In this document: positions 1 through 64,000 of the stretch, piece by piece
How positions within the stretch are numbered: the stretch's first letter is position 1
How the letters are laid out: every line of letters starts with the position of its first letter
Source of the DNA: an uncultured bacterium
Lineage (GTDB): Bacteria; Bacillota; Clostridia; Oscillospirales; CAG-272
Assembly: GCA_949282345.1 (NCBI GenBank)
Contig: CASDOQ010000015.1
Span: 17,488-81,487 of the forward strand
Length of the DNA stretch: 64,000 bases
Direction of reading: 5' to 3'
Notes under the pieces: model-generated
The model's database searches: none
What the model saw: only the letters and a program-made list of their open reading frames with translations
What the model was told of the DNA's origin: nothing
Program-made: the position numbers and the translations under genes

Positions 1-631
1 CCGCATTTGCCACGATAGAGGAAGGGATCGGAGAAAGCGCAAGGCTCGTCAGTTTCCGCAGGAACGCATCGTAGTCGATCTCCACGACCTCACCCTTCTC
101 ATCGTAATGGTTACGGAAGGTGATCGACAGGAGTTTTGCGCTCTCGGCCGTTACGCGGAAGTCGCCTTCCACAGAAGTGAGCTCGCCGTTTTTGACTTCC
201 AGCGCCCCCTCGATATCATAAAGGAGCGGCGCGGCCTGGCTCTTGGTGGCGGGATCAATGATCCGCTGCCACGCCTTCACCACGTCATCCGCCGTGACCT
301 GCGTGCCGTTGCTCCAGGAAGCATCACGCAGGGTGATCTCCATCTGGTAGAGTTTCTTTTCTTTATTGCGCACGATCTTATAACTCTCGGCAAGCGCATT
401 CTGCACCCGACCGCCGTTATCAAGACGGAACAGCGGCTCGAACAAAAGGCTCAGCGCCCGTGCGGCATCGTCGTCGACCAAGGCGTACAACGGGTCAAAC
501 TGGAACTGCTCGCCCACGAAATAGGCCTCCACGACTGCCCCTTCGTCATTGTTATTTTCACAGGAGGAAAACAGGAAGCAGGCGGATGCCATCATGACGA
601 CAGCCAAGAAAACAGAGAACACTTTCTTCAT
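1..631 (-). CDS. ABC transporter substrate-binding lipoprotein, family 5 (peptide/nickel type); N-terminal part only, gene runs off the window start
   Basis: The ORF is open to the window edge, so it is absent from the ORF track. The reverse strand from ATG 631 reads MKKVFSVFLAVVMMASACFLFSSCENNND (signal peptide plus lipobox FSSC). It continues ...ITLRDASWSNGTQVTADDVVKAWQRIIDP..., typical of Opp/Dpp/Nik-type binding proteins. GAGGAG lies 7 nt upstream. The + ORF 107..664 is its antisense shadow. Confidence 0.7.
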   Translation of the reverse strand, partial: MKKVFSVFLAVVMMASACFLFSSCENNNDEGAVVEAYFVGEQFQFDPLYALVDDDAARALSLLFEPLFRLDNGGRVQNALAESYKIVRNKEKKLYQMEITLRDASWSNGTQVTADDVVKAWQRIIDPATKSQAAPLLYDIEGALEVKNGELTSVEGDFRVTAESAKLLSITFRNHYDEKGEVVEIDYDAFLRKLTSLALSPIPSSIVANA

Positions 632-810
632 AATCGGACTCCTCATGCAGAGCATAAATATTGAGTATATTATAGCATTCTTTATTTTTTTTCGCAACTC
701 TTTTTTCCCGGCAACCGCAGTAATCGTGCATCTGCACAACAGCCTCCCCAGAAAATTGTGCAAATTGTTCACTGCTCTTCCATGCTTTTAGGAAAAAAAC
801 GCCTTTTTCG

Positions 811-840
811 GTATGTGCACGCCATCCGGGAGGCATACTG
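811..840 (+). promoter_or_regulatory. Candidate forespore (sigma-F/G-type) promoter of gpr
   Basis: GTATG (811-815), 18 nt, CATACTG (834-840), about 50 nt upstream of the gpr ATG. gpr is forespore-expressed in Bacillus. This is a motif resemblance only. Confidence 0.3.
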
Positions 841-890
841 TACCGTGTAGGCCGAGGGCCGGAAGGAAAGTAACCGAAAAGGAGATCAGC

Positions 891-1796
891 ATGAAAAACA
901 CCGAAGAACAGGGCTATGCCCCGCGCACCGACCTGGCCTGTGAAAGAATGAAGGCGGATACGGCGCTTCCCGGCGCGGAATATACAGAGGAGGAACGGGA
1001 GGGCTTTTGCATCTCGCGTCTGCGGATCACCGATGCGGAAGCGGCCGCCTCGATCGGCAAGCCCGAGGGAAATTATCTGACGCTCTCGCACCCCCCGTTC
1101 TGGCAGATGACCGAGGCGGAACTGACGTCGCTGACCGAGGTGCTCGCCGACTGCCTTTCGGAGATCTGCGGGGGAGCCGCCCCGGAAGCCTCCTCGGTCC
1201 TGGTGGCGGGGCTCGGGAACCGTTATATCACGGCGGACGCCATCGGCCCCGAGACCGTGCGGCAGGTCTTTGCCACCCGACATCTCAAACGCGAGGATCC
1301 CGGACTCTTTGACCGTTTTGCTACAACCGAACTTGCCCTGCTCGCACCGGGCGTCATGGCACAGACCGGTATTGAGACCGAGGCGGTGATCGAGGCAGTA
1401 AAGGAAAAGATCTCTCCCGCGCTCATCATTGCCGTGGATGCCCTGGCGGCAAGATCTTTTTCGCGCCTCGGGGCGACGGTCCAGCTTTCCGACACCGGGA
1501 TCCGCCCCGGCTCAGGCATCGGGAACGCGCGTTCGGCCCTCGACCGGGAAAGCCTCGGGATCCCGGTCATCGGGATCGGGATCCCCACGGTAGTCGACTC
1601 TGCCACGCTGGTGCTGGACGTACTCGAAAAGGGAGGGCTGACCGAGATCCCCGACGGCGTCCGCGAGGTGCTGGAAAGCGGTGATTCCTTTTTCGTGACG
1701 CCGCGGGAGGGCGACGTTGTGACCGAGCGCGCCTCCACCCTTTTGGCCGATGCGCTGAACCGTACCTTCAGCCGCGGTTTTTTCGTCGCCGAATGA
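891..1796 (+). CDS. gpr: Germination (spore) protease GPR
   Basis: ATG 891 follows an AAAGGAG RBS. The protein reads MKNTEEQGYAPRTDLACE...LVAGLGNRYITADAIGPE...IIAVDALAARS...GIRPGSGIGN...IPVIGIGIPTVVD, the GPR endopeptidase pattern. The ORF-track start at 813 has no RBS. Confidence 0.9.
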   Translation: MKNTEEQGYAPRTDLACERMKADTALPGAEYTEEEREGFCISRLRITDAEAAASIGKPEGNYLTLSHPPFWQMTEAELTSLTEVLADCLSEICGGAAPEASSVLVAGLGNRYITADAIGPETVRQVFATRHLKREDPGLFDRFATTELALLAPGVMAQTGIETEAVIEAVKEKISPALIIAVDALAARSFSRLGATVQLSDTGIRPGSGIGNARSALDRESLGIPVIGIGIPTVVDSATLVLDVLEKGGLTEIPDGVREVLESGDSFFVTPREGDVVTERASTLLADALNRTFSRGFFVAE

Positions 1797-1917
1797 CCCG
1801 CAGAGGCTCCCGGGCCGTCATTTCTCAAAGGAAAGACGCATTTTCCCGAATTTATGCATAATTTGTAAATAAAACTTTTCTTTTGCGAGCAAAAATCGAT
1901 CCATGCATCGTTTTTAT

Positions 1918-1947
1918 GCATATTCCTTCGTTTCCCTTCATAGGAAT
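1918..1947 (+). promoter_or_regulatory. Candidate mother-cell sigma-E-type promoter of spoIVA
   Basis: GCATATT (1918-1924), 14 nt, CATAGGAAT (1939-1947). This fits the sigma-E pattern (xxATAxx-N14-CATAxxxT). spoIVA is sigma-E dependent in Bacillus. Confidence 0.35.
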
Positions 1948-1981
1948 GTAGCAGACAGCCGTCAGATTGAGGAGGAACGAA

Positions 1982-3460
1982 ATGGCGAATACAACGATCT
2001 ATCAGGATATCGCAAAGCGGACGGGCGGCGATATCTATCTTGGGGTGGTCGGTCCTGTCCGCACCGGGAAATCAACCTTTATTAAAAAGTTTATGGAAAG
2101 TGCCGTGATCCCGATGATCAGCGACGGAAACGACAGGACGCGTGCCATCGACGAATTGCCGCAGTCCGGCTCCGGAAGGACGGTCATGACGACCGAGCCG
2201 AAGTTCGTTCCCGACGAGGCGGTACGCATCACCGCAGGCGACAGCACCGACCTTCGGGTCCGGCTCGTCGACTGCGTCGGTTATCTTGTGCCCGGCGCCC
2301 TTGGGGAACAGGAGGAGGGGGAAGAGCGCATGGTGCATACCCCGTGGTCCGAAGAGCCCCTTCCCTTCCGTCAGGCCGCAGAGCTGGGAACGCACAAGGT
2401 CATTACCGAACATTCCACCATTGCGGTGCTCGTCACGACCGACGGTACCATCGGGGATATCCCCCGCTCTGCCTATACCGAGGCTGAGGAGCGCGTAGCG
2501 CACGAACTGACGGCATCCGGAAAACCCTTTGCCGTGATCCTGAACTCGGCTTATCCGGGAAGCGAGGAAGCGATCGGGCTGGCCTATGAATTGGAAAGAA
2601 AGTACCGCGCGCCGGTCGCTCTCGTCAACTGCACCGAAATCAATGGGGAAGATGTTTCTCATATTCTGGAACTGATCCTCGGTCAGTTCCCGGTACGCGA
2701 ACTTCTCTTCCGGATCCCGAAATGGGGGGCTTCCCTGCCCGAAGAGCATCCCCTGCGCGAATCGATCCGGAAATTTGTGGATACGATGGCCGGCGACATC
2801 ACGCGCATGGGAGATATCCGCGCCGCCCTGGCCAAGGAGGAGACGGGAGAGAACATCCGTTCCTGCACATTGGACGGCATCAACGCGGGGGAAGGCACGG
2901 CCGTGCTCGACGTCACCTTATTGCCCGAACTCTATTTCCGCGTTCTTTCCGAACTGACGGGCATGGAGATCCCTGACGACGCGGCTCTTTTCTCGGCTAT
3001 GCGGGAACTTTCGCAGATCCGGGAAGCCTACGACAAGGTCGCCACCGCTCTCCGCGAAGTCGAGACCGGCGGCTACGGCATCGTCATGCCGGGCATCGAC
3101 GACCTGCACCTCGAAGAACCGAAGATCATCAAGCAATCCGGCGGATACGGGGTAAAACTGAAAGCATCCGCCCCCTCGATCCACATGATCCGCGCGGATA
3201 TCGAAACCGAGATCAATCCGGTCGTGGGCACCGAACAGCAGTCCGAAGAACTGATCCGCAGCATCCTCTCGGGATTCGAAGAGGACCCGCGCAGCCTTTG
3301 GGAATCCAATATGTTCGGCAAACCGCTCTATGAACTCGTCAACGACGGTCTGCGCTCCAAACTCGCTCATATGCCGGAAGAATCCCGCGGTCGCCTCGGA
3401 AAAACGCTGGAACGGATCATCAACGAAGGGAGCGGAGGGCTTATCTGCATCCTGCTGTGA
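1982..3460 (+). CDS. spoIVA: Stage IV sporulation protein A (spore coat basement-layer ATPase)
   Basis: The protein starts MANTTIYQDIAKRTGGDIYLGVVGPVRTGKSTFIKKFME (Walker A) and matches SpoIVA along its full length, ending ...NEGSGGLICILL. A GAGGAGG RBS precedes ATG 1982. Confidence 0.93.
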   Translation: MANTTIYQDIAKRTGGDIYLGVVGPVRTGKSTFIKKFMESAVIPMISDGNDRTRAIDELPQSGSGRTVMTTEPKFVPDEAVRITAGDSTDLRVRLVDCVGYLVPGALGEQEEGEERMVHTPWSEEPLPFRQAAELGTHKVITEHSTIAVLVTTDGTIGDIPRSAYTEAEERVAHELTASGKPFAVILNSAYPGSEEAIGLAYELERKYRAPVALVNCTEINGEDVSHILELILGQFPVRELLFRIPKWGASLPEEHPLRESIRKFVDTMAGDITRMGDIRAALAKEETGENIRSCTLDGINAGEGTAVLDVTLLPELYFRVLSELTGMEIPDDAALFSAMRELSQIREAYDKVATALREVETGGYGIVMPGIDDLHLEEPKIIKQSGGYGVKLKASAPSIHMIRADIETEINPVVGTEQQSEELIRSILSGFEEDPRSLWESNMFGKPLYELVNDGLRSKLAHMPEESRGRLGKTLERIINEGSGGLICILL

Positions 3461-3462
3461 CG

Positions 3463-3496
3463 AAAAGCCACCCGAAGACCTCGGGTGGCTCGTTTT
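3463..3496. terminator. Bidirectional intrinsic terminator between convergent spoIVA and the 3513..4031 gene
   Basis: AAAAGCCACCCGA-agacc-TCGGGTGGCTCGTTTT: a 10-bp GC-rich stem flanked by an A-run and a T-run. Confidence 0.7.
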
Positions 3497-3512
3497 ATGT
3501 GCAAAGTTCGGT

Positions 3513-4031
3513 TTACAAAGACTCCTTTTCCCTCAGAGAAGCAAGGAGTTCAAGAAATTTTTCGGCCGACTCTTCGGGCGTTCCGTCGTTATCGAAGCAG
3601 TAATCGTAAGCGTAGTTCTCCACGCCGTCGTCGGATGCGTTCCCGTAGGTATGGGGAGGCAAGCGCCTGTCGGCGCGGATGAGGAGCGTATAGACCTTCC
3701 CTTCCGCCCGACCGACGAATTTTTCTATCTCTTTCGGCTCCCGGATATGGATGAAGAAGACATCGTCCCCGCCGGCAAGGAATTCGCGGTAGCGCGCAAG
3801 CCCCCACACGGTCGGGAAATCGTTATAGGCGATCGTCAGTTCCTTCAACCCCGCGAGAAACCGGCGCGCCCTGTCGTCTTTTTCTCCCTTCCAGCCGCAC
3901 CGCGCGGCGATCTCTTTAATCGGGGTGATCGAAGAAACGTTGCGCACGGCATATTTTCCGGCCGCCGCCGCGCATAGCATATCCTTTCCGACACCGCCGC
4001 GCCCGTTGATGACAAATGCGAGTTTTTTCAT
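3513..4031 (-). CDS. P-loop NTPase, small nucleotide/nucleoside kinase-like protein (function unassigned)
   Basis: MKKLAFVINGRGGVGKDMLC carries a Walker A motif. The protein is 172 aa and has its own TTGACA-N17-TATAAT promoter. Confidence 0.6.
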   Translation of the reverse strand: MKKLAFVINGRGGVGKDMLCAAAAGKYAVRNVSSITPIKEIAARCGWKGEKDDRARRFLAGLKELTIAYNDFPTVWGLARYREFLAGGDDVFFIHIREPKEIEKFVGRAEGKVYTLLIRADRRLPPHTYGNASDDGVENYAYDYCFDNDGTPEESAEKFLELLASLREKESL

Positions 4032-4113
4032 GGTCGTTTTCCTTCTTTCCGGCTGGTGGACACGCCCCGACCGTCATGCGGCCGGGATTCGTGTCGCGAA
4101 GAGTTCCTGTCCT

Positions 4114-4142
4114 ATTATATATCCCGCGGCAGCGCCTGTCAA
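4114..4142 (-). promoter_or_regulatory. Sigma-A-type promoter of the P-loop gene
   Basis: The minus strand reads TTGACA (4142-4137), 17 nt, TATAAT (4119-4114). Confidence 0.55.
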
Positions 4143-4201
4143 GCATCAGGGGCGCGGCATTTCAAAAGAAAAGATCCCGGATATCCAATATCCGGGATCA
4201 G

Positions 4202-4279
4202 TGGGGTGAGTAATGGGAATCGAACCCATGACCTCCAGGGCCACAACCTGGCGCTCTAACCAACTGAGCCATACCCACC
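4202..4279 (-). tRNA. tRNA-His (anticodon GTG), with encoded G-1 and CCA
   Basis: The reverse complement is GGTGGGTATGGCTCAGTTGGTTAGAGCGCCAGGTTGTGGCCCTGGAGGTCATGGGTTCGATTCCCATTACTCACCCCA. It folds as a cloverleaf with anticodon loop TTGTGGC. The extra 5' G is typical of tRNA-His. Confidence 0.9.
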
Positions 4280-4305
4280 GTATAAGGATGCAGGCCGCAT
4301 CCTTA

Positions 4306-4382
<77 letters not shown>

Positions 4383-4407
4383 AAACCGATGGACCGCAAC
4401 GGTAGTT

Positions 4408-4436
4408 ATTATAGCAAACCGAAAATACTTTGTCAA
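4408..4436 (-). promoter_or_regulatory. Sigma-A-type promoter of the tRNA-Arg/tRNA-His unit
   Basis: The minus strand reads TTGACA (4436-4431), 17 nt, TATAAT (4413-4408), about 25 nt upstream of tRNA-Arg. Confidence 0.6.
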
Positions 4437-4489
4437 GGGCTTTCAGAAAAAAATGAGTCCGAAAGTCAAAGAAAACGGGAAGCGACGAT

Positions 4490-4903
4490 TCAGCCGCAGA
4501 TCAGTCTGACTCCCTCAATCGCTACCACGGTCAGCACGGTTCCCGGCGCATAAGAACCTCCCCCGAGCGCACGCGCCGCAAAAAGCATTCCGTCCAGTTC
4601 GACCTGCCCGCGGACGCCGAGCGTATCGATCTCTTCGGTCACGGTACAGCGGCGGCCGATCATGGCCTCCATGGCCGTCAGCGGTTTTTTTCGGCCGAAG
4701 AAATAAAGGTAGAGGGCGAAGACTGCGGATATCGAGAAGAAAACGATGAGTTGCGCCCACTGCTCCACGGCCGGAAAAAGCGTGAGAAAAAAGGCAACTA
4801 GCGCCCCGGGCGCAAAAGTAAGAAAACGGAGCCGTGCCGTGACGACGGTGCTCAGCACCGAAAGCAGAAAGATCGCCAGGAAAAGCCAAAACATCGTACT
4901 CAT
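4490..4903 (-). CDS. NfeD-family membrane protein
   Basis: ATG 4903 follows an AAGAGG RBS. MSTMFWLFLAIFLL... gives three TM helices. The C-terminal soluble part GRRCTVTEEIDTLGVRGQVELDGMLFAARA...VVAIEGVRLICG is NfeD OB-fold-like. Confidence 0.7.
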   Translation of the reverse strand: MSTMFWLFLAIFLLSVLSTVVTARLRFLTFAPGALVAFFLTLFPAVEQWAQLIVFFSISAVFALYLYFFGRKKPLTAMEAMIGRRCTVTEEIDTLGVRGQVELDGMLFAARALGGGSYAPGTVLTVVAIEGVRLICG

Positions 4904-5037
4904 GAAACAACCTCTTTTACTGATTCTCATTCATTGTATCATAGATTTTCAGCAAAGTAAAGTTCTTTCGCAGATTTTCCTTTCCCCCTTTCTTCGGGTG
5001 CCGCACGAAGCTGCGTTTCTATTTGGGAAAATAATAC

Positions 5038-5066
5038 TTGACAAAAATGTCGTTTTGGAGTAAAAT
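5038..5066 (+). promoter_or_regulatory. Sigma-A-type promoter of the acyl ligase/ACP pair
   Basis: TTGACA (5038-5043), 17 nt, TAAAAT (5061-5066). Confidence 0.6.
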
Positions 5067-5112
5067 GTCTGTATTGCGCTGAGATTCAACCAAAATTTGC
5101 GAGGTGTTTTGT

Positions 5113-6816
5113 ATGCGGATGATCAATAATCTGAAGGCGGAACCGCCCATTTTCTATGACGATTTCCGTCATATGATTTCCGTCACCGGAGAAAAATACG
5201 GTGACAAGATCTTTGCGGAATATGACGAAAAAGGTGAACGCAAATCGCGTACCTATGCCGAAATGGTGGAAAATGTCGCCGCACTCGGTACCGCACTGTA
5301 TGCCGCGGGGCTGGCCGGAAAACGCATTGCCCTGATCGGGGATACGCACCCCCTCTACCTGATGTCTTATATTTCCCTGCTCTCCACCAACAGCGTGGCC
5401 ATCCCGATGGACAAGGAGCTGTCACCCGAGCAAGTGGTCTCCTTCCTCCGTTATGCGGAGGCGGACGGCGTGATCTACACGCCCTCGATGAATGCACTTT
5501 TCCGCCGGCCGGAGTTCGATTTTCTGTCGGTCCTGATTCCGATCTGCCCCGATGAAGAGGATACCCCCTCCGAGCGGCTGATCCCGATGGCGGAGATGCT
5601 CGACCGGGGCCGCGAGGCCATCGTGGCGGGGGACGATCGGTTTGCCGCAACGCCGCTGGATATGGACAAATGCAGCGTTCTGCTTTTCACCTCCGGCACA
5701 ACCGGAACCAGCCGCGGCGTGATGCTCTCGCACCGCAACCTGATCTCCGCGCTGAATGCGTCCACGCATTCGATGGCTTACGGCGATACCGCGACCTTCG
5801 TTTCGGTGCTTCCGATCCATCATACCTATGAAATGATGTGCGGAGAACTCGGCGTGATGGCCATCGGCGGCTCGATGCTGGTCAACGACAGCCTCAAGCA
5901 CGTTCTGAAGAACTTTGCTTCCTATAAGCCGAACACGCTGATCCTCGTGCCGCTCTTTCTCGAGACGATGCACAAGCGCATCTGGGACGAGGCGCGTCGG
6001 CGGGGCCTGGAGAAAAAACTCCGTCTCGCCATGAAAGTAAACACCATCCTGCTGAATCTCGGCATCGATCGCCGCCAGAAACTCTTCGGTCAGGTGACAG
6101 GGGCCTTCGGCGGGAAGCTGACCTCGATCGTTTGCGGCGGAGCGCCCGTCAACCCCGAGATCATCAAAAATTTCTACCACTTTGGTATCACGGTGCTGGA
6201 GGGGTACGGCATCACCGAATGCGCGCCGCTCGTTTCGGTCAATTCTCCCGGAAAGGTCCGATTCCATTCGGTCGGTACGCCGGTATACGGTTGCACCGTC
6301 AAGACCGATGCGGAGGACGGCGTCTCGACCGGGGAGATCCTCGTCAAAGGGCCGAACGTGATGATCGGATACTACAAGGATCCCGAGGCGACCGCCGCAG
6401 CCTTCACCGAGGACGGTTTCTTCCGTACGGGGGACATCGGGCATATCGACGGGGACGGGTACATCTATCTGACCGGGCGCAAGAAAAATATCATTATCCT
6501 TTCGAACGGCAAGAACATCTACCCCGAAGAGATTGAAGAATACCTCAGCGACCTGTCGATGATCTCCGAGTCGGTCGTGCTGGGACGCCGGAAGGGGAAT
6601 GAAGAAGTGGCCATCACTGCCATCATTGTTCCCAATATGGAAGACCCCGCGCTGGTGGGAAAAACGCCGAGTCAGGTGTACGACGCCGTCCGGGAGGCCG
6701 TCACGGCCGTGAACCGGCGTCTCCCTTCTTTCAAACACATCGCCGATATCGAGATCCGCTACGAGGAGTTTGAAAAGACCTCTTCTCGCAAGATCAAACG
6801 CTATCTGGTGAAGTGA
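5113..6816 (+). CDS. AMP-dependent synthetase/ligase (long-chain fatty acid-CoA or -ACP ligase family)
   Basis: ATG 5113 follows GAGGTG. The AMP-binding motif LFTSGTTGTSRGVMLSHRNL is present, with GYGITECAP and TGDIGHIDGDGYIYLTGRKKNII downstream. Confidence 0.85.
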   Translation: MRMINNLKAEPPIFYDDFRHMISVTGEKYGDKIFAEYDEKGERKSRTYAEMVENVAALGTALYAAGLAGKRIALIGDTHPLYLMSYISLLSTNSVAIPMDKELSPEQVVSFLRYAEADGVIYTPSMNALFRRPEFDFLSVLIPICPDEEDTPSERLIPMAEMLDRGREAIVAGDDRFAATPLDMDKCSVLLFTSGTTGTSRGVMLSHRNLISALNASTHSMAYGDTATFVSVLPIHHTYEMMCGELGVMAIGGSMLVNDSLKHVLKNFASYKPNTLILVPLFLETMHKRIWDEARRRGLEKKLRLAMKVNTILLNLGIDRRQKLFGQVTGAFGGKLTSIVCGGAPVNPEIIKNFYHFGITVLEGYGITECAPLVSVNSPGKVRFHSVGTPVYGCTVKTDAEDGVSTGEILVKGPNVMIGYYKDPEATAAAFTEDGFFRTGDIGHIDGDGYIYLTGRKKNIIILSNGKNIYPEEIEEYLSDLSMISESVVLGRRKGNEEVAITAIIVPNMEDPALVGKTPSQVYDAVREAVTAVNRRLPSFKHIADIEIRYEEFEKTSSRKIKRYLVK

Positions 6817-6850
6817 TATATATCCCGCACATATTTTAGGAGGAAATACC

Positions 6851-7078
6851 ATGTTTGAAAAAGTAAAGAATCTGTTGGTGGAAGAACTGCGCATCGAGGA
6901 AGAAAAGATCACCCCCGAAGCGGCTCTGGCCAACGATCTCGGCATCAACTCGCTGGAGCTGGCCGACCTGATCCTTCTCTGCGAAGAGAAATTTAACATC
7001 TCGATCGACGATGAGGATCTGCATAAGTTCGTTACCGTCGGAGATGTGGTCGCGTACTTAGAGGAAAAGAGTGCGTGA
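6851..7078 (+). CDS. Acyl carrier protein
   Basis: The protein is 75 aa. DLGINSLELADLI carries the phosphopantetheine-Ser motif (D-x-G-x-x-S-L). An AGGAGG RBS is present. Confidence 0.85.
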   Translation: MFEKVKNLLVEELRIEEEKITPEAALANDLGINSLELADLILLCEEKFNISIDDEDLHKFVTVGDVVAYLEEKSA

Positions 7079-7091
7079 ACCCACGACCCGC

Positions 7092-7141
7092 AAAAAAAGG
7101 GCTGTCCTCACCGTGCGCGGTGACGGAGGCCCTTTCTTTTT
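7092..7141. terminator. Bidirectional terminator hairpin between the ACP gene and 7215..7538
   Basis: AAAAAAAGGGC...CACCG-tgcg-CGGTG...GCCCTTTCTTTTT. The outer stem is 7 bp and the inner stem 5 bp, with an imperfect middle. It is flanked by A- and T-runs. Confidence 0.55.
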
Positions 7142-7214
7142 CGGTTCTTTCGGTTCCGATCGGCTTCGGGATCGCCCGGCAGTTTCTTTCCCGGTCTTCT
7201 TCCGGCAGATCGTC

Positions 7215-7538
7215 TCAGAGCGAAACCAACGTAACGTCCTCGTGCTCCCCGTCCAGTTCGGGGTCGGAAAAAAGTCCCGGGAACTTTTCGCTCAGATAGA
7301 TGACCGCCGGAGCTTCGGGTTGGATCTTTTCGCCGGGAATGAAGAGCGTCAGTTTCCCTTCCCGCTTCAGTACCGAGAGCGTCTGCCGCAGGAGCAGGCG
7401 CAGGGACGGCGGACAGTGCGCGTGAGAGATCTTGAAAACGCGATCGCCGCGGGCACGGGCAGAAGCCACGATAAAGCGCGCCTCTTTGCGGACGGCATCC
7501 TCCCCGAACGGCTGGGGCGAAACGGTATAGGTCTTCAT
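7215..7538 (-). CDS. Hypothetical 107-aa protein (weak Smr-like resemblance)
   Basis: It has an ATG with a GAGGAGGAG RBS and its own promoter. ...RVFKISHAHCPPSLRLLLRQTLSVLKREGKLTLF loosely recalls the Smr core. The function is not supported beyond that. Confidence 0.5.
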   Translation of the reverse strand: MKTYTVSPQPFGEDAVRKEARFIVASARARGDRVFKISHAHCPPSLRLLLRQTLSVLKREGKLTLFIPGEKIQPEAPAVIYLSEKFPGLFSDPELDGEHEDVTLVSL

Positions 7539-7572
7539 GTTCTCTCCTCCTCACGTTTTATCCGGCAGGGTT

Positions 7573-7602
7573 ATTGTAGCACAGCACCGTACCGGCTGTC
7601 AA
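7573..7602 (-). promoter_or_regulatory. Sigma-A-type promoter of 7215..7538
   Basis: The minus strand reads TTGACA (7602-7597), 18 nt, TACAAT (7578-7573). Confidence 0.5.
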
Positions 7603-7628
7603 GTCTTGTCGGGGGAGCACTTTCCCTG

Positions 7629-7657
7629 TTGACAAAACCTCGTCCCCGTGTTATACT
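7629..7657 (+). promoter_or_regulatory. Sigma-A-type promoter of the P-type ATPase
   Basis: TTGACA (7629-7634), 17 nt, TATACT (7652-7657). Confidence 0.6.
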
Positions 7658-7740
7658 TTTTTCGTGTTTCCGTTTTTGATCGCGCGGCCGTACACCGGCG
7701 CGCTCAGGAACGCTTTTTATTCGTTTTTACGGAGGAAGTT

Positions 7741-10113
7741 ATGGAAAAGAGTCAAGCCCCTGTCACAGAGCCCTGCGAGGCATTGCCGCTGGGCCTTACG
7801 TCCGAAGAAGTCCGAAGGGAGACCGAAGCCGGTCACGTCAACGTCACCAAGGAAAAGAGCGGAAAAAGCTATCTCCGCATCGTGACCGATAACCTCTGCA
7901 CTTTCTTCAACCTCGTCTGGGCCGTCATCGCCATCCTGATGATCTCGCTCGGCAGTTACAGTAACCTCACCTTCCTGTTCGTGATCATCCCGAACGTGCT
8001 GATCGCCATCATCCAGGAATGCCGGGCCAAGCACACGGTGGAAAAACTCTCGGTCACGACCGACCCGCGCGCCTCCGTTGTCCGGGACGGAGAACTCCGC
8101 ACCGTCAACGCAGAAGAACTCGTCCCCGGGGACGTGATGAAGATCGAGGTCGGCCAGCAGGTGCTTTCCGACGCGGTCGTCGTCAGCGGCCTGGCCGAAG
8201 CCAACGAAAGTATGCTGACCGGTGAATCCGACGCCATCAAAAAAACCGAGGGAGATCGCGTGCTGGCCGGCAGTTATCTCGTCAGCGGATGCATTTACGC
8301 CCGGGTGGTGAACGTCGGGCGCGACAATTACGTACATAAGATCGAAAAAGCCGCCAAGAGCTTCAGGGCTCCCGCCTCCGATCTCTTCCGAGATCTGAAC
8401 CGCCTGCTCCGGTATATCGCCATCCTGATGGTGATCTTCATCATCCCGCTTTATCTCACCAATCTGAAGTCGCTTCCCGTCGCCGGGAGCATCCAGCAGA
8501 CAAGCGGCGCCGTCATCGGCATGATCCCGGCCGGGATTTATCTGCTCGTCACCGTAACGCTGACGCTCAGCGTCATCAGTCTTGCCTCCAAAAAGACGCT
8601 GGTGCAGGATATGTACTCGATCGAAATGCTGGCGCGTGCCGACGTAGTCTGCCTGGATAAGACCGGCACGATTACAGACGGCACGATGTGCGTTTCCGAC
8701 CTCTGTCCGCTCGGAGAGCGGAGCGAGGAGGAACTGCGCCGGATCATCGCCAATCTGGAAGGCGCGGAGGAAAGCCTGAACGCCACCTCCCGCGCGCTGG
8801 TGGAGGCCTACGGGACCGCCCGGGACGGGGAGATCGAAGAGCGCATTCCCTTCTCCTCTGCGCGCAAATATTCCGCTCTGTCGATCGCCGGCTTCGGTTG
8901 CTTTTCGATCGGAGCGCCGCATTTCGTCCGTTGCCCCGTCTCCAAAGAACTGGACGAAAGGATCGAAGCCTACGCCCGGGAAGGAAAGCGCGTCCTTCTG
9001 CTTGCGGAACATCCCACCATCCGCGAAGAAGGCCGTCCGCTCGCACTGATCGCCGTGACCGACCGCATCCGTCCGAACGCCAAGGAAACCATTGAAAACT
9101 TCCAGAGCCAGGGCGTGACCGTCAAGATCATTTCCGGTGACCACGCCGCTACCGTCTCTTCGATCGCCGGGCGGGTCGGCGTCCTCGGCAGTGAGAATTA
9201 TATCTCCTGCGAAGGACTCACCGATGAAGAACTCGAAGCCGCCGCGGAAAGCCATGCCGTCTTCGGCCGTGTGACCCCCGAGCAAAAGGTCCTGCTGGTC
9301 AAAAAACTCAAATCGTTGGGACATACCGTCGCCATGACGGGGGACGGCGTCAACGATACGCTCGCCCTGAAAGAAAGCAACTGCGCCATTGCCATGGCCG
9401 AGGGGAGCGAGGTCGCCCGCAAAGTCTCGCAGATCGTCCTGCTGAACTCGGATTTCGCCACGCTTCCCGACGTTGTGCGCGAAGGGCGCCGCTGTATCAA
9501 CAACGTCCGCCAGTCCGCCACGCTCTTTCTGATGAAAACGCTCATGACCATCGGCCTGACGCTCTACACCATCATCGCTTCGCTCTTCACCAATCCCATT
9601 TATCCCTTCCAGCCCAAAGGGACGGTTCCGCTGGAATTCTTTGTGATCGGGATCGCCTCGGTTCTTCTGGCGCTTGAGCCGAACAACAAACGGATCGAAG
9701 GTTCCTTCCTGAAATCGGTCATTCTCCGCAGTTTCCCGAGCGCCGTTGCCCTGCTTTTCCCGCTTCTGGCTCTCAGCGTTCTGCATACTGCCGGCGTCTT
9801 ACCGGATGTGGACATCTATCAGGCGCTCTCGCTCCTTTCGGTCACGCTGGCAGGCTTTGTGAACCTCGTAGCCGTCTGTATTCCGTATACGAAGTTCCGC
9901 CTTCTCGTCGTGGTTGCCATGGGAGCCGGTCTTGCCGTTGCCGCCCCGCTCTCGATCCTCTTGCTCCGGGATATGTTCTCGGTCGCCTGCCTCTCCTCCG
10001 CCATGCCGGAGGCTCTTCTCGTGGCGGGAGGCAGTATGCTCTTCGCCGCGGCCGTACAAACGGTTTGCCTTCTCGTCAAGCGGAGAGCGCAAGCCCGCCC
10101 CCAAGCCGTCTGA
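7741..10113 (+). CDS. Cation-transporting P-type ATPase (HAD-IC superfamily)
   Basis: ATG 7741 follows GGAGGA. The protein has TGESD, the phosphorylation site DKTGTITDG, the hinge MTGDGVNDTLALK, and about 10 TM segments. Confidence 0.9.
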   Translation: MEKSQAPVTEPCEALPLGLTSEEVRRETEAGHVNVTKEKSGKSYLRIVTDNLCTFFNLVWAVIAILMISLGSYSNLTFLFVIIPNVLIAIIQECRAKHTVEKLSVTTDPRASVVRDGELRTVNAEELVPGDVMKIEVGQQVLSDAVVVSGLAEANESMLTGESDAIKKTEGDRVLAGSYLVSGCIYARVVNVGRDNYVHKIEKAAKSFRAPASDLFRDLNRLLRYIAILMVIFIIPLYLTNLKSLPVAGSIQQTSGAVIGMIPAGIYLLVTVTLTLSVISLASKKTLVQDMYSIEMLARADVVCLDKTGTITDGTMCVSDLCPLGERSEEELRRIIANLEGAEESLNATSRALVEAYGTARDGEIEERIPFSSARKYSALSIAGFGCFSIGAPHFVRCPVSKELDERIEAYAREGKRVLLLAEHPTIREEGRPLALIAVTDRIRPNAKETIENFQSQGVTVKIISGDHAATVSSIAGRVGVLGSENYISCEGLTDEELEAAAESHAVFGRVTPEQKVLLVKKLKSLGHTVAMTGDGVNDTLALKESNCAIAMAEGSEVARKVSQIVLLNSDFATLPDVVREGRRCINNVRQSATLFLMKTLMTIGLTLYTIIASLFTNPIYPFQPKGTVPLEFFVIGIASVLLALEPNNKRIEGSFLKSVILRSFPSAVALLFPLLALSVLHTAGVLPDVDIYQALSLLSVTLAGFVNLVAVCIPYTKFRLLVVVAMGAGLAVAAPLSILLLRDMFSVACLSSAMPEALLVAGGSMLFAAAVQTVCLLVKRRAQARPQAV

Positions 10114-10126
10114 TTCTCTGTTTTCC

Positions 10127-10165
10127 GGAACCGCCCTTCCTTCGGGAGGAGCGGTTCTTCTGCTC
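10127..10165 (+). terminator. Intrinsic terminator of the ATPase gene
   Basis: GGAACCGCCCTTCC-ttcg-GGAGGAGCGGTTC, followed by a T-rich tract. Confidence 0.55.
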
Positions 10166-10257
10166 TTTCTTCGTTTTTGTGTACAGGCGTTTCTTCATCA
10201 GATCGCCGTTTGTTAAAAATCAACAATTACAGCTTGTCTTTTTCCCCCTTCTGCCCC

Positions 10258-10286
10258 TTGATTTCGTGCGAAAAATGTGTTACACT
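10258..10286 (+). promoter_or_regulatory. Sigma-A-type promoter of the 10316 lipoprotein gene
   Basis: TTGATT (10258-10263), 17 nt, TACACT (10281-10286). Confidence 0.5.
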
Positions 10287-10315
10287 GAAATTAAATACAT
10301 ATTGTGAGGTGTTTT

Positions 10316-12460
10316 ATGAGATCGCGCATTCGCTTTTTGTTCGTATGCCTGGCCCTGCTCGGCGCACTGCTTCTGCTTGCCGGATGTAACCTAGACTTCG
10401 GCTCCGAAACGACCGCTGATCCCGGCACCACCACAAATCCGGGAACGACTACCGTCCCGGCAACGACCACTACCCCGGCAACGACCACTACCTCGGCAAC
10501 GACCGAGGCTCCCCCGGTGACGACCGAACCGCCGCGGGAATATGAAGAGGCCTACGTCTTTGACGGCAACCTCACCCCCTATCAGGTGCTGGTCGAAGAT
10601 GAAAAATACCGTGCCGCACAGGAAAAACTCTCTGCCGGATCCGGCATGACCGCCACGGATACTGCATCCGGGTACCTTGTTCGCCTCGGCAATGAGGACG
10701 GATTGGCCGCCGGAGATTATCACATCTATTTTGATAAGACCGATATCCGCATCTCGGCATCCGACGCCACGGGGGCCAACGCCGCCGTAGACGCCTTCCT
10801 CTCTTATCTGAAGAACGGGAAACTGACGATGAATCAATACGTACATATTCTCCACCGGGCCACCGCTCCGGCTGACATCACCTCTTTTGCCGATTACAAG
10901 ACGCGGACCGAGCTCGTCGGTACGACCGACAAAGATCCTCTCACCTATAAATACGACGAGGAGATCATCTTCCGCCTCCAGCTTCATCATATTACCTCGA
11001 TCAACGCCACGCAGAGCGATACTCAAAAGACCTGTCATACCTGGGAGCCGGCCGGATGCCACACCTTCTCGTATACCGTGATCGCCGACGACACCGATGA
11101 AACGCTGACCGGAACCGTTTCGGGCGAAAGCGGGGAATTCATCATCACGATCCCCGCCACCTTCACCCGCAATCCCGGCTCGGTTCGTCTTTCGGTGAAC
11201 GTGCTGGATGCCGACGGGAAGAAGATCTCCTGCCTCTACCGCAGCGGCGTCAACGGAACGAAGACCAATTCGAGTTACAGCTCCTACGTCGGCGGTGCCA
11301 TCGTAGAAGCCGAAAAGATCGACACCTCGCTTGATCTTGACGCAGATACGTTCCGGGAATTCTGGGAAGAGCGTATCAGCGAAGTTGTGAAATGCAACCC
11401 GACCCTCGTCCTGCTTGACGTCGACGGAAGACATAACTATTTCCATATCAGCAAAGCCGATAAAGAATACCTGGAAAAGACGATCGAGGCTTATGAAAAG
11501 CAAAGCCTCAGCCCGCCCGTCACCAGAAGCAACATCGATACGCTTCTTGCCAACTACGACATTTTTGAAGTTTTCCTGCGGGCGCCGGGAGACTATCCCG
11601 CCGTCGCTTACGTCACCGTCCCGAAGGGAACCGAGCCCAACAGTCTGCCGATCTCGGTCACGCTGAACTCCTACAGCGTCCGTGGGCCTTACGGCATCGG
11701 TTGCAGCGGTAGCTCGATCCAGATCTCGCTCAGCCCGATCGGGATGCCCGGTATTTATTACCGGGACGGCGAGTATACTTTCCCGCAGTTTGACTGCGCG
11801 GACACCAAGGGTTACGGCGTGACCGCGTCGGATTATGACCATCCCGAACGCGCCTATCTCGCCCGGATGCTCCAGCGCAATATTCAGATGCTTCGCTTCA
11901 TGACGGCGGGCAATGCGTATATCGCACAAGAGAGCTTGGTTCTTGACGAAGAGGAAGCCGCCGCATTTACCGCACTGCGCGCGGCCTATAACGGTAAGAT
12001 CATATTCACTCAGGGCGGAAGCATGGGAGGCTTCCAGAACGTAGCCACCGCCGCGCTGACCACCCTCTCGGGTGCGGACAAGAAAGGAAATCTGGTCACC
12101 CCCGTGAAGGGAACCGTCCTCTCGATGAATTTGCGTTGTCCCTGGATGTGTGACCCGGTCGCCATGGCCGGCAGAACCGATCGGATCGCCGGGCAGGGAA
12201 CCCGTGTCAGCACGGGAGAGCTGGTAATTGAAAATTACGCCCTTTTCGATACGGTTCTGTTTGCCCGTTTGCTCCCCGCCGGTTGTGAAGTCGTTCTGTG
12301 GGGCGGCTTTGCCGATACGACCTGCCCCTCCACCGGGATCATTGCACTGTGGAACAATCTCAAAGTAAAGAAAACTTTGTATATGAGCCAGAACATGGAC
12401 CACTCTGCCGATCGTCCGATGACCTTTATCACCGTGACCCGGGATGCCGAAGCGCAATAA
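10316..12460 (+). CDS. Secreted lipoprotein with Thr/Pro-rich linker and C-terminal acetylxylan-esterase (CE7/AXE1)-like alpha/beta-hydrolase domain
   Basis: MRSRIRFLFVCLALLGALLLLAGC has a lipobox. It is followed by a PGTTTNPGTTTVPATTTTPATTTTSATT linker. A nucleophile-elbow-like FTQGGSMGGFQN lies near the C-terminus, as in CE7 GGSQGG. Confidence 0.6.
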   Translation: MRSRIRFLFVCLALLGALLLLAGCNLDFGSETTADPGTTTNPGTTTVPATTTTPATTTTSATTEAPPVTTEPPREYEEAYVFDGNLTPYQVLVEDEKYRAAQEKLSAGSGMTATDTASGYLVRLGNEDGLAAGDYHIYFDKTDIRISASDATGANAAVDAFLSYLKNGKLTMNQYVHILHRATAPADITSFADYKTRTELVGTTDKDPLTYKYDEEIIFRLQLHHITSINATQSDTQKTCHTWEPAGCHTFSYTVIADDTDETLTGTVSGESGEFIITIPATFTRNPGSVRLSVNVLDADGKKISCLYRSGVNGTKTNSSYSSYVGGAIVEAEKIDTSLDLDADTFREFWEERISEVVKCNPTLVLLDVDGRHNYFHISKADKEYLEKTIEAYEKQSLSPPVTRSNIDTLLANYDIFEVFLRAPGDYPAVAYVTVPKGTEPNSLPISVTLNSYSVRGPYGIGCSGSSIQISLSPIGMPGIYYRDGEYTFPQFDCADTKGYGVTASDYDHPERAYLARMLQRNIQMLRFMTAGNAYIAQESLVLDEEEAAAFTALRAAYNGKIIFTQGGSMGGFQNVATAALTTLSGADKKGNLVTPVKGTVLSMNLRCPWMCDPVAMAGRTDRIAGQGTRVSTGELVIENYALFDTVLFARLLPAGCEVVLWGGFADTTCPSTGIIALWNNLKVKKTLYMSQNMDHSADRPMTFITVTRDAEAQ

Positions 12461-12474
12461 GATCTACTCGATGC

Positions 12475-12511
12475 AAAAACCGTCTGCCCTCGCGGCAGAC
12501 GGTTTTTCTTT
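12475..12511 (+). terminator. Intrinsic terminator
   Basis: AAAAACCGTCTGCC-ctcg-CGGCAGACGGTTTTTCTTT directly after the stop codon. Confidence 0.8.
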
Positions 12512-12595
12512 ACAGAACGGCTTTTGCAAAACGGCCGCGGCGGAAGACCCCGGTGACGGTCACGGAGCGGGTTTGTCCCCCGTCCGCGCGCAAAG

Positions 12596-12626
12596 AAAAA
12601 ACGGAGAGCATTTAGGGCTCTCCGTT
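12596..12626 (-). terminator. Intrinsic terminator downstream of tRNA-Lys
   Basis: The minus strand reads AACGGAGAGC-cctaaat-GCTCTCCGTTTTTT. Confidence 0.75.
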
Positions 12627-12627
12627 C

Positions 12628-12703
12628 TGGTGCTCCTGCGGAGACTCGAACTCCGGACACCTTGATTAAAAGTCAAGTGCTCTACCGTCTGAGCTACAGG
12701 GGC
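12628..12703 (-). tRNA. tRNA-Lys (anticodon TTT), CCA encoded
   Basis: The reverse complement is GCCCCTGTAGCTCAGACGGTAGAGCACTTGACTTTTAATCAAGGTGTCCGGAGTTCGAGTCTCCGCAGGAGCACCA. The anticodon loop is CTTTTAA. Confidence 0.9.
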
Positions 12704-12719
12704 ATTCACACGCCTCATA

Positions 12720-12748
12720 ATGATAGCACAGGCGGCGGAATTTGTCAA
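12720..12748 (-). promoter_or_regulatory. Sigma-A-type promoter of tRNA-Lys
   Basis: The minus strand reads TTGACA (12748-12743), 17 nt, TATCAT (12725-12720). Confidence 0.6.
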
Positions 12749-12899
12749 GGGATTTTTCAAACTTTCTCGGTCTTCTTGAGAAAAAAGGGCCGTGGAGAGG
12801 CGATGGATCCGAAAAAGCCGCCAAGGCGGGCCGACCGTTCGGCAAACGCCGACGGTCAGCCGCAAAAAAGCGCGAAAGAATGCCCGGCACGGCCGATCC

Positions 12900-14168
12900 T
12901 CAAAGCCCGAAGGTCCCGCCGTGAAAAAGCGAAGATTCGATCTTCAAGAGGCGGTTGTACTTGGCCACCCGCTCGCTCCGGCAGGGGGCGCCTGCCTTGA
13001 TCAGTCCACCGCCGGCCGCCACCGCCAGGTCGGAAAGCGTCGTATCTTCGGTCTCGCCGGAACGATGGGACAAAATATACCGATATCCGTTCCGGGCGGC
13101 TCTGTCGATCACGCGCAAGGTCTCCGTCAGCGTGCCGATCTGATTCGGCTTGATGAGGATGGCGTTGGCGGCGCGTGCGCGGATCCCGCGTTCCAGCCTT
13201 TCCTCGTTTGTCACGAAGAGATCGTCCCCCACCAAAGTCACCCGACCGCCGATCGCACGTGTCAACGCGCTCCAGCCGGAAAAATCCTCTTCGCCGAGCC
13301 CATCCTCCAGAGAAAAGATCGGATATTTCTTCGTCAGCGACCGCCAGTAGGTGATGAGTTCCTCTGTCGAATACCGCTTTCCTCTTTTCGGGAGCAGATA
13401 GCCCTCTCCCTCGGGGGCTACCCATTCCCCGGCGGCGGCGTCCAGCGCGATCCGCACCCGCCCGGTATCGTACCCCGCACGGCGGATCGCCTCGCACAGA
13501 AGTTCCAGCGCGGCTTCCTCGCCGTCAAGATCGGGCGCATATCCGCCCTCGTCTCCTACAGCCGTTGCCAGATGACGCTCCCGTAAGATCGTACCGAGCG
13601 TGTGGTAGATCTCACTCCCCATCCGCAAGGCTTCCGTGAAGCTCTCCGCCCCCACAGGGACCAGCATGAATTCCTGTATGTCCAGGTTGTTATCCGCATG
13701 AGCGCCGCCGTTCAGAACATTCATCATGGGGATCGGCAAACGGCAGGCCCTGGCTCCGCCGAGATACGAAAAGAGCGGAAGACCCAGTGCGCAGGCCGCG
13801 GCACGGGCGGCCGCCAGTGAGACAGAAAGGATGGCGTTTGCCCCCAGTTTGCTCTTGTCCTGCGTTCCGTCCAGAAGGATCATCGTTTCGTCCAATTCGG
13901 TCTGAGCCAGAACGTCCATCCCCGAAATAGCAGGCGAAATGATCTTATTGACGTGGTACACCGCCTCCAGAACGCCGCGCCCGCCGTAGCGGGACGAGGT
14001 GCCGTCCCGAAGTTCCAACGCTTCGTAGGTGCCTGTAGAAGCGCCGGAAGGCACGCTGGCCGTCCCCACGCATCCGTTGCTGAGAAAGACCGTGGTCTCA
14101 ACCGTCGGATTCCCGCGGGAATCCAGTATTTCACGTGCGCCGGCACGCACGATCTGTATTTTGCTCAT
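12900..14168 (-). CDS. eno: Enolase (phosphopyruvate hydratase)
   Basis: ATG 14168 follows [34 protein letters not shown]...[19 protein letters not shown]...[18 protein letters not shown] is canonical enolase. Confidence 0.93.
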
Positions 14169-14290
14169 AAAATTCCTCCGATACCGAGATATTGCCAGTA
14201 TACCCAAAGAAACGCCGGCACATACCCATGAACGGCGGCGGTCGTCTTTACATATACTGGAAAGAATCTCTCTTTTCCAAGGAGGTACTG

Positions 14291-15562
14291 ATGAAAATCT
14301 ACCGTGCTACTGCGCATGACTGTCTGCGGGACGTTGCCCGGACGTTGGGGATCTCCCCTCTCCGGCTTTGCGAGATCAACCGACACGCGCCGGACGATAT
14401 TCTGTGCGAGGGGGAGGCCATAGCCGTACTTCCCGCCGCCGCCACCTACATTGTCAAAAGCGGAGACGACCTGCGGGGACTGTCCCGCCGGTTTCACCTT
14501 CCGCTTTACCGGCTCTATCAGCAGAATCCGGCCCTCGGCGGGCGCGAGGAGATCTACCCCGGACAAACGCTGACCCTCTCCCTGACCGACCAGCCCGAAA
14601 ACGCGATCTCGGTCGTCGGGTTTTCTTCCCCCGGCGACCTCGGCGAACTTCCCCGGCTTCTTCCCTATCTGACTTATCTCGTTCTCTGCGGCGGAGGGAT
14701 CGACGGAGAATACGACTGCACCGCCGAAACGAAGCAAGCCATCCGGCAGGCACGGGCGGCCTCGGTGATGCCGCTTCTCGGCATTTCGGGAAGCGGAGAG
14801 CGCGACGGCGAAGCCGAAGAGCGGGAAAAACTGACGGCTCTGCTCAGCGATCCGAAAAAATGCGAGGCCTTTGCCGGGAGGCTAACTGCCGCTCTCGGTC
14901 ACGGGGGCTATGGCGGCGTATATCTCGATTTTTCCTTTCTCCCCCCCGAAGCCGAAGAGGCCTATACCGCTTTTGTGATCTGGCTCCGGCGGCGGTTGCG
15001 GTCGGTGGGAGCCATTCTCCTCGTCGGGCTTTGCCCGCGCAGTGAAAAAAGCGTCTCGCTCTCTCCCGGACAGAATTACGAAAAGATCGGCAGAGCCGCC
15101 GGCGGCGTGCTTTTAGAGACCTACGATCTGCTTTCTCCCGGAGAAGGCGCCGCTCCCGCCTGTCCGATCGACCGTCTTTCGGACTGCCTTGAATACGCCT
15201 GCGCCCGCATCCGTCCTTCCAAGATCTTTCTCGGTCTGCCGTTCTGCGGCTCCTGCTACACGCTGTCCGTTCCGGGAAATCCCATACATCCAGAACCCGA
15301 GGAATGCCGTCGCATGATCGCTGAGCACGGCGCAAAGATCGCCTTTGATCCCTTAGCGCAGGTGCCGTACGCCGCCTTTTCCGAGAACGGACTGGAAAAG
15401 ATCCTTTATTATGAGGATGCCGAAAGTCTCTTGGAAAAACTCATACTGGCGGCGCGCCACCGCATCGCGGGAATCGGGCTCTATCCTCTCACTTCCTGTG
15501 ATCCCGCCATGCTTTCGATGCTTTCCGCCGTCTTTCGTATCGTGAAAGCCTACGGTTGCTGA
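14291..15562 (+). CDS. LysM-repeat / glycoside-hydrolase-family-18 spore protein (YaaH/SleL-like)
   Basis: ATG 14291 follows GGAGG. There are two LysM-like repeats ([27 protein letters not shown] and [27 protein letters not shown]), then a GH18-like barrel. See the finding on the missing catalytic Glu. Confidence 0.7.
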
Positions 15563-15632
15563 GAGCGCCCGCCCGGGGCCGATTCTTGCCGGGATGGCAG
15601 AAGCCCCTCGGAGAACCTCCCCTCTTTGCGCG

Positions 15633-15670
15633 AAAGCCCCGCCGTCCTATGACGGCGGGGCTTCTGTTTT
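15633..15670. terminator. Bidirectional terminator between yaaH-like and tatD
   Basis: AAAGCCCCGCCGTC-ctat-GACGGCGGGGCTTCTGTTTT. Confidence 0.75.
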
Positions 15671-15696
15671 CGGGAAATGCCCGGCTATTTAGAAAA

Positions 15697-16497
15697 TCAG
15701 TCTTCCGGCGGGAGTGAAAAAGCGCGCAGGCTGTTCCGATAGAGCTGTGCACCGAGTGCCTCGGTACTCATCCCGTAGAGCTCTGCCAGGGCGGAAAGGA
15801 TCAAGGGAAGCCGCCCCGAATGGTTCAGCGTTCCGCGATACGGGTCGGGGCATAGATACGGGCAATCGGTCTCTATCAGGATGCGTTCGGGCGGCAGAGC
15901 AACCGCTACGGCACGCACCCGCGCCGCGTTCTTGAAGGTCACGGTTCCCGAGAACGAGATGTAGTATCCGGCTTCGATCAGTTCGCGGGCGCTTTCCGCG
16001 CTCCCGCTGTAACTGTGCAGGATCCCGCGCACCCCGGGGAAGGCTGCCAGCATTTTCAGTACGTCGCCGTGTGCATCCCGGTCATGTACCGAAACCGGCA
16101 TCGAAAGCCGTTCCGCCATGGCGAGCTGTTCCCGGAAGAAGAAGAGCTGTTTTTCTTTCTCGGTATCTTCATAATGATAATCCAGCCCGATCTCCCCGAG
16201 CGCCACCGCCCGGGAGGCGGGGTCGAGCAGAAGCGTTTCGATCTCGGAAAGCGCGGCATCGGCATCCGAAAGGCTCTGACAGTCGGTCGGGTGAATCCCG
16301 ATGGCCGTCAGCATACCGGGATGACGCGCGGCCTGGGAGATCGCCAGACGGGAGGTGGCGGGGGAAGTCCCCACGTTGACGATATGGGGGACTTCCCCGG
16401 TCAGGAGACGGTCGAGCAGCGCATCGGTTCCGCCCTCCCCCAATTCTTTTCTGAAGCGCTCGTCCCAGTAATGCGCGTGCGTATCGAAAAGGCGCAT
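15697..16497 (-). CDS. tatD: TatD-family metal-dependent hydrolase/DNase
   Basis: MRLFDTHAHYWDERF... contains the HxH motif. The protein is 266 aa. Its start overlaps the metG stop, matching the metS-yabD arrangement of Bacillus. Confidence 0.85.
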   Translation of the reverse strand: MRLFDTHAHYWDERFRKELGEGGTDALLDRLLTGEVPHIVNVGTSPATSRLAISQAARHPGMLTAIGIHPTDCQSLSDADAALSEIETLLLDPASRAVALGEIGLDYHYEDTEKEKQLFFFREQLAMAERLSMPVSVHDRDAHGDVLKMLAAFPGVRGILHSYSGSAESARELIEAGYYISFSGTVTFKNAARVRAVAVALPPERILIETDCPYLCPDPYRGTLNHSGRLPLILSALAELYGMSTEALGAQLYRNSLRAFSLPPED

Positions 16498-18437
16498 CAG
16501 CGGATCCGTTCACCGAGAGGGGTCTCTGGGTCAAGAAATACCACGCGCACCTGCTCTTCCCCGGAGGCGAGCAGCATCCCGCGGCTTTCGACTCCGCAAA
16601 GTTTGGCGGGGGCGAGATTCGCCACCACGACAACGGTCTTTCCGATCAGCTCGTCGGGCGTATAGAATTTTGCGATCCCCGAAACGATCTGCCGCTTCTC
16701 GTAGCCGAGATCAACCTGAAGTTTCAGCAATTTTTTTGCCTTCGGCACCGGCTCGCACGCAAGAACGCGGGCTGACCGCAATTCCACCTTTCCGAAATCC
16801 TCAATTCCGATCTCGGGTTCTCCCGCGGGCTTTTCAGGGGTTGCTTCAGCGGCTTCAGCGGCTTGCCTCTGCTCCAGCATACGGAAGAAGGCGGCCTCGT
16901 CCACCCGGGCAAAGAGCGTTTCGGCTTCTCCGAGCGGCTGTCCGACCTTTAACGCGCCGAAGGAGGAGATCGTTTCGTATGCGGTGACGTCGGTGCCGAG
17001 CTGAGCAAAGATCTTCTCTGCCGTGCCGGGCAGATACGGGGTCAGTAGCACGGCCGCCGCGCGGATGACCTCCAGGAGGTTGTAAAGAACCGTCCCGAGC
17101 CGCTCGCGCTTTTCGGGATCCTTGGCAAGCGCCCAAGGCATCGTTTCGTCAATATACTTGTTCGCGCGCCGAAGCATCGAAAAGATCTCTTCCAGCGAGT
17201 CGGCCACGTGGAAGCTCTCCATCAGGGCGCGGCTCTTTTCGATCGCCGCGGCGACCGCGGCCTTCAGCTCAGCATCCGGCCCCTCTTCGGTCCCGGGAGT
17301 CGGAACGATCCCGTCAAAATACTTTTTGGTCATGGCGTGCGTCCGGCTGACCAGATTCCCGAGGTTATTGGCGAGGTCGGTGTTATAACGGTTGATGACG
17401 TTCTCGTAGGTGATACTGCCGTCCGCCGCGTAGGGCATTTCGGCAAGCGCGAAATACCGCACGCCGTCCACGCCGAAGTCGCGCGCCAGATCATCCGCAT
17501 AAATGACGTTCCCGCGGGACTTGGACATCTTGTCCGTCCCCGAATTGAACCACGGATGACCGAAGACCTTTTTCGGCAGGGGAAGATCGAGCGCCATCAG
17601 GATGATCGGCCAGTAAATGGTATGGAACCGCAAAATATCCTTCCCGATCACGTGAACATCCGCCGGCCAGTACTTACGGAAGAGTTCGGGCTGCGTCTCC
17701 AGATCGGGGTCGTAGCCGAGGGCGGTAATGTAGTTGGAAAGTGCATCGATCCACACGTAAATGATATGTTTATCGTCAAAAGGAACCGGAATGCCCCAAC
17801 GGAAAGAACTGCGTGAAACGCAGAGATCCTGAAGCCCGGCGTGGAGGAAGTTGTTCAGCATTTCCTTCTTCCGCCCCTCCGGCTCAATGAATTCGACATG
17901 GTTTTCGATGTAATCGATCAGACGGTCGGCATACCGGCTCATACGGAAGAAATAGGCCTCTTCCCGGGTCTTCTGCACGGGTCGGCCACAGTCGGGGCAT
18001 ACGCCGCCGGCGGCCTGCGTATCAGTGAAGAATGCCTCGCAGGGCGTGCAGTACCACCCCTCGTAATATCCCTTGTAGATATCGCCTTTTTCGTAGAGTT
18101 TGCGGAAGATATGCTCCACGCTCTTCACGTGATAGTCGTCGGTCGTGCGGATAAATTTATCGTAGCTGGCACCCATCAGATCCCAGATCTTTTTGATCTG
18201 TCCCGAAACGTCATCAACGTACGCCTGCGGGGAGACCCCCGCTTCGTTGGCGAGATTTTCGATCTTCTGCCCATGTTCGTCGGTCCCGGTAAGGAAGAAA
18301 ACATCCTTTCCCATCTGCCGCTGGAAACGTGCCACCGCGTCGGTCATGATGACCTCGTAGGTGTTTCCGAAATGCGGCTTACGCGAACTGTACGCAATGG
18401 CCGTGGTGATGTAAAATTTTTCTTTGTCCTGTGCCAT
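16497..18437 (-). CDS. metG: Methionine-tRNA ligase
   Basis: ...YITTAIAYSSRKPHFGNTYE (HIGH-type), Zn knuckle CTPCE...CPDCG, KMSKSRGN (KMSKS), and a C-terminal tRNA-binding OB domain. Confidence 0.95.
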   Translation of the reverse strand: MAQDKEKFYITTAIAYSSRKPHFGNTYEVIMTDAVARFQRQMGKDVFFLTGTDEHGQKIENLANEAGVSPQAYVDDVSGQIKKIWDLMGASYDKFIRTTDDYHVKSVEHIFRKLYEKGDIYKGYYEGWYCTPCEAFFTDTQAAGGVCPDCGRPVQKTREEAYFFRMSRYADRLIDYIENHVEFIEPEGRKKEMLNNFLHAGLQDLCVSRSSFRWGIPVPFDDKHIIYVWIDALSNYITALGYDPDLETQPELFRKYWPADVHVIGKDILRFHTIYWPIILMALDLPLPKKVFGHPWFNSGTDKMSKSRGNVIYADDLARDFGVDGVRYFALAEMPYAADGSITYENVINRYNTDLANNLGNLVSRTHAMTKKYFDGIVPTPGTEEGPDAELKAAVAAAIEKSRALMESFHVADSLEEIFSMLRRANKYIDETMPWALAKDPEKRERLGTVLYNLLEVIRAAAVLLTPYLPGTAEKIFAQLGTDVTAYETISSFGALKVGQPLGEAETLFARVDEAAFFRMLEQRQAAEAAEATPEKPAGEPEIGIEDFGKVELRSARVLACEPVPKAKKLLKLQVDLGYEKRQIVSGIAKFYTPDELIGKTVVVVANLAPAKLCGVESRGMLLASGEEQVRVVFLDPETPLGERIR

Positions 18438-18461
18438 AAAAGCCTCCTGATGAAAGAGAAT

Positions 18462-19247
18462 TTATTTTTCCCCGGGCGGGTGGCGCAAGCAGAAATGCAC
18501 TGTGCGCCGGGCGCGCCCGAGCAAGAATACGGGATAGACCGGAACGGTAGCCAGACCTCCGGTGAGGAAAATGAGGAGAACGGCCGGCAGGCCGGCCAGC
18601 GAATAGCGCATCGTCTCGCGCGGGTGGGCAGAAAAGATCCGACGCGACATTTTACTGGCCATGGCGTAACCGACCTGCGGGAAGCTGACGAGAATCGCCG
18701 GCAGGAATGCCCGCCGCGCCCGATCGCGGAAATAGAAAGGCAGAAAGGCCGTCCACGCAGCAAAAGCCGGCAGACACAAAAGATTTCCCTGTGCAGAGAG
18801 CAGGAGGGCCGGCAAAAGCCCCGCCGTCACCGAAAACCGGCGCACCGCCTGCCCAAGACCAAAAAGAACCGCTGCGCGGTGCCGAACGGGAGAGAGATAA
18901 AAGGCAGGAAGATAGGAGAGCGGTTCCTCCGCTCCCGTTACGCAGGCATACGCATACGCCGCAAGCCCGAGGTCGTAGGGGGCCAGGAGAAACGCGCTGA
19001 AAAGCGTCGAGAGCAGGAGGGTCACCCCCGCCACCGGGAAGATTCCGAACGATCGCACGAAGACCGGATAATACCCGCCGGCCGCAAGCGTCAGGGGAAT
19101 GGCGAAAAAAAGCAGGAGCGAAGCAAGCCAGAATAAAGACACCGGCACGCGCAGAGAGGCGCAGGCCCGCCGGTAATTCGGATCGGCCGCCGTGCGCTTC
19201 TCCTCGCAAAGAAAAGTATTGTTTACAAAAAATGCAAAGCTCTCCAT
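18462..19247 (-). CDS. Hypothetical polytopic membrane protein
   Basis: ATG 19247 follows AGAGGTGA. The protein has 6-7 hydrophobic segments and no recognisable motif. Confidence 0.55.
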   Translation of the reverse strand: MESFAFFVNNTFLCEEKRTAADPNYRRACASLRVPVSLFWLASLLLFFAIPLTLAAGGYYPVFVRSFGIFPVAGVTLLLSTLFSAFLLAPYDLGLAAYAYACVTGAEEPLSYLPAFYLSPVRHRAAVLFGLGQAVRRFSVTAGLLPALLLSAQGNLLCLPAFAAWTAFLPFYFRDRARRAFLPAILVSFPQVGYAMASKMSRRIFSAHPRETMRYSLAGLPAVLLIFLTGGLATVPVYPVFLLGRARRTVHFCLRHPPGEK

Positions 19248-19408
19248 AGATTTCACCTCTTTGCAAGGCTTCCCGCAAAAGGTGAAAATTATACAGCCCC
19301 GAAAAATTTTCCGGCCGGAACACGGTTATATTACAGTATATCACATCCGGGCGCGTATTACAAGATTTTTCAAAGAAACAGAAATTTTTTGCCGGCGCCG
19401 GAGCGGGA

Positions 19409-19437
19409 TTGACTTCCGCTCTTTTTTTTGGTATACT
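19409..19437 (+). promoter_or_regulatory. Sigma-A-type promoter of holB-ricT
   Basis: TTGACT (19409-19414), 17 nt with TGg, TATACT (19432-19437). Confidence 0.6.
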
Positions 19438-19467
19438 GTAGGTTGAATACCGAAGAAGGAGGCCGAT

Positions 19468-20505
19468 ATGCGCGAGTTTTTTCCGGCGGTTTACGGGAAT
19501 CGGGAAAACCGGGCAGCCCTGGCCGCCTCACTTTTGCGGAACGCCCTGCCGCACGCGTTGATCTTTGCCGGAGAAGAAGGGAGCGGAAAGCACCTGCTTG
19601 CCGGAGAGGTGGCCGCTGCTCTCCTGTGTGAAGAAGCGGCAAATACTACCCGCCCGCTCCCCTGCGGCGTTTGCCGGAATTGCCGTAAGGCGGCCGAGGG
19701 GCTTTCGCCTGATATCACGTATCTCACCCCCGAAGAAGGAAAGAGCCGGATCACGGTCGATCAGATCCGCGCCATGCGCTCGGATATGTATCTGGCCGCC
19801 AACGACGGAGACCGGAAGGTCTATATCATCGGGGAGGCCGATGCCATGAACACCGCCGCGCAAAACGCCCTCCTGATCTCCTTGGAAGAGCCGCCCGACG
19901 GCGTTTATATCTTTCTCCTGTGCGAGTCACCCGAAGTGCTCCTTCCCACCGTGCGGAGCCGCTGCCAGCTCCTGCGGATGCAGTTGTTCGAACCCGATGC
20001 ACTCTCTGCCTATCTGATCGAGAACGAGCCTCGTGCCCAACGTCTTGCGGAAGAATCCGAAGAGAAATACCGTATCCTTCTCGAAGCATCGCACGGACGG
20101 ATCGGAGAGGCCAAACGCCTTCTCTCGACATCGGCGCTCGGGGTCGCCATGCGGGAAAGAGAGCTTTGCGACGCGGTGCTGAACGCCATCGGCGGACGTT
20201 CCTACGCCGCGCTCCTTACCGCCTTCTCCGCCTTCCCAGCCGAGCGGCGCGAGAGCCTTGCCGAAATGCTCACCCTGCTTTCCGACGGGGTGCGTGATCT
20301 GATCCTCATCAAGCGCGATGCCGACGTTCCCTTGACGTATTTTTATGACAGAGAAAAGGCCGCCGGGCTGTCGGAGGGGATAGGGATGCGCCGTCTGTTC
20401 AATCTGGAAGACGCCATTGACACCGCCCTTGGCGATCTTGAAAGAAACGCAAACACAACTTTGCTTTTACAGCATTTGTGTAATACCGTCCGAAAATTTT
20501 ATTAA
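19468..20505 (+). CDS. holB: DNA polymerase III delta-prime subunit
   Basis: ...HALIFAGEEGSGKHLLAGEVAAALLCEE...CGVCRNCRK (Zn module)...TVRSRCQLLRM (SRC motif). The synteny holB-yaaT-methyltransferase-rsmI matches Bacillus. Confidence 0.85.
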   Translation: MREFFPAVYGNRENRAALAASLLRNALPHALIFAGEEGSGKHLLAGEVAAALLCEEAANTTRPLPCGVCRNCRKAAEGLSPDITYLTPEEGKSRITVDQIRAMRSDMYLAANDGDRKVYIIGEADAMNTAAQNALLISLEEPPDGVYIFLLCESPEVLLPTVRSRCQLLRMQLFEPDALSAYLIENEPRAQRLAEESEEKYRILLEASHGRIGEAKRLLSTSALGVAMRERELCDAVLNAIGGRSYAALLTAFSAFPAERRESLAEMLTLLSDGVRDLILIKRDADVPLTYFYDREKAAGLSEGIGMRRLFNLEDAIDTALGDLERNANTTLLLQHLCNTVRKFY

Positions 20506-20531
20506 TGAAAGTTTTATTGAGGTTGATAGAG

Positions 20532-22001
20532 ATGAACGAAGAAAAAGAACCGATCGATACGGCTCAAGAGGCCGCTCCCTGCCGCCGGGAAGACCTGAAG
20601 ACAGAAAACGCCGTTTCGGAAGCAGACCGCAAATCGCTTGCCGATAGCGCAGAGGATACCGCAGGCGCGGATTCCGAAAGCCGTGCCGAGGTCGCAAAAA
20701 CGTTGACCGATACCCCTTCTTCCGACGGCTCCGGGACCCCCGAAAAAAGCAGCGCTTCCGATTCCTTTTTCCCGGCTGAAAAGAAGGAAAAAGCCCCCGA
20801 AGAAACCGTTGAAGTGGTGGGGGTGCGTTTTCGTTCCGCTGGGAAGTCCTACTATTTTGATCCGGGTCGGCTGAAGCTCCGCGTCGGAGATGCGGTGATC
20901 GTTGAGACGGCACGCGGCATTGAATTTGGAACCGTAAATATTGCCAACCGCCAGGTGCCGCTCAGCACCGTGACGCCGCCGCTCCGTATCGTCATGCGGC
21001 TGGCTAACGAAAATGACCGGGAACGCAACCGCCGCAACCGTGAGCAGGAGGCCGAGGCCGTCCGCATCTGCCGCGAGAAAGTGGCGCGCCATAAACTCGA
21101 GATGGATCTTGTCAGTGCGGAATACACCTTTGATAATTCCAAACTTCTCTTCTATTTTACCGCAGAGGGGCGCGTCGACTTCCGTGACCTCGTGCGCGAC
21201 CTGGCCTCTACCTTTCATACGCGGATCGCACTGCGCCAGATCGGCATCCGGGACGAAGCAAAGTTCCTCGGCGGGCTCGGTGCCTGCGGTCGCCCTTACT
21301 GTTGCGCGACTTTCCTGCCCGATTTCACGCAGGTCTCGATCAAAATGGCGAAAGAGCAGAATTTTTCTCTGAATTCCGCCAAAATCTCCGGCGCGTGCGG
21401 GCGGCTGATGTGCTGTCTGCGGTATGAACACGAAAGTTACGAGGCCGCACTCAAAACCACCCCGGGTACCGGTTCGCTCGTCTCGACCCCCGAGGGCGAG
21501 GGGATCGTGATCGAAACGCGCCCGCTTTTACAACAGGTGAAGGTACGTCTCACCGACAAACCCGAAACGCCCCACCTTTTCTCGTGCGGAGAGCTTTCCG
21601 TCCTCCGCACGGCAAAGGCACAAAGACGCGAGCAGAACGCTGTGGACAAGAACGCCTCGCCCGCCGCTGAAGAAGAAACGCAAGAGCGTGAAAAAAGGAA
21701 CGGAAAGGGCGTTGACCTATCTTCCGAAATGCCCGACAATCAGCCCGGGAGCCGTACCGGGAACCAATCCGAAGGTCGGCAGAACGGCCGATCTGATCAC
21801 CGCGGGGAAAATCGGCAAAACGGCCGCCCCGAAAAGAAACAGGGAGGCCGCCGAGGCGGTCGCCTCGATCACCGCGGAGGCAACCGGCAAAACGGCCACC
21901 CGGACAACCGACAGGGAAACCGTCCTCAAAAAACTCCCGGGAAAGACGAAGAAACGCCTCCGCAGACCACGCCGGAGAGAACTTCCGAAACAAATGAATG
22001 A
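20532..22001 (+). CDS. ricT: PSP1-domain regulator RicT/YaaT homolog with long low-complexity N- and C-terminal extensions
   Basis: The core reads VVGVRFRSAGKSYYFDPGRLKLRVGDAVIVETARGIEFGTV...CGRPYCCATFL...CGRLMCCLRYE (PSP1 C-terminal Cys motifs). I prefer ATG 20532 (GAGGT RBS) over ATG 20505, which has no RBS. Confidence 0.8.
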   Translation: MNEEKEPIDTAQEAAPCRREDLKTENAVSEADRKSLADSAEDTAGADSESRAEVAKTLTDTPSSDGSGTPEKSSASDSFFPAEKKEKAPEETVEVVGVRFRSAGKSYYFDPGRLKLRVGDAVIVETARGIEFGTVNIANRQVPLSTVTPPLRIVMRLANENDRERNRRNREQEAEAVRICREKVARHKLEMDLVSAEYTFDNSKLLFYFTAEGRVDFRDLVRDLASTFHTRIALRQIGIRDEAKFLGGLGACGRPYCCATFLPDFTQVSIKMAKEQNFSLNSAKISGACGRLMCCLRYEHESYEAALKTTPGTGSLVSTPEGEGIVIETRPLLQQVKVRLTDKPETPHLFSCGELSVLRTAKAQRREQNAVDKNASPAAEEETQEREKRNGKGVDLSSEMPDNQPGSRTGNQSEGRQNGRSDHRGENRQNGRPEKKQGGRRGGRLDHRGGNRQNGHPDNRQGNRPQKTPGKDEETPPQTTPERTSETNE

Positions 22002-22050
22002 TCCGTTATATCGTAAATTGCATCAGTTAGGATTTTTTTCAAAAAAACAC

Positions 22051-22078
22051 TTGATTTTTTCTGTTTGTATGTTACAAT
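22051..22078 (+). promoter_or_regulatory. Sigma-A-type promoter of the ferredoxin gene
   Basis: TTGATT (22051-22056), 16 nt, TACAAT (22073-22078). Confidence 0.5.
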
Positions 22079-22110
22079 AATACCGATATTCTATTAGGAG
22101 GTACATTCTC

Positions 22111-22287
22111 ATGGCATATGCAATCAGTGATGACTGCCTGGCTTGCGGCGCGTGCGCCGAGGGCTGCCCTGTCGAAGCTATTTCGGAGGGTGACGGCAAA
22201 TACGTAATCGACGCCGACAAGTGCATCGATTGCGGCTCGTGCGCGGATGTTTGTCCCGTTGGCGCTCCTGCTCCCAAGAAAGACTAA
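22111..22287 (+). CDS. Clostridial-type 2x[4Fe-4S] ferredoxin (58 aa)
   Basis: The gene is below the ORF-track size cut-off. AGGAGG precedes ATG 22111. The protein is MAYAISDDCLACGACAEGCPVEAISEGDGKYVIDADKCIDCGSCADVCPVGAPAPKKD, with two CxxCxxCxxxCP motifs. Confidence 0.9.
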   Translation: MAYAISDDCLACGACAEGCPVEAISEGDGKYVIDADKCIDCGSCADVCPVGAPAPKKD

Positions 22288-22289
22288 AA

Positions 22290-22335
22290 CCATAAAGAAA
22301 GCGGGGCGGCTTTTACCACCCCGCTTTCTTTATGG
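22290..22335 (+). terminator. Terminator-like 17-bp perfect hairpin after the ferredoxin gene
   Basis: CCATAAAGAAAGCGGGG-12 nt loop-CCCCGCTTTCTTTATGG. The T-rich tract lies inside the 3' arm. Confidence 0.5.
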
Positions 22336-22421
22336 TTAAAAAGCCTCCGAAAATCTACTGTTGAAGGCCGAGAACCGCAAAAAACAAAAAAGAGGAAAAT
22401 GCCGTCAGGAAAGGAGTCTGT

Positions 22422-23210
22422 ATGGAGACCGAAAGAAACCCTGCCGATCCTGCGGAATATCGGGAGCCGCTCGGAAACGGGCATTCCATCCTGCTCCGCC
22501 GCGACGCGCTTCCGCTCGGAACCGATGCGCTCCTTTTAGCGGGGATGCTTCCCTACCGTCCCGACGATACGGCGCTCGAGATCGGCGCCGGGACGGGCGC
22601 CGTATCGGTCCTTTCTGCCCTGCGGGGGAAATTTTCAAGGATCGACGCCGTGGAGATCGACCCGGTCTTAGCGGCACTTGCCCGCCGTAACGCCGAGGAT
22701 AATCGCCTTTCGGAAGTTTTACACATTCTGCAGGCAGATGCACGCACGCTCCCGGCAACGCACGCCTATCACGCGGTCTTTATGAACCCGCCTTACAGAG
22801 CTGCGGGGAGCGGTCGCCCCTGCCGTTTTCATCTGGCAGATATTTCGCGTTACGAACGCGCGGGTACGATCGCACAACTTTGCCGGGCGGCCTCCGACTC
22901 TCTCAGAAAAGACGGGAGACTGTACGTCGTGTATCCCGCCGCACGCCTGTCCGCCCTGCTTTCCGCGTTTCGGGAGGCGGAGCTTTCTCTGCGCCGGCTG
23001 ACACAGGTCTCTGCCTTTCCCGACGCGCCGCCGGCCCTCTGTCTCTGCACGGCGGCACCGGGTATTTCCGACGGCGGAAAAGCTCCCGCGGCGCGCATCA
23101 CCCCTCCTCTTTTTCTGCACGAAAAAAGAGGGGATAAAGAAGACAGCCCCGCCGCCCGCACTCTCTACCTGACCGGGTCACTGCCCGGAGAATGGAGCCG
23201 CTATGACTGA
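22422..23210 (+). CDS. SAM-dependent methyltransferase, tRNA (adenine-N6) TrmN6/YabB-like
   Basis: LEIGAGTGAVS (motif I) and VFMNPPY (NPPY). The position between ricT and rsmI matches Bacillus yabB. Confidence 0.7.
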   Translation: METERNPADPAEYREPLGNGHSILLRRDALPLGTDALLLAGMLPYRPDDTALEIGAGTGAVSVLSALRGKFSRIDAVEIDPVLAALARRNAEDNRLSEVLHILQADARTLPATHAYHAVFMNPPYRAAGSGRPCRFHLADISRYERAGTIAQLCRAASDSLRKDGRLYVVYPAARLSALLSAFREAELSLRRLTQVSAFPDAPPALCLCTAAPGISDGGKAPAARITPPLFLHEKRGDKEDSPAARTLYLTGSLPGEWSRYD

Positions 23211-24066
23211 AAAGAACCGAACCGAAAAAGCAACCCTCTATCTTGTAGCCACTCCGATCGGAAATCTCTCCGACCTTTCCCCCCGGGCGCTCAAGGTGCT
23301 CTCCGAAGTTGACTTCATCGCCGCGGAAGATACGCGCAACAGTCTGAAACTGCTGACGCACTTCTCTCTCCGTCGCCCGCTCGTTTCCTACCACGAGCAC
23401 AACCGCGCGGAACGCGGTCCCGAGATCGTGGCGAGGCTCCTTGCCGGGGAAAGCTGTGCGCTCGTCACCGACGCCGGCATGCCCGCCGTCAGCGATCCCG
23501 GCGAGGATCTTGTGCGCCTGGCGGCAGAAGCGGGGATCACCGTGCGCTGTATTCCCGGCTGTTGTGCCGCCGTAACGGCGCTGGCTCTTTCGGGACTCCC
23601 GACCGGGCGTTTCGCCTTTGAAGGCTTCCTCCCGACCGAACGGGCAGACCGCCGGGCGCGGCTTAGCGTTCTGCGCGCCGAAGAACGGACGACGGTGCTT
23701 TATGAAGCCCCCCACCGGCTGAAACGCACGCTGGCGGAACTTTTTGAGGCCCTCGGGGAACGACCGCTGGCACTCTGCCGCGAACTCACCAAGCTGAACG
23801 AGGAGGTCATACGCACGACCCTCGCAGGGGCGATCGCACTCTACGACACGCAGGAGCCGCGCGGGGAATACGTCCTGATCCTCGGTGGGGCCTCTCCTGC
23901 GCCGGCCGAAGATCCTCTCCTTTCTCTCTCCCCGGAGGAACACGTCCGGCATTATGAAAAAAACGGGCTTTCCCGCATGGAGGCCATCAAAGCCGCCGCT
24001 CGCGACCGTGGGATCCCGAAAAGCGCCTTGTATAATTCTCTCCAAACGAAGAATACCATAAATTGA
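23203..24066 (+). CDS. rsmI: 16S rRNA (cytidine1402-2'-O)-methyltransferase
   Basis: LYLVATPIGNLSDLSPRALKVLSEVDFIAAEDTR...VTDAGMPAVSDPG. There is an 8-nt overlap with the upstream gene. Confidence 0.9.
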   Translation: MTEKNRTEKATLYLVATPIGNLSDLSPRALKVLSEVDFIAAEDTRNSLKLLTHFSLRRPLVSYHEHNRAERGPEIVARLLAGESCALVTDAGMPAVSDPGEDLVRLAAEAGITVRCIPGCCAAVTALALSGLPTGRFAFEGFLPTERADRRARLSVLRAEERTTVLYEAPHRLKRTLAELFEALGERPLALCRELTKLNEEVIRTTLAGAIALYDTQEPRGEYVLILGGASPAPAEDPLLSLSPEEHVRHYEKNGLSRMEAIKAAARDRGIPKSALYNSLQTKNTIN

Positions 24067-24113
24067 AGACAACGCATAGCCCTGCAAAATTGAAACGAAG
24101 GAATTTCAACGAC

Positions 24114-25148
24114 ATGGAAAAACTGATTTTTTTTGATGCCAAGCCCTACGAAATCGAAGCCTTCCGCCCTTATGCCGAACAGGGCGAATTCGACCTGCGT
24201 TTCGTGGATGCACGGCTCACTCCCGATACCGCTCCGCTCAGCGCCGGGGCAGACGGGGTCTGTGTTTTTGTCAACGACACGGTGGATGCCGCCGTGATCG
24301 ATATCCTGCAAAAGAACGGCGTGCGGGCACTGGGCCTGCGATGCGCCGGATTTAACAACGTAGATCTGGCCCACGCCTACGGCCGGATACACGTGACGCA
24401 TGTCCCCGCCTATTCTCCCTACGCGGTGGCCGAACACGCCATGGCGCTTCTGCTGACCTCGGTGCGGCGCATCCACAAGGCCTACCTTCGGACGCGCGAC
24501 TCAAACTTCAGTCTTTCCGGGCTCGTCGGCTTTGACCTGCACGGAAAAACGATCGGCGTGGTGGGAACCGGCCGGATCGGACAGGCTTTTATTTCGATCT
24601 GCCGCGGGTTCGGCATGAACGTCATCGCCTACGATAAATACCCGAAGCCCGACGGGGATATCGATTACGTTTCCTTGGAGGAACTCTACCGTACCTCGGA
24701 CATCATCTCCTTCCACTGCCCGTTGACCGAAGATACCCGTCATCTATTCTCGCGGCAGACCCTGCCGCTCTTAAAGCGCGGCGTCATCCTCATCAATACC
24801 TCGCGCGGCGCGTTGGTCGACTCCGAAGCGCTTCTCACCGGCATCAAGGATCGCATTATCGGTGCGGCCTGCCTCGACGTTTATGAGGAGGAGGGAGATA
24901 TCTTCTTTGAAGACCGCTCCGGCCATATCATCGACGACGATACGCTGGCACGGCTGATCTCGATGCCCAACGTCCTGCTGACCTCCCATCAGGCTTTCCT
25001 TACCCGCGAGGCGCTTGACGCGATTGCGAAGACCACCATGCAGAATTTCCGGGATCTGCTCCGGAACGGCTTCTCCGAAAACGAACTTTGCTACCGTTGC
25101 GGCAGGATAGACGTCTGCCGCCGGGAAAAGCGGCAACGCTGTTTCTAA
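24114..25148 (+). CDS. ldhA: D-lactate dehydrogenase (D-isomer-specific 2-hydroxyacid dehydrogenase)
   Basis: ATG 24114 follows GAAGGAA. ...LRCAGFNNVDL...VPAYSPYAVAEHAMALLL...GVVGTGRIGQAF...NTSRGALVD...HQAFLT is collinear with LdhA. Confidence 0.85.
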   Translation: MEKLIFFDAKPYEIEAFRPYAEQGEFDLRFVDARLTPDTAPLSAGADGVCVFVNDTVDAAVIDILQKNGVRALGLRCAGFNNVDLAHAYGRIHVTHVPAYSPYAVAEHAMALLLTSVRRIHKAYLRTRDSNFSLSGLVGFDLHGKTIGVVGTGRIGQAFISICRGFGMNVIAYDKYPKPDGDIDYVSLEELYRTSDIISFHCPLTEDTRHLFSRQTLPLLKRGVILINTSRGALVDSEALLTGIKDRIIGAACLDVYEEEGDIFFEDRSGHIIDDDTLARLISMPNVLLTSHQAFLTREALDAIAKTTMQNFRDLLRNGFSENELCYRCGRIDVCRREKRQRCF

Positions 25149-25208
25149 GATCGGGCCAAACAAAAGGCTGTGCCGCAAGACCCGAAAAAGCTGTACCGCA
25201 CCACGTAC

Positions 25209-25236
25209 AAAAGGCTGTGCTTTTGCACAGCCTTTT
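25209..25236. terminator. Bidirectional terminator between ldhA and the 25264 gene
   Basis: AAAAGGCTGTGC-tttt-GCACAGCCTTTT. Confidence 0.75.
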
Positions 25237-25263
25237 GCTTTGGAATGTAATGTTATCTTTGCT

Positions 25264-28011
25264 TCATTGGAATTTTGCCGCCATGTGTCGCAAAATGGCG
25301 TCGGCGATCTGGAGATATCCCGCCTGCGCAGGATGGACGCCGTTGGAGCAGACGGTCTCGGTGTTCGGATTCCGGTTGTTGACCGGGATCTGCTTCATCG
25401 GCATATTGTTCACGCTGTCAAACTGCCCGGCAATGCTCACGTAACTGACGAATCCGCTGTAAGCTTCCTCATGCGTGATATCGATATACCATTTCTGAAA
25501 ATTCCAGACGTATTGCAGTTTTTCGTAATAGTTCCATGCGGTTCCGTAGCTCGACCCAAAGCCATCGTGCAAAGGAACCTGCAGACCGACCAGCGTTACT
25601 TTGCAATCGGGATAGGCGGTGTGGAAGTTATCAAGGAAGATACGCACCTGCTGTTTGTAAGGATTTTCGCCGATGCCGGTATTGTTCCACCCGAGCAGGA
25701 CGATAACCTCATCCACCTTCTCGGCTCCCTGGGCCTCAACGTATTTTTTGATATCCACCTTTCCGGCCGATTCATCCCAGAAAGGATTCTGCGCCGCGCG
25801 CTCCTGGCTTGCATACGTGATCTCGGCCACGTTTCCGGTGCCGCCGTCCTTATACGTCAGTTTCCCGCTTGCCGGGAAAGACCGATACCCATCGCTCTCG
25901 GAAATGATCTTGATACGGTTCTCCTCAATCGATTCAAGCTTCCAGACGGCCCCGTTCGCATCGGTATACCGGGCGTGCTGGTCGGCTTCCGCATCCAGCG
26001 CCGCATAGTTCCCGCCCGTCCCCGCATAAATATACCGATGTTTTTCGCTCAGATTGTTGGAGTTATACGAATAGAACGTCCATCCGCCGTATCCTTCGTA
26101 AGGAACTCCCGCGCAGGTCGTGGAGGAGCCGGTCAGACAGGTACCGATAAAGCGGACATTCGTAAGCCCGTACCCCGCAGGCGTGCCGCCGGACTCACAA
26201 AGACGGCGGTAGAGTTCCGCCGGCCAGACCCCGCCGAACGTCAGAGAATCTCCGACGCAGAGGATCACCTTCTCTTCGTCAGGGGAAGTGGGCTTTGCCA
26301 CCACATTCAGCACCACACTACCCCGGTCCACGGCCTCGCCGTTCTGGTCGCGTACCGTGATCCCGAGCGTATGCCGCCCGATATCTGCCACCGCGGGCGT
26401 CCATACGTACTTGCGCGCGTAGGAAGTGCCGCGGCTCTTGCCGTCCGCAAAGTTCAGTTCAAAGTCGTAAACGTCGCTGTCCAGGCAATTGAGAATTCCT
26501 TTATAGAAGAGTTCAAAGTTATCGTCAACCACGAGATCGTAAAGATCGGGAAGCTGAAGTTTCACATTCGTTTCCTTTCCTTCCGCGCTGCCGGAATCCC
26601 CGGAGGAGATCCAACTGAAATCAAAAATATATTCGTCGCCTTCCGACGTACGGAAACTCATGTCGGGCGTATATGCGTCGTTGTATTTGTATTGCGCCAA
26701 AACACCGTTATCCACAAAATACGGGCTGTACAAATAAATCGTCCTATTATTCGTATCGACCATCGTGATCGATTCGTTTTTCTCCTTCATCAGGCAGGTC
26801 TCGTTGACGGAGGGCCTGACCCAGTAATCCTTCGTGGTAACGTACACGCAGAGGATGAAATCCTCGGGGAGTCCGGCCGCATCGAGATCGGCTTTCGGAA
26901 TGCAGACATCCAACGTATAATCCGAAACGCCGCACGGCAAGATCTCGGTCGTATAGATCAGGTTTTTGTATGGGACGAATGTAATATTATTCGGATCGGA
27001 CTGATTCAAAGACTGAAAAGCGACGTTGACCGTCACGTTTCCGGGTTCCTGCCCATCGATTCTCCCGATATTCCAACCGTTCAGCGTGACCGAATATACG
27101 GTATCCCGATCCCCGAACATCGTTTCCCGGTTCATCCACGTACCGCTGCCGGAAAAGCGTTTGAGCAAATCCTTCACACTCGTCAGGGACGGATCGGTCA
27201 CCGTGCGCGTGCTGGCCGGCTTTTTCTGAACCCGCAACCCGGTCAGAACTTCTCCCATCAGTTTTTCAAGTTCCGCCAGACGCGGTTCGGTATCGGCCGA
27301 GCCGCCATCGGTTCCGTTCGTTACGGTGAATTCGGTGCTCGTCCCATCGGAAAACTCGATGGTATAGATATCGGTCTTGCCCTCGCTTCTCGTCTTGCCG
27401 CAGGAAACCACCGTCAGCGGCTCGGCGTCCGCGCCGTCGTTTCCGTCGGCTCCGTCTTTGCCGTCTGTGCCATTCGTGCCATCCACGCCGTCTTTGCCGT
27501 CTGTGCCGGCTGTGCCAGTCGTGCCATCCTCGCCGTCTTTGCCGTCTGAGCCGTTCGTGACGGTGAATTCAGCCGTCGTGCCGTCGGAGAAGCTGATGGT
27601 ATAGGTATCGACCTTTCCCACGCTTTTTGTCTTTTTGCAGGAGAGTACCGTCAACGGTTTGGCGTTCGTGACGGTAAAAGACTGCGTCGTTCCGTCAGAA
27701 AACGTGATGGTATAGGTGTCGGTTTCGCCTTCCGTGCCGGTCTTCTCCACCGAGGTGACCGAAAGCGCCGAGCCGGCAGAACTGACCGTGTCTCCAACCG
27801 TCAGCGTCCGGGACGTTCCGTCGGAAAAGGTAAATCGGTATGTAGCCTTCCCGTCCGTCAAGGAGATCTTATCCACAGCCGTGACCTGGCTGTCAAACAG
27901 ATCAAATCCCTCACGGACATCCGTACTGCCCGGGGCCGTAAACTGGCAGGAGATCAAAAAGAGCGAAAGCAACAGTAAGATCCCCATGATCCATATGGAT
28001 TTACGCTTCAT
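25264..28011 (-). CDS. Large lipoprotein: repeated small beta-domains + collagen-like GXY tract + C-terminal SGNH/GDSL hydrolase
   Basis: MKRKSIWIMGILLLLSLFLISC has a lipobox. There are four copies of xYxxxFSDGTxxxFTV. A tract of 14 GXY triplets follows. VILCVGDSLTFGG (GDS block) and later VIVLLGWNN blocks indicate SGNH. A GGAGG RBS is present. The + ORF 25240..27549 is an antisense shadow. Confidence 0.8.
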   Translation of the reverse strand: MKRKSIWIMGILLLLSLFLISCQFTAPGSTDVREGFDLFDSQVTAVDKISLTDGKATYRFTFSDGTSRTLTVGDTVSSAGSALSVTSVEKTGTEGETDTYTITFSDGTTQSFTVTNAKPLTVLSCKKTKSVGKVDTYTISFSDGTTAEFTVTNGSDGKDGEDGTTGTAGTDGKDGVDGTNGTDGKDGADGNDGADAEPLTVVSCGKTRSEGKTDIYTIEFSDGTSTEFTVTNGTDGGSADTEPRLAELEKLMGEVLTGLRVQKKPASTRTVTDPSLTSVKDLLKRFSGSGTWMNRETMFGDRDTVYSVTLNGWNIGRIDGQEPGNVTVNVAFQSLNQSDPNNITFVPYKNLIYTTEILPCGVSDYTLDVCIPKADLDAAGLPEDFILCVYVTTKDYWVRPSVNETCLMKEKNESITMVDTNNRTIYLYSPYFVDNGVLAQYKYNDAYTPDMSFRTSEGDEYIFDFSWISSGDSGSAEGKETNVKLQLPDLYDLVVDDNFELFYKGILNCLDSDVYDFELNFADGKSRGTSYARKYVWTPAVADIGRHTLGITVRDQNGEAVDRGSVVLNVVAKPTSPDEEKVILCVGDSLTFGGVWPAELYRRLCESGGTPAGYGLTNVRFIGTCLTGSSTTCAGVPYEGYGGWTFYSYNSNNLSEKHRYIYAGTGGNYAALDAEADQHARYTDANGAVWKLESIEENRIKIISESDGYRSFPASGKLTYKDGGTGNVAEITYASQERAAQNPFWDESAGKVDIKKYVEAQGAEKVDEVIVLLGWNNTGIGENPYKQQVRIFLDNFHTAYPDCKVTLVGLQVPLHDGFGSSYGTAWNYYEKLQYVWNFQKWYIDITHEEAYSGFVSYVSIAGQFDSVNNMPMKQIPVNNRNPNTETVCSNGVHPAQAGYLQIADAILRHMAAKFQ
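27427..27552 (-). repeat. Coding tandem repeat: 14 consecutive Gly-X-Y triplets (GSD GKD GED GTT GTA GTD GKD GVD GTN GTD GKD GAD GND GAD)
   Basis: This is a direct read of the minus-strand codons. On the + strand, GCCGTCTTTGCCGTCTGTGCC-type units recur. Confidence 0.9.
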
Positions 28012-28095
28012 CAGAATTCCTCCTCACCCTATGCAAAAGTCTTTCGGATTTGTGCATACTACATGAATTTTTAAAATAAATTCTATATAAATATT

Positions 28096-28124
28096 ATTAT
28101 ATATCAAAAACGCTTCTTTGTCAA
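28096..28124 (-). promoter_or_regulatory. Sigma-A-type promoter of the 25264..28011 lipoprotein gene
   Basis: The minus strand reads TTGACA (28124-28119), 17 nt, TATAAT (28101-28096), within an AT-rich tract. Confidence 0.55.
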
Positions 28125-28368
28125 TACCGGCCCGCGTCAAAAGGGCAGGGAGCAGGCCTCCCGTGACCCCGCGTGACACGAAAGCGGAAGCCACCCCACG
28201 GCCAGGCCCCCTGCATCGAAATCTCGGGGGAGTCGATAAAGCGCACCCCGTCCGGAATTCCCTTCTCCCGGATGACCTGCCGGTCAAAAAATCCTTCGTA
28301 ATTCTATATACAATAGGACGGCGCTTTGCCGTAATACGAAATCCGCGAAAAGAATTACGATATCGCGC

Positions 28369-28402
28369 AAAAAAATGCCGTGCAGGATCTCTCTTGCACG
28401 GC
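28369..28402 (-). terminator. Intrinsic terminator of the wzz/BY-kinase pair
   Basis: The minus strand reads GCCGTGCAAGAGAGATCCTGCACGGCATTTTTTT. Confidence 0.75.
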
Positions 28403-28408
28403 GTTCTC

Positions 28409-29170
28409 TTATTTCTTTTCCTTCCCCTCATCAGGAGAAACCGCAGGCATTTCCGCCGCGCGGTTCGAGTAGGTGTAGTTATAGCGGTACTTATACTTAT
28501 ATTTTTCGGAAGCGTTCCGATAGGTGGCCCGCTTCGGATTGACGTCGTTCACCACAAATCCGAGAACATTGGCGTTCACGCGCTGGAGAGTAGCCAGGAG
28601 ATCGGAAATTCCGCGCTTATCGTCCTTGCCGGAACGGACAACGACCGCATATCCCGTGATGAGTTCCACGGGGACGACTGCATCGATCACCACGCCGATC
28701 GGCGGGAAGTCAATGAAGATCGCATCGTAGCGCTCCCGCATGGCCAGTAAAAAATCACGGTAATTCTCCGAAGCAAGAAGCTCCGTAGGATTGGGCGGAA
28801 TGTGCCCGGCCGTAACGACCTCCAACCCGGTACATCCCGAGGAAAGAATCACGCCGTCATCATCACGACAAAGCCCTGCGGCGACCTCACTGATCCCCGC
28901 GGAACGGTCAAGCCCGAAGATCTTATGCTGAACCGGGTTGCGCATATCGCAATCGATCAGCAGGACGTGCTTGCCGAGTTCCGCAAAGGAACGCGCCATA
29001 TTGGCAATGACCACAGACTTTCCCGCATGGGGGAAAACGCTGGTGACGGCATAGATCGGGCACTTATCCCCCCGCGCCGTATAGAGCATTTTGGTACGGA
29101 TCTCTTTGAACGCCTCCGCTACTGCGAAAGGACTTGTATCGGTCACAAGTGCGTTTTTGTACTGGCCCAT
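28409..29170 (-). CDS. CpsD/CapB-family bacterial tyrosine (BY) kinase
   Basis: VTSVFPHAGKSVVIANMA (Walker A), LLIDCDMRNP (Walker A'), and a C-terminal Tyr cluster YRNASEKYKYKYRYNYTY. An AAGGAGG RBS is present. Confidence 0.85.
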   Translation of the reverse strand: MGQYKNALVTDTSPFAVAEAFKEIRTKMLYTARGDKCPIYAVTSVFPHAGKSVVIANMARSFAELGKHVLLIDCDMRNPVQHKIFGLDRSAGISEVAAGLCRDDDGVILSSGCTGLEVVTAGHIPPNPTELLASENYRDFLLAMRERYDAIFIDFPPIGVVIDAVVPVELITGYAVVVRSGKDDKRGISDLLATLQRVNANVLGFVVNDVNPKRATYRNASEKYKYKYRYNYTYSNRAAEMPAVSPDEGKEKK

Positions 29171-29952
29171 CTCCGTCCTCCTTTCGTTTTTGCAGAATGA
29201 TATTTTTCATTCAGCTCCGGCACGGACGGAACCGTTCCGAGAATCGGAAGCGCATAGAGCTGCAGATCCTCCTCGGTGTATACGGTCGTATCAAAAAGAT
29301 ACACAAAAAAGAAGACGGAGAAGCAGACAACCGCCCCGATCAACGCCGCCAGGGCAACATTCCTTTTGATATTCGGGGAGACCGGCGAGGTAGGGACTTC
29401 CAGCGAAGTCGTCAGGGCCTTTACATCTCCGGCCTTCACGAATTCGTTCAATACGCTCCCGGCAACCAGCCCCGCCGATTTGGCAAGGTAATAGGCTTCC
29501 TGCGGGTCGGTTGAGGTCATGCGGATATAAAAGAGACGTTCATCCTTGGTTCCGATACTCATAAAGGAACGGACGCGCTTCCAGCTGTTTTCCGACTGCC
29601 ACTGCGGGAAATCCTTGACTCCGTTCGTTTCGGCCTCCGCCATGCGGGCGGCAACTTCCTTGGCGAAATCATCGGATTCCCGTAAAACAGGCGGATAGAT
29701 GGTCGCGAGTTCTTCTGCCCTGGTACCGCTGTAGGAACCGCCGGCCGTACTGTACATCGGGTCAACATACATAACGATCGTCGAGGAATATTTCCGGGGC
29801 ACGAAAAATTCGGTAAATACCCCGACCACAACGCCGCAAAGCAACGCGGCCACGAGAACCCAGCACCACGACTTCCGTAAAATCGACAGGAAAAAATGCA
29901 GGTCGATCTCGGAATTCGGATGGGCAGGGGAGGGATTCTTATACTTATCCAT
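29143..29952 (-). CDS. Wzz/CpsC-type chain-length-determinant (BY-kinase modulator) membrane protein
   Basis: ATG 29952. MDKYKNPSPAHPNSEIDLHFFLSILRKSWCWVLVAALLCG is the N-terminal TM, and there is a second TM near the C-terminus. The gene overlaps the kinase gene by 28 nt. Confidence 0.75.
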   Translation of the reverse strand: MDKYKNPSPAHPNSEIDLHFFLSILRKSWCWVLVAALLCGVVVGVFTEFFVPRKYSSTIVMYVDPMYSTAGGSYSGTRAEELATIYPPVLRESDDFAKEVAARMAEAETNGVKDFPQWQSENSWKRVRSFMSIGTKDERLFYIRMTSTDPQEAYYLAKSAGLVAGSVLNEFVKAGDVKALTTSLEVPTSPVSPNIKRNVALAALIGAVVCFSVFFFVYLFDTTVYTEEDLQLYALPILGTVPSVPELNEKYHSAKTKGGRRWASTKTHL

Positions 29953-29998
29953 ATACACTCCTCTTTCTTGTTTTTGGGAGAGCCCCCGAAGGGAAAGA

Positions 29999-30757
29999 TC
30001 AGGCGTTGGCAGCAGCAACGATCGCGGTAAATTTATCGGTCTTCAGCGAAGCACCGCCGATGAGACCTCCGTCTACGTTCTCGCGGGCAAGAAGATCCGC
30101 CGCGTTCTTTTCGTTCATGGAACCGCCGTACTGGATGACCAGCGCGTCGGCCACGTCCTTTCCGTACAGATCAGCCACTACGCCGCGGATGATCCCGCAG
30201 GCTTCGTCCGCCTGCTCGGGCGTCGCGGTAAGGCCGGTGCCGATCGCCCACACCGGCTCATACGCAATGATCACGCGTGCAAGGTCTTCGGCAGGGATGC
30301 CGGCAAGGTCGAGTTTGGTCTGCATTGAAACGATCTCCTCCGTGATACCGGCCTGGCGCGCGTCAAGCAGCTCGCCGAGGCAGAGAATCACGCGGAAGCC
30401 GGCGGCCAGCGCCGCCTTGGTGCGCAGGTTCACGGTCTCATCGGTCTCACCGAAATACTGGCGGCGTTCGCTGTGACCGACGATCACGTATTCCGCGCCG
30501 GTCTCCTTCAGCATGGCGGCCGAGGTCTCGCCGGTATACGCGCCGCTTTCCTTGAAGTGAACGTTCTGTGCGCCGATATGGATGTTGGTACCTGCGGCGG
30601 CCTCCACGGCCGATGCGATGTCAACAAACGGAACGCAGAGTACGATGTCGCACTGATCCTTTCCCGCCACCATCGGGGCAAGTTCACGGATGAATTTGCC
30701 GGTCTCGGAGGGAGTCATATTCATTTTCCAGTTTCCTGCAATAACAGTCTTTCTCAT
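29999..30757 (-). CDS. tpiA: Triosephosphate isomerase
   Basis: MRKTVIAGNWKMN...VGHSERR...AYEPVWAIGTG... Confidence 0.95.
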   Translation of the reverse strand: MRKTVIAGNWKMNMTPSETGKFIRELAPMVAGKDQCDIVLCVPFVDIASAVEAAAGTNIHIGAQNVHFKESGAYTGETSAAMLKETGAEYVIVGHSERRQYFGETDETVNLRTKAALAAGFRVILCLGELLDARQAGITEEIVSMQTKLDLAGIPAEDLARVIIAYEPVWAIGTGLTATPEQADEACGIIRGVVADLYGKDVADALVIQYGGSMNEKNAADLLARENVDGGLIGGASLKTDKFTAIVAAANA

Positions 30758-30787
30758 GATCTTATCCTCACTCTGTCGTATCGTCCA

Positions 30788-32101
30788 TTATTTATCCTGC
30801 AGGCAGGCGATCCCGGGAAGGACCAGTCCTTCGAGGAATTCGAGCGATGCGCCGCCGCCGGTCGAAATGTGGGTGATCCGGTCGGCGAAACCAAGCTGTT
30901 CGCAAGCCGCCGCGGAGTCACCGCCGCCGACGATCGTGGTCCCGTCGCACTCGGCAAGGGCCTCGGCCACCGCGATGGTTCCCTTGGCCAGCGTCGGATT
31001 TTCAAAAACGCCCATCGGGCCGTTCCAGACCACGGTCTTGGCACTCTTGATGGCATCGGCAAACAGAGCACGGGTCTTTTCCCCGATATCAAGCCCCATT
31101 TTGTCGGACGGGATCTTATCGGACGGAACCGTCTCTACATCGATCGCCGCGTCGATCGGATCCGGGAATGTAGCGGCCACTACCGAGTCAACGGGGAGCA
31201 GGAGCCGGACGCCCTTCTCTTCGGCTTTTTTCATCATATCGCGGCAATATTCGATCTTCTCGCTGTCGAGCAGAGAGGAGCCGACCTCATATCCCTTGGC
31301 CGCCAGGAAGGTGTAGGCCATGCCGCCGCCGATGATCAGCGTATCGACCTTGGTCAGAAGGTTGTTGATGACGTTCAGCTTGTCCGCGACCTTGGCGCCG
31401 CCGAGGATGGCCACGAAAGGACGGACGGGATTTTCAAGCGCGGCACCCATGATCCCGATTTCTTTCCCGATCAGATAGCCGCAGTAGGCCGGCAGATAGT
31501 CGGCAACGCCGGCAGTCGAAGCATGGGCGCGGTGTGCCGTTCCGAAAGCGTCATTCACGTAGATCTCCGCGAGCGAGGCCAGCGCCTTGGCAAACTCGGG
31601 GGCATTCTTTTCTTCCCCGGCGTTGAAGCGGACGTTCTCGATCAGGAGGATCTCGCCGTCCTGCAGGGCGTCGGCTTTGGCGTGCGCGTCTTCTCCGACG
31701 GTATCGGCCGCAAAGGCCACCGCCTTGCCGAGCAGTTCGGCGAGGCGTTCCGCGACCGGGCGGAGAGTGAACTTCTTGCCGTCTTTTTTGGCTTTTTCAA
31801 GCATTTCAGTGCGGGCGGCTTCACGCTCTGCCTCCGGGAGAGCCTCCAGTGCTTTCTTTTCTTTTTTATTCAGCCCGAAACCTTCAGTGAAGATATTGTG
31901 CGGCTTGCCGAGGTGCGAGCAGAGAATGACGCGGGCGCCCTTCCCTGCCAGATACTTGATGGTAGGAAGCGCTTCCACGATACGCTTATCGCTCGTAATG
32001 ACACCATCTTTCTGCGGAACGTTGAAATCGCAACGGACCAGTACGCGCTTGCCGCCGAGCGCCGGAATATCTTCTACGGACTTTTTGTTGTACATCGACA
32101 T
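30788..32101 (-). CDS. pgk: Phosphoglycerate kinase (with a Lys/Glu-rich insertion of about 36-40 aa)
   Basis: ...[12 protein letters not shown]...SHLGKP...[11 protein letters not shown]...[14 protein letters not shown]...GGGDSAAA. At 437 aa it is longer than typical PGK (about 395 aa). Confidence 0.93.
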
Positions 32102-32143
32102 AAGAAACTGACTCCTTATTAAAAAATATAATTATGCACCGAT

Positions 32144-32172
32144 AGTATACCATCGGAGGAAGGGCTTGTCAA
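32144..32172 (-). promoter_or_regulatory. Sigma-A-type promoter of pgk-tpiA
   Basis: The minus strand reads TTGACA (32172-32167), 17 nt, TATACT (32149-32144). Confidence 0.6.
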
Positions 32173-32314
32173 GTAGCTCGGGACGATTCGGGTATTTTTG
32201 AAAACAACTTTTTCATCGGGCGGAAAAAGCCTTTACAAATCCTCGCGGAAAGGGTATACTGTAAGGGAAACTATTGTGGGCCGGTATTTTGACCCGGGTG
32301 CCTGCGGAGGAATT

Positions 32315-33043
32315 ATGGACAGACAGGATTTTTTCAGGGAAACCGAGGCGGCATTCTCGACTCTCGGGCTTTCCGCGCTTCTCACAGAGGAACGGAAGGA
32401 GGGATTTTTCCACCTCTTTCTCCGCCTGTGCGAAGAGAACGCGAAATACAATCTCACCGCCGTGACCGACCCGCGGGAGGTCATCCTCCTGCATTTTGCC
32501 GATTCCCTGATGGCGGCGCGCCATCTGCCCGCAGGAGCAGAACTGTTGGACGTCGGTTGCGGTGCCGGGTTTCCCGCTCTTCCACTCGCTCTCTGCCGCC
32601 CCGATCTCAGCGTCACGGCCATGGACGCAACCGCGAAAAAGACCGGGTTCGTCCGCATGATGGCAGAGGAACTGAGCCTTTCCAATCTCCATGTACACAC
32701 GCTCCGCGCCGAGGAAGCCGGGCACGGGGAATTCCGTGACCGCTTTGACGTCGTGACGGCGCGGGCGGTTGCCGCGCTCCCGATCCTTACCGAACTTTGC
32801 GCCCCGCTCGTGCGTCCCGGCGGACTTTTTCTGCCGATGAAGGGGCGGAACGGCGCCGAGGAGTTGCAGGCCGCCCGTCATGCTTTGCAAGAGTTAAAAT
32901 GTAAAGTTGAATTTACAGATGAATATCCAATCGGAACAGGGGATGCCGCACAGGCACGCACACTTTTCCTCATCCGCAAGACAGCCGCCACGCCGGACGC
33001 CTATCCGCGTCCCTATGCGCGCATCAAATCACGCCCGCTCTGA
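32315..33043 (+). CDS. rsmG: 16S rRNA (guanine527-N7)-methyltransferase
   Basis: ATG 32315 follows GGAGG. ...YNLTAVTDPREVILLHFADSL...LLDVGCGAGFPALPLAL... Confidence 0.85.
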   Translation: MDRQDFFRETEAAFSTLGLSALLTEERKEGFFHLFLRLCEENAKYNLTAVTDPREVILLHFADSLMAARHLPAGAELLDVGCGAGFPALPLALCRPDLSVTAMDATAKKTGFVRMMAEELSLSNLHVHTLRAEEAGHGEFRDRFDVVTARAVAALPILTELCAPLVRPGGLFLPMKGRNGAEELQAARHALQELKCKVEFTDEYPIGTGDAAQARTLFLIRKTAATPDAYPRPYARIKSRPL

Positions 33044-33070
33044 AGGCCTGCGTGCCGACGATATCCGGCA

Positions 33071-33101
33071 AAAAAGCCCGCTTTTCGAAAGCGGGCTTTT
33101 T
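33071..33101. terminator. Bidirectional terminator between rsmG and galT
   Basis: AAAAAGCCCGCTTTCGAAAGCGGGCTTTTT, a perfect palindrome. Confidence 0.8.
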
Positions 33102-33111
33102 CTGTGAAAGA

Positions 33112-34653
33112 TCAGTCGGAAAGGGCCGAGAGGACGAAGGAGTCAAATTCTGCAAGCCCTTCCTCCGTGCGTTTGAAGACCGCGGTATTCTCAAGGATCG
33201 CGGCGCAGGTGCGGTTGACGCGGTCGGTCACGGCGACGGCGGCCTCTTTGGCGGAAAGAGCCGTCCCGTATTTCCCGACCAGATCGGCGATCATGGCGGC
33301 GTGAACGTGGAGCGGATCCGCCTCTTCGGCAAGGGCGGCCGGATCATAAGCCTCCGCGCCGGTGAGATAGGCCTCGATCGCGGCCAGTTGGGTCTTGAGG
33401 CGGCCGGGCAGGATAAAGCGTCCCATGGCCTCGATCAGACCGATCCCCTCTTTTTTGATGTTATGGTATTCGGGGTGCGCGTGGAAGATCCCGTCCGGGT
33501 AGGTCTTGTCGGTGCGGTTGTTGCGGAGGATCATATCGATCACATACTCTTCCCCGTCCCGGCGCGCAATGGGAGAAAGCGTATTATGCGGCGTGTCCCC
33601 GGTATGCGAGAAGATCCCACAGGGGAGAGAATCAAAATGCTGCCAGGCTTCAATGATTCGAACGGCGACGGCGGAAAGGGCCTCGCGGTCGCGCGAGCGG
33701 AGGCGCAGGGCGCTGTTATACCACTTCAGACGGCCGACGCTGACCGCCGGGCAGGATGCCGCCGGATAGATCTTCTCGACCGGGGCGTACTGCATCGGGA
33801 GCAGGTGTCCCCCTCCCTGAAAATGCTCATGATCGAGGATCGAACCGCCAACGATCGGCAGAGCCGCGTTGCTCCCGATGAAATAGGCCGGAAACGCATC
33901 CACGAAATCAAGGAGCTTCGCGGGGGTGGTAGCGTCCACCTTCATCGGCGTATGCGAGCGCGAAATGGCAATGCAATGCTCCCGGTAATAGGCGTACGGA
34001 GAATACTGAACGAACCACGGTTCCCCTCCCATGGTGAGAGAAAGCGTGCGCAGATTGGCACGGGCAGGATGTGTCAGCGTTCCGCGATAGCCTTCGTTGC
34101 TCTCGCAGAGCATACAGGCGGGATACTTTTCCTTCTTTTTGGGCTGAGACAGGAGTTTGGCGATCTCCTTATTGCTTTTTTCGGGCTTGGAAAGGTTGAT
34201 GGTGATCTCCAGCGTGTTTTCCCCGTCCCGGTAAGTCCATTCAAGATTACGGGAAATCGCCGTCTTCTGAATATAGTCGTTGTGGATGCAGAGCGAATAG
34301 AACCACGCAGTGGCGGCATCGGTTCCGTCCTCGGCGGCGATCTTCCGGTAAAGCGCGTTGATGCGGGAGGGCGGCGGGGTCAAAAGCCCCATGACCTCCG
34401 TGGCGAAGATAGCCTCATAGCCTTCTTCACAAAGGCGGTTCTCCTCGGCATAGGCGCGGAGTTTTTCGGTCAGTCCATCCGGCACGGCAAGCTGCTTCAC
34501 CCACTCGGTATCGGGAAGCGTATCGGCCGCGGCGTCCAGATTCAGCATCGCCAGCAGGCGGTTGCGCAGATAGGGCTTGTCAAGCGGGTCGAGAGACAGG
34601 TGTACCTCCGCATAGGAAAGCAGTTCCTCCGCCAGAATTTTTCCGTCCGTCAT
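33112..34653 (-). CDS. galT: UDP-glucose-hexose-1-phosphate uridylyltransferase, long (class II) form
   Basis: The protein is 513 aa. It reads MTDGKILAEELLSYAEVHLSLDPLDKPYLRNRLL...CMLCESNEGY...FIGSNAALPIVGGSILDHEHFQGG, the Gram-positive GalT type. Confidence 0.85.
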   Translation of the reverse strand: MTDGKILAEELLSYAEVHLSLDPLDKPYLRNRLLAMLNLDAAADTLPDTEWVKQLAVPDGLTEKLRAYAEENRLCEEGYEAIFATEVMGLLTPPPSRINALYRKIAAEDGTDAATAWFYSLCIHNDYIQKTAISRNLEWTYRDGENTLEITINLSKPEKSNKEIAKLLSQPKKKEKYPACMLCESNEGYRGTLTHPARANLRTLSLTMGGEPWFVQYSPYAYYREHCIAISRSHTPMKVDATTPAKLLDFVDAFPAYFIGSNAALPIVGGSILDHEHFQGGGHLLPMQYAPVEKIYPAASCPAVSVGRLKWYNSALRLRSRDREALSAVAVRIIEAWQHFDSLPCGIFSHTGDTPHNTLSPIARRDGEEYVIDMILRNNRTDKTYPDGIFHAHPEYHNIKKEGIGLIEAMGRFILPGRLKTQLAAIEAYLTGAEAYDPAALAEEADPLHVHAAMIADLVGKYGTALSAKEAAVAVTDRVNRTCAAILENTAVFKRTEEGLAEFDSFVLSALSD

Positions 34654-34748
34654 AGTATCTCCTCCAAGGCCGGGAAACGCATCTGCGCAGGATCCCGGCG
34701 GTCATTTTCCATGTTTTTTGGTATCGGTATCGGTTTCAACCGTACTTT

Positions 34749-34777
34749 ATTATACCTTTCACGCCCCGGTCTGTCAA
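34749..34777 (-). promoter_or_regulatory. Sigma-A-type promoter of galT
   Basis: The minus strand reads TTGACA-GACCGGGGCGTGAAAGG-TATAAT. Confidence 0.6.
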
Positions 34778-34896
34778 GAAAAAAGCGACCGCGGGCGGAA
34801 AAATCGCCGGGTTCTGAAAAGGATCGGCGGCACGAAAAAATCGCTACCGCCGAATCTGCGAAGGACGAACCCGGAAAAGGCCGCCGTTCCTTTTTC

Positions 34897-36258
34897 TTAT
34901 TTCCCGATGAGCGGCAGGGAGGCAGCGGCAATACTCTGCCCCACGCGGCGCATCTTTTCGTTCGGCATCGAGATCTTCACGCCGAGTTCGGGATATTCTT
35001 CGTCCAGCACCTTCTGGGCGCGGGCAAGCAGGAGGTCGCCCCCCCGGCCGCTCGTCACCCGGCCGAGGATGATCAGGTGATTGATCTGATAAAACAGGCT
35101 GTAGAAGGCCGTGGCATATCCGAGATAGGTCCCGATGTCCTCATAGATCTGTGCGGCAACGGGCGAGCCATCCTCCATCATCTTCTGCACGACCTTGAGT
35201 TTTTCGGCGGGTGCCATCCCCTCCGGGAAGGTGATGCCGGCGTATCCCGCCAGTTTGATCACGCCGTCCTGCGAGAAATACTGCGCCCCGACGCCGATAT
35301 CGTCTGCCGCTTCATCGTATCCCGCCTCGGCGGAGAGATCGACCGGGACGAACGCCAGTTCGTTCAGCCAGCCGTTGATCCCGCCATCGGTATTGATATA
35401 ACCGCCCGCCTCGGAGGTTCCCATGGCGATGCCGAGGATCCCATTCTCCCCGAGCGACATACTGCCGGCCAGCGCCGTGACGTCCCCGTCGTTGGCCACT
35501 TCGATCGGCGCGCCGATCTCCTTGGCGACATTCAGATAAATATCCTTGATATGCGCGTCAAAATCGTCGGCGGGGATCATGCGGAAAAGGCTGGCCAGCA
35601 TGGCGCGGTTGTTGACATAGATCCCGGCACTCGAAACGCCGATGGCATCGACACGCGGCATCTTAGCGGCGGCCGATTTCATCGCGGCGAGAATGCCGTC
35701 GTAATGATAATGCCAGTCGGCCGTCGTTTTCGGATTCCAGACGACCTCCTCGCTGTATACCGTCTCCCCGTCGACCACGGCGCTCACCTTCCGGTCGCTC
35801 CCGCCGGCGTCAAAGCCGATACGGCAACCGTCCAGATGTCCGCCGAGCTGAAGGCTCTTCCTGGTCGTTTCCGGCACGTCGGAAGGGGCGGCGCAGGCAA
35901 CGATCTCAAAATCGCTTTCAAAAACACGCGCCATCATCTCGGCGTCCTTGTGCCGCACGCCGTCCGGCGCGTATTCGCGCTTCATCCGGGCAACGACGTA
36001 CTCGGGCGCATAGAGATACACACGGTGGCCGCCCACGATCCAGAGCAGGGCCTTGGTCAGCCGCTCGATCATGCGGTAATTCTCCTCTTCGTGCCCCTCC
36101 GCGTAAAGATCCAACGGATAGGCGTACACGTTCCCGCCGCCGCTGACCGCGATCCGTGCGGAAAATGCATGACCCTCCTTTGCCACCCCTGCGGAAAAAG
36201 CCGAGAGTTCCACAATAAAGGGATGATAATGCTTATCCAGTACCGTATTGAATTTCAT
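34897..36258 (-). CDS. ROK-family sugar kinase-like protein with an N-terminal extension of about 150 aa
   Basis: ATG 36258 follows AAGGAGG. ...CRIGFDAGGSDRKVSAV...VANDGDVTALAG...GIAMGTSEAGGYI (ROK/actin-fold ATPase motifs). Confidence 0.7.
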   Translation of the reverse strand: MKFNTVLDKHYHPFIVELSAFSAGVAKEGHAFSARIAVSGGGNVYAYPLDLYAEGHEEENYRMIERLTKALLWIVGGHRVYLYAPEYVVARMKREYAPDGVRHKDAEMMARVFESDFEIVACAAPSDVPETTRKSLQLGGHLDGCRIGFDAGGSDRKVSAVVDGETVYSEEVVWNPKTTADWHYHYDGILAAMKSAAAKMPRVDAIGVSSAGIYVNNRAMLASLFRMIPADDFDAHIKDIYLNVAKEIGAPIEVANDGDVTALAGSMSLGENGILGIAMGTSEAGGYINTDGGINGWLNELAFVPVDLSAEAGYDEAADDIGVGAQYFSQDGVIKLAGYAGITFPEGMAPAEKLKVVQKMMEDGSPVAAQIYEDIGTYLGYATAFYSLFYQINHLIILGRVTSGRGGDLLLARAQKVLDEEYPELGVKISMPNEKMRRVGQSIAAASLPLIGK

Positions 36259-36300
36259 GATCTGCCTCCTTGTATCTTCCTGTCGATTTCTTTCCCTTAA

Positions 36301-36329
36301 AATATACCATCCCCGCCCCGGACTGTCAA
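36301..36329 (-). promoter_or_regulatory. Sigma-A-type promoter of the ROK gene
   Basis: The minus strand reads TTGACA-GTCCGGGGCGGGGATGG-TATATT. Confidence 0.55.
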
Positions 36330-36395
36330 GAATTATCAAAAGAAACAGCCGATTTTACCCGTTCCGCATTTTTTTGCCCGACATAGCGAAAACGG

Positions 36396-36424
36396 TTGAC
36401 ATAAAGGGGAAAAACAGATATAAT
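36396..36424 (+). promoter_or_regulatory. Sigma-A-type promoter of cysE
   Basis: TTGACA (36396-36401), 17 nt, TATAAT (36419-36424). Confidence 0.65.
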
Positions 36425-36689
36425 GATAAAGTAAAAGCAAAAATGTGCGAGGAGAGCGGCCATATCCGCCATTTACCGTTCAATCTGTGAACCGATCGGA
36501 AACACGCCGCTCATAGAGCCTGAAAAACCGGAAAAGAAATACGGCCTCCCGGCCCGGCTTCTCTTAAGGCCGGAGGCACGCAATCCGGTAGGTTCCGCCA
36601 AGGATCGGGGCGCGCTCCTGCCCGACACCGGGGAAGGTTACGTCTCCTCCCTGTATGCCGAATAAACGCGCCCGAAGAAAGGATCTTGT
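36425..36689 (+). promoter_or_regulatory. Long structured 5' leader of cysE (about 260 nt), class unresolved
   Basis: The leader lies between a consensus promoter and the cysE ATG. It contains GAGCGGC...GCCGCTC pairing and a strong GCCTCCCGGCC...GGCCGGAGGC hairpin (36542-36578). I found no confident riboswitch or T-box signature. Confidence 0.3.
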
Positions 36690-37505
36690 ATGACGACTGA
36701 AAATATATTGCAAAAAACCGCCGCTGCGCTGGGCGAGGACGAAGGGCAGAGCTATGTCGGTCTGCGGGAGCGGGTACGCTCCCTGATCGACCAGCTTTTG
36801 GCCGCTCTTTTCCCCCGCCACGTGGCCTCCAACCTGCCCGCCGACCGGCTCTCGCGCTTGGAGATCGCACACGCGACCCTGCGCGGGATGCTCGCCTCCA
36901 CGCTCCCCGCGGAAGAGGCCGGTCACTACGCCGACCGCATGATCGCCGAGATCCCTTCGGTGATGGAACTGTTACGCACCGACATTCTGGCGGCCTATCA
37001 GGGCGACCCCGCCGCCCGGAATACCGATGAGGTCATCCTCTGCTACCCCGCCTTTACCGCCATCAGCATCTACCGGCTGGCCAATCTCCTCTTCCGCATG
37101 GGAGTGCCGCTCCTGCCCCGGATGATGACCGAATACGCGCACGAACGCACGGGGATCGATATTCATCCCGGCGCCACGATCGGCCCCTACTTTTTCATCG
37201 ACCACGGCACCGGCGTTGTCATCGGCGAGACGACCACCATCGGGGAGCACGTCACCCTCTACCAGCATGTTACCCTCGGTGCGAAAAACTTTGAAGTCGG
37301 GGAAGACGGCCTGCTCGTCAAGGGAATCAAGCGCCACCCCGACATCGGGAACCACGTGGTGATCTATGCGGGCGCCACCATCCTCGGCGGTAATACCGTC
37401 ATCGGCGACCACTGCACCATCGGGGGCAACGTCTGGCTGACGCACTCGGTCCCCGCCGGGCAGACCGTCGTCACCCGCCCCTCTGTAGAGGTCAAGGGCG
37501 TATAA
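36690..37505 (+). CDS. cysE: Serine O-acetyltransferase (long form)
   Basis: ...AAYQGDPAARNTDEVILCYPAF...GIDIHPGATIGPYFFIDHGTGVVIGETTTIGEHVTLYQHVTLG... shows hexapeptide repeats. Confidence 0.85.
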   Translation: MTTENILQKTAAALGEDEGQSYVGLRERVRSLIDQLLAALFPRHVASNLPADRLSRLEIAHATLRGMLASTLPAEEAGHYADRMIAEIPSVMELLRTDILAAYQGDPAARNTDEVILCYPAFTAISIYRLANLLFRMGVPLLPRMMTEYAHERTGIDIHPGATIGPYFFIDHGTGVVIGETTTIGEHVTLYQHVTLGAKNFEVGEDGLLVKGIKRHPDIGNHVVIYAGATILGGNTVIGDHCTIGGNVWLTHSVPAGQTVVTRPSVEVKGV

Positions 37506-37679
37506 AGCGGAACCGCCCCTCTCCCCTCTCCCAAGTCGGCGAAAGACGCCGAAAGGACCTGAAACGAAAAAGCGATCCGGGCACGGCAAAAATCGCCGCG
37601 CCCGGGTATTTTTTATCGAGCTTTTCCACGCGTCTGTTTTATGAAGCGTTGTTTCCTGAGATCGCTGTCGAAAAAGCCG

Positions 37680-37711
37680 AAAAGAAAGAGGACGGCAAAA
37701 AACCACCGTCC
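37680..37711 (-). terminator. Intrinsic terminator after rnpB
   Basis: The minus strand reads GGACGG-tggttttttg-CCGTCC, followed by TCTTTCTTTT. Confidence 0.55.
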
Positions 37712-38081
37712 CCACAAGTGCGCCTGTAAGCCGGGTTCTGTTCTCTTGCGAGCCGCGACCATCTATCTTTGCGCCGCGTTACCGCGCCGCTCAGAGCATG
37801 GCTCCTGCCACCATTGCCACAGGCGGGGGGCGCCTTGGTCTGCACCGGCAAAGGTGTTGCTTCGGATAGGGTTTGCAGGGCATCCCACGTCACCGCGGGA
37901 TCGGTGAGCTCTTACCTCGCCTTTCCATCCTTACCGTAAAACGGCGGTTTATTTCTGTTGCACTTTCCCTGGGGTCACCCCCGGCGGACGTTATCCGTTA
38001 TCCTCCCCCCGGAAGCCCGGACTTTCCTCACGGTACTGCCTTTCGGTATGATACCGCGCGGCCGCGCAGCGCACTTGCCCC
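37712..38081 (-). ncRNA. rnpB: RNase P RNA (M1-type ribozyme)
   Basis: The minus strand contains the universal P4 strands GAGGAAAGTCCGGGCTTC (about 38008-38025) and ACAGAACCCGGCTTACAGG (about 37725-37743). P1 pairs CAAGTGCGC (38077-38069) with GCGCACTTG (37723-37715). A TTGACA-N17-TATAAT promoter ends 3-6 nt upstream of the 5' end. The length is about 370 nt. Confidence 0.88.
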
Positions 38082-38084
38082 GTC

Positions 38085-38113
38085 ATTATACACTTTCCCC
38101 GGTTTTTTGTCAA
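38085..38113 (-). promoter_or_regulatory. Sigma-A-type promoter of rnpB
   Basis: The minus strand reads TTGACA (38113-38108), 17 nt, TATAAT (38090-38085). Confidence 0.65.
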
Positions 38114-38215
38114 GCGATTTCCCTGGCCGCCTGTTTTTTTCAAAAACCCATTGTTTTTTTGAAAATCTATGATATAATAATTAAGTTAAATTCAAAAAGC
38201 AAAGAGGAAAAGAAG

Positions 38216-40054
38216 TTGAAACGCACCGATTTACGCAATGTTGCGATCATCGCCCACGTTGACCACGGCAAAACCACATTGGTCGACGAAATGCTCCGGC
38301 AGGGCGGCATCTACCGTGAAAATCAGGAAACGGTGGAACGCGTTATGGACAGCAATGATATTGAGCGGGAACGCGGTATCACCATTCTGGCCAAGAACAC
38401 CGCCGTCCATTACAAAAACACAAAGATCAATATCGTTGACACCCCCGGCCACGCCGATTTCGGCGGGGAGGTAGAACGCATCCTGAAAATGGTCAACGGC
38501 GTAATCCTGCTGGTCGACGCGGCGGAAGGCCCGATGCCGCAGACCCGGTTCGTGCTTGAAAAGGCCCTGGCGCTGAACCACCGCGTGATCGTCGTTATCA
38601 ATAAAATCGACCGTCCCGATGCCCGGATCGAAGAGGTGGAGGAAGAGGTACTCGAACTCCTCATGGACCTCAACGCCACCGACGAACAGCTCGACTCCCC
38701 GATGCTCTTCTGCTCCGGCCGTGCGGGCACCGCGTCGCTTTCGCCCTACGAAGCGGGAAAGGATCTCGTCCCGCTGTTTGACACCATTCTCGATTACATT
38801 CCCGCGCCCGAAGGAGACGAGGAAGGGCCTCTTCAGCTTCTCGTTTCTTCGATCGACTATAACGAATACGTGGGGCGCATCGGCATCGGCCGGATCGAGC
38901 GCGGCGTCCTCCGTCAGAACCAGGACGTCTCGATCGTCAATTATCACGATCCCGACACACAGAAACGGGCGCGCATCGTCTCGATCTATCAGTTTGACGG
39001 ATTGCGCCGCATCCCGGTCACGGAGGCCCGGATGGGAGATATCGTCTGCTTCTCGGGAGCCGCCGACATCACCATCGGGGATACCGTATGCGCCGCCGGA
39101 ACTTCCAACCCCATCGAATTCGTCAAGGTGAGTGAACCGACCATTGAAATGACCTTCTCGGTCAATGACGGTCCGTTTGCGGGAACCGAGGGCAAGTACG
39201 TCACCTCCCGCCACCTGCGCGAAAGACTCTACCGCGAACTTCTCCGCGACGTTTCGCTCCGCGTCAGCGACGGCGATACGACCGACAGTTTCCGGGTGGC
39301 GGGGCGCGGAGAAATGCACCTTTCGATCCTGATTGAAAATATGCGCCGCGAAGGCTACGAGCTCTGCTGTTCCACCCCGCGCGTTCTCTACAAGGAGATC
39401 GACGGGAAGAAGCACGAACCGATCGAACGGCTTGAGATCGACGTACCCGAAGAATACCTCGGCGCGGTGATGGAAAAGATCGGCGCGCGCAAGGGCGAAC
39501 TGCTGGATATGCAGCTCCGCGGTTCGCGCCAGCGCCTCTTCTACCTGATCCCCTCGCGTTGCCTGTTCGGCTACCGCAGTGAATTCATGACCGACACGCG
39601 CGGGGAGGGGATCATGAACACGGTTTTTGAGGGGTACGCCCCCTTCAAGGGAGAGATCACCGTGCGCTTCACCGGTTCTTTGGTTGCCAGCGAGACCGGA
39701 GAGACCACCAGTTACGGCCTCTATTATACACAGGACCGCGGGCCGCTCTTCATCGGTCCGTCCGTACAGGTCTATGAAGGACAGATCGTCGGAGAAAACC
39801 CGAAGATGGGCGATATCTCGGTCAACGTATGCAAGAAAAAGCATCTGACCGCTGTCCGCTCTAAAGGTGCGGATGAAGCCCTGACCCTGATCACCCCGAA
39901 GGTGATGTCGCTGGAAGAAGCGATCGAATTCATTGCGGATGACGAGCTGATGGAAGTCACGCCGAAATCGCTCCGTCTCCGCAAACGCATCCTCGACACG
40001 CCGACCCGTCTGAAAGCCCAGGCCGCCCGTCAGCGCGCCGCCGAGACCGTCTGA
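38216..40054 (+). CDS. typA: Translational GTPase TypA/BipA
   Basis: TTG start at 38216 follows AGAGGAAAAG. (M)KRTDLRNVAIIAHVDHGKTTLVDEML...DTPGHADFGGEVER...NKIDRP. The protein is 612 aa. The ORF-track start at 37958 would overlap rnpB. Confidence 0.9.
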   Translation: MKRTDLRNVAIIAHVDHGKTTLVDEMLRQGGIYRENQETVERVMDSNDIERERGITILAKNTAVHYKNTKINIVDTPGHADFGGEVERILKMVNGVILLVDAAEGPMPQTRFVLEKALALNHRVIVVINKIDRPDARIEEVEEEVLELLMDLNATDEQLDSPMLFCSGRAGTASLSPYEAGKDLVPLFDTILDYIPAPEGDEEGPLQLLVSSIDYNEYVGRIGIGRIERGVLRQNQDVSIVNYHDPDTQKRARIVSIYQFDGLRRIPVTEARMGDIVCFSGAADITIGDTVCAAGTSNPIEFVKVSEPTIEMTFSVNDGPFAGTEGKYVTSRHLRERLYRELLRDVSLRVSDGDTTDSFRVAGRGEMHLSILIENMRREGYELCCSTPRVLYKEIDGKKHEPIERLEIDVPEEYLGAVMEKIGARKGELLDMQLRGSRQRLFYLIPSRCLFGYRSEFMTDTRGEGIMNTVFEGYAPFKGEITVRFTGSLVASETGETTSYGLYYTQDRGPLFIGPSVQVYEGQIVGENPKMGDISVNVCKKKHLTAVRSKGADEALTLITPKVMSLEEAIEFIADDELMEVTPKSLRLRKRILDTPTRLKAQAARQRAAETV

Positions 40055-40097
40055 CCCGGAAAAGTTCACCGTTACGCCGGCTTTTTGGAGTAACCCA

Positions 40098-40129
40098 AAG
40101 CCGCATCCTTTATCGGATGCGGCTTTTTT
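40098..40129 (+). terminator. Intrinsic terminator of typA
   Basis: AAAGCCGCATCC-tttatc-GGATGCGGCTTTTTT. Confidence 0.8.
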
Positions 40130-40277
40130 CACGGAAAGGAGCTCCGAAAGAGATCGGTCACGCCGGCGCCTCTTAAGCGCTCCGGCCAAAACAAGGCCGC
40201 CGGGGATCGCACGGCAAGCGTTTCGCCGCCTTTCATATCCGCCCTGTCCCCGACATAAGATAAAGGGGAGGCGTAGC

Positions 40278-41702
40278 ATGAAGATTCTTGATTTTCTCAA
40301 CACCTGTGTTTTCGGAGCCTGCCTTGGACCGCTCCTTCTTTTCTCGGGGCTTTATTTCTGGATCAGGCTCCGCGCGTTTTTTCTTTCCCACCCGCACCGC
40401 GCCCTTGCCCTGATGCGGAAGGAAAGGAACGAAAACGGCAACTCTTTCCGCGCGCTCGCGGTCGCGCTGGCAGGCACGCTTGGGGCGGGGAACATTGCCG
40501 GCGTTGCGGTCGCGCTTGTTTCGGGCGGGGCCGGCTCGATCTTCTGGATGTGGGTGGGAGCCTTCGCCTCCATGATGCTGAAATACGCGGAGATCGCCCT
40601 GACGATCGATGCGCGCCGGGGAGAGAACCGTGGGGCGGTAGACTATATCCGACCGGCTCTCGGCCGGTGGCCGGCCCTTGTCTTTTCCCTCCTCGCTTTT
40701 GCCTGTTCTCTTTTCATGGGGAGTCTCATGCAGGGAAACGTCATTGCAGAAGCGATGGAAAGCACCTTTTCGATCCGACGTTCCCTCACGGGGGTGATCC
40801 TCCTTGTCGTCACGCTCCTCCTCTTTCTCGGCGGTAGACGCTTTCTGGAAGGAGCGGCAGGTTTTCTGATCCCGATCCTGACGGCAATCTATATTCTGCT
40901 TGCCCTTTTCTTTATTTTTGTAAACATAACTTCCCTTCCTTCGGTTTTTTCACGGATATTGTGCGACGCCTTTTCTCTCCGCAGTGCCGGCGGCGGGATC
41001 GCCGGAACCGTTGCGGCGCGTGCCGTCCGCGCCGGAATATCCAAAGGCCTTTTCTCCAATGAAGCAGGAGCGGGGACGGCACCGATGGCACACGGCGGAG
41101 CGGCCACGCGCATTCCGGCGCGGCAGGGGCTTTTCGGCGTTTTGGAGGTCTTTATCGATACCATCGTCGTCTGCTCGATGACCGCCTTCGTGATCCTCCT
41201 TTCCTTTGAGGAGATTCCGGCAGGGACAGAGGGAACGGCTTTGGTGAGCGCAGCCTTTTCCAGTCTGTACGGCCGGGCGGCGGGAGCCATCGTGGCACTC
41301 TCGATCGCGGCGTTTGCCTATGCCACGGTGGCCTGTTGGAGTTATTACGGCCGGCTTGCCGTGGCGGCACTCACAGGCAGTTGCCTTGCCCGCTTTTTCT
41401 ACCCTTTTCTTTTCTCCTTTCTACTTTTTATCGGTGCCTGCGTCCCGGCCGATTGGGCGTGGGGGATGACCGATGCGGTCCTGGCCGCCATGACCTTTCT
41501 GAACGTCTTTGCGCTCTTAAAGGAGCGCCGGCGCATTCTCCTTCTGACCGAAGAAGCCGGATTGCTTCCCCGCTCTCTCCGCCGGAGAAAAAAGAAAAGC
41601 GCCCCCGGAACAGGGGGCGCGGGAGGTACGAAAGAACCGGGCTATACCCAACGGAAAATTCCGAAAGAAGGCGGGAGAGAACGAGCGGCGGGGCGATATT
41701 GA
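40278..41702 (+). CDS. Alanine/glycine:cation symporter (AGCS family)
   Basis: ...FRALAVALAGTLGAGNIAGVAVALVSGGAGSIFWMW...SNEAGAGTAPMAH... The protein has about 11 TM segments. Confidence 0.85.
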   Translation: MKILDFLNTCVFGACLGPLLLFSGLYFWIRLRAFFLSHPHRALALMRKERNENGNSFRALAVALAGTLGAGNIAGVAVALVSGGAGSIFWMWVGAFASMMLKYAEIALTIDARRGENRGAVDYIRPALGRWPALVFSLLAFACSLFMGSLMQGNVIAEAMESTFSIRRSLTGVILLVVTLLLFLGGRRFLEGAAGFLIPILTAIYILLALFFIFVNITSLPSVFSRILCDAFSLRSAGGGIAGTVAARAVRAGISKGLFSNEAGAGTAPMAHGGAATRIPARQGLFGVLEVFIDTIVVCSMTAFVILLSFEEIPAGTEGTALVSAAFSSLYGRAAGAIVALSIAAFAYATVACWSYYGRLAVAALTGSCLARFFYPFLFSFLLFIGACVPADWAWGMTDAVLAAMTFLNVFALLKERRRILLLTEEAGLLPRSLRRRKKKSAPGTGGAGGTKEPGYTQRKIPKEGGRERAAGRY

Positions 41703-41741
41703 AAGATTGCTTGCTACCCCGGCAACCGATCCGAAGTTTTT

Positions 41742-42953
41742 TCAAAGGATCCGGATATGCGAAAGAATCTTTCCGCCGCAGGAGGAGAGGCGCGTCGCCT
41801 TGTCTTCATATTCACGCTCGCTCATCGGCGGGGTGAGAAGCTGGATCTCCCCAGCGGGAGAGGCAAGGAACTCCGCGTCGCCGAAGATGACCTCCACGCT
41901 GTTGCGTTCACAGTCCCCGACGGCAAGATAGCGGCGGGCGGCAAAATAGGAGAAATCCGTGAGGTCGCCTTCCTCGGCCGCGCGCCATGCGCTGTGATAA
42001 GGCGCGCCGCCCAGGGCCACGTGCAAGAGATCTCCTACCATGGCGGAAGCGGTCGGGCAGGCGCCGGCGCCGCGCCCGTAAAACAGCACGTTATCCACAA
42101 AATTCCCGTGAATCATCACGCCGTTGAAAACATCCGAGATACCGGCCAGCGGATTGGCCTTGTCCACCAGAAAGGGGGCTACCATCAGGAAAAATTCTCC
42201 GGCGGCCGTGCGGACCATACGGCCGAGGAGCTTGACGGCGTACCCGAGGGAGGAAGCGGCGCTGACGTCGGCAGAACGGATGGCGGTAATACCTTCCGTG
42301 TGGATATCGCCGGTACGGACGAGCGTTCCCGTCGCAATGGCGGCCAGAATGGCGATCTTGCGGCAAGCGTCCAATCCCTCCACGTCCGCGGCGGGATTTG
42401 CTTCGGCATAGCCTTTTTCCTGCGCTTCGGCCAGCGCGTCCGCAAATGAAGCACCGGCTTCATACATCCGGGTCAAAATATAGTTGGTGGTTCCGTTGAG
42501 GATCCCCGAGATGCTGTCGATCAGGTTCCCCGAAAGGTCGGAAGCCAACGGGTGCAGGACCGGGATCCCACCGCCGACGCTCGCTTCAAAGAGGTACAGA
42601 ACCCCCTTTTCCCTCGCCACGCGCAAAAGGTCAACGCCGAAATTGGCAACGACCTCCTTGTTGGAAGTGATGACGTGCTTTCCGGCCTCCAGCGCACGGA
42701 GCGAAAAATCGTAAGCCGGATGGCTCCCGCCCATGGCTTCGATCACTACCGAAACCTCCGGGTCCGAAACGATCGTTTCAAAATCCTTGACAAAAAGAGC
42801 CTGATACGGGCAGTCGGGAATCTCCCTCCGCTCGAGAATATACTTGACCGTGACCGGCCCGCCGACGCGTGCGGCGATCGCCTCCGCATTGGCGGTCAGA
42901 AGATCGGCCGTACCGCGACCGACAACGCCGCATCCGAGGATAGCTACCTGCAT
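41742..42953 (-). CDS. hom: Homoserine dehydrogenase
   Basis: ATG 42953 follows GGAGG. MQVAILGCGVVGRGT...VITSNKEVVA...FEASVGGGIPV..., with a C-terminal ACT-like domain. Confidence 0.88.
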   Translation of the reverse strand: MQVAILGCGVVGRGTADLLTANAEAIAARVGGPVTVKYILERREIPDCPYQALFVKDFETIVSDPEVSVVIEAMGGSHPAYDFSLRALEAGKHVITSNKEVVANFGVDLLRVAREKGVLYLFEASVGGGIPVLHPLASDLSGNLIDSISGILNGTTNYILTRMYEAGASFADALAEAQEKGYAEANPAADVEGLDACRKIAILAAIATGTLVRTGDIHTEGITAIRSADVSAASSLGYAVKLLGRMVRTAAGEFFLMVAPFLVDKANPLAGISDVFNGVMIHGNFVDNVLFYGRGAGACPTASAMVGDLLHVALGGAPYHSAWRAAEEGDLTDFSYFAARRYLAVGDCERNSVEVIFGDAEFLASPAGEIQLLTPPMSEREYEDKATRLSSCGGKILSHIRIL

Positions 42954-42998
42954 ACCGTTATGCCTCCATCTCGATAACATCATGTTGCATTCTATGTG

Positions 42999-43027
42999 AT
43001 TGTACCACAGCCTACCCAAAAATGCAA
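42999..43027 (-). promoter_or_regulatory. Sigma-A-type promoter of hom
   Basis: The minus strand reads TTGCAT (43027-43022), 17 nt ending TGg, TACAAT (43004-42999). Confidence 0.55.
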
Positions 43028-43171
43028 GCCCCCAAGTGAAAAAGAAGACCCGAAATTTTCCCGGGGCGGCGCTGTATCGGAGAGGGAAACGTATGCGGCG
43101 ACCGACCGGCATACGGATGCCGGAAGAAAAGCAAAAGAAACCGCCCGGAACATCAGGAAGACGCGCCGGGC

Positions 43172-43217
43172 AAAAAACAAAGAAGAGGAGAGCGGCGGCT
43201 CTCCTCTTTGCTTTTTC
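43172..43217. terminator. Bidirectional terminator downstream of the SLH-protein gene
   Basis: AAGAGGAGAGC-ggc-GGCTCTCCTCTT, flanked by A- and T-runs. Confidence 0.7.
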
Positions 43218-43227
43218 AATCCGACCG

Positions 43228-50584: not shown

Positions 50585-51004
50585 TTTTATACCTTGACCG
50601 TTTCACGTCCTATACTCATTTTGAAATTGCAACAAATTATAAATCTCAGCTTTATTGGTAGAATGAGTCTGGTATAAATGCATTTCCGAGGGCGACCGCC
50701 TCGGCAGTCTTCTTCTCTCAATTACTCACAGTAATTCAAACACAATATATGACATAAAAACAGCAAAATTTTTATGTAAAAATGATTCAAAAAATCGATG
50801 TTCAAAATACATAAGTTCTTTCATGGCAAATACAAGGTAATATAAGGTTTTTGAGAGAATAAATAAGATTTTTACGGCAAAGCAGGCTTACAATATGCCG
50901 CAATTTTGTCCCCGCCAACGTTCTTTTGTGAGTGCGATTCACGCCCCGGGCAGTCCTCTGCGGCTCTTCTACGCTAACTTATCTATAACCGTGACAAAAC
51001 AACA

Positions 51005-51047
51005 TAAAAAAGTCTGAACAGAGATAAAGTTGCATTCTGTTCAGACT
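51005..51047 (-). terminator. Intrinsic terminator of the minus-strand defence cluster
   Basis: The minus strand reads AGTCTGAACAG-15 nt-CTGTTCAGACTTTTTT, just after the helicase stop. Confidence 0.75.
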
Positions 51048-51061
51048 TCAAATTTTTAAAA

Positions 51062-52759
51062 TTATTGAAGGTGAAGTTTCCTTCGGATAATTTCCAAGCT
51101 TCTCTGAGTTGTGTCCTCTTCTTTAAAACTTTCCACAATTTCTTCCATGATTTCAGAACTCCAATAAATCTTCAGTTTTTTCTTTGCCCTTGTAATTGCG
51201 GTATAGAAAATTCCATGAGTGATTTTTTCAGAGTTGCTTTTAGGAATAATAACTTTTACCGAATCATATTCCAAACCTTGTGCTTTGTGAATAGAAACAG
51301 CGTATGCAAGTTGAAAAGGAATTACAGAATACATCCGATCCTCATCATTTGCATATTCAACAGAATCATCATGGGCGTACACGATAAATCTAATGCGCGT
51401 TGATTCTTCCGCTGCAGAGATAAAATCAATTCCTTCCTTCTCACAAAGATCTTTTGTTAAGTTCGTTGCAACATCAATCGTAAAAGATATATCCTTGCTT
51501 CGTTTTTCGATGTTGATAATAGTACCTTTTAGATTGTTGTAAAGGATGGAAAATCGTTGTGAGTCATTGAACAAAATGTGATCTCCAATTTTATAAGTCC
51601 ATTCTTGCCATGTAACTGGTTCTCCACACGAATTGTCATTTTGAAAATAACTATTCATATTGTTCAACCCAAATTTACCATCATAATTCAAGCACAAAAC
51701 AACTTCGTCTTTATCCTTTTCTTCAAAAATTTTCTCACCAATTTCTTCAGAAAACGGACCATCCATAGCTAACTTTTCAACTATCAACTCGCCGCGATTT
51801 CTAACATCATCCCATAGACTAACAATATCCGGGTCTTTTGTTCGCCATGTATTTAATAATTCAACATTTGCTCCGTACGTATTGATTATGTCTTTTGCAT
51901 AGAAAAACCAGTTTCCAAAATCAATAGATTCGATCTGATGAATGTCTCCGGCAAGCACTAAAAACGTATTTGGATTTATTTTTTTAAGGAATTCACACAT
52001 CGTTCGATTGTCAATGGTGCTACACTCATCAACAAAAATAACATCATAATCGGTGAGGTTTACTTTCTTTGTAAAGCTGTCAATGCTTACGAATTCAGAG
52101 TCGGCACCAGGATTGTCAATGCGTCTTTGTAAATTCTGTTTTGCAGTATGTGTTTTTGTGAGAAAGAGTTTCTTTTGCTTTGCCATCAAGTTCGATATAT
52201 AATTAAGGAGCAGCGTTTTGCCCGTTCCGGCGGCGCCATAAATTAAAAGAATATGGGAGTTAACAAAAACATTTTGTAGAGCTACCCTCTTTAAATCATC
52301 CTCAAAAACAATACCACAGTTTCTTAGATATGTTTGATTAAACTCTTTTTGTCCGGGGTTATCAAGTTTTGAAAGTTCTAATAACTTGGATAAAATGCTT
52401 AGAGTGGTTTGTTCATATGATTCAATAGACACCAATCCATTGTTGATATTGATTTCGTATCCTTGAGCACGTTCCCAATCATCAAGGCACTTATTATACG
52501 TAATAATTTGTTCTTCGCTTGCAATAGAATCAATATCAAAGAAAATTTCACCTGTTTTACCGATTTGACTTTGAATTTTTAAATACGGTTGAACAGTTTC
52601 AAGATTAGCTCCTCCTGTTACATCTAAAATATTTCTAAAATTGCTTTCACCGCTTGTGTTGCTGCCAAAAAGATTAGAGATAAAAGGATTTTTTCGAATG
52701 GGTAACACCTGGTTGACAACCTTAAATTTGGTGACAACATCTTTCTTGCTCCAGGCCAA
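51062..52759 (-). CDS. SF1B (RecD/Dda/Pif1-like) helicase with an unknown N-terminal region of about 170 aa
   Basis: LLIYGAAGTGKT (Walker A, DNA about 52215-52245), VIFVDECS (Walker B), LAGDIHQ, VSIHKAQGLEYD and YTAITRAKKKL. The only in-frame start is TTG 52759, which overlaps the upstream ORF by 136 nt. This may be a frameshifted fusion. Confidence 0.75.
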   Translation of the reverse strand: MAWSKKDVVTKFKVVNQVLPIRKNPFISNLFGSNTSGESNFRNILDVTGGANLETVQPYLKIQSQIGKTGEIFFDIDSIASEEQIITYNKCLDDWERAQGYEININNGLVSIESYEQTTLSILSKLLELSKLDNPGQKEFNQTYLRNCGIVFEDDLKRVALQNVFVNSHILLIYGAAGTGKTLLLNYISNLMAKQKKLFLTKTHTAKQNLQRRIDNPGADSEFVSIDSFTKKVNLTDYDVIFVDECSTIDNRTMCEFLKKINPNTFLVLAGDIHQIESIDFGNWFFYAKDIINTYGANVELLNTWRTKDPDIVSLWDDVRNRGELIVEKLAMDGPFSEEIGEKIFEEKDKDEVVLCLNYDGKFGLNNMNSYFQNDNSCGEPVTWQEWTYKIGDHILFNDSQRFSILYNNLKGTIINIEKRSKDISFTIDVATNLTKDLCEKEGIDFISAAEESTRIRFIVYAHDDSVEYANDEDRMYSVIPFQLAYAVSIHKAQGLEYDSVKVIIPKSNSEKITHGIFYTAITRAKKKLKIYWSSEIMEEIVESFKEEDTTQRSLEIIRRKLHLQ

Positions 52760-54369
52760 GGTTGCACTTTTTCGAGAGTTTCTTCTCGCAGATTGATAAG
52801 GAGATATCTAACCGTGTTGCGACCAAATTCAAGAGAATCTTTTGAATAAGATTCTCTCAATTTTATCAGTACTTCTTTGAAATACGACGTGTTTGCATTG
52901 CAATAAATTAAATCCACAATTTTAGAAAATGAAACTTCTTTTAAGTCAATTAGATCAAGCAAGTTGATACCAGACTCAGTTAGAAATTTCATAAGAGAAT
53001 TATACTCGATGTAGTTTGAAGATATTGTCGTACGAATGTACAATATTTTTGCCAATTTATTAAGTGCGGACGGCTCAATTGCTACACCCCAATTAGTTAT
53101 TATCTTGATTGTGGAAGCTACTCCCCACAAATCTAATTTTGCATTGATATATGCGATTTGTACCGAATAGTTAGTTGTAATGTTTTCTTTTGTATAAGCG
53201 GTGATTCGGTTATACTTTGTTGCATATACACCAGCCAATTGCAGTGTAACCTCGTAATATCTTTCTTTCCCAACAAAGAATGGTGTCTTTTTTACAACAT
53301 AAAATTTTGAACCACTTAACTTTTGCGGAAGAATCTCTACAGATTTTATTACATCTGCAATTTGCTCATAATATTTCGTATCCGTTTTATCTATATGCAA
53401 TGGGAATTTTTCTAAATTGTGTAGTACTGATGTTCCATACTCTTTATAAAGGAAATCTCTAATTTGCCACAAAAAATTATAATATTTGAGCATTAATCGC
53501 TCTGATTGTCCTTCATCCGCTTCTCGATCCTCAATATATTTAAGACCTTTTAGAAATGTAGCAAGATATTTCGTCTCCACCTTCAATAATGCTTGTTCCC
53601 AAGCTAACTGTAGGTTTGTTTGAGTATTTCCCAATCGCAACGAATTCAACAGCAAGGCAGAACGACACATATCGTATAGACGCGGTAAAATGTAATGAGA
53701 AACGTCGTCTCTGGTATATTCGGGATCATCTATAAGGTCTATGCCAGACGTTATATACTTATCACAAGCAGCAATAATCTTATCAATTTCACTTCTGCAA
53801 AGGTCTTTCTCGCTCAATTTGTTTACGAAAGAATGGCGTGCGGTGATTAATTCAAGTTTTTTGCAAAAAGAAACAATGCTATCTTCGGTATCAAAGATTT
53901 CTTCATCCGCAGAGAAACTAATCGTAGCACTTTTCCTGTTGAAATCCAGCGAGTTAATAAAGTCTACTGACATGTACTTCCAAAACACTCTTTTTTTGCC
54001 TCGTTCATCTGGATTGAGCACAACAAAGAGAATTCCAGGATCTAATGTTACGCTTGTTGCAATATATGCCGGGAAAGCCAAACTGCGCAATGAATATTTA
54101 ACGATGCCATCATTCTCTGTATAATCATGTGTTCCTTTAATTTGCACGTAAAAAGACTGCACAGGACGTCTGCACAAGTCGGGATTAGGGACAAGCTCAA
54201 AAAAACCGTCTGTGTTTGGCCATTTGTCATTTTTTGAAAAATCACAATTGATTCTTCCGTTAGAATTAAGAAAAGACTCCAGTGTTGTAACAGCTGCAAC
54301 ATCTTCTGCTGATTGCTCAGTATGAGTTTTTACATGTACATCTATGATTTCTTTTGATTGTGATAACAT
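52624..54369 (-). CDS. DUF4365/Mrr-like PD-(D/E)xK nuclease-fold N-domain protein with a large unknown helical region
   Basis: ATG 54369 follows AAGGAG. ...SKNDKWPNTDGFFELV...(21 aa)...FYVQIKGT fits a D...E...QxK core. The last ~45 aa (PGARKMLSPNLRLSTRCYPFEKILLSLIFLAATQ...) look like out-of-frame read-through. Confidence 0.6.
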   Translation of the reverse strand: MLSQSKEIIDVHVKTHTEQSAEDVAAVTTLESFLNSNGRINCDFSKNDKWPNTDGFFELVPNPDLCRRPVQSFYVQIKGTHDYTENDGIVKYSLRSLAFPAYIATSVTLDPGILFVVLNPDERGKKRVFWKYMSVDFINSLDFNRKSATISFSADEEIFDTEDSIVSFCKKLELITARHSFVNKLSEKDLCRSEIDKIIAACDKYITSGIDLIDDPEYTRDDVSHYILPRLYDMCRSALLLNSLRLGNTQTNLQLAWEQALLKVETKYLATFLKGLKYIEDREADEGQSERLMLKYYNFLWQIRDFLYKEYGTSVLHNLEKFPLHIDKTDTKYYEQIADVIKSVEILPQKLSGSKFYVVKKTPFFVGKERYYEVTLQLAGVYATKYNRITAYTKENITTNYSVQIAYINAKLDLWGVASTIKIITNWGVAIEPSALNKLAKILYIRTTISSNYIEYNSLMKFLTESGINLLDLIDLKEVSFSKIVDLIYCNANTSYFKEVLIKLRESYSKDSLEFGRNTVRYLLINLREETLEKVQPWPGARKMLSPNLRLSTRCYPFEKILLSLIFLAATQAVKAILEIF

Positions 54370-54481
54370 ACTTATATTTCTCCTTATCGAGCTATCAACT
54401 TAAATATTTTGGAAATAGAAAACACTTATGATAAACGTGTTAAAAACCTTTTGTGTAAGCCCTATCACAACTAACAAACAT

Positions 54482-55564
54482 TTATTTCTTTCTAAAAGTT
54501 TTGTTTTGATATAAAACTACAGCATCTTGATCGTTGTCTATTATATCTTTTACATCACAATAAATAAGTTTCTTTTTGTGTATGGCATAATCCATTAGTG
54601 GAACAATTTGTCCCGTTTTTTCATTAAGAATCGCGGGGGCTAAATAATATTCATTGAATTCATAATATATTTCTTTGAATAGATTATAATTTTTAAAATT
54701 ATCAGTGGGATTAGCTCTTATAATTCTTGAAACATTGAGAATCATTGTTTCGTCGATAACACATCCCTGTGATTCAGCACGTTTGATTGCTTCGTCAAGG
54801 TTAGTTCCAACAACAACATAATATCCTTTCTCTTCATTAGGAACATCTCCTTCGATTAATGATATACGTATGTCATCATTTACATCATTTTTTCCAACGC
54901 TCGCAATCCAATCTGAAAATATCTTTTTAGCATATCTCTCATTGCAAAAAGGGAGTAATAATGTAGGCAAATCTGTATACCCAACACAAAAACCTGCCCC
55001 ACGCCAAACCGCTTTATCCCATGTTTTTATGTCAATAAGAGATGTTACAAACAAAGTTTTTCTTTCCTTTTTAGGTAAAGGTCGTAGTTTCCCCAAAGGC
55101 GGTTTTTCACTTGTCTTGACGCCTCTTAAACGCCAATATAACTTATCAAAGCCTTTGTCGGAACTTACATTGTAATATGTAGCTCCTTGAATTGGAGTAG
55201 GAATATACTTTAAATCATCTTCTTCGAAAACAACGGGGATAAACCGATTATTATCAGAACCAGACATGTATAGTTTCTGATAAATAATATTGCTTTCCCA
55301 TTTTACACCTTTGCCTTCGTCTGTTTTACCCAAAACTTTCTGCTGGTAACCAGAAGAACCAATGATGATTACAAAGTCAGATTCTTCAATTTGTCTTTCC
55401 ATCCATCTTGGCCACCCTTCGGACGGAGACTCTTCGTATTGATCCAACGAAGTATCTATTCCTTCTTGTCTAAGATGATTGGAGAATTGTAAAACCTGGT
55501 CCGCAAACTCTACTGAGTCTTGCGAATAACTGATAAAAACTTTAGGATTATAGTTTTCTTCCAT
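54482..55564 (-). CDS. SEFIR/TIR-domain protein with an unknown C-terminal domain of about 190 aa
   Basis: MEENYNPKVFISYSQDSVEFADQVLQFSNHLRQEGIDTSLDQYEE...WPRWMERQIEESDFVIIIGSSGYQQK...GKGVKWESNIIY is the bacterial SEFIR/TIR_2 pattern. A GAAAGGAAAA RBS is present. The gene lies 18 nt downstream of the peptidase gene. Confidence 0.75.
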   Translation of the reverse strand: MEENYNPKVFISYSQDSVEFADQVLQFSNHLRQEGIDTSLDQYEESPSEGWPRWMERQIEESDFVIIIGSSGYQQKVLGKTDEGKGVKWESNIIYQKLYMSGSDNNRFIPVVFEEDDLKYIPTPIQGATYYNVSSDKGFDKLYWRLRGVKTSEKPPLGKLRPLPKKERKTLFVTSLIDIKTWDKAVWRGAGFCVGYTDLPTLLLPFCNERYAKKIFSDWIASVGKNDVNDDIRISLIEGDVPNEEKGYYVVVGTNLDEAIKRAESQGCVIDETMILNVSRIIRANPTDNFKNYNLFKEIYYEFNEYYLAPAILNEKTGQIVPLMDYAIHKKKLIYCDVKDIIDNDQDAVVLYQNKTFRKK

Positions 55565-55582
55565 GCTATAAATTTTCCTTTC

Positions 55583-56245
55583 TCAAAGAATTTCCATTAT
55601 TTTTCGATTGGCCTTCAACCAGTTTTGTTCCGATTCGAACTTTGGAAGGACAGTTCTTACTCTTACCCAAAACTGTTTGCTATGGTTTTTGTAATCAATG
55701 TGACTTAATTCGTGAACAACAACATAATCAATAACCGATATGGGACACATTACTAATCTCCAAGCAAAATTCAACGAATTGTTTTGACTGCAAGAGCCCC
55801 ATCTATGCATTGCATCTGTTATCTTTATAGAGGTTGCTTGTACCCCCATCAGTCTTGAATAGCGTTCAATTCGCTCTGAAATAATAAACAGTGCTTGTTT
55901 TTTCAAATACTCAATTAAAACATCTTTCGATTGTTCTGAATTTGGCAACTTGATTACTTTGCCATCGAAGGCGATATCTTGAGTTTCACAAAGCTCAACG
56001 ATATAATCTTCACCAACAAAAGGAACAACATCGCCCGTTGACATCGTTATTGAAGAATACTTCTCGTCAAAAATCGCTACACTATTTATTTTTTTAGAAA
56101 TCCACCCTTGCTTTTCAGCAACAAACGAGTTGATTTCCATAGTGCTTGCAATGTGCGGAGCTCTGACGATCAATTCTCCATTTGTATTAACAACCAAAGC
56201 AATTGTTTTTCTATTGCTACGAATTATTTGTTTTGGTTCTATCAT
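55583..56245 (-). CDS. DUF45/YgjP-like (M48/WLM-type) zinc metallopeptidase
   Basis: MIEPKQIIRSNRKTIALVVNTNGELIVRAP...YVVVHELSHIDYKNHSKQFW contains HExxH. Its ATG overlaps the hsdR stop (ATGA). Confidence 0.8.
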   Translation of the reverse strand: MIEPKQIIRSNRKTIALVVNTNGELIVRAPHIASTMEINSFVAEKQGWISKKINSVAIFDEKYSSITMSTGDVVPFVGEDYIVELCETQDIAFDGKVIKLPNSEQSKDVLIEYLKKQALFIISERIERYSRLMGVQATSIKITDAMHRWGSCSQNNSLNFAWRLVMCPISVIDYVVVHELSHIDYKNHSKQFWVRVRTVLPKFESEQNWLKANRKIMEIL

Positions 56246-59200
56246 AATTCGTTCCTTCCATAGTGGCAATATGCCAATTCCATGATCTTTTGAGCTATGT
56301 TCTTACGATTGCTGAAAACTGACGGAATTGAACTGAACAAAGGATTTCTCAGCAGAACATTGATAATGTATGTACGCAATTGCTTTTGAAGAGAAATATT
56401 GCCCCAGAAATTGATAGCACTTGTATTCTTCTTAATGGTGCACAAAATATCGGTAACAATATCCTTGAGTTGATTGAAGTCCTGTTCGGACAAATCCTCG
56501 TATGACTTATCTCCGAAGATCTCTTTTTTTACTAATGCAAAGAAAGGCATCTCAGTTTTAGGATCAAAGCCATATGTGTTTTCACGCTCACGTCCAAGTA
56601 TAATATCTTCCTGACGCATTTTTTCAAGAGCTGCGTAAAGATCGTTCCAATTGTCTTTTAGAAGTTGCAATATCTTATCCAATTTATCGCTCATTCTATC
56701 AAAGAATTCGGGGTCTTTGGGCTGATTAATATTTATATACTCTCTAATCGCGTAAGTTAATTCATCACACTTTTGGCGAACGGACTTTGTTCCCTTGTCT
56801 TTTACTCCAAATTCGGGTGACAAAATAGAAACAGGCGGTATCTTGGGGTCAACTCCGTTAACCTTCAAGTATTCTTCAACAATTGCCCTTACTTTGTCAC
56901 TTGCATCATGCATGGAAAATCGAGGATCTCGGCAACTGTTGGCTACCGATTGGCGTATAAACGATAGCATTTTGTAGTCGTTTTTGTAATCCAATGCTGC
57001 AGGATCGGGCAAAACTCGGTCAAACAACTTTGAAATTTGCCTGAACAGTGCATTGAATTTTTCGCGCAATTCGGGATCGGCAACAAGCTCCTGAATAATC
57101 AGCGGAGCTTCATCAATTGATTTTGCTCCAATATCATCTCGTATAAATTGCTTCATAGTCAAGAAAGAAGTGTGAAGCTTATCAATATCTTCTTCTTTCT
57201 TCTGCAAGACATCCAACATTTCTTCAATGTCGGGATCTGCATATTTTGACAAAGCGGATTTAAGATGATTGGTAACACCAATATAGTCAACTACATAACC
57301 GCATTTTTTATTATTTCCGCAGGTTCGGTTAACTCTTGCTATGGCTTGAAGCAGATTGTGATCTCTTATCACTTGATCGAGATACATAACCTGCTCAACG
57401 GGCGCATCAAATCCGGTTAACAGCATACTTTTAACGATAATAATACCGTAATTACTGTCGTTACCGTGTTCATCTTCTTCACCGAACTGCATCTTAAATC
57501 CAGCAATGATATTATCGTTTCTCGATTCATCTGCAAACTCTTTCAAATGAGGCTTATCGTTATTTGAAGAAGATATGATACAAGCCGCTTTTAGCTTCTC
57601 CAACAATTCAATATTCACATTGTTGGGATTGCTTTCTTTCAACTCTGCAATTTTGATTGGCAAAAGTTCATTGATAGCACAATAGTAGCGATATGCTGCC
57701 TCTCTTGAGTAAGCAACAATTTGTGCCTTGAATCCGTTGACAAAAACTGTGTTAATGTAGTGATTCAACATATCGTTTGCTTTATTACGGATAACAGCCT
57801 TGTCCTCAAGATATGCTTTCAATACTGTTTTATTCAAAAGCATTTCTTGTTCTTCCGAGGTAATCATGCCGAATATATCGGCGAATTTTTCATTCATTGC
57901 TTCGGGATCTGTGATCTCACTCTCGGTAGCTCTACCCTCATATTTGATTTCAACAACGACTTCATCTTCCACCGCTTGGCGCATGGAATAAGTGTCTATG
58001 TATCCACCAAAAGTTTCTGCCGTTTTATCAATAGGTGTTCCGGTAAAAGCAACCTTGACGGAATTCGGCATGGATTTCCACATGTTAGCCGCAAGATCAC
58101 TATATTGGCTTCTATGAGCTTCGTCAATCATCAACAAAATATTGGATGATTCATTGAGAACAGGGAAGCTTGTTTCTTCGCCACGCTCTCCAAACTTATG
58201 CACCATTGCAATGGTGATGTCAGAAGCCGTATTTTGTATCAGTTTGCGAAGACCTTCACTACTTTTTGCAACATGGCAAGTGTACTTTACGCTACTACTT
58301 GTCTTATATAATTGCTTTTGCAAGTCTGTGCGGTCAAGCAGCAAAACGATTTTGTAATTCGCAAGATCCGCAGAATTGTACATTTTTCGGATAACGAACA
58401 TCATGGTAAGCGATTTGCCGCTACCTTGTGTATGCCAAACCGTACCGCCTTTATTAAAGGCGTTTTCGCCGTTGCGTAACCGTTCAATGATCTTTCTTGC
58501 ACCACGATATTGTTGGTATCTTGCTACGATTTTTAGAGTACGACCTTCATCATCTTCTTTATAAACGGTATAGTTCTGCAAAATATCCATGAAATTGGAA
58601 GGAGAAAGCATTCCTTGAATCAGTATTTCCTGACTTGAGGGAGCTCTGCCTTCAACGATTTCAGATAGACGGTAGGGATAAGGATCTTTCCATTCGATAT
58701 AGTGAGCGTGTTTTCCTGTAATAGTGGAATAGCGCGCTTCATTGAACGAAGTCGATACCATAAACTGATTATAAAAGAAGAGTTCGGGAACGCCTTCAGC
58801 TTCAGCAGCACCGCGACGATCCTGATATCTCATCAATTGCTCGATACCTTCATGAATCGGATCGGTAATTCCGGGGGACTTACATTCGATTACAACCAGA
58901 GGCAAACCATTAACGAACAGTACGATATCGGGAATAATATGTGCACCGATTCCGGGGATTTGAATTTTATACTGCGAAATAGCAAGATAGCTATTAAGCG
59001 TATTATTGGGATCAAAATGATCCACATCAGAGAAATCAATAACACGCACAGGACAATTTACTTCTCCCGTTTCTTCATTGAACGCTGAAAAGCCCAGTGT
59101 TATTCTGTCAAAAACTTCAACATTGGCGTCCAATAGGTTTCTTGAAGAATACTGTTGCATTTCCATCACAAGATCATCTGCTTGTGCATCGGTGAGCCAA

Positions 59201-59400
59201 GGGTTTAATCGAAGGAGTGCGGAACGAAATTCACTGACGATAATAACTTCTGACAACGAAGTTCTATATGAGCTTTCGGGATCATGCTTTTGACTATCAG
59301 TCAGTGCAAGTGTTTTCCAACCTAATGCCGACAACTGATCCATGAAAGGCTTTTCGACAAAGCTATATTCACTTGCTCTGACTCTATCTCTTTCACTCAT
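56242..59400 (-). CDS. hsdR: Type I restriction endonuclease subunit R
   Basis: ATG 59400 follows AAAGGAG. The N-terminal nuclease region reads ...PDIVLFVNGLPLVVIECK. Helicase motifs are HTQGSGKSLTM, LLMIDEAHRSQ, FTGTP and ...QAIARVNR. Confidence 0.93.
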   Translation of the reverse strand: MSERDRVRASEYSFVEKPFMDQLSALGWKTLALTDSQKHDPESSYRTSLSEVIIVSEFRSALLRLNPWLTDAQADDLVMEMQQYSSRNLLDANVEVFDRITLGFSAFNEETGEVNCPVRVIDFSDVDHFDPNNTLNSYLAISQYKIQIPGIGAHIIPDIVLFVNGLPLVVIECKSPGITDPIHEGIEQLMRYQDRRGAAEAEGVPELFFYNQFMVSTSFNEARYSTITGKHAHYIEWKDPYPYRLSEIVEGRAPSSQEILIQGMLSPSNFMDILQNYTVYKEDDEGRTLKIVARYQQYRGARKIIERLRNGENAFNKGGTVWHTQGSGKSLTMMFVIRKMYNSADLANYKIVLLLDRTDLQKQLYKTSSSVKYTCHVAKSSEGLRKLIQNTASDITIAMVHKFGERGEETSFPVLNESSNILLMIDEAHRSQYSDLAANMWKSMPNSVKVAFTGTPIDKTAETFGGYIDTYSMRQAVEDEVVVEIKYEGRATESEITDPEAMNEKFADIFGMITSEEQEMLLNKTVLKAYLEDKAVIRNKANDMLNHYINTVFVNGFKAQIVAYSREAAYRYYCAINELLPIKIAELKESNPNNVNIELLEKLKAACIISSSNNDKPHLKEFADESRNDNIIAGFKMQFGEEDEHGNDSNYGIIIVKSMLLTGFDAPVEQVMYLDQVIRDHNLLQAIARVNRTCGNNKKCGYVVDYIGVTNHLKSALSKYADPDIEEMLDVLQKKEEDIDKLHTSFLTMKQFIRDDIGAKSIDEAPLIIQELVADPELREKFNALFRQISKLFDRVLPDPAALDYKNDYKMLSFIRQSVANSCRDPRFSMHDASDKVRAIVEEYLKVNGVDPKIPPVSILSPEFGVKDKGTKSVRQKCDELTYAIREYININQPKDPEFFDRMSDKLDKILQLLKDNWNDLYAALEKMRQEDIILGRERENTYGFDPKTEMPFFALVKKEIFGDKSYEDLSEQDFNQLKDIVTDILCTIKKNTSAINFWGNISLQKQLRTYIINVLLRNPLFSSIPSVFSNRKNIAQKIMELAYCHYGRNEL

Positions 59401-60658
59401 TTTCAACACTCCTTTCTAATAATGGATCTACGGGTACTTTGTGCGTTAGGAGATCTTGCATCAATCCTGTTTTTGTGCTTAACAACTTATGATAAATGTT
59501 TTTTTCTTCCATTATCATTTTATTAATTGCATCAATCTTTTCCCAAATCCTTTTTTGTTCGGGTGCAGACATCAAAACAATTTTCATCTTTTTTAAGTTG
59601 GACAAACTTATGGCAGGTTGTGCAGTAACGGCTTTAATTAATTCGAATTTTCCTTGCGCATAATAGTATTCTAAGAATTCATGAAGTAATTCTGGAACAT
59701 ATTGCTTATTAACGGTTATTTTAAGACTGTTGCCAGCAATAATACTTTGCGGATGGTTTTCGGGCAAAACGGCACTTCTTCCGCAGTTTGCGCCGATTTT
59801 CGCCATTACGATATCTTTTGGGTTTACACGACAACGATATTGCTCACGAAATTTTTCCATATCTACATAAACATAGTTGTTAGCAACAAAGTGTCCAGAG
59901 GTTACATAACCACTTTGAATAACTGGAATTCCCGAAGATCTGTAATGGACCAATTTTAGGTTGCTACCAAAGGGACCATCTACAATTGAGTCAGAATGTT
60001 TTGTTGACCATTCTGTCAATTCGACGCACTCCCATTCGACGGGAATCTTGCCCAAAGGGGAATCTTTATACTTATGTGTTTTTGGAGAACGAATTACGCC
60101 GTTTTCGTCTATGCCATTGACCAGAAGATCTTGTAATAAGCCTTCTTTTATTGATTGGTATTTTTCTATGATTGCTTTCGTTTTAATGATTGATGAATCA
60201 AGTGTTTGTAGAATTCGGGAAATCTTCTCTTGCTCCAATAAGTCTGTTGGACAATTTAATAACATTTCTTCAATGTCTTTTTTATTAACCGCAAGAAACG
60301 TGCTTCCTTGACTTTTTTTATGCAATTGTGGCACTTCATACGTTAAAGCATACAGAGCAAACGCTTTGCAAATTTTGAATGTGATAGAAGCTAACCCACG
60401 ACCAATACAATAATTCTTGTCGGCTACGTTAACTGCTCCAACGGGTGCTCGAACGCTAATCATAATATCATCTTTTTGTGCAATCTTTTTAGGAGAAGAA
60501 CACCAAAATTGCTCACAGGGGTGGTATTCTCCAAAATCAGCATTACCTTGTAAAAATGCTGCACCATCCTCGTTTTCGTTAACAGAACTTCCAGCAGGAG
60601 ACTGCCCCATATTTACATAGGCAATATCTTTTAGTTGATAATGATTCCAATCACCCAT
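59393..60658 (-). CDS. hsdS: Type I restriction-modification specificity subunit S (two target-recognition domains)
   Basis: [21 protein letters not shown]...ISVRAPVG...; the second half reads ...[11 protein letters not shown]...[11 protein letters not shown]... Conserved spacers LLQDLL and LMQDLL are present. The gene overlaps both hsdM and hsdR by 8 nt. Confidence 0.9.
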
Positions 60659-63221
60659 TGATATACCCCAAACCTTTCAAGAATGCATTCAGCTCTTTTT
60701 CTGCGTTAGAACGATCCATCAGCAACGAATTAAGACTTGTAAAATATTTATCGTACAGATGTTGAACTGCTTTAACTGTTTTGTTAGATTCTTCTTTCAA
60801 GTACTTATCAAACTCTTGCACAAATCCTTCGTGAAGAATTTGCATGATCAAAGCCTCGCACTGTTCTTCTGTCAGTTCAATGCGGATAGCATCGATTTTT
60901 GCTTCCAATTCCTCGGTTTTCTTCTTAAGGATCTTGTTAAGATTTGTTTTAACTTTTTTGAGCTCGGTGATTCTCTTAAGTTGCTGTTTCGCCAATTCTA
61001 CATCTTTCGCGTTCTTGGAGTTGTTTTTGATTGCATTCAGATATGCTCTTACAGTCTTTTCACTTACCTCAATTTCTTCGCCATCTTCGTCTATTTCAGT
61101 GTCCATTTCTATGCTTGCAAGATATTCATCAAACTCGTTTTGTGCATCGGCAATAGACTTTTCGAGGTCGGCAATTGCAACAAGTTCTTCGGGGAAGTGT
61201 TCAGTTGCAATTTTTTCATCGGAAACAAGCGCAGCAACAAAGCCCTCAGAACGAATCGTTTTGAAGACATTTTTAATCATGATAACTTCTTTAACAGTTA
61301 CCTTGGTTTCTGTTCCATCTGACGAAGTTTCAATTTCGGTTGACTCACGAACTGTATAGCTGTGATCCCACCAGTTAGCAAAAACACCATTGCTTTGGAA
61401 GTTGTCAAGAATGCCGACAGGAGTTAATTCTGCTTCCAAAGCGGTGGTATAGGTTTTCTTGAAATTATATATATCAAGCTTTTCATGGATGTTTCTGATA
61501 TCAACGATGGCTTTGCTCCAAAAGCTTTCAAAAGCAGCGTGCATTCTATCGTTTGCGCCGGTAACACCTTCACACGAAAGAATAGTATCCTTTATACCTT
61601 GTTTTGTGGAACAATTGCTATTAAACAAACAAAATTCATCGGTATACTCATCAAAAATAACATCCTCGGAAATGCCGTATTTCGCAATTTTACCGTTAAG
61701 CGCCGCTATTTCCGTCTTGGGCACGCCGCCTGAAATATGCGCACGCACATTGTGGGGCTCTTGTGCAGGACTATTATCTACATAACGGCGAATATTCAAG
61801 TTGCTGTCGTTTGTATCCTCGTTAAGGATATCATCAATAGAGATGAATTTTGAATATCCGGGGACTTCCAATTTGTTATCAAAGACATTTACGATTTTTT
61901 CGCTATCTTCGGGGCGAAGATAGTTCTGATTTTTGCCCTCGCCATATTCCGCATCTGCGTTAATAATCAGAATACGTCTGTCCTTTACCTTCTTCTTGTT
62001 AACAACAATCAAGCAAGTAGGGATGCTTGTCCCGTAAAACAAATCCGGAGGCAAACTGATAATTGCTTCGATGATATCATCATCAAGGATGCCGCTTCTG
62101 ATAACTTTTTCCTGACCACCACGGAACAAAACACCATGAGGCATAACGGTAATCATCATGCCGTCGGGCTTCAAACTTGCAATCATGTGCTGAACAAACA
62201 TAAGGTCTGCTTTTTTGCCTGTTTCGGGAGCCCAACCATAGCAAAAACGATTTTGACAAATCATCTTGTCGCTACGCTTGTAGTTCTGAGAGAAGGGTGG
62301 GTTCGCAATAACTCGGTCAAATTGTTTTGTGTTGCCATTTTCTACCCAATGCGGTGTTTCCAGCGTATCTCCGTTTTCGATGTTTGCATCGGGAATATCG
62401 TGCATAATCATATTCATCTTACAAATAGACCATACGCTCGCCGCATCATCCTGTCCGTAAAGTGCCAAATTGGTAGCATCTTGACCTTGCTGCTCTACAT
62501 ACTGTTTGCTCTGAATCAGCATACCGCCCGAGCCAACGGTGGGGTCGTATATTTCGTTACCTTCTTGAGGCTTAATAAGACGAACCATAAGTTGAACAAC
62601 AGACGCAGGGGTATAGAATTCGCCACCTTTTTTACCTGCGCTATCAGCAAAGTTCTTAATCATATACTCGTAAGCCGCACCAAGCAAGTCCGGGAAAACG
62701 AAATTGTCATTTGTGAGCTTGTACTTGTTGAAATGACGGATAAGATCAATAAGCTTAGCATCGCTGATGATCTGTTTGCTCTTTACCTTTTTAGCAAAAT
62801 CGATAGAGTCAAATACTCCGGTTAATTCGGCGTTGCTACGTGATATTTCCAAAAGTGCACGCTTAAGTCGGGAAGCAACCGATACCTTGAGGTGTAATAC
62901 ACCCGAGAATTCTTCTTCGGGTCTACTATTGGGAACGATAAAAGGTTCGCATTCCCAACGTGCCAGTTTAGGAACAAAGAATGTAGCTCCGTAAGATTCG
63001 GGATCTTCCAGTCTTTCGGCAATCTGTGCCTCGGTATTTCCGTCTTTGCGATATTCAGCCTCGAGTTGCTTTCTCTTTTGCATGAAGTTGTCAGACAGAC
63101 GCTTCAAGAACAACATTCCAAAAATATATTCCTTAAACTCGGAAGCATCCATTTTTCCTCTGAGTATATCAGCGGCTTTTAATAGATAGTTTTCTAATTG
63201 TGAAATTGTTATTTTGCTCAT
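60651..63221 (-). CDS. hsdM: Type I restriction-modification methyltransferase subunit M, with a C-terminal extension of about 370 aa
   Basis: The HsdM N-domain reads ...[38 protein letters not shown] is motif I and [11 protein letters not shown] is NPPF. At 856 aa it is longer than typical HsdM (about 520 aa). Confidence 0.9.
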
Positions 63222-63290
63222 TTTAATTACCTCGTTTTTCGTCTATATGGCAATGGACAGAGCCTATTTGCCCCTAAATTCGCATAAGTA

Positions 63291-64000
63291 TTATGCGTTA
63301 AGCAGAATGACAGAATTTGCAATTCGTTTTTCTCCACCAACAGGAGTAGTATAAAAACGCTGTTCGATTCCGAACAAAAGTTTTTTCATATCATCTTCGG
63401 TGCCTATATTAAACGAATTTTCTGAAACTTGAAGTTCGGGGCAGTAACTACCAATATAAGCAAAGATGTTTTTTCTATCATCTTCTTCGAGTTCGCTCAA
63501 TGTTTTCATTGCTAAAGCTATTCTTTTTCTGTTGGGCGTTTTGACACTTTTCGCAGAATAGCCATCCGTTAGATTTATAAAGTCATTATTCAAGAACTGG
63601 GTTGTTTCTTCTTCGGTTGCTTCTCGATAAAGTTGGTCAATTCCTTTAAATATACTTGTAATAGCTTCAAGTCGCTTAAAATACAAGATGTCGTTCGACT
63701 TGTCATAGATTGCATCGGGCAGATCATTGATAACTATTTCACTACAGTCATCTTAATATTCGTATGCTTCACCCAAGGCGAGTACACGCCTCTTAGAAAG
63801 CAACTTTGATTTAGATGTATTTTGAAATGCTATATAGTTATCAGACAACACGAAGATGAAGTCAATTCGTGAAAAATCTTTTCTATCTAACGTTTGGAAA
63901 TCGACAGCTGTATCGGTTGACGATAGAAGATCAATAGCATACTCTGTTTCCGATGCCTTCTCAATACAAAACCATTCACCTTCTTCAAGAAGCGTACCCG
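63291..64000 (-). pseudogene. Unknown gene upstream of hsdM, interrupted by an in-frame TAA (63753-63755); 5' end outside the window
   Basis: One minus-strand frame reads ...GTLLEEGEWFCIEKASETEY...SKRRVLALGEAYEY*DDCSEIVINDLPDAIYDKSNDILYFKRLEAITS... and continues into track ORF 63291..63686. The 131-aa ORF only has a TTG start. Confidence 0.6.

Follow-up and report, generated by a model that had tools for sequence, protein, structure and literature searches.

A bSEFIR defence gene, probably a 3′ passenger of a type I restriction–modification operon in gut Clostridia

A known defence protein of the bSEFIR family is encoded directly behind a complete type I restriction–modification (R-M) operon in gut Clostridia, and the layout recurs in related bacteria. 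To judge from gene order and spacing, hsdM, hsdS, hsdR, a DUF45 peptidase gene and SEFIR look like one operon, and SEFIR is probably co-transcribed with the restriction genes as their 3′ passenger. We favour, with a probability of roughly 60%, the reading that this bSEFIR is an autonomous, second-layer effector that rides at the 3′ end of a mobile hsdMSR-DUF45 operon, is expressed by read-through and needs no direct coupling to HsdMSR. An earlier note on this window (the whole 64,000-nucleotide stretch of DNA analysed) had proposed, by analogy with PrrC, that the effector could be a backup triggered when the restriction complex is inhibited. Nothing points to control of SEFIR by the restriction enzyme, and a PrrC-like guard role looks unlikely.

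All genes of the module lie on the minus strand. The type I methyltransferase gene hsdM (60651-63221; 856 aa, with a long C-terminal extension) is followed by hsdS (59393-60658), the specificity subunit with two target-recognition domains, and by hsdR (56242-59400), which encodes the restriction/translocase subunit; counted from the ATG start used here (59400) it has 1052 aa, and the longest hsdR reading frame begins at a GTG at 59409. Next come a YgjP-like/DUF45 zinc metallopeptidase gene (55583-56245; 220 aa, HExxH) and the bSEFIR gene (54482-55564; 360 aa, a SEFIR/TIR domain plus a C-terminal domain). The first four genes overlap by 8, 8 and 4 nt (ATGA at the hsdR stop), as the earlier note had claimed. 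Independent gene calls on near-identical contigs agree on these overlaps and on the 18-nt gap that follows, and the 4-nt hsdR-YgjP overlap is likewise called on contigs L081-L086. The gap itself (55565-55582) reads TGA-GAAAGGAAAATTTATAGC-ATG and carries a ribosome-binding site, whose Shine-Dalgarno match AGAAAGGA is made up of the DUF45 stop codon and junction letters, ~11 nt before the ATG; the claim that SEFIR starts 18 nt past the DUF45 stop with its own ribosome-binding site is thus borne out. The claimed freedom of this junction from terminators also holds, since a terminator scan and RNA folding agree: the junction fold is no more stable than its shuffles (z = -0.22). From hsdM to the SEFIR stop, the minus strand has no terminator-like site bar one weak match within the hsdM coding sequence (62029-62010), and match counts equal the shuffled expectation. 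Short overlaps are usual in operons, so this anatomy is real, yet statistically not unusual.

The R-M system is complete. HsdM matches Pfam N6_Mtase (5.8e-98) and HsdM_N (8.7e-23) and, over its full length, PADLOC MTase_I (PDLC03031, 1.8e-262); its translation carries the NPPF motif (ANPPFS). HsdS matches Methylase_S (1.8e-29) in two stretches. HsdR matches HSDR_N (7e-36), SWI2_SNF2 (7.9e-69), T1R_D3-like (9e-20) and PADLOC REase_I (1.2e-128), and shows a PD...ExK-like motif (PDIVLF...VIECK) and a DEAH box (MIDEAH). With hsdM, hsdS and hsdR whole and catalytic motifs in both HsdM and HsdR, the system is apparently functional; the NPPF, DEAH and nuclease motifs together argue that it is not a decoy. 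The hsdS gene shares only ~61% nucleotide identity with the L001 and L081 alleles amid neighbours at 94-98%, which indicates that the target-recognition domains have been swapped. The DUF45 protein (Pfam YgjP-like, 3.3e-50; HExxH as VVHELSH) is a common companion of hsdMSR. On a Geobacillus plasmid, a homologue adjoins type I R-M, paired with hsdR and without SEFIR.

The SEFIR/TIR protein is, by profile and predicted fold, a typical bSEFIR family member. Residues 7-135 (nt 55160-55546) form the SEFIR/TIR domain at the N-terminus, which scores better against Pfam SEFIR (4.3e-19) than against TIR_2 (2e-15), and a SEFIR profile stronger than the TIR profile is the selection rule of Millman et al. 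PADLOC bSEFIR (PDLC03957) matches residues 1-285 at 4.2e-61. Family members are single proteins of ~360-410 aa that fit the family HMM and share its C-terminal domain, features that this protein has as well. Among PDB sequences, the Bacillus cereus SEFIR domain (5y8e/5y8f, 3e-17) and Act1 are matched, and the AlphaFold model of the N-terminal domain resembles SEFIR and TIR structures, with Act1/IL-17R SEFIR and 5y8e as the best Foldseek matches. The C-terminal domain (residues ~165-355, nt 54500-55072) is conserved, with many invariant residues in an alignment of 17 diverse homologues, and has a fold without known match: for its model (pLDDT 89), no structural match was found in PDB or BFVD. 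A total of 473 homologues were found. bSEFIR activity is tied to an aspartate where SEFIR domains meet (D40 in the Bacillus sp. NIO-1130 protein) and to a putative catalytic glutamate; as candidate positions, the alignment of 17 homologues shows D37, D41 and the adjoining W89-E90 to be invariant.

The family is a validated single-gene defence. For example, the NIO-1130 protein is active in B. subtilis, where D40A abolishes its defence (Millman et al. 2022). A Streptococcus thermophilus homologue, one of a set of cloned accessory systems put to the test, protected within a narrow range and is classed under NAD+ depletion/Abi; secondary sources likewise give NAD+ cleavage for SEFIR. Phages that escape SEFIR carry their mutations in the capsid protein, not in anti-restriction genes. 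By analogy with these proteins, we infer that the bSEFIR of this locus acts as an NAD+-depleting abortive-infection effector.

The operon travels as part of a larger block. Six genes (hsdMSR, DUF45, SEFIR and PDC-S53) recur at 94-99% identity in other rumen and gut Clostridia with differing flanks; gene order is identical in L001 (98% nucleotide identity) and in L081-L086 (94-96%). Upstream of the block stands PDC-S14 with KwaAB in one case and GmrSD in another, and the downstream flanks are also unlike. The same block between different flanks implies transfer as one module. Two strains share an island 98-99% identical beside a core gene at 86%, and GC content falls from ~0.5 to ~0.35 at position 50500. 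By these comparisons, type I R-M, bSEFIR and PDC-S53 make up a defence module that moves by horizontal transfer and has all its genes in one direction. The DUF45-SEFIR junction is kept at 18 nt in three diverged lineages, its length and GAAAGG core being preserved in L001 and L081.

PDC-S53 (51062-54369), with a DUF4365-like N-terminus and an SF1/UvrD-type helicase, falls into two reading frames through the loss of one nucleotide from an A7 run at ~52695 (a single indel in the alignment, A7 versus A6). The two halves match the two halves of the PADLOC PDC-S53 model (1.3e-91 and 1.8e-186), and L001 has one intact frame of 1102 aa (1.4e-283). The model is one of PADLOC's 'phage defence candidates' (PDC), a candidate class described in the Payne et al. 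2024 preprint. Between SEFIR and PDC-S53 lies a 112-nt spacer (54370-54481) with an AAGGAG ribosome-binding site of PDC-S53 and a candidate sigma-A promoter, a promoter-like match TACACA-18-TATCAT at 54457-54428; the diverged L081 spacer has TTGTAC...TATAAT at the matching position. No terminator-like fold was found in this spacer (z = +0.82). On the other side of the module is a kwaB-like gene of Kiwa (63291-64000, minus strand; PADLOC KwaB 2.6e-8 over the distal 131 aa), whose 5′ end lies beyond the window edge. It has an in-frame stop at 63753-63755 (EAYEY-stop-DD), versus EAYEYQDD in the intact 277-aa KwaB of the sister strain L001, where KwaA and PDC-S14 lie upstream.

How far SEFIR is bound to restriction was surveyed in 80 species-level homologue loci, 41 of them in a Firmicutes-type clade. 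In 23 of these 41, a methylation-based system stands on the SEFIR strand with SEFIR almost always downstream: type I in 6, type II in 5, fused MTase-type in 2 and BREX in 10. The upstream partners span two type I families, Eco47II, AlwI and PstI-like type II enzymes, a fused IIG-like enzyme and BREX. SEFIR is inserted between brxC and pglX in the 10 BREX species, with gaps of 3-27 nt around it at loci without an extra reading frame; it lies between hsdS and hsdR at L064 only. At non-BREX loci of the clade, same-strand R-M genes are upstream of SEFIR in 12 and downstream in 1. By gene position, 20 R-M matches fall at -4 to -1 and 1 at +1 to +3, and at distances of five or more genes the figure is 4 of 188. 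This upstream polarity exceeds simple defence-island clustering and could reflect a functional link beyond what the passenger reading requires. Across all 80 loci, linkage to type I R-M is far from obligate: SEFIR recurs behind R-M or BREX in Firmicutes, but a same-strand type I system no more than four genes away is seen at only 6 of the 80. At 54 loci, the stretch of about four genes next to SEFIR showed no R-M or BREX gene on its strand, and no recurring R-M family was found among their three nearest neighbours on each side; one more locus, L073, has a putative HsdR-like neighbour and is outside the 54. The search for SEFIR behind hsdR-DUF45 in other genomes, which the note had suggested, returned this module and no other (1/80). 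The closest homologues (67% identical) follow unrelated genes, namely an AAA_14/DUF4143 ATPase with an unannotated 409-aa gene, Abi_C, and YhcG/PDC-S02, and the copy found on a plasmid has an AbiEii fragment ahead of it.

Under the reading of SEFIR as an autonomous passenger, immunity would be layered. There appears to be no room for a SEFIR promoter in this lineage, so that read-through from the hsd operon would most likely supply the transcript, translated from SEFIR's own ribosome-binding site. Such read-through would give low constitutive expression and assured co-transfer with R-M. Restriction would act first. If it failed, the C-terminal domain would most likely sense a phage cue, which published escape mutants suggest is capsid-related, and the SEFIR/TIR domain would then oligomerise and deplete NAD+. 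No direct molecular coupling between restriction and SEFIR would be needed, and we infer that SEFIR is independent of HsdMSR.

Plain adjacency within a defence island would dispense with read-through as well: SEFIR would be driven by a dedicated promoter within the coding sequence that precedes it, would be unrelated to R-M, and the short gap would reflect gene packing. The island is indeed a row of unrelated systems that all point the same way (PDC-S14, Kiwa, type I R-M, SEFIR and PDC-S53), a same-strand upstream neighbour within 30 nt is found for 20 of 40 SEFIR genes at Firmicutes-type loci (50%) versus 38% of background gene pairs, a modest excess, and a sigma-70-like match (10/12) lies at the hsdR/DUF45 boundary (56269-56241), so that an internal promoter in hsdR or DUF45 is possible. 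We nevertheless consider this account unlikely. No promoter-like match was found on the coding strand of the 663-nt DUF45 gene and no terminator before SEFIR, the 18-nt junction has been kept while adjoining genes diverged by 5-6%, and random packing would not be expected to yield the upstream/downstream asymmetry of R-M around SEFIR.

The guard model keeps the operon and adds a switch, as in PrrC, Ronin or PARIS: the R-M complex holds SEFIR or is monitored by it, and an anti-restriction protein frees the effector to deplete NAD+. The close same-strand placement behind hsdR-DUF45, the polar recurrence of Firmicutes-clade SEFIR behind at least eight different R-M systems and its position within BREX, brxC to pglX, in 10 species are all compatible with a guard, and anti-anti-restriction effectors tied to hsd loci or triggered by Ocr/ArdA/Stp provide precedents. 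Ocr reportedly inhibits both type I R-M and BREX (PMC7261183), the system types most often beside SEFIR. Against this stand the tested homologues, which defend as single genes in hosts without a cognate R-M system, and the capsid location of the escape mutations. The 54 of 80 loci without detected R-M or BREX nearby contrast with PrrC, which is almost always embedded. Partners also include the type II enzymes (Eco47II, AlwI, PstI-like), and Ocr-type DNA mimics are not known to target such enzymes. Shedu, Thoeris (ThsA/ThsB) or SLFN/SMC genes often part SEFIR from its R-M partner; such intervening genes and the unrelated nature of the partners argue against a co-evolved physical interface with HsdMSR. 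The guard is therefore distinctly improbable here. Of the earlier note's proposal, the operon-like layout stands, with its junction in three diverged lineages, and the PrrC-like mechanism is unsupported. A looser version is plausible, in which R-M forms the first layer and its operon both carries and expresses an abortive effector as the second.

A broader variant would make the Firmicutes bSEFIR clade a specialised 3′ passenger of methylation-based immunity at large (type I, II and IIG R-M and BREX) that might sense its bypass or inhibition, the cue being, for instance, a DNA mimic that blocks restriction or phage DNA that replicates unrestricted. We regard it as a long shot; if true, SEFIR would be an anti-anti-restriction guard from the TIR family, equivalent in role to PrrC, PARIS and Ronin. 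The idea that the YgjP-like metallopeptidase processes or regulates SEFIR, as in protease-activated effectors, is close to refuted because co-occurrence is missing: the two are immediate neighbours, and translational coupling is possible because the DUF45 stop codon falls inside the ribosome-binding site, but DUF45 lies beside SEFIR in this module alone among the 80 loci (one match in a jackhmmer search with the DUF45 query), and the Geobacillus plasmid homologue goes with hsdR without SEFIR.

Set beside known systems, the protein agrees with bSEFIR (Millman et al. 2022; DefenseFinder 'SEFIR') in scoring SEFIR above TIR, in its conserved C-terminal domain, in its length of ~360 aa and in its defence-island setting; the known form is a solo gene with a native promoter, whereas here the gene is promoter-distal in a type I R-M operon. 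With PrrC of the EcoprrI hsdMSR locus it shares an abortive-infection-type role, the hsd strand and apparent co-transcription. PrrC, however, combines an ABC-ATPase with an anticodon nuclease; its gene has hsd genes on both sides and is found almost exclusively embedded in type I hsd loci, and the R-M complex silences the protein physically. SEFIR is TIR-like, Pfam finds SEFIR/TIR_2 only and neither PrrC domain, and nesting was rejected: the gene lies outside the hsd cluster, past both hsdR and DUF45, with PDC-S53 as the next gene. Ronin (an hsdMS decoy plus RonA) and PARIS resemble the guard model in tying a cell-death effector to R-M parts or to Ocr/ArdA triggers. Ronin has no hsdR, and its toxin is a membrane protein of 61 aa, whereas hsdR is intact here (nuclease and DEAH motifs), and a Ronin-type decoy was rejected on that full-length gene; SEFIR has no sequence relation to RonA or AriAB and no Pfam domain in common with them or PrrC. 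The 'guilt by embedding' preprint (Payne et al. 2024) deals with defence genes that lie within BREX, DISARM and type I R-M systems; neither its text nor its accessible supplements name SEFIR. The likeness lies in same-orientation accessory defence genes in or attached to methylation-based systems. Embedded genes are nested in one system, as SEFIR is at the 10 BREX loci; in this window it is appended past the last R-M gene. The locus thus adds to known kinds, a recognised bSEFIR joined to type I R-M, and is of modest interest.

Reading 5′ to 3′ along the minus strand of the window, the first gene is kwaB-like (from 63291 up to the window edge). It is followed by hsdM (60651-63221), hsdS (59393-60658), hsdR (56242-59400 with its ATG taken as the start), a metallopeptidase gene of the YgjP-like/DUF45 type (55583-56245), a SEFIR/TIR gene (54482-55564) and, after a 112-nt spacer, the phage defence candidate PDC-S53, present as two overlapping ORFs (52624-54369 and 51062-52759). 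Pfam and PADLOC both identified the three hsd genes and SEFIR, and Pfam identified the peptidase. The type I restriction-modification (R-M) system looks complete and active because HsdM carries an NPPF motif and HsdR a DEAH and a PD...ExK-like motif.

The coordinates confirm the tight packing described in the earlier note. hsdM and hsdS overlap by 8 nt, hsdS and hsdR by 8 nt, and hsdR and DUF45 by 4 nt (ATGA), while DUF45 and SEFIR are separated by 18 nt (TGA-GAAAGGAAAATTTATAGC-ATG). Joined to the stop codon, the gap yields AGAAAGGA, a good Shine-Dalgarno match before SEFIR, in line with the claim that the TIR gene has its own ribosome-binding site. These junctions were identical in independent gene calls on near-identical contigs. 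The reported lack of a terminator before the TIR gene also held: a pattern scan found no terminator-like element separating the genes from hsdM to SEFIR, and predicted RNA structure at the DUF45-SEFIR junction did not exceed shuffled controls. Promoter and terminator scans were uninformative overall, with match counts at the shuffled expectation. The 18-nt gap is too short for a promoter. The single hsdMSR-peptidase-TIR operon of the earlier note is consistent with all sequence evidence, and co-transcription of hsdMSR-DUF45-SEFIR can reasonably be inferred from it; pure adjacency, with SEFIR driven by an internal promoter, is rather unlikely. Since the SEFIR-S53 spacer holds a −35/−10-like pair at a conserved position, S53 may be a transcription unit of its own.

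The window SEFIR protein (360 aa) matches the PADLOC bSEFIR model at 4.2e-61. At its N-terminus the Pfam SEFIR score exceeds that of TIR_2, and both the sequence and the predicted fold of the protein match Act1 and the B. cereus SEFIR domain of known structure. At E ≤ 1e-5 it has 473 homologues; those with a named source are all from Firmicutes, mainly Clostridia and Bacilli. The second domain (residues 165-355) is conserved across the family and modelled with a pLDDT of 89; this presumed sensor had no significant fold match in PDB or BFVD (best E 0.02, TM < 0.3). The same C-terminal domain (residues ∼173-355) also ends ∼1080-aa proteins without a Pfam domain on alphaproteobacterial plasmids, one from Sphingobium (L099:2304-5534) and one from Pseudosulfitobacter (L100:2349-5612), at 29-30% identity and E of 1e-11 to 2e-9. 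One of the two adjoins a Hachiman-like DUF1837+DEAD-helicase pair. This domain could serve as a portable sensor module.

bSEFIR has been published as a defence system made up of a single gene. The SEFIR protein of Bacillus sp. NIO-1130 shields B. subtilis from phi29, and protection is lost with D40A. An S. thermophilus homologue, assayed as one of a set of cloned accessory defence systems, had narrow activity and is listed under NAD+ depletion/abortive infection, and later papers count SEFIR among NAD+-cleaving systems. Phage mutants that escape SEFIR map to the major capsid protein.

The island carrying these genes bears marks of recent movement. A sister genome, a Clostridia MAG from sheep rectum (L001), has the same gene string in the order PDC-S14, KwaA, KwaB, hsdMSR, DUF45, SEFIR and PDC-S53. 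Its island is 98-99% identical to that of the window (50993-64000), with hsdS (61%) excepted, whereas the adjacent core gene for an FAD oxidoreductase/Rieske protein (49145-50497, within the compared stretch 49089-50958) is just 86% identical. This disparity, together with a drop in window GC from ∼0.5 to ∼0.35 at position 50500, suggests that the island spread recently and horizontally between diverged strains. A third lineage (L081-L086) carries hsdMSR-YgjP-SEFIR-S53 at 94-96% identity (hsdM, hsdR, DUF45 and SEFIR), with GmrSD in place of Kiwa upstream and other genes downstream. The 18-nt DUF45-SEFIR junction is kept in all three lineages. To judge by its constant order between different flanks in L001 and L081-L086, the hsdMSR-DUF45-SEFIR-S53 block moves as a unit. 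A repeat search for attachment sites or island boundaries returned short chance repeats only, no tRNA lies near the island, and an Rfam scan of 50000-64000 found no RNA family. Some 4 kb past the island and separated from it by a reverse-strand core gene, L001 carries a second HsdM-like gene (18219-19009; 7.6e-29), cut by the end of the locus, in a stretch with no match in the window.

Several genes of the island are damaged or divergent. Within the kwaB ORF (63291-64000), the window has an in-frame stop at 63753-63755 (EAYEY*DD, minus strand) where L001, whose KwaB is intact at 277 aa, has Gln; Kiwa is probably inactivated in the window strain, or the stop is an assembly error. PDC-S53 (51062-54369, minus strand) has lost 1 nt near 52695 (A7 in L001, A6 in the window), which divides the 1102-aa gene into its two overlapping ORFs; the gene could be a pseudogene, the tract could be phase-variable, or the sequencing could be in error. 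The PDC-S53 allele of L081 (11198-14503) is just 76% identical to that of the window, a difference that points to replacement of the allele or to a much faster pace of evolution. While hsdM and hsdR are 95-98% identical between lineages, hsdS is only ∼61-64% identical (window 59393-60658; L001:4886-6172; L081:4916-6172). This pattern indicates that its target-recognition domains were swapped, and the three strains should therefore differ in type I specificity.

To what does SEFIR attach in other genomes? We surveyed 80 species-level homologue loci taken from 314 found, labelling neighbouring ORFs by phmmer/jackhmmer seeded with Pfam-verified proteins and checking key cases against Pfam. The loci fell into a Firmicutes-type clade (41) and other phyla (39). 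Within four same-strand genes, 23 of the 41 Firmicutes-type loci have a verified methylation-based system, a tally made after Pfam checks, with L050 and L060 left out as unverified and 73-95-aa HTH proteins excluded. Among the other phyla, one locus of 39 has an R-M-like neighbour. No R-M was detected in 54 of the 80 loci, and in these 54 the Pfam content of three genes per side (164 and 157 different families) showed no recurrent R-M family.

The partners are diverse. At ten Firmicutes-type loci, from ten species, SEFIR lies between brxC and pglX of BREX type 1, flanked by gaps of 3-27 nt where no extra ORF intervenes; at L061 every BREX component was verified. Type I R-M accompanies it at six Firmicutes-type loci of at least three unrelated lineages: the window module, a Clostridium clade ordered hsdR-M-S-SEFIR (gaps 11-22 nt), and L007. 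A fused HSDR_N+MTase+S enzyme is upstream at L006. Type II systems or orphan Dcm genes occur at five loci: a D12 MTase with AlwI, then Shedu (L003); an N6 MTase with a PstI-like enzyme, then ThsA and ThsB (L009); Dcm with Eco47II at a 13-nt gap (L010); and Dcm (L011 and L045). At L033 a ResIII+Eco57I enzyme lies downstream. On long metagenomic contigs, the three nearest homologues (∼67% identity) each follow a different gene, at a distance of 17-106 nt: at P0005 an unannotated 409-aa gene, itself preceded by an AAA_14/DUF4143 ATPase gene; at P0010 Abi_C; and at P0029 YhcG/PDC-S02. In a plasmid-borne copy from Lactiplantibacillus, the gene ahead of SEFIR is an AbiEii fragment.

Other genes recur around SEFIR. 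ThsB-like TIR genes (PADLOC ThsB 1.7e-85) repeatedly adjoin it, often with a 132-147-aa PDC-M50A gene (L057:11119-12200, L064:11113-12197, L010:11137-12116, L007:7022-7753, L071 and L009:8417-9843), and L009 has a full ThsA(Macro)+ThsB pair ahead of SEFIR. At L014, L018, L062 and L063 an ORF of PDC-M50A size (133-147 aa) follows SEFIR, with no ThsB-like gene detected. The pairing may mean that two TIR-type systems are functionally linked, or that they share a cassette. At six BREX loci (L046:9498-9980, L048, L053, L055, L058 and L076; gaps 9-21 nt), brxC and SEFIR are separated by a conserved 159-162-aa ORF that matches nothing in Pfam or PADLOC, an accessory gene that travels with BREX-embedded SEFIR. 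Finally, a 73-95-aa HTH family, kin to the HTH_26 fused to L010 Dcm, starts many R-M/BREX arrays with SEFIR inside them or at their end (L003:4475-4720, L009:5759-6016, L046:4510-4737, L067:5023-5241 and others); these proteins are likely controller-type regulators of co-directional defence operons.

The R-M association is strongly polar. At non-BREX Firmicutes-type loci, 20 R-M genes are found at −4 to −1, all on the SEFIR strand, and one lies at +1 to +3; counted by locus, 12 have R-M upstream and one has it downstream. R-M genes make up 17 of 168 genes within three positions of SEFIR and four of 188 at five or more (Fisher p = 0.0014, its significance overstated because same-operon genes are non-independent). 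Firmicutes SEFIR genes habitually sit behind restriction or BREX genes. Neither this upstream polarity nor the brxC-pglX insertion was found in the literature searched; SEFIR is absent from the text and 11 supplement files of Payne et al. and from the BREX-diversity paper. The polar association and the repeated brxC-pglX insertion of Firmicutes bSEFIR are possibly new, a lead rather than a result.

We favour, at a probability of roughly 0.6, a reading in which bSEFIR in the window would act as an autonomous second-layer abortive-infection effector. It would ride along with the type I R-M operon as a promoter-distal passenger, a position that would provide low constitutive expression and joint transfer, and it would not be coupled directly to HsdMSR. 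The earlier note instead saw a PrrC-like guard of restriction. If the polarity reflects functional coupling rather than convenience of insertion or expression, SEFIR would guard methylation-based immunity as a TIR-type protein, which we consider very unlikely; a true anti-anti-restriction guard is only slightly less so. The analogy fails on the features that define PrrC. Near-obligate linkage and a nested position are PrrC traits, whereas SEFIR is appended after the R-M genes, its linkage to them is not obligate and its domains are unrelated to those of PrrC. Experimentally studied homologues function alone, and their cue is apparently capsid-related. The partner systems are mutually unrelated, and Shedu, Thoeris or SLFN/SMC genes often lie between, which disfavours a co-evolved SEFIR/R-M interface. 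A functional DUF45-SEFIR pair is hardly credible and was rejected: among the 80 loci these genes adjoin in this module only, and the hsdR-DUF45-SEFIR string is likewise confined to it. In the literature searched, nothing useful turned up on a link of DUF45/COG1451 to type I R-M; one plasmid example of DUF45 with type I R-M was found.

If the passenger reading is right, the module is a further case in which gut/rumen Firmicutes have stacked an effector of abortive infection after a restriction operon, and the layers travel and are expressed together as a result. This would help the annotation of defence islands and brings no new mechanism. Accessory defence genes that share the orientation of BREX, DISARM and type I R-M systems and lie inside them or are joined to them have already been published (Payne et al. 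preprint), and PDC-S53 belongs to the class of PADLOC phage defence candidates that those authors described. The attachment of bSEFIR to a type I R-M operon within a defence island belongs to kinds already known and is an instance of a general phenomenon already in print.
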